A stretch of DNA of 9,265 bases from Halalkalibacterium halodurans (GTDB lineage: Bacteria > Bacillota > Bacilli > Bacillales > Bacillaceae_D), in NCBI RefSeq assembly GCF_004376175.1, contig NZ_SNUY01000098.1, positions 1 to 9,265 on the forward strand. The letters are read 5' to 3'. The notes below the pieces were generated by a model that was not told the origin of the DNA, searched no databases, and was given only the letters and a program-made list of their open reading frames with translations. The position numbers and the translations under genes are program-made. This document shows positions 1 to 9,265 of this stretch, one piece after another. Numbering within the stretch: position 1 is the first letter of the stretch; every line of letters begins with the position of its first letter.

Positions 1-846
1 ATAGAATTGTTCTTCAGCCTGTGAGTGAGTGAAGGACCGGTAGATTGCCTTCAGATCTTCAGCGACTTCTTCTCGATCCTTCTTACGCACACGATTTAAG
101 GTGTGTCGTACTTTGTGTACCACACAACGCTGGACATCTGCTTTCGGATAAAGGCTTTTAAAAGCTTCTTCTAAGCCAGGAAGTCCATCAAATACACCGA
201 GTAAGACTTCCTTCAGCCCACGTTGATAGAGGTCTTGAAGCATCTCTTGCCAACCAAGAGCACTCTCTTGACCACCAATGTAGAAACCTAACAGTTCACG
301 ATATCCTTCTACAGTGACTCCAATGGCAAAGTAAATCACTTCGTTCGCCACGGTGTCACGGCGGAGTTTGATATACATGCCATCCAGATATAGCACAGAA
401 TAGCGTGGGTGTAATTCGCGTTGCTGCCACGCCTGGATATCTTCCATGGCCACTTCCGTGATATTACTGATGGTCGTGGCAGAGTAAGAAGAACCGAGAA
501 TGCGTTCAATGAACTTCCCTACTTCACGGGTACTCATGCCACTTTGATACATCTTGATAATGGTTTCCTCAAGCCATCCATCTCGACGTTGGTAAGGAGC
601 AAAGAGCTGAGTTTGAAATTCACCTCGGCGATCTCGTGGTACTGATAATTCTTCGATTTTGCCGTATCTCGTGTCTAATGAACGTTTATAATATCCATTT
701 TTGCTGTTTGGATGATTAGGTCTTTCAACTTTCAAGTAGTTATCCAGTTCTGCTTTCATGATGATTTCAAGTCTTTCTTGAATAAATGATTTTATGATTT
801 CTTCCAGTTGATTTGTGAAGTCGGATTTGTTTATACTTGATGACAT
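1..846 (-). CDS. IS256-family (Mutator-type) DDE transposase, N-terminal 282 codons; the C-terminal part lies beyond the left window edge
   Basis: The reverse-complement reading frame is open from ATG (complement of 844..846) to position 1. It translates MSSSINKSDFTNQLEEIIKSFIQERLEIIMKAELDNYLKVERPNHPNSKNGYYKRSLDTRYGKIEELSVPRDRRGEFQTQLFAPYQRR...SVLYLDGMYIKLRRD...LLGVFDGLPGLEEAF...VQRCVVHKVRHTLNRV. It carries IS256-family hallmarks: first catalytic D in LYLDGMY (codon 382..384), second D in VFDGLPG (codon 187..189), and the QRCxxHKxR motif. The catalytic E would lie off-window. An AGAGGAG SD sits upstream of the ATG. The ORF is missing from the supplied track only because it is truncated by the window edge. 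Confidence 0.9.
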   Translation of the reverse strand, partial: MSSSINKSDFTNQLEEIIKSFIQERLEIIMKAELDNYLKVERPNHPNSKNGYYKRSLDTRYGKIEELSVPRDRRGEFQTQLFAPYQRRDGWLEETIIKMYQSGMSTREVGKFIERILGSSYSATTISNITEVAMEDIQAWQQRELHPRYSVLYLDGMYIKLRRDTVANEVIYFAIGVTVEGYRELLGFYIGGQESALGWQEMLQDLYQRGLKEVLLGVFDGLPGLEEAFKSLYPKADVQRCVVHKVRHTLNRVRKKDREEVAEDLKAIYRSFTHSQAEEQFY

Positions 847-902
847 AGGTAGGGATTACTCCTCTCTTATGGAATCTCGACAATTCCGAGGATACCCTAC
901 CT
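847..902 (-). promoter_or_regulatory. Structured 5' UTR hairpin abutting the transposase start codon and partly sequestering its Shine-Dalgarno
   Basis: AGGTAGGG (847..854) is the perfect inverted complement of CCCTACCT (895..902). CCTC (861..864) pairs with GAGG (888..891). An inner hairpin is GGAAT (871..875) / ATTCC (883..887). On the mRNA strand the SD (AGGAG, complement of 859..863) lies inside this stem and the stem ends at the nucleotide before the AUG. Confidence 0.4.
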
Positions 903-1053
903 ATTTTTATGTTTTCAAGGGCTTACACAAAATATTTTACGTCATCGAGATGAGCCATGATGATGGTAAACTAGAATGGAATAAATGTAGCCCTTTAATT
1001 TGATATGATTTTATAATACTTAAACGGAAATTCCACGAAAGGTATCAGGTGAA

Positions 1054-1082
1054 TTGATACGTAGTGGGAAGCTGTTTATAAT
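1054..1082 (+). promoter_or_regulatory. Sigma-A (sigma-70) type promoter of the four-gene operon
   Basis: The -35 TTGATA (1054..1059) and a consensus -10 TATAAT (1077..1082) are separated by exactly 17 nt (1060..1076). The -10 lies 47 nt upstream of the first ATG (1130). No other comparable match was seen between the IS end and the operon. Confidence 0.6.
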
Positions 1083-1129
1083 AAATGATTAATAGAAAAA
1101 TCCCGTAATTCATCAGAGGTGCACTTCAC

Positions 1130-2152
1130 ATGGAAGAGATCAAAAAACGATTAGCAACATATCCAAAAAGAACGATTACGTTAACTCAGCTTGAAGAGTT
1201 GATTAAACCATATATTCATACATACGAACAGTTTGCGGATACGATTTTACAATTGGAGTCAGAGGAAGTATTAGGGATGGTGAAAGCGAAAGGGCGAACG
1301 GCCAGAACGCCATCTCTTGCGTTGCAGTACCGCATTGATAAGAGCTTACTAGCAATGAACCATCACAAGGAGCTCCAACGTTTCCGTCAGCTTCTGCATC
1401 CGTCAATTAATATAGATGACTATTACGGTAAAGATCCTTTGATTTGGCAAAATGACCTAGCTGCTATTTTAAAAGTGGATGAATACATCAAGACATATTC
1501 CTTTCCATCAGAACAAGTGCCTGCACCTGAACGCAGCTTTGAAATAGTCGGGGATGAAAAGTGGCTGGTTGAAAAAGGCGGCAAGGAGCTTCTGGAGCGA
1601 ATTGGTGTATTTGATAAGCTTAAGATTATTCCTGTTTCTGAACCTCTTATGTTTGCGATTAATCCTACGAATATTCAAAATGCTATTCAGCTTCATTTAA
1701 TCGTTGAAAATAAGACAACCTATCAAGGGTTACTGCCTGCCCTCGTTGAAACAGAGTTTTCGACGCTTATTTATGGTAGTGGAAAATCGGTGATTAAAAG
1801 CATTGAGCAGTTTGCGATTCAATACCCGCTCAAGGCAGATCATCAGTTTTTTTATTTTGGTGATTTAGATCGAGAAGGTTTGATGATTTGGTATTCGTTA
1901 ACGAAAAGGCAGCCTGTTCATGTCGCTTTGCCATTCTATCTAGCTTGTTTAGCAAAAGAGGCAGTCACAGGAAAGGATTATCAGCGAGAACACATCGAAG
2001 CTCTTGAGGCTTTTCTTCTTTTCTTTCTGCCAAAACAGCAGAATTTGATCAGAATGCTATTAGCGGAAGGTAAGTATTATCCTCAAGAAATATTAAAGAC
2101 AAAGGAATTACAGATGATTTGGAGGGAAACTGATTGGAAGGCCTTGATGTAA
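1130..2152 (+). CDS. jetD: JetD/MksG-like Toprim nuclease subunit (Wadjet-type, DUF2220-like C-terminal domain), 340 aa
   Basis: ATG at 1130 with an AGAGGTG RBS at 1115..1121. The acidic Toprim residues sit in JetD-like context: LHLIVENKTTY (E193, codon 1706..1708) and FFYFGDLDREGLMIW (D245 at 1862..1864, D247 at 1868..1870), about 52 aa apart as in topo VI-A/JetD Toprim folds. Upstream, the ERSFEIVGDEKWL motif resembles the conserved ER-x-S/F...GDxK segment of DUF2220 proteins. The gene is co-operonic with an SMC-like ATPase. Confidence 0.8.
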   Translation: MEEIKKRLATYPKRTITLTQLEELIKPYIHTYEQFADTILQLESEEVLGMVKAKGRTARTPSLALQYRIDKSLLAMNHHKELQRFRQLLHPSINIDDYYGKDPLIWQNDLAAILKVDEYIKTYSFPSEQVPAPERSFEIVGDEKWLVEKGGKELLERIGVFDKLKIIPVSEPLMFAINPTNIQNAIQLHLIVENKTTYQGLLPALVETEFSTLIYGSGKSVIKSIEQFAIQYPLKADHQFFYFGDLDREGLMIWYSLTKRQPVHVALPFYLACLAKEAVTGKDYQREHIEALEAFLLFFLPKQQNLIRMLLAEGKYYPQEILKTKELQMIWRETDWKALM

Positions 2153-3648
2153 ATGAGTTAACACGTGGATATCGGGAGCGGATCAGACGGCTTGCTCTTT
2201 TTGAACCATTGCATGTATTAGAGAGAAAACGTGAAGAGGATTTAGAAGGTAAGAGCATTGATATGAAAGGATTCGGTCTGCTTACGTTATTATTTTTCTT
2301 TGAGCAAAAACTGATGAGGCAATCGAAAACGGGTGTGAAGCAGCTGGCAGCTTTTTTAGAAAGCGTATCAGAGCAGAAATATCTCCTGTCAGAAGAAAAA
2401 TATGAAGTGCTGGCAAGGTCGATCATTCAAACCTTTCGTCCGACTGACGGAAAGAAGCGTCGTTATTCGTATTATGATTGGGAAGTGAACGAGGAGCAAT
2501 CAATTGAATATTCAATCTTGAAAGCCAATAATTTCGATGTCAAAACGAATACACAATATTATACGTTAGATGAGGACGGGCTTGAGTTACTTTTTGCGAC
2601 GAAGGAGTTTTATAGTGAGTTCCAGCTTTCGATTAATCAGCTGATCCTTAGAAAGCAGTTAGAAAAAGGGGAGTTTAAAGGGGCTCTTAGGCAAATTAAT
2701 GAAATGCGCATTGATGTGGAGACGTTAGAGGAACGTATGATTAGGCTGAAGCATGAGATTCAGCGGAGCATTGTGTCGGAGGAAACATTCGAGCGGTATA
2801 AGCAGCTTCTTGAAGACATTTATGAGCGCCTTGCGCGTGAGGATGAAGAGTTCAAAGAGCTGCGCTTGTTTGTCAAAGAGACGAGAGAGCGCCTTTATTC
2901 AAAAGACGTTCATCAAAAGGAAAGACAAACTTATGGCTACATTCTAAAAATTAATCGTGAGCTAGAGGCGGTTCATTATGACCATTCGCGATTATTAGAT
3001 CAAACGCTAACACTAAAAAACACGACGCTCATCACAGCGCAAGAGTCTCTTTATTATACGGGTATTCATTCTTTTAACTTTGATCAGGATATAGTTTCTC
3101 ATATTGTCTCGGGGCCTTTACCGGTAGAAGCGATGAAAGGGATTCTTCATCCGTTTTTACAAGTTGAAGAGAATGAACGGTGGTCTCCTTTAGCTGTGTT
3201 GGCTGAGCAAAATATTACCGAAGAACGAGAGGGGAAAGTGGATCAAGGATTTATTGAGGTGGGCGAAGAACAATCTGATAATCCACACCGACAGTGGCTG
3301 ACACAAAAGTATAAAGAGCTAATGGAACTTTTCCTACAAGCTTATGGCGAGCAGAAAGGTGGCACACTTTCAGCCTTTATGAATTTTCTTTGTGAAAATG
3401 ATCAAGCTGCTGTGTATGAACAGCGTTATTTCTACGATTTTTGGTTGATTCTCCACCAACGATCGCCGATTATTCAAGGGGATGTCGATGAACAGGAAGG
3501 AAAGACGTTGCTTGGAGAGGCGTTAGCGCTTATTGGAGATCTCACTCTGATCATTAAAGAAGGAAAAGGGATCATTCAAAAAGTGGACCGCTATTCGATT
3601 CAAGAAATGATCATAGAAATGGAGGGAGCAGAGGATGAATTATCCTGA
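2134..3648 (+). CDS. Candidate kleisin subunit (JetA/MksF-like by size and position), 504 aa; no motif recognised directly
   Basis: TTG start at 2134, 8 nt downstream of GGAGG (2121..2125), overlapping the upstream stop by 19 nt. The next in-frame ATG is 43 codons further in and has no RBS. At about 500 aa the size matches JetA/MksF. A central E/R/K-rich helical stretch (LRQINEMRIDVETLEERMIRLKHEIQRS...EDEEFKELRLFVKETRERL) is flanked by mixed alpha/beta-looking ends. The functional call rests on gene neighbourhood, not on sequence identity. Confidence 0.6.
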   Translation: MEGLDVNELTRGYRERIRRLALFEPLHVLERKREEDLEGKSIDMKGFGLLTLLFFFEQKLMRQSKTGVKQLAAFLESVSEQKYLLSEEKYEVLARSIIQTFRPTDGKKRRYSYYDWEVNEEQSIEYSILKANNFDVKTNTQYYTLDEDGLELLFATKEFYSEFQLSINQLILRKQLEKGEFKGALRQINEMRIDVETLEERMIRLKHEIQRSIVSEETFERYKQLLEDIYERLAREDEEFKELRLFVKETRERLYSKDVHQKERQTYGYILKINRELEAVHYDHSRLLDQTLTLKNTTLITAQESLYYTGIHSFNFDQDIVSHIVSGPLPVEAMKGILHPFLQVEENERWSPLAVLAEQNITEEREGKVDQGFIEVGEEQSDNPHRQWLTQKYKELMELFLQAYGEQKGGTLSAFMNFLCENDQAAVYEQRYFYDFWLILHQRSPIIQGDVDEQEGKTLLGEALALIGDLTLIIKEGKGIIQKVDRYSIQEMIIEMEGAEDELS

Positions 3649-4375
3649 GAAAAAAGTCATTCTGGCTTTTCAGCTTTATACAAAACTAGCACGAGATGGG
3701 GTTTCAGACGTACAAGCGGTCCAACTCTATAAAGCGGATGATGATATTCGTGCTCTTCTTGATACGTTTAGCCATCAAGTTGATTGCGTGATCATTCTAA
3801 CGAGTGAACAAATGTTTATGGTACCAAGAACGCGGCTCTCTCCTTTTCATGTCAGCAATGACTGGATTAAGCGACAATATTTGCGTTCTGGTGCGACAAA
3901 TGGAGATATTTATCTGTTATATTTTTCGACGATTATTCTGTTTGGTAGCTTTTATGATACGTATCAAAGTCAAGAGCCGACGAGGCAATTTATTCGTTTA
4001 GATGAATGGGTTCATTTTATACAAGAGCGGATTGATCAATTAAAAGCTCATGATACGGAAGAACTGAAGGAATTAGAAAAGGAATTTTCATATAATTGGT
4101 CTTTAATCATCGAGAAATGGGAAGATATGAATGATATTAAGGAAACAGCTAAAAAACAAAGCGGCAACACCATTAGTCGTCTAAGCTTTATTGATACGGT
4201 GAAACGATTTTTGGTTGATCAAGAGGTAGTTCAAGAGATTGGCAATGATGAAATTACGTTAACAGAAAAAGCGAAAACGATTATTCAGCGCTTCTTTATG
4301 GAAGTGGAGTATAACAAAGGTATTTTTGAATTTATTTACGGGTTTGAAAGGGAGGAAGAGCATGCCGGCGATTAG
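3635..4375 (+). CDS. Candidate KITE subunit (JetB/MksE/MukE-like by size and position), 246 aa; no motif recognised directly
   Basis: ATG at 3635 with GGAGG at 3621..3625 (9-nt spacer), overlapping the upstream gene by 14 nt. The roughly 240 aa length and the position between the putative kleisin and the SMC gene match JetB (DUF4194-type). The acidic C-terminal tail (FEREEEHAGD) and two helix-rich halves are compatible with a tandem winged-helix KITE protein. The function is inferred from context. Confidence 0.55.
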   Translation: MNYPEKKVILAFQLYTKLARDGVSDVQAVQLYKADDDIRALLDTFSHQVDCVIILTSEQMFMVPRTRLSPFHVSNDWIKRQYLRSGATNGDIYLLYFSTIILFGSFYDTYQSQEPTRQFIRLDEWVHFIQERIDQLKAHDTEELKELEKEFSYNWSLIIEKWEDMNDIKETAKKQSGNTISRLSFIDTVKRFLVDQEVVQEIGNDEITLTEKAKTIIQRFFMEVEYNKGIFEFIYGFEREEEHAGD

Positions 4376-7300
4376 TAAAATTCGGTTAACAAACGTTGTA
4401 TATGAAGAAGGGAATAAACGATATAATGATGAGCTATTCTTGTTTGATGGACATAACGGAGCCATTTTACTAGAAAATGGTGGCGGAAAGACGGTTCTCA
4501 TTCAAACAGCATTACAAGCAATCATTCCTCATACGAATTTAGCCGAGCGACAACTGAGAAACACGCTTCTTCTTGAAAATGCCCCTGCTCATATCGCGAT
4601 CGAATGGATCATAAATGAAAAGCCAAGGCGATATGTCGTGACGGCTGTAACCCTTTTTATGACGAAGCATGGGCTTGATTCACTTCGATACGTCTATGAA
4701 TATGAAGCAAATGACCCAAATGGCATTGATGAAATTCCTTTTGTTCGCGGAACTGAGACGAAACGAACGGCGGAACGAGGAGAAATGCAAGACTATTATA
4801 GCCAAATGCGTGAACGTTCCTTTTTGGCTCGTACCTTCCAGACGATTAAGGAATATCGTAGCTTTCTTGAAGAACAGTATCATATTATTGCCAATGAGTG
4901 GGAAAGTGTTGTCAAAATTAATAGCTCTGAAGGTGGAGTTGAGGCTTTTTTTGATGATTGTAAAAACACAAATCAGTTGTTTGATCGTCTGTTAATTCCA
5001 ACGGTTGAACAATCGATTGCTGGTCATGATGAAAAAATGTTTGCGGATATGTTTGAAAAGCAGCATACAAGCTTTAAGCAGTATAAAAAGTTAAAAGAGA
5101 CGATTGAAGAAAATAAACGGATTCAAGAGGAATTAGAAACATTTGTTCAGGCGTTTGAACAGCTTCATCAAAAGAAACTAGAATACAAAAAAACAAAGCA
5201 AAAGGCAAAAGGTACGTGGGAGGAAATCCAGCTGCAAAAGGAAAAGATAAAGGGCGAACAAACGGTTCTGTTTGAAAAGTTGGAGGAATGGAAGCAAAAA
5301 GATTACAAGCACGCCATTAAGTCTGCTTCTTATGAGATTGCCGTTGAAAAATCGACCCTAGACAGCTTAACGAAAGAGTATAATCAAGCTTTTGCGAAAT
5401 ATGCCCAGTTAGAAGAAGAGCTTAAACGTCATCATTTGGACTATTATTCGCTTAAACTAGCGGAGCTAAAGGCCGAGCAGAAGAACTTCAAAGATCAACT
5501 GAAGCATTTTGAAGAGGAAATGGACAAGCTGAACCAGACAGAAGAGCTTGAGGAGCTTGAAGAGCAGCTAGAACAGGCAAAACGCTCGTTGCTAGGCTTT
5601 TTTATCGGGAAAATCGAAAAGATTGAAAAAGAGATACGAGGTCTAACTTTTGAGATGAATCCGATTAAAGAACAGCTGCAACAATCGCAAGACACGTTAA
5701 CTTCATTACAGGAAAAAGAAGCAGAACAGGAAAAGAAGCTTTCTAGTATCAAAAGTCTGCTTGATACGAGAACGAAGGATATGAACCAACTAGAGCAGCA
5801 GCTGTTAGCCAATCCAAAGCAACAGCGTGTCCAAGAAGAAATCGTCAACTGGAATAATCGTTATCAATTTTTAGATGATGAGATGATTCGATTGCAGCAA
5901 GAGGAAAAGCAAATTGAAATTGAAAAAAGTGAGGCGCAAAAGCGAAAAGATGCTTTTCAAGAAGAAAGAGTGAACCGCGAGCGCGAGCGTGATTCCATCG
6001 AATATCAGCTTGATACAATCAACAAAGAGCAGAAAAACTTGATTGCCATCCTTTCTGCTGTTCGTCCGCAATGGGCAGCTCTTGAAAATGTGTATGAAAA
6101 TGAAAGCTCGATTGCTTCAAGACTAGTTGAAACAATTGAAAGATTTGAGAAAGAACGAAGCCATTTACTGTACTTGGAGCGAATCGCGCATCGGTTTGTC
6201 GATGATTATGACAAGCAAAATGTCTTCTTTGGTGATTCCTTTGTCGAGTCCCAGTTAAAGTCTTGGAAAAATCAGTTTGACTTATTACTGACAGGGGTTG
6301 AATATATCCAGTCATTAGATGCGGCTGATTACCTTGAGAAAAAAAGCTATCCTCTCTGGTCGTTAACACTGATAACAACAAATAAATCCAAGGCTATGTT
6401 GCAAGAAAAATTAAACGGTGTAGCGGACCGACTGCAATTTCCAATTCATGTCATGACGACAGAAGAAGCAGCTGTCGCTCATAAAGACGAAAGTCCACAC
6501 ACATGGATAGCACCTCTTCATTGGAGCAAGGGAATGGAAGCTGAATCGTTCCAACATTGGAAAGAAGATATCGCTAAAACAGCGAATGAAACAATCCTTT
6601 CACGGGAGCAAAAAGAAAAGGAAATGAAAAAATGGGAACATGCTCAAAAAGCCTTTGACGACTTTATGGCACAATTTTCATATGAAAAAATGACCAAGTT
6701 ACAGGAAGAGCGCTCAACGATCATACGTCAAATAGAGCGGCTCTCTCTTAGTATCGTAAAAGAAGATGAGCAAATGGAAGACTTACGATCTAAGCTTACT
6801 CTTTTAAAAGATACTGTCAAAAAAGACCAGGATGAAATGAAAGGATTGGAGTGGAAGGTTGAACGAGGAAATCTCTACCTTCAATATAGCCGAGAAGTAG
6901 AAGAGGCGAAAAAGAAAGAGAAGCAGGTAAAGGAAGAGCTTGTGGAACTCGAAAAAGAAGTAGTTAACGTCAAACTCCAATATGATGCTTTATTTGAACA
7001 AAAGGCAGAGCTAGACAAAAGAATCGGCTCTTTAAATACGGAATTAAGCATCTTAAAACGTGATGAACAGTTTATTGCTGTTCAACCCCTTACGCCACTA
7101 TTTTCAGGTGAGGGCAAGCAGATGATTCAAGAGAAAATTCGCAACCTAGAATTTAAAATTCGAGCCATTCAAGTCAGTTACGGAGAATGGAATGCGAAAT
7201 TAGAAAACGCAAAGGCTGGTATAGAACGGACGAGTAAGGCAATGGATGAGTTGCGCACCGAACATGGACAGCTTGATGAGGATGTGCTTTTTCCAAGTGA

Positions 7301-8777
7301 CGGGATGCAATTGTTGAAGGATCTTTGGGAGAAAATAGAAAAGACGGAGAACCAAGTTGACTCTCTCAATCAAGAGGTGAAGCAAAAATCATCTGCAAAG
7401 GAAAAGCAAGAAGGAAAGTGGGAAGCTAAGGTCGAGCAATTTAGAGAAAAGTATCCTGACGACTCAATCTTTGAATTTACCACGGCATTAGCGGAAGTAA
7501 AGGAAGAATTAAAGAGTGCAGCATTAACGTTAAAAGAAAGCAAAAGCTACCTTGAACAAGAGAAGAACAGAATGAGACAAGAGCTTGCAAGCATTGAGGG
7601 AGCTGAACGTGGCTTAGAACGTTTTATCGAAAAGCATCACTTTAATGCACCAGATATTGAGGCCATCTCGTTGAATTCAGAAGAAAGCAGAACGTTCACG
7701 TATCAACGTAAACCATTTGTTGACGCGATTATTCGTGAGCTCGAACAAGTGAAGGAAGCATTGCAAGGTGAGAATGAGAAAGTCGAGCGTGAAAAGCAGT
7801 CCTTTAGAGAATTTAGCCAAACGATTAGTGATATAAAGATGCGGCAGATGGCTGAAAATGGTATTGAATATAAACGAACGTACGAAGACTTAATCGATTT
7901 TAAGAAAAACATGCTTATAAGTGTTGAGAGAGCGACCAATTATGCAAATGAATATATTCGTCAAAAAGATACAGAGCTGCAAGCCTTTATTAATCAGATT
8001 CATGCTCACTTAAAAACGCTCGTTGAGGAATTAAAACAAATTCCTAAAAAGACGCGAGTGAAAGTAGAAAATGATTGGAAACAAATTTTTACGTTTGCGA
8101 TTCCAGAATGGGAAGAGGAAGACGGAAAAAATCGGATTCGTGATTATATTGAATGGATTCTAGAGCAGCTAGAATCTGAGCGGTTCCTCAATGATCAAGG
8201 GATGCAAGATGATGGCAAAGTCAGAAAAGAAATTGATATGTGGCTGCAATCCAAGCAGTTACTCAGATGGGTTATGAAAAATGAAGAGATGAAAGTGAAT
8301 TGCCGCAAAGTGACAAATGATAACAAAGTCACGACAAGGTCTTATTCGTGGGAACAAAGTAACGTATGGTCTGGTGGAGAAAAATGGAGTAAGAACATGA
8401 CGCTCTTTTTGGGCATCCAAAATTATATTGCGGAGAAAAAGCAGCACATCCAACCAAACATGAAACGTCACAGAGCGGTAATTTTAGACAATCCGTTTGG
8501 AAAAGCTTCAAGTGATCACGTTTTAAGCCCGGTCTTTTTTGTCGCTGAACAACTAGGATTCCAAATTATTGCCCTAACCGCTCACGCAGAAGGAAAATTC
8601 CTGCAAGACTTTTTCCCAGTCATCTATAGCTGCCGCTTACGTGAATCAGTCGACTCTTCTAAAAAAGTGATGACAAAAGAAAAATGGCTGCACCATGCCT
8701 ACTTCCAGGACCATGAACCTAAATCAATGGACAGACTCGGAGAAAGTGAGCAGATGGTGTTGTTTGAGTTTGAGTAG
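4362..8777 (+). CDS. jetC: MukB/JetC-like SMC-family ATPase with very long coiled-coil arms, 1471 aa
   Basis: The preferred start is ATG 4362, with GGAGG at 4351..4355 (6-nt spacer) and a 14-nt overlap with the upstream stop. The track's TTG at 4326 has no RBS.
- N-terminal head: ISKIRLTNVVY...GAILLENGGGKTVLIQTA, Walker A NGGGKT at 4476..4493 (K43).
- C-terminal head: signature SGGE at 8370..8381 (S1337), Walker B VILDN at 8478..8492 (D1376-N1377), D-loop-like ASSD, and H-loop ALTAH (H1408, 8583..8585).
- Between the heads: about 1000 aa of E/K/Q/L-rich heptad-like sequence, interrupted by a globular Cys-free segment at about 6040..6560 (putative hinge). Confidence 0.85.
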   Translation: MPAISKIRLTNVVYEEGNKRYNDELFLFDGHNGAILLENGGGKTVLIQTALQAIIPHTNLAERQLRNTLLLENAPAHIAIEWIINEKPRRYVVTAVTLFMTKHGLDSLRYVYEYEANDPNGIDEIPFVRGTETKRTAERGEMQDYYSQMRERSFLARTFQTIKEYRSFLEEQYHIIANEWESVVKINSSEGGVEAFFDDCKNTNQLFDRLLIPTVEQSIAGHDEKMFADMFEKQHTSFKQYKKLKETIEENKRIQEELETFVQAFEQLHQKKLEYKKTKQKAKGTWEEIQLQKEKIKGEQTVLFEKLEEWKQKDYKHAIKSASYEIAVEKSTLDSLTKEYNQAFAKYAQLEEELKRHHLDYYSLKLAELKAEQKNFKDQLKHFEEEMDKLNQTEELEELEEQLEQAKRSLLGFFIGKIEKIEKEIRGLTFEMNPIKEQLQQSQDTLTSLQEKEAEQEKKLSSIKSLLDTRTKDMNQLEQQLLANPKQQRVQEEIVNWNNRYQFLDDEMIRLQQEEKQIEIEKSEAQKRKDAFQEERVNRERERDSIEYQLDTINKEQKNLIAILSAVRPQWAALENVYENESSIASRLVETIERFEKERSHLLYLERIAHRFVDDYDKQNVFFGDSFVESQLKSWKNQFDLLLTGVEYIQSLDAADYLEKKSYPLWSLTLITTNKSKAMLQEKLNGVADRLQFPIHVMTTEEAAVAHKDESPHTWIAPLHWSKGMEAESFQHWKEDIAKTANETILSREQKEKEMKKWEHAQKAFDDFMAQFSYEKMTKLQEERSTIIRQIERLSLSIVKEDEQMEDLRSKLTLLKDTVKKDQDEMKGLEWKVERGNLYLQYSREVEEAKKKEKQVKEELVELEKEVVNVKLQYDALFEQKAELDKRIGSLNTELSILKRDEQFIAVQPLTPLFSGEGKQMIQEKIRNLEFKIRAIQVSYGEWNAKLENAKAGIERTSKAMDELRTEHGQLDEDVLFPSDGMQLLKDLWEKIEKTENQVDSLNQEVKQKSSAKEKQEGKWEAKVEQFREKYPDDSIFEFTTALAEVKEELKSAALTLKESKSYLEQEKNRMRQELASIEGAERGLERFIEKHHFNAPDIEAISLNSEESRTFTYQRKPFVDAIIRELEQVKEALQGENEKVEREKQSFREFSQTISDIKMRQMAENGIEYKRTYEDLIDFKKNMLISVERATNYANEYIRQKDTELQAFINQIHAHLKTLVEELKQIPKKTRVKVENDWKQIFTFAIPEWEEEDGKNRIRDYIEWILEQLESERFLNDQGMQDDGKVRKEIDMWLQSKQLLRWVMKNEEMKVNCRKVTNDNKVTTRSYSWEQSNVWSGGEKWSKNMTLFLGIQNYIAEKKQHIQPNMKRHRAVILDNPFGKASSDHVLSPVFFVAEQLGFQIIALTAHAEGKFLQDFFPVIYSCRLRESVDSSKKVMTKEKWLHHAYFQDHEPKSMDRLGESEQMVLFEFE

Positions 8778-8810
8778 GGATAACATGGCTGTCCAATTGA
8801 AATATGTTGA

Positions 8811-8850
8811 AAAGAGGATCAATTGTCTTGTAGGCAGTTGATTCTTTTTG
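8811..8850 (+). terminator. Rho-independent terminator of the operon
   Basis: It lies about 40 nt after the TAG stop (8775..8777). GGATCAATTGTC (8816..8827) pairs with GGCAGTTGATTC (8833..8844) as a 12-bp stem with 3 G-U wobbles. The loop is TTGTA (8828..8832). A TTTTT run follows (8845..8849) and an A-rich tract precedes (8810..8815). The stem is AT-rich, so its strength is moderate. Confidence 0.55.
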
Positions 8851-9079
8851 TCATGAGGAATGGAGTTACGATGGTTTTGGAGTAATGTAGTGAAGTAGTG
8901 AATGTTTTCATTTATTAAGAGTAATTATTATACCTTCCATAAAAGCATATGGTTCACTGACAGAAATGTATTAGGAAGGAATGTTTTGTTGCCATTCTTT
9001 TCATTATTGGAAAAATCTAATAAACTAGATAAGAATAATAGAAAACTAGTGTCCTACGATAGAAAGGAGGGAAAATGCA

Positions 9080-9160
9080 ATGAATCAGTTTATAAATAAC
9101 CTATTTATTACGGCACTTGTGACGTTTATTTTATTGTTTGAGATTCATCACCACTTTTAG
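9080..9160 (+). CDS. Candidate 26-aa hydrophobic small protein (MNQFINNLFITALVTFILLFEIHHHF)
   Basis: ATG at 9080 lies 9 nt downstream of a near-perfect SD, AAAGGAGGG (9063..9071). The peptide has one predicted transmembrane-length hydrophobic stretch and ends at TAG 9158..9160. It is below the 60-aa cut-off of the supplied track. No homolog was recognised, so this is only a candidate. Confidence 0.3.
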   Translation: MNQFINNLFITALVTFILLFEIHHHF

Positions 9161-9243
9161 TGATTTAAACAAAAAAGAAGAAAACACTCACAGATTCCTG
9201 GCAATAATGTTAGTGCTAACCAAACAAACCAGGAGGGTCTGAA

Positions 9244-9265
9244 AGTGTTTTCCGTATCACTAGAA
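9244..9265 (+). CDS. Possible 5' end of a downstream gene (MFSVSLE...), truncated by the window edge
   Basis: GTG at 9244 lies 8 nt downstream of GGAGG (9231..9235) and the frame is open to the window end. Only 7 codons are visible, so neither product nor reality can be judged. Confidence 0.2.

What the first reader, a model, noticed from the sequence alone, without database searches (positions are those of the whole stretch)
1054..8850. Compact jetD-first Toprim / kleisin-size / KITE-size / SMC cassette: a divergent Wadjet-like (MksBEFG-like) plasmid-restriction system
Seen in sequence:
- Four plus-strand genes (340, 504, 246 and 1471 aa) sit behind a single TTGATA-17-TATAAT promoter and end at a single terminator.
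- Every gene junction overlaps (19, 14 and 14 nt).
- The first product carries Toprim E...DxD motifs in JetD-like context.
- The last product is a split ABC/SMC head with about 1000 aa of coiled coil and a hinge.

Established knowledge: Wadjet/MksBEFG systems consist of kleisin JetA (about 500 aa), KITE JetB (about 240 aa), the SMC ATPase JetC and the Toprim nuclease JetD. They restrict small circular plasmids by loop extrusion followed by cleavage. As I recall the described systems, the genes run jetA-jetB-jetC-jetD (mksF-E-B-G).

Inference: this operon has the same parts list, but the nuclease gene is first and the SMC gene last. The SMC is about a third longer than the roughly 1100 aa I recall for characterised JetC. 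I cannot match the two middle proteins to any known motif. It may therefore be an undescribed Wadjet subtype, or a sister SMC-nuclease defence system that standard defence-finder models score poorly.
Basis: partly seen in the sequence, partly recalled or inferred. Interest (0 to 1): 0.85.

Follow-up and report, generated by a model that had tools for sequence, protein, structure and literature searches.

The report
Ordinary type III Wadjet anti-plasmid operon
This is an intact copy of the already catalogued type III Wadjet (JetD-JetA-JetB-JetC) plasmid-restriction system of Bacillus-like bacteria, so the nuclease-first gene order and long SMC protein are normal for the type, not a new subtype.

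Summary
Four overlapping plus-strand genes (340, 504, 246 and 1471 aa) lie between one strong promoter-like site and one terminator hairpin.

All four proteins match PADLOC's type III Wadjet models end to end (JetD3 1.6e-114, JetA3 2.3e-236, JetB3 1.4e-126, JetC3 E=0, 2014 bits). Gene order D-A-B-C holds in 78 of 80 related genomes. It also holds in four distant members from Ammoniphilus, Selenomonas, Clostridium perfringens and Pontibacillus.

Predicted folds support the assignments. The 504-aa protein is MukF-like (kleisin) and the 246-aa protein is MukE/JetB-like (KITE). JetD keeps invariant Toprim residues E193, D245 and D247. Identical or near-identical proteins are already in NCBI (Halalkalibacterium/Halalkalibacter).

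Most likely function, by homology with tested systems: ATP-dependent SMC scanning of small circular DNA, then JetD cleavage.

One point may deserve follow-up. JetC's Walker B motif reads D-N-P-F, with Asn in place of the catalytic Glu. This held in every type III JetC examined. I found no mention of it in the papers available.

No type III structure is in the PDB.

The parts
1054..1082 (+). Sigma-70-type promoter-like site TTGATA-17 nt-TATAAT, 48 nt upstream of the jetD ATG
   Evidence: Matches 11 of 12 positions and is the best site in the window. Both hexamers are identical in the closest relatives L001 and L002. Function as a promoter is inferred, not shown.
1130..2152 (+). jetD (type III), 340 aa: Toprim nuclease effector. 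Catalytic E193 is at nt 1706-1708 and D245/D247 at nt 1862-1870.
   Evidence: PADLOC JetD3 PDLC00592, 1.6e-114, residues 2-334 of 340; weaker matches to JetD1 and JetD2 models over the Toprim core. Pfam JetD_C PF09983, 33.1 bits against a cutoff of 22. E193, D245 and D247 are invariant in 24 relatives. NCBI names relatives 'Wadjet anti-phage system protein JetD domain-containing protein'.
2134..3648 (+). jetA (type III), 504 aa, TTG start: MukF-like kleisin
   Evidence: PADLOC JetA3 PDLC00566, 2.3e-236, residues 1-502. No Pfam or NCBIfam family. AlphaFold2 model (pLDDT 71.5): N-terminal winged-helix region, long helical bundle, disordered linker at 307-381, and a C-terminal helix/strand domain (384-497) that I read as a winged helix. 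Best PDB fold matches are MukF chains: 7nz2_C1 at 3.7e-4, then 9gm9_D, 9gm7_D, 3rpu_X, 3euh_B and 1t98.
3635..4375 (+). jetB (type III), 246 aa: MukE/JetB-like KITE subunit (Pfam DUF6063)
   Evidence: PADLOC JetB3 PDLC00575, 1.4e-126. Pfam DUF6063, 1.7e-94. AlphaFold2 model has pLDDT 81. The top 18 PDB fold matches are all JetB (8as8_C, 8dk1_E/F) or MukE chains, with probability 0.47-1.00 (0.87 or higher for 16 of the 18) and E from 1.8e-3 upward.
4362..8777 (+). jetC (type III), 1471 aa: SMC-like ABC ATPase. Walker A G40-T44 is at nt 4479-4493. Signature SGGEK (1337-1341) is at nt 8370-8384. Walker B AVILD-N (1372-1377) is at nt 8475-8492, with Asn where the catalytic Glu normally sits.
   Evidence: PADLOC JetC3 PDLC00582, E=0, 2014 bits, residues 1-1469. 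No Pfam family on the full-length protein. The C-terminal head alone weakly matches PF13558 SbcC_Walker_B across the signature and Walker B motifs (E=0.01; 16 of 24 relatives match, best 2.3e-4). Conservation and composition fit a head-arm-hinge-arm-head layout. D1376-N1377 is invariant in 72 of 72 orthologs.
8811..8849 (+). Intrinsic-terminator-like hairpin (18 bp stem, 3-nt loop) ending in a U-run, 34 nt after the jetC stop codon
   Evidence: RNA fold of 8778-8860: centroid -22.7 kcal/mol, z = -3.9, 0 of 200 shuffles as stable. The simple pattern scan missed it.

Best explanation
The cassette is an intact chromosomal type III Wadjet operon, jetD-jetA-jetB-jetC, in a Halalkalibacterium/Halalkalibacter-like Bacillaceae genome.

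Shown here:
- One transcription-unit-like layout with translationally coupled genes.
- Full-length membership of all four products in the type III Jet families.
- A MukF-like fold for JetA and a MukE/JetB-like fold for JetB.
- An invariant Toprim E...DxD in JetD.
- ABC/SMC head motifs in JetC.

Inferred from type I and II biochemistry and from in vivo work on the Bacillus thuringiensis type III operon:
- JetA dimerises two JetC2-JetA-JetB2 motor units.
- These load on DNA and translocate or extrude in an ATP-dependent way.
- On small circular DNA (below roughly 50-100 kb) the motors stall against each other.
- The stalled complex presents bent DNA to a JetD dimer.
- The JetD Toprim site (E193, D245, D247 with a divalent metal ion) cuts the DNA regardless of sequence, and the linearised plasmid is lost.

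Caveat: type III JetC has Asn instead of the Walker B catalytic Glu. Its ATPase cycle may therefore differ from types I and II.
For: - PADLOC type III models match end to end: JetD3 1.6e-114, JetA3 2.3e-236, JetB3 1.4e-126, JetC3 E=0.
- Pfam JetD_C scores above its cutoff and DUF6063 scores 1.7e-94.
- The same D-A-B-C order with tight junctions is found in 78 of 80 genomes of different Bacillales species. It is also found in Ammoniphilus, Selenomonas, a C. perfringens 404-kb plasmid and a Pontibacillus 898-kb plasmid.
- Fold matches: JetB to JetB/MukE and JetA to MukF.
- Toprim residues are invariant, and so is the Walker A lysine.
- Promoter, ribosome-binding sites and terminator are in place.
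- Literature: Wadjet is classified into types I-III by sequence and operon organisation (PMC10586767).
- Literature: the B. thuringiensis operon, shown as the type III example by Roisne-Hamelin et al., blocks pHCMC05 and pC194 transformation in B. subtilis. A JetD Toprim Glu mutation reverts this (bioRxiv 10.1101/2022.10.04.510915).
- Only two plasmid records carry a type III JetC, and both exceed 400 kb. This fits a system that attacks small circles.
Against: - No experiment exists on this locus or on any close ortholog.
- No type III structure is solved, and neither single sequences nor profiles link the proteins to any PDB chain. The kleisin and KITE assignments therefore rest on predicted folds with marginal Foldseek E-values (about 1e-3) and low TM-scores.
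- JetC lacks the canonical Walker B Glu: D-N-P-F in 72 of 72 orthologs, in 141 of the 150 listed representatives (the other 9 are fragments or lack the pattern), in 3 distant loci, and as D-N-P-F-A in C. perfringens. Transferring loop extrusion from types I and II is therefore less secure.
- I could not retrieve the B. thuringiensis reference operon to compare it directly.
- The Glu298 numbering quoted for its JetD does not fit a protein of about 345 aa.
Confidence: 0.9

Rival explanations
1. It is a sister SMC-nuclease system that is distinct from Wadjet and only superficially similar. It would have a different sensing mechanism, for example ATP-binding-driven clamping rather than loop extrusion.
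For: - Apart from the JetD Toprim core, no protein shows sequence-level similarity to type I/II Jet proteins, MukBEF or any PDB chain.
- JetC has D-N instead of D-E in Walker B in every family member examined.
- JetA3 and full-length JetC3 have no Pfam family.
Against: - The family is already defined and named Wadjet type III in PADLOC and in the literature.
- The predicted folds of JetA and JetB match MukF and MukE/JetB specifically.
- JetD matches JetD_C and the JetD1/JetD2 models.
- The B. thuringiensis operon, shown as the type III example by Roisne-Hamelin et al., gives the same plasmid-restriction phenotype as types I and II.
- At most this is a mechanistic variant inside a known type, not a new system.
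Confidence: 0.07
2. It is a chromosome-organising MksBEF-like condensin with an accessory protein, not a defence system.
For: - JetA and JetB have MukF and MukE folds.
- The locus in relatives sits among housekeeping genes (sugar kinase, amidase, symporter) rather than in a large defence island.
Against: - A co-transcribed Toprim JetD is the feature that separates Wadjet from MksBEF, and it is present here with an intact active site.
- An HNH nuclease gene in the closest relatives and an IS256-family transposase here flank the operon.
- The B. thuringiensis (type III) operon restricts plasmids.
Confidence: 0.02
3. It is a decaying or inactive copy, disrupted by the neighbouring insertion sequence.
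For: - A truncated IS256/Mutator-family transposase gene lies at 1-846 on the minus strand.
- Relative to L001 and L002, about 870 bp carrying an HNH gene is missing just upstream of the promoter.
- Decay of this system does occur: L046 has a frameshifted jetA, no jetB and only the last 255 aa of jetC.
Against: - All four reading frames are full length and 93-100% identical to relatives.
- All motifs are intact.
- The promoter, ribosome-binding sites and terminator are retained.
Confidence: 0.03

Closest known systems
Wadjet type III (JetABCD-III). The reference operon is from Bacillus thuringiensis (Doron et al. 2018, recalled from memory; tested again in bioRxiv 10.1101/2022.10.04.510915).
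   Same: All four proteins match the PADLOC type III models over their full length. The protein sizes also match the type III pattern (JetD about 345 aa, JetA about 500, JetB about 245, JetC about 1470). JetB is DUF6063. The arms are long, as noted for Wadjet-III in PMC12647877.
   Different: Nothing was found that sets this locus apart from the type. I could not retrieve the B. thuringiensis sequence itself, so identity to it is unknown. Identity to Halalkalibacter nanhaiisediminis is 93-98% and to other Bacillales 40-89%.
Wadjet type I (E. coli GF4-3, P. aeruginosa PA14, B. cereus Q1 JetABCD)
   Same: Same four roles: kleisin, KITE, SMC ATPase and Toprim nuclease. JetB3 folds like JetB-I (8as8_C, 8dk1_E/F). 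The JetD Toprim core matches JetD1 models (5.6e-9).
   Different: - Gene order is A-B-C-D in type I and D-A-B-C here.
- No Pfam DUF3375, DUF4194, AAA_29 or DUF3322 match here. PF13558 appears only sub-threshold on the isolated C-terminal head.
- JetD is shorter (340 aa here; type I models are 382-409 positions long).
- JetC is longer.
- Walker B is D-N here, whereas type I has a catalytic Glu (E. coli JetC E1022Q is ATPase-dead).
Wadjet type II (Neobacillus vireti JetABCD, PDB 9QE0)
   Same: Firmicute SMC-plus-Toprim plasmid restriction system. According to PMC12647877, both types II and III have long arms and a hinge without a channel.
   Different: Type II has a tandem-KITE JetB of about 384 residues (9qe0_D), which matches JetB3 only weakly (E=0.28). 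There are no DUF2397, DUF2398 or DUF2399 matches here. The JetD2 model match is limited to the Toprim core (2.6e-6).
MukBEF / MksBEF condensins
   Same: The JetA3 model matches MukF and the JetB3 model matches MukE. The JetC N-terminal head profile touches the MukB head only at noise level (1qhl_A, E=0.67).
   Different: Those systems have no Toprim partner. Their role is chromosome organisation. Their Walker B motif is the canonical D-E.

Membership tests
Wadjet type III (JetABCD-III) | Full-length matches of all four products to the type III JetA, JetB, JetC and JetD profile models | tested here: met
   PADLOC PDLC00592, 00566, 00575 and 00582: 1.6e-114, 2.3e-236, 1.4e-126 and E=0, each covering essentially the whole protein and the whole model.
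Wadjet type III (JetABCD-III) | The four genes are co-directional in one operon, with the order typical of the type | tested here: met
   One promoter-like site, overlaps of 19, 14 and 14 nt, and one terminator. D-A-B-C order is seen in 78 of 80 related genomes and in 4 distant members. The published operon drawing for type III is a figure that I could not read.
Wadjet (any type) | JetD: Toprim-domain nuclease (Pfam JetD_C/DUF2220) with a conserved acidic Glu and a DxD motif | tested here: met
   PF09983 scores 33.1 bits against a cutoff of 22. E193, D245 and D247 are invariant in 24 sequences.
Wadjet (any type) | JetA: MukF-like kleisin with an N-terminal winged-helix dimerisation region, a helical bundle, a flexible linker and a C-terminal winged helix | tested here: met
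   The AlphaFold2 model has that layout in its secondary-structure and confidence profile (pLDDT 71.5; the winged-helix labels are my reading). Its best PDB matches are MukF chains (3.7e-4 to 0.12, probability up to 1.00). This is fold-level evidence of moderate strength. No sequence-level link was found.
Wadjet (any type) | JetB: KITE subunit (tandem winged helix, MukE-like) | tested here: met
   Model pLDDT is 81. The top 18 PDB matches are exclusively JetB or MukE chains. E-values are marginal (1.8e-3 or higher) and TM-scores are low, which I attribute to different relative orientation of the two domains.
Wadjet (any type) | JetC: SMC-type ABC ATPase with Walker A, signature motif, Walker B Asp, two long arms and a hinge | tested here: met
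   GGGK43T, SGGEK (1337-1341) and AVILD1376 are present. There is a weak PF13558 match over the signature and Walker B motifs (16 of 24 relatives). Conservation and composition fit head-arm-hinge-arm-head. The arms and hinge were not modelled structurally.
Canonical SMC/ABC ATPases (including JetC types I and II) | Catalytic Glu immediately after the Walker B Asp (hhhhD-E) | tested here: not met
   The residue is Asn1377. This holds in 72 of 72 orthologs, in the 141 of 150 listed representatives where the pattern was found, and in all 4 distant loci, including C. perfringens with 'IMDNPFA'. It is a property of every type III member examined, so it does not argue against type III membership.
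Wadjet (any type) | Restriction of small circular plasmids that depends on the JetC ATPase and the JetD nuclease | not testable with these tools
   The only evidence is by homology with the B. thuringiensis (type III) operon tested in B. subtilis.
Wadjet type I / type II | Type I: DUF3375 (JetA), DUF4194 (JetB), AAA_29 plus SbcC_Walker_B (JetC), DUF3322 plus DUF2220 (JetD). Type II: DUF2397, DUF2398 and DUF2399. (Domain list recalled from memory.) | tested here: not met
   None of these Pfam families is found except JetD_C. There are no PADLOC JetA1/2 or JetB1/2 matches. The JetC2 match (7.5e-5) lies in the arm region only.
Lamassu and other SMC-like defence systems | An LmuB-type SMC-like protein paired with an LmuA effector and LmuC | tested here: not met
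   There are no Lamassu model matches for any of the four proteins at E up to 1. Apart from one sub-threshold Type I specificity-subunit hit on JetB (E=0.0088), all listed matches are Jet models.

The most novel reading that the evidence does not exclude
Type III JetC is a natural Walker-B variant SMC: D-N-P-F-G replaces hhhhD-E in every member examined. If the Asn truly occupies the catalytic-base position and no other residue substitutes for it, type III Wadjet would sense plasmids with an ATPase cycle unlike that of types I and II or other SMC complexes. Examples would be very slow hydrolysis, a different catalytic residue, or clamping driven by ATP binding. I found no mention of this in the papers available. 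It concerns the whole type, not this locus.
Probability: 0.25. Interest if true: 0.55.

Novelty: already known. Interest (0 to 1): 0.15.

Why it matters
As a discovery it matters little. The locus would be called Wadjet type III by PADLOC, and identical proteins are already in NCBI.

There is practical value. A strain carrying it is likely to resist transformation with small plasmids, so deleting jetD should help genetic work. This has been shown for type I and type II systems in other Bacillota.

There is also wider value:
- Type III remains the least studied Wadjet type, with no solved structure.
- Its SMC subunit lacks the canonical catalytic glutamate.
- Public annotation of its kleisin ('replicative DNA helicase') and KITE ('non-ribosomal peptide synthetase module') is misleading.

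Tried and rejected
- Sequence searches of all four proteins against PDB chains gave only noise or generic P-loop matches. The same was true of profiles of JetD, JetB, JetA and both JetC heads. No solved relative could be used directly.
- NCBIfam gave nothing useful. It returned only sub-threshold SMC hits, some of them clearly in the coiled-coil arms.
- Rfam and tRNA scans of the window found nothing.
- A near-identity search of the whole window against plasmids found nothing. A plasmid origin was therefore rejected, and relatives are chromosomal contigs.
- I tried to read Doron et al. 2018 for the original type III definition, but it is not held.
- Text searches for an explicit statement of type III gene order found only figure legends. 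Gene order was therefore established empirically from 84 loci.
- A literature search for 'DNPFG' gave one irrelevant paper, and 'Wadjet' plus 'Walker B' plus 'asparagine' gave three papers whose titles and abstracts concern other defence systems; I did not open them.
- The idea that the two order 'exceptions' reflect alternative architectures was rejected. L015 is cut by a contig end, and L046 is a decayed locus.

Full report
**Observation**

The window holds four plus-strand ORFs:
- 1130-2152, 340 aa
- 2134-3648, 504 aa, TTG start
- 3635-4375, 246 aa
- 4362-8777, 1471 aa from the ATG that relatives also use

The junctions overlap by 19, 14 and 14 nt. Each start follows a GGAGG-like ribosome-binding site inside the preceding gene.

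TTGATA-17-TATAAT at 1054-1082 is the only 11-of-12 promoter match in the window. It is identical in the two closest relatives.

The pattern scan listed no terminator after the last gene. Folding 8778-8860 gives an 18-bp hairpin with a U-run at 8811-8849 (z = -3.9).

**What it is**

PADLOC's models for type III Wadjet match all four products over their full length:

| Product | Model | E-value |
|---|---|---|
| 340 aa | JetD3 | 1.6e-114 |
| 504 aa | JetA3 | 2.3e-236 |
| 246 aa | JetB3 | 1.4e-126 |
| 1471 aa | JetC3 | 0 (2014 bits) |

- Pfam adds JetD_C above its gathering score for the first protein and DUF6063 (1.7e-94) for the third. It finds nothing for the second or fourth.
- The JetD relatives number at least 686 clusters at 90% identity. 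Many of those that carry an NCBI name are called 'Wadjet anti-phage system protein JetD domain-containing protein'.
- 100%-identical JetA and JetB are on record from a 9265-bp contig assigned to Halalkalibacterium halodurans. That contig is evidently this window.
- Halalkalibacter nanhaiisediminis carries a 96%-identical locus.

**Gene order**

A scan of one genome per species returned 80 loci encoding a JetD relative.
- tblastn with the four window proteins shows D-A-B-C on one strand with the same tight junctions in 78 of them.
- The two exceptions are a contig end (L015) and a decayed copy (L046). L046 has a frameshifted jetA, no jetB and only the last 255 aa of jetC.
- The same order is found in distant members: Ammoniphilus and Selenomonas, a 404-kb Clostridium perfringens plasmid and an 898-kb Pontibacillus plasmid.

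Nuclease-first is thus the normal organisation of the type. Reviews state that Wadjet types I-III were defined by sequence similarity and operon organisation (PMC10586767; bioRxiv 10.1101/2025.03.10.642339). Long arms in Wadjet-III are also already noted (PMC12647877).

**Are the middle proteins really kleisin and KITE?**

No sequence or profile search links them to any solved structure, so I modelled them.
- JetB3 (pLDDT 81) has as its top 18 PDB fold matches only JetB chains of E. coli and P. aeruginosa Wadjet and MukE chains.
- JetA3 (pLDDT 71.5) has strands and helices at the N-terminus, a long helical bundle, a disordered linker at 307-381 and a C-terminal helix/strand domain. I read the two end domains as winged helices.
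- Its best matches are MukF chains. The CorA matches lower in the list concern only the long helices.
- E-values are marginal and TM-scores low, but the specificity of the hit lists supports the assignment.

**JetD and JetC**

- JetD keeps E193, D245 and D247 invariant.
- JetC has Walker A GGGK43T, signature SGGEK and a Walker B strand AVILD1376.
- Its C-terminal head weakly matches Pfam SbcC_Walker_B across these motifs, in 16 of 24 relatives.
- Conservation is high in both heads, low in two charged arms poor in proline and glycine, and intermediate in a central region of about 140 aa.

**Mechanism**

By homology, JetA-JetB-JetC forms a dimer of SMC motors that scans DNA using ATP. On small circles the motors stall, and JetD then cleaves.
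- This is established for type I and supported for type II.
- For type III there is only in vivo evidence. The B. thuringiensis operon blocks transformation of B. subtilis by theta-replicating and rolling-circle plasmids, and a JetD Toprim Glu mutation reverts this.
- Nothing has been tested on this locus.
- In keeping with an anti-small-plasmid role, only two plasmid records encode a type III JetC, and both are larger than 400 kb.

**An unexpected detail**

The residue after the Walker B Asp is Asn, not the catalytic Glu of SMC/ABC ATPases. The evidence for D-N-P-F:
- It is invariant in 72 of 72 orthologs.
- It is present in 141 of the 150 listed library representatives, down to about 35% identity. 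The other 9 are fragments or lack the pattern.
- It is present in all four distant loci, including the C. perfringens protein at 27% identity.

In type I the corresponding E1022Q mutant is ATPase-dead. I found no paper that mentions this property of type III. The library is incomplete, however, and specialists may well know it. The motif assignment rests on motif order and spacing and on the weak PF13558 match, not on a structure.

**Surroundings**

- Upstream, 1-846 on the minus strand encodes the first 282 aa of an IS256/Mutator-family transposase that runs off the contig.
- Compared with L001 and L002, the window lacks about 870 bp carrying a 290-aa HNH endonuclease gene. In those genomes that gene sits directly before the jetD promoter.
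- Otherwise the neighbours in L001 are housekeeping genes.
- Downstream of the terminator there are only short ORFs.

**Verdict**

The feature is real, intact and correctly recognised as Wadjet-like. It is an ordinary member of the catalogued type III, and it scores normally against existing defence models. Interest is low. The only lead worth passing on is the family-wide Walker B Asn in JetC-III.

Noticed in passing
window 8475-8492 (JetC aa 1372-1377); also L081-L084 and proteins P0361-P0510: The JetC Walker B motif reads AVILD-N-PFG, with Asn replacing the catalytic Glu of SMC/ABC ATPases. It is invariant in 72 of 72 orthologs, found in 141 of the 150 listed representatives (the other 9 are fragments or lack the pattern), and present in all four distant loci. 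I found no mention in the searchable literature.
   Followed up: partly
window 2134-3648 and 3635-4375: Public names are misleading. NCBI and UniRef call many JetA3 homologs 'replicative DNA helicase'. They call JetB3 homologs 'DUF6063 family protein' or 'non-ribosomal peptide synthetase module'. JGI labels some JetD3 homologs 'TATA-box binding protein' and some JetA3 homologs 'DsrC/TusE'. No helicase or NRPS domain is detectable.
   Followed up: yes
window 1-846, minus strand: This is a 5' fragment (282 aa) of an IS256/Mutator-family transposase gene that runs off the start of the window (Pfam PF00872, 7e-83). It has higher GC (0.44-0.46) than the operon. It probably explains why the contig ends here.
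   Followed up: partly
window about 1040-1042, compared with L001 9041-9911 and L002: The two closest relatives carry a 290-aa HNH endonuclease gene (PF13391; PADLOC HNH, 1.2e-19) directly upstream of the jetD promoter. It is cleanly absent from the window. Whether it works with Wadjet is unknown.
   Followed up: partly
L046 10001-13275 (uncultured Sporolactobacillus MAG): This is a decayed type III locus. jetD is intact, jetA is split across two frames, jetB is missing and only the last 255 aa of jetC remain. A MAG assembly error cannot be excluded.
   Followed up: partly
literature, bioRxiv 10.1101/2022.10.04.510915: The paper gives the B. thuringiensis (type III) JetD Toprim mutant as E298A. 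In this JetD3 the Toprim Glu is residue 193, and all PADLOC JetD3 models are 345-350 positions long. The cause could be different start-codon numbering or a typo. This is unresolved.
   Followed up: no
L083 (C. perfringens pJFP838A, 404 kb) and L084 (Pontibacillus plasmid, 898 kb): These are the only plasmid records with a type III JetC, and both are very large replicons. The Pontibacillus JetC is unusually long at 1705 aa. In that plasmid a MerR-family regulator gene overlaps the start of jetD.
   Followed up: no
L081 3881-4527 (Ammoniphilus): A MazE-antitoxin/Fic gene pair sits immediately upstream of jetD, and a ParE toxin gene lies downstream. In that genome the operon therefore lies among toxin-antitoxin genes.
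   Followed up: no
window 8902-9265: Downstream of the terminator the sequence is AT-rich (GC 0.33) and holds only short ORFs (65, 26 and 34 aa). The 26-aa ORF at 9080-9160 is hydrophobic and follows a GGAGG site. It has no family match.
   Followed up: no

Follow-up and report, generated by a model that had tools for sequence, protein, structure and literature searches.

The window, by which we mean the whole stretch of DNA analysed here (9265 bases), carries four co-directional plus-strand genes in the order jetD3-jetA3-jetB3-jetC3, each of which overlaps or abuts the next. The first of these, jetD3 (1130..2152), encodes a Toprim nuclease subunit of 340 aa that matches the PADLOC model JetD3 (PDLC00592) over its full length at 1.6e-114. 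Its Toprim nuclease domain (Pfam JetD_C) retains the predicted catalytic Glu, in L-I-V-E-N (1697-1720, with V-E-N at residue 193), and the predicted D-x-D, in F-G-D-L-D (1853-1879, where D-L-D corresponds to residues 245-247). It is followed by jetA3 (2134..3648), which encodes a kleisin-like subunit of approximately 504 aa (PADLOC JetA3, PDLC00566, 3.9e-236, positions 4-502 of 503) and starts at a TTG at 2134 with GGAGGGA upstream, overlapping the end of jetD3, and by jetB3 (3635..4375), which encodes a KITE-like subunit of 246 aa (PADLOC JetB3, PDLC00575, 1.4e-126; Pfam DUF6063, 1.7e-94). The last gene, jetC3 (4362..8777), encodes a MukB-like SMC ATPase of 1471 aa that scores 2014 bits against PADLOC JetC3 (PDLC00582), covering positions 1-1472 of 1472. 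Its 5' end overlaps the 3' end of jetB3 by 14 nt, and its start was placed at the ATG at 4362, which has a GGGAGG ribosome-binding site upstream and is also where the PADLOC model starts; jetA3, jetB3 and jetC3 are each preceded by a good ribosome-binding site. A promoter-like TTGATA-17-TATAAT (1054..1082, plus strand) lies 48 nt 5' of jetD3 and, with 11/12 consensus matches, is the top-scoring site of the window in a consensus scan, being a pattern match only.

JetA3, JetB3, JetC3 and JetD3 are thus all matched at approximately full length, which completes the PADLOC type III model set, and by its gene content the locus is an intact, ordinary type III Wadjet (JetABCD-III) anti-plasmid operon. 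The IS256-family transposase at the edge of the window (1..846, minus strand, running past the window start; Pfam Transposase_mut, 7e-83; NCBIfam transpos_IS256, 4e-93) is separate from the Wadjet system. The closest genome matches are the JetC3 of Halalkalibacter nanhaiisediminis and that of an uncultured Bacillaceae MAG, at 93-94% identity, and the C-terminal head of the window JetC3 is 85-89% identical to many Bacillaceae homologues. The system is already known, and the copy in the window is indistinguishable from the rest of the type III family. The original prediction had read an SMC subunit here without naming it specifically as a type III Wadjet JetC, a name that PADLOC supplies.

The Walker B motif of JetC3

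The ATPase motifs of the window JetC3, all on the plus strand, are for the most part those of a canonical SMC/MukB-type site. The Walker A, E-N-G-G-G-K-T (residues 38-44, 4473..4493), satisfies the G-x-x-G-x-G-K-[ST] pattern, and conservation across the aligned family is 90% or higher at N39, G40, G42, K43 and T44. Further into the N-lobe lies an I-N-x-x-E-G motif (N187 and E190, 4917..4937) that is invariant in alignments A1 and A3. In the C-lobe, the signature W-S-G-G-E-K (8367..8384, with W-S-G-G-E at 1336-1340 and its serine at S1337) is followed by the Walker B strand R-A-V-I-L-D and N1377 (8472..8492), by a D-loop region P-F-G-K-A-S-S-D-H (8493..8519) whose P, F, G, A, S and S are invariant in alignment A1, and by the H-loop strand I-I-A-L-T-A-H (8565..8585) ending in H1408. 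Counted from the ATG at 4362, GAC AAT at 8487-8492 encodes D1376-N1377 within R-A-V-I-L-D-N-P-F-G; the Walker B Asp is therefore present, and the catalytic Glu that would follow it is absent, with N1377 in its stead. Translation in this manner bears out the central claim of the original prediction, that the SMC Walker B reads D-N and not D-E. The spacings that it gave hold as well, S1337 lying 40 residues before N1377 and H1408 lying 32 residues after D1376, and the MukB numbering that it cited agrees with the E. coli K-12 MukB sequence (S1366 and D1406-E1407, a spacing of 41).

Placing this D-N with respect to better-known SMC proteins was done against a comparison set consisting of type I JetC from six loci, type II JetC from two loci, the Smc of a close relative and E. 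coli MukB. A plain phmmer search of JetC3 against PDB sequences returned coiled-coil noise only, and because the matches of a full-length JetC3 profile were dominated by the coiled coils of myosin, tropomyosin and SMC proteins, head-only hhalign and structure searches were adopted in its place. The C-terminal heads of JetC1 and JetC2 read S-G-G-E-K ... L-D-E-A-F-A-G-V-D ... L-G-F-N-Y-I, and that of MukB reads S-T-G-E ... F-L-D-E-A. With a 46-sequence JetC3 head profile, hhalign aligned L-D-N-P-F of JetC3 onto L-D-E-A-F of JetC1/2 and L-D-E-A of MukB, such that the signature motifs and the downstream L-G-F strand were also in register when D-N lay on D-E, and D-N of JetC3 corresponds to D1406-E1407 of E. 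coli MukB. The hhalign probabilities are modest (55% and 4%), owing to thin templates, but the alignments are consistent with one another and with the motifs.

Predicted structures of the two lobes are in agreement with this placement. The C-terminal 283 residues were modelled with AlphaFold from a 30-sequence alignment (mean pLDDT 80, and above 89 over residues 11-170), and the model has the expected ABC topology: S-G-G-E caps helix 150-171 at its N-terminus, the Walker B Asp is the final residue of strand 183-188, and the Asn comes immediately after that strand, followed by a helix, strand 212-217 and T-A-H. In a Foldseek search with this model, the five top matches (E 5e-5 to 7.5e-4) comprise E. 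coli and P. aeruginosa JetC, then MukB heads and the N. vireti JetC-II; in VIA-align, the JetC/MukB heads reach Z 7-8, above the heads of Rad50 and Smc. For the N-lobe model (pLDDT 83.5), the MukB N-domain scores Z 14.6 and JetC Z 13.4, and in a profile search against the PDB the middle 1000 residues of JetC3 match coiled-coil proteins only; the lobe models and these matches fit the SMC architecture of a split ABC head and a long coiled coil. Between the signature and the H-loop of JetC3, we found no second hhhhD-type segment, and the model has a single strand there. The segment singled out originally as the only Walker-B-like one in the C-terminal head thus retains that standing, and neither profile alignment nor predicted fold offers a Glu-containing alternative. 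Together, the alignments and the predicted fold show N1377 to sit at the catalytic-glutamate position of JetC-I, JetC-II and MukB.

Conservation across the type III family

Among the type III JetC family sequences that carry the motif, 412 of 413 read D-N, and the lone exception, which reads N-N, is a chimeric fragment of 282 residues. All 121 close homologues (C-head identity 71-100%) have D-N, and D-N-P-F-G-x-A-S-S is found in every one of the 105 full-length representatives of 50%-identity clusters, at identities down to 29%. D-N-P-F-G is kept even in a divergent subfamily (PADLOC model PDLC00586; Paenibacillus and others) with overall identity below 20%. Type III JetC from outside Bacillota was sampled through protein searches only (Fusobacteriota); a third search, seeded with a Fusobacteriota protein, added Desulfotomaculia, Limnochordia, Clostridia, Alicyclobacillus and Bacillus cytotoxicus. 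The last of these, a member of the B. cereus group (P0375) whose JetC3 carries D-N, serves here as proxy for the B. thuringiensis reference JetC. A search of a plasmid collection gave one distant match only, and the PADLOC JetC3 subfamilies PDLC00589 and PDLC00578 were each absent from 301 sampled Bacillota genomes.

Loci differ in their codons here, the Asn being written as AAT or AAC and the Asp likewise with either of its codons, and it is for this reason that the residue, rather than the nucleotide sequence, can be said to be conserved. Not one of the family members surveyed has Q, D, S or A at the Asn position, which argues, at the level of sequence, for a specific role of the Asn and against simple loss of the Glu; nor did the homologue surveys find a type III JetC with D-E that might represent an evolutionary intermediate. 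As judged from these alignments, the Asn itself is shown to be under purifying selection, and it is fixed throughout the type III JetC family as surveyed, a hallmark of that family and not a defect of the copy in the window. The comparison of homologues called for in the original prediction shows that close and distant relatives alike carry N, aligned on the D-E of JetC/MukB, where a strain-specific loss would have left E in all close relatives. The family-wide trait is apparently unreported: we found no mention of the type III Asn in the literature on Wadjet in combination with Walker B, asparagine or catalytic glutamate, though closed-access supplements could hold it.

The remainder of the head is conserved to differing degrees. 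Little or no variation is seen across the family in Walker A, in S-G-G-[EQ] (in a survey of 335 proteins, the signature was SGGE in 251 and SGGQ in 55), in the Walker B Asp or in P-F-G-x-A-S, and therefore ATP binding and head engagement are under selection. It follows that both functions are probably kept in JetC3, and that its hydrolysis of ATP, to go by the residues at the site, must be non-canonical or slow. The H-loop His, present in the window JetC3 as H1408 after strand 212-217, is variable: it is Leu in approximately 10% of the representatives and Ile in B. cytotoxicus, and in the divergent subfamily the motif is A-P-E or P-P-E, comparable to I-I-A-A-P-E of MukB. The divergent Paenibacillus subfamily also has a Walker A that reads G-K-G, lacking Ser/Thr after the Lys. 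At the putative Q-loop position, Q160 follows model strand 156-159, and this residue is not conserved across the family. The I-N-x-x-E-G motif of the N-lobe is invariant in every JetC3 subfamily, the most divergent included, and is a candidate source of a substitute catalytic or Mg-binding residue. In the N-lobe model, E190 falls in a low-confidence helix-loop-helix (pLDDT 55-70), approximately 30 residues past the topological Q-loop strand 156-159. The assignment of E190 as the Q-loop equivalent was not retained: it comes from a likeness in sequence, which the N-lobe model does not confirm.

Discussion

SMC complexes are considered to extrude loops through repeated rounds in which ATP is bound, the heads engage and the nucleotide is hydrolysed, and the standard 'dead motor' of the field carries a Walker B E-to-Q mutation; more generally, loss of the Glu at the Walker B site of ABC ATPases usually abolishes turnover. 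The suggestion in the original prediction of an ATPase that is slow, hydrolysis-deficient or dependent upon a different residue is a reasonable reading of the site.

The E. coli type I JetC(E1022Q) variant neither hydrolyses ATP nor supports plasmid cleavage (10.1101/2022.10.04.510915). In the same work, which used pHCMC05 or pC194 for transformation, an operon from B. thuringiensis serovar finitimus YBT-020 was found to block plasmid establishment in B. subtilis in a manner dependent on the Toprim domain of JetD (10.1101/2022.10.04.510915), and a later preprint assigned this operon to type III; plasmid restriction by type III is known solely from this operon in this host. Types II and III have been described as 'largely uncharacterized', with extrusion and cleavage expected in all types (type II structure preprint, 10.1101/2025.03.10.642339). 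Because every JetC3 that we examined has the Asn, it is almost certain that the active type III system operates with this residue, a view that we infer from other JetC3 proteins, a member of the B. cereus group among them.

The explanation that we favor, and to which we would assign roughly an even chance, is that the JetC3 of this operon has a remodelled site that turns over ATP slowly or with the help of other residues. JetC3 would bind Mg-ATP and engage two heads as other SMC proteins do, and would hydrolyse ATP without a canonical general base. The Asn would do no more than orient or polarise the water for attack, with help from other conserved groups, for which the H-loop His1408 (in the clade of the window) and the invariant N-lobe motif with N187 and E190 are candidates. 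The outcome would be a motor that runs slowly and stays engaged for long periods, one that could still support DNA extrusion and the JetD-mediated cleavage of small circular DNA. Several observations speak against such an arrangement, however. Asn at the matching site of Pdr5 marks a degenerate site that does not hydrolyse ATP (PMC7756269), the His proposed as a helper is not universal (Leu/Ile in approximately 10%, and APE/PPE in the divergent subfamily), E190 could not be positioned close to the ATP site, and the G-K-G Walker A of the divergent subfamily fits weak or no hydrolysis.

The main rival account is one that we consider possible, if on the unlikely side, wherein JetC3 would be a natural 'EQ-like' ATP switch that binds ATP and clamps DNA with engaged heads while performing essentially no hydrolysis. 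On this account, plasmids would be recognised and cut by type III Wadjet through ATP-gated clamping and not through processive loop extrusion. The catalytic Glu is missing from both of the identical sites of the expected homodimer, and the degenerate ABC site of Pdr5, which has Asn and does not hydrolyse ATP, is a precedent (PMC7756269). Part of the family dispenses with the H-loop His, and the Walker A Ser/Thr is gone in the Paenibacillus subfamily, all with the motifs for ATP binding and engagement still conserved. Set against this are the requirement of type I cleavage for hydrolysis, the expectation of the type II structure authors that extrusion-cleavage is common to all types, and the need of a non-hydrolysing clamp for some other reset route; furthermore, the strict retention of Asn, where other non-acidic residues might have served, speaks for an active part in the chemistry.

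A more specific proposal is that the catalytic carboxylate has been relocated, with Glu190 of the N-lobe acting as general base or Mg ligand in place of the Walker B Glu, in a RecA/F1-like manner. E190 and N187 are invariant in all JetC3 subfamilies, and the local sequence resembles the Q-loop segment of the close relative's Smc, G-Q-G-K-V-E-E-I-L, with E replacing Q; MukB has Y-G-G at the corresponding spot. We regard this as a doubtful proposition nonetheless, given that E190 lies within the helix-loop-helix of pLDDT 55-70 and not directly after the Q-loop strand 156-159, that the hhalign alignment to JetC1 is ambiguous here by one or two residues, and that JetC1 and JetC2 likewise have a nearby Glu. 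That the Asn is instead a local artefact, be it a sequencing error, a strain-specific inactivation in a decaying operon or a mis-assigned motif, is exceedingly improbable. Nothing beyond the IS256 transposase adjoining the operon would favor it, and the homologue survey refutes it: D-N recurs in the 412 homologues, from independent assemblies, which excludes the sequencing error that the original prediction had already deemed unlikely on the grounds, correct as stated, that GAA/GAG to AAT requires two substitutions, as does GAA/GAG to AAC. Moreover, none of the four genes falls short of the full length of its model, the D-N segment is the sole strand-Asp segment between signature and H-loop, and its alignment to D-E of JetC1/2 and MukB backs the assignment.

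Returning to the family as a whole, we think it somewhat probable that type III Wadjet represents an entire clade of SMC homodimers that function in vivo even though their Walker B has no catalytic glutamate. This broader reading spans two routes, namely hydrolysis at a remodelled site (by a relocated carboxylate such as E190, or by water assisted by the Asn or His) and ATP-gated clamping; if it is true, either route would amount to an ATPase cycle unseen in any characterised SMC. A plasmid-restricting family with Asn at both sites would furthermore constitute a ready-made test of what hydrolysis, and what chemistry, an SMC machine needs, and the trait could explain functional differences among the Wadjet types. 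The locus in the window is unremarkable in this respect, being one more intact copy; the interest lies in the trait of the class.

Comparison with known systems

The nearest point of reference is type III Wadjet itself, including the B. thuringiensis operon tested in B. subtilis: the same four subunits are present at full length with jetD first, and the MukB-like JetC head, the long coiled coil and the D-N-P-F-G Walker B are common to the window copy and the family. The type I and II systems of known structure (E. coli GF4-3, P. aeruginosa PA14 and N. vireti; PDB 8as8, 8q72, 8dk2 and 9qe0) resemble it in the fold of the head (C-lobe, Z 7-8; N-lobe, Z 13), in the order of motifs (S-G-G-E, L-D-x-x-F, L-G-F) and in the partner set of kleisin, KITE and Toprim nuclease. 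They differ in having L-D-E-A-F, with the catalytic Glu, where JetC3 has L-D-N-P-F, and N-S-Q at the H-loop position where the window JetC3 has T-A-H, and their sequence similarity to JetC3 is below the reach of plain phmmer. No structure matches the N-lobe better than that of MukB from E. coli MukBEF (1qhl, Z 14.6, with an rmsd of 3.5 angstrom across 175 residues), and the MukB signature-to-Walker-B spacing of 41 residues is close to the 40 of JetC3; unlike JetC3, however, MukB has D1406-E1407, is without a nuclease partner and acts on the chromosome. The natural occurrence of Asn in place of the Walker B Glu is shared with NBD1 of the asymmetric ABC transporter Pdr5 (PMC7756269). In such transporters the second, canonical site hydrolyses ATP, whereas JetC3 is expected to form a homodimer with Asn at both sites, and the other motifs of Pdr5 site 1, unlike those of JetC3, are not intact.

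Discussion

The single JetC3 homologue without the Walker B D-N pair (Asp1376-Asn1377 in this type III Wadjet SMC ATPase, with Asn in place of the catalytic Glu) is P0241, a short chimeric ORF of 282 aa which reads L-L-N-N-P-F-G and joins a JetA3-like N-terminus to a C-terminus resembling the JetC3 head; its locus is probably rearranged or decayed. A divergent JetC3 subfamily, found for the most part in Paenibacillus (loci L020-L024; proteins P0281-P0335), retains D-N-P-F-G despite a Walker A of the form N-G-(G/S)-G-K-G, in which the Mg-binding Ser/Thr is replaced by Gly (N-G-G-G-K-G was counted in 49 sequences). Its signature is S-G-G-Q, and A-P-E or P-P-E occupies the H-loop position. The H-loop His (H1408, window 8583-8585) gives way to Leu in approximately 11 of 105 JetC3 cluster representatives, and P0375, the homologue from B. 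cytotoxicus, has Ile there; not every member of the JetC3 family therefore requires this residue.

A 1705 aa JetC3 homologue with D-N (P0253) is encoded on an 898-kb Pontibacillus plasmid (NZ_CP062975.1, 75979-76635), and this megaplasmid therefore carries an anti-plasmid system. Two JetC3 fragments (P0275 and P0368) derive from MAG records labelled Methanothrix and Methanosarcina, which group with proteins of Limnochordia and Bacillota; these labels probably reflect binning contamination rather than an archaeal Wadjet.

The jetC3 reading frame is apparently altered in both of the two closest genome matches: L001 (8001-12476), where it continues beyond the window's stop to give an open frame of 1525 aa, and L003 (8001-10604), where the longest open frame is only 901 aa. 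Frameshifts or assembly errors may be responsible. In the window itself, the Wadjet operon lies directly downstream of an IS256-family transposase gene (1-846, minus strand), which is incomplete and extends beyond the window start. In the protein search, the longest contig with this exact JetC measures 9265 bases, equal to the window.

The N-lobe motif I-N-x-x-E-G (N187 and E190; window 4917-4937) does not vary in any JetC3 subfamily. MukB has L-Y-G-G (residues 205-208) at the corresponding spot.
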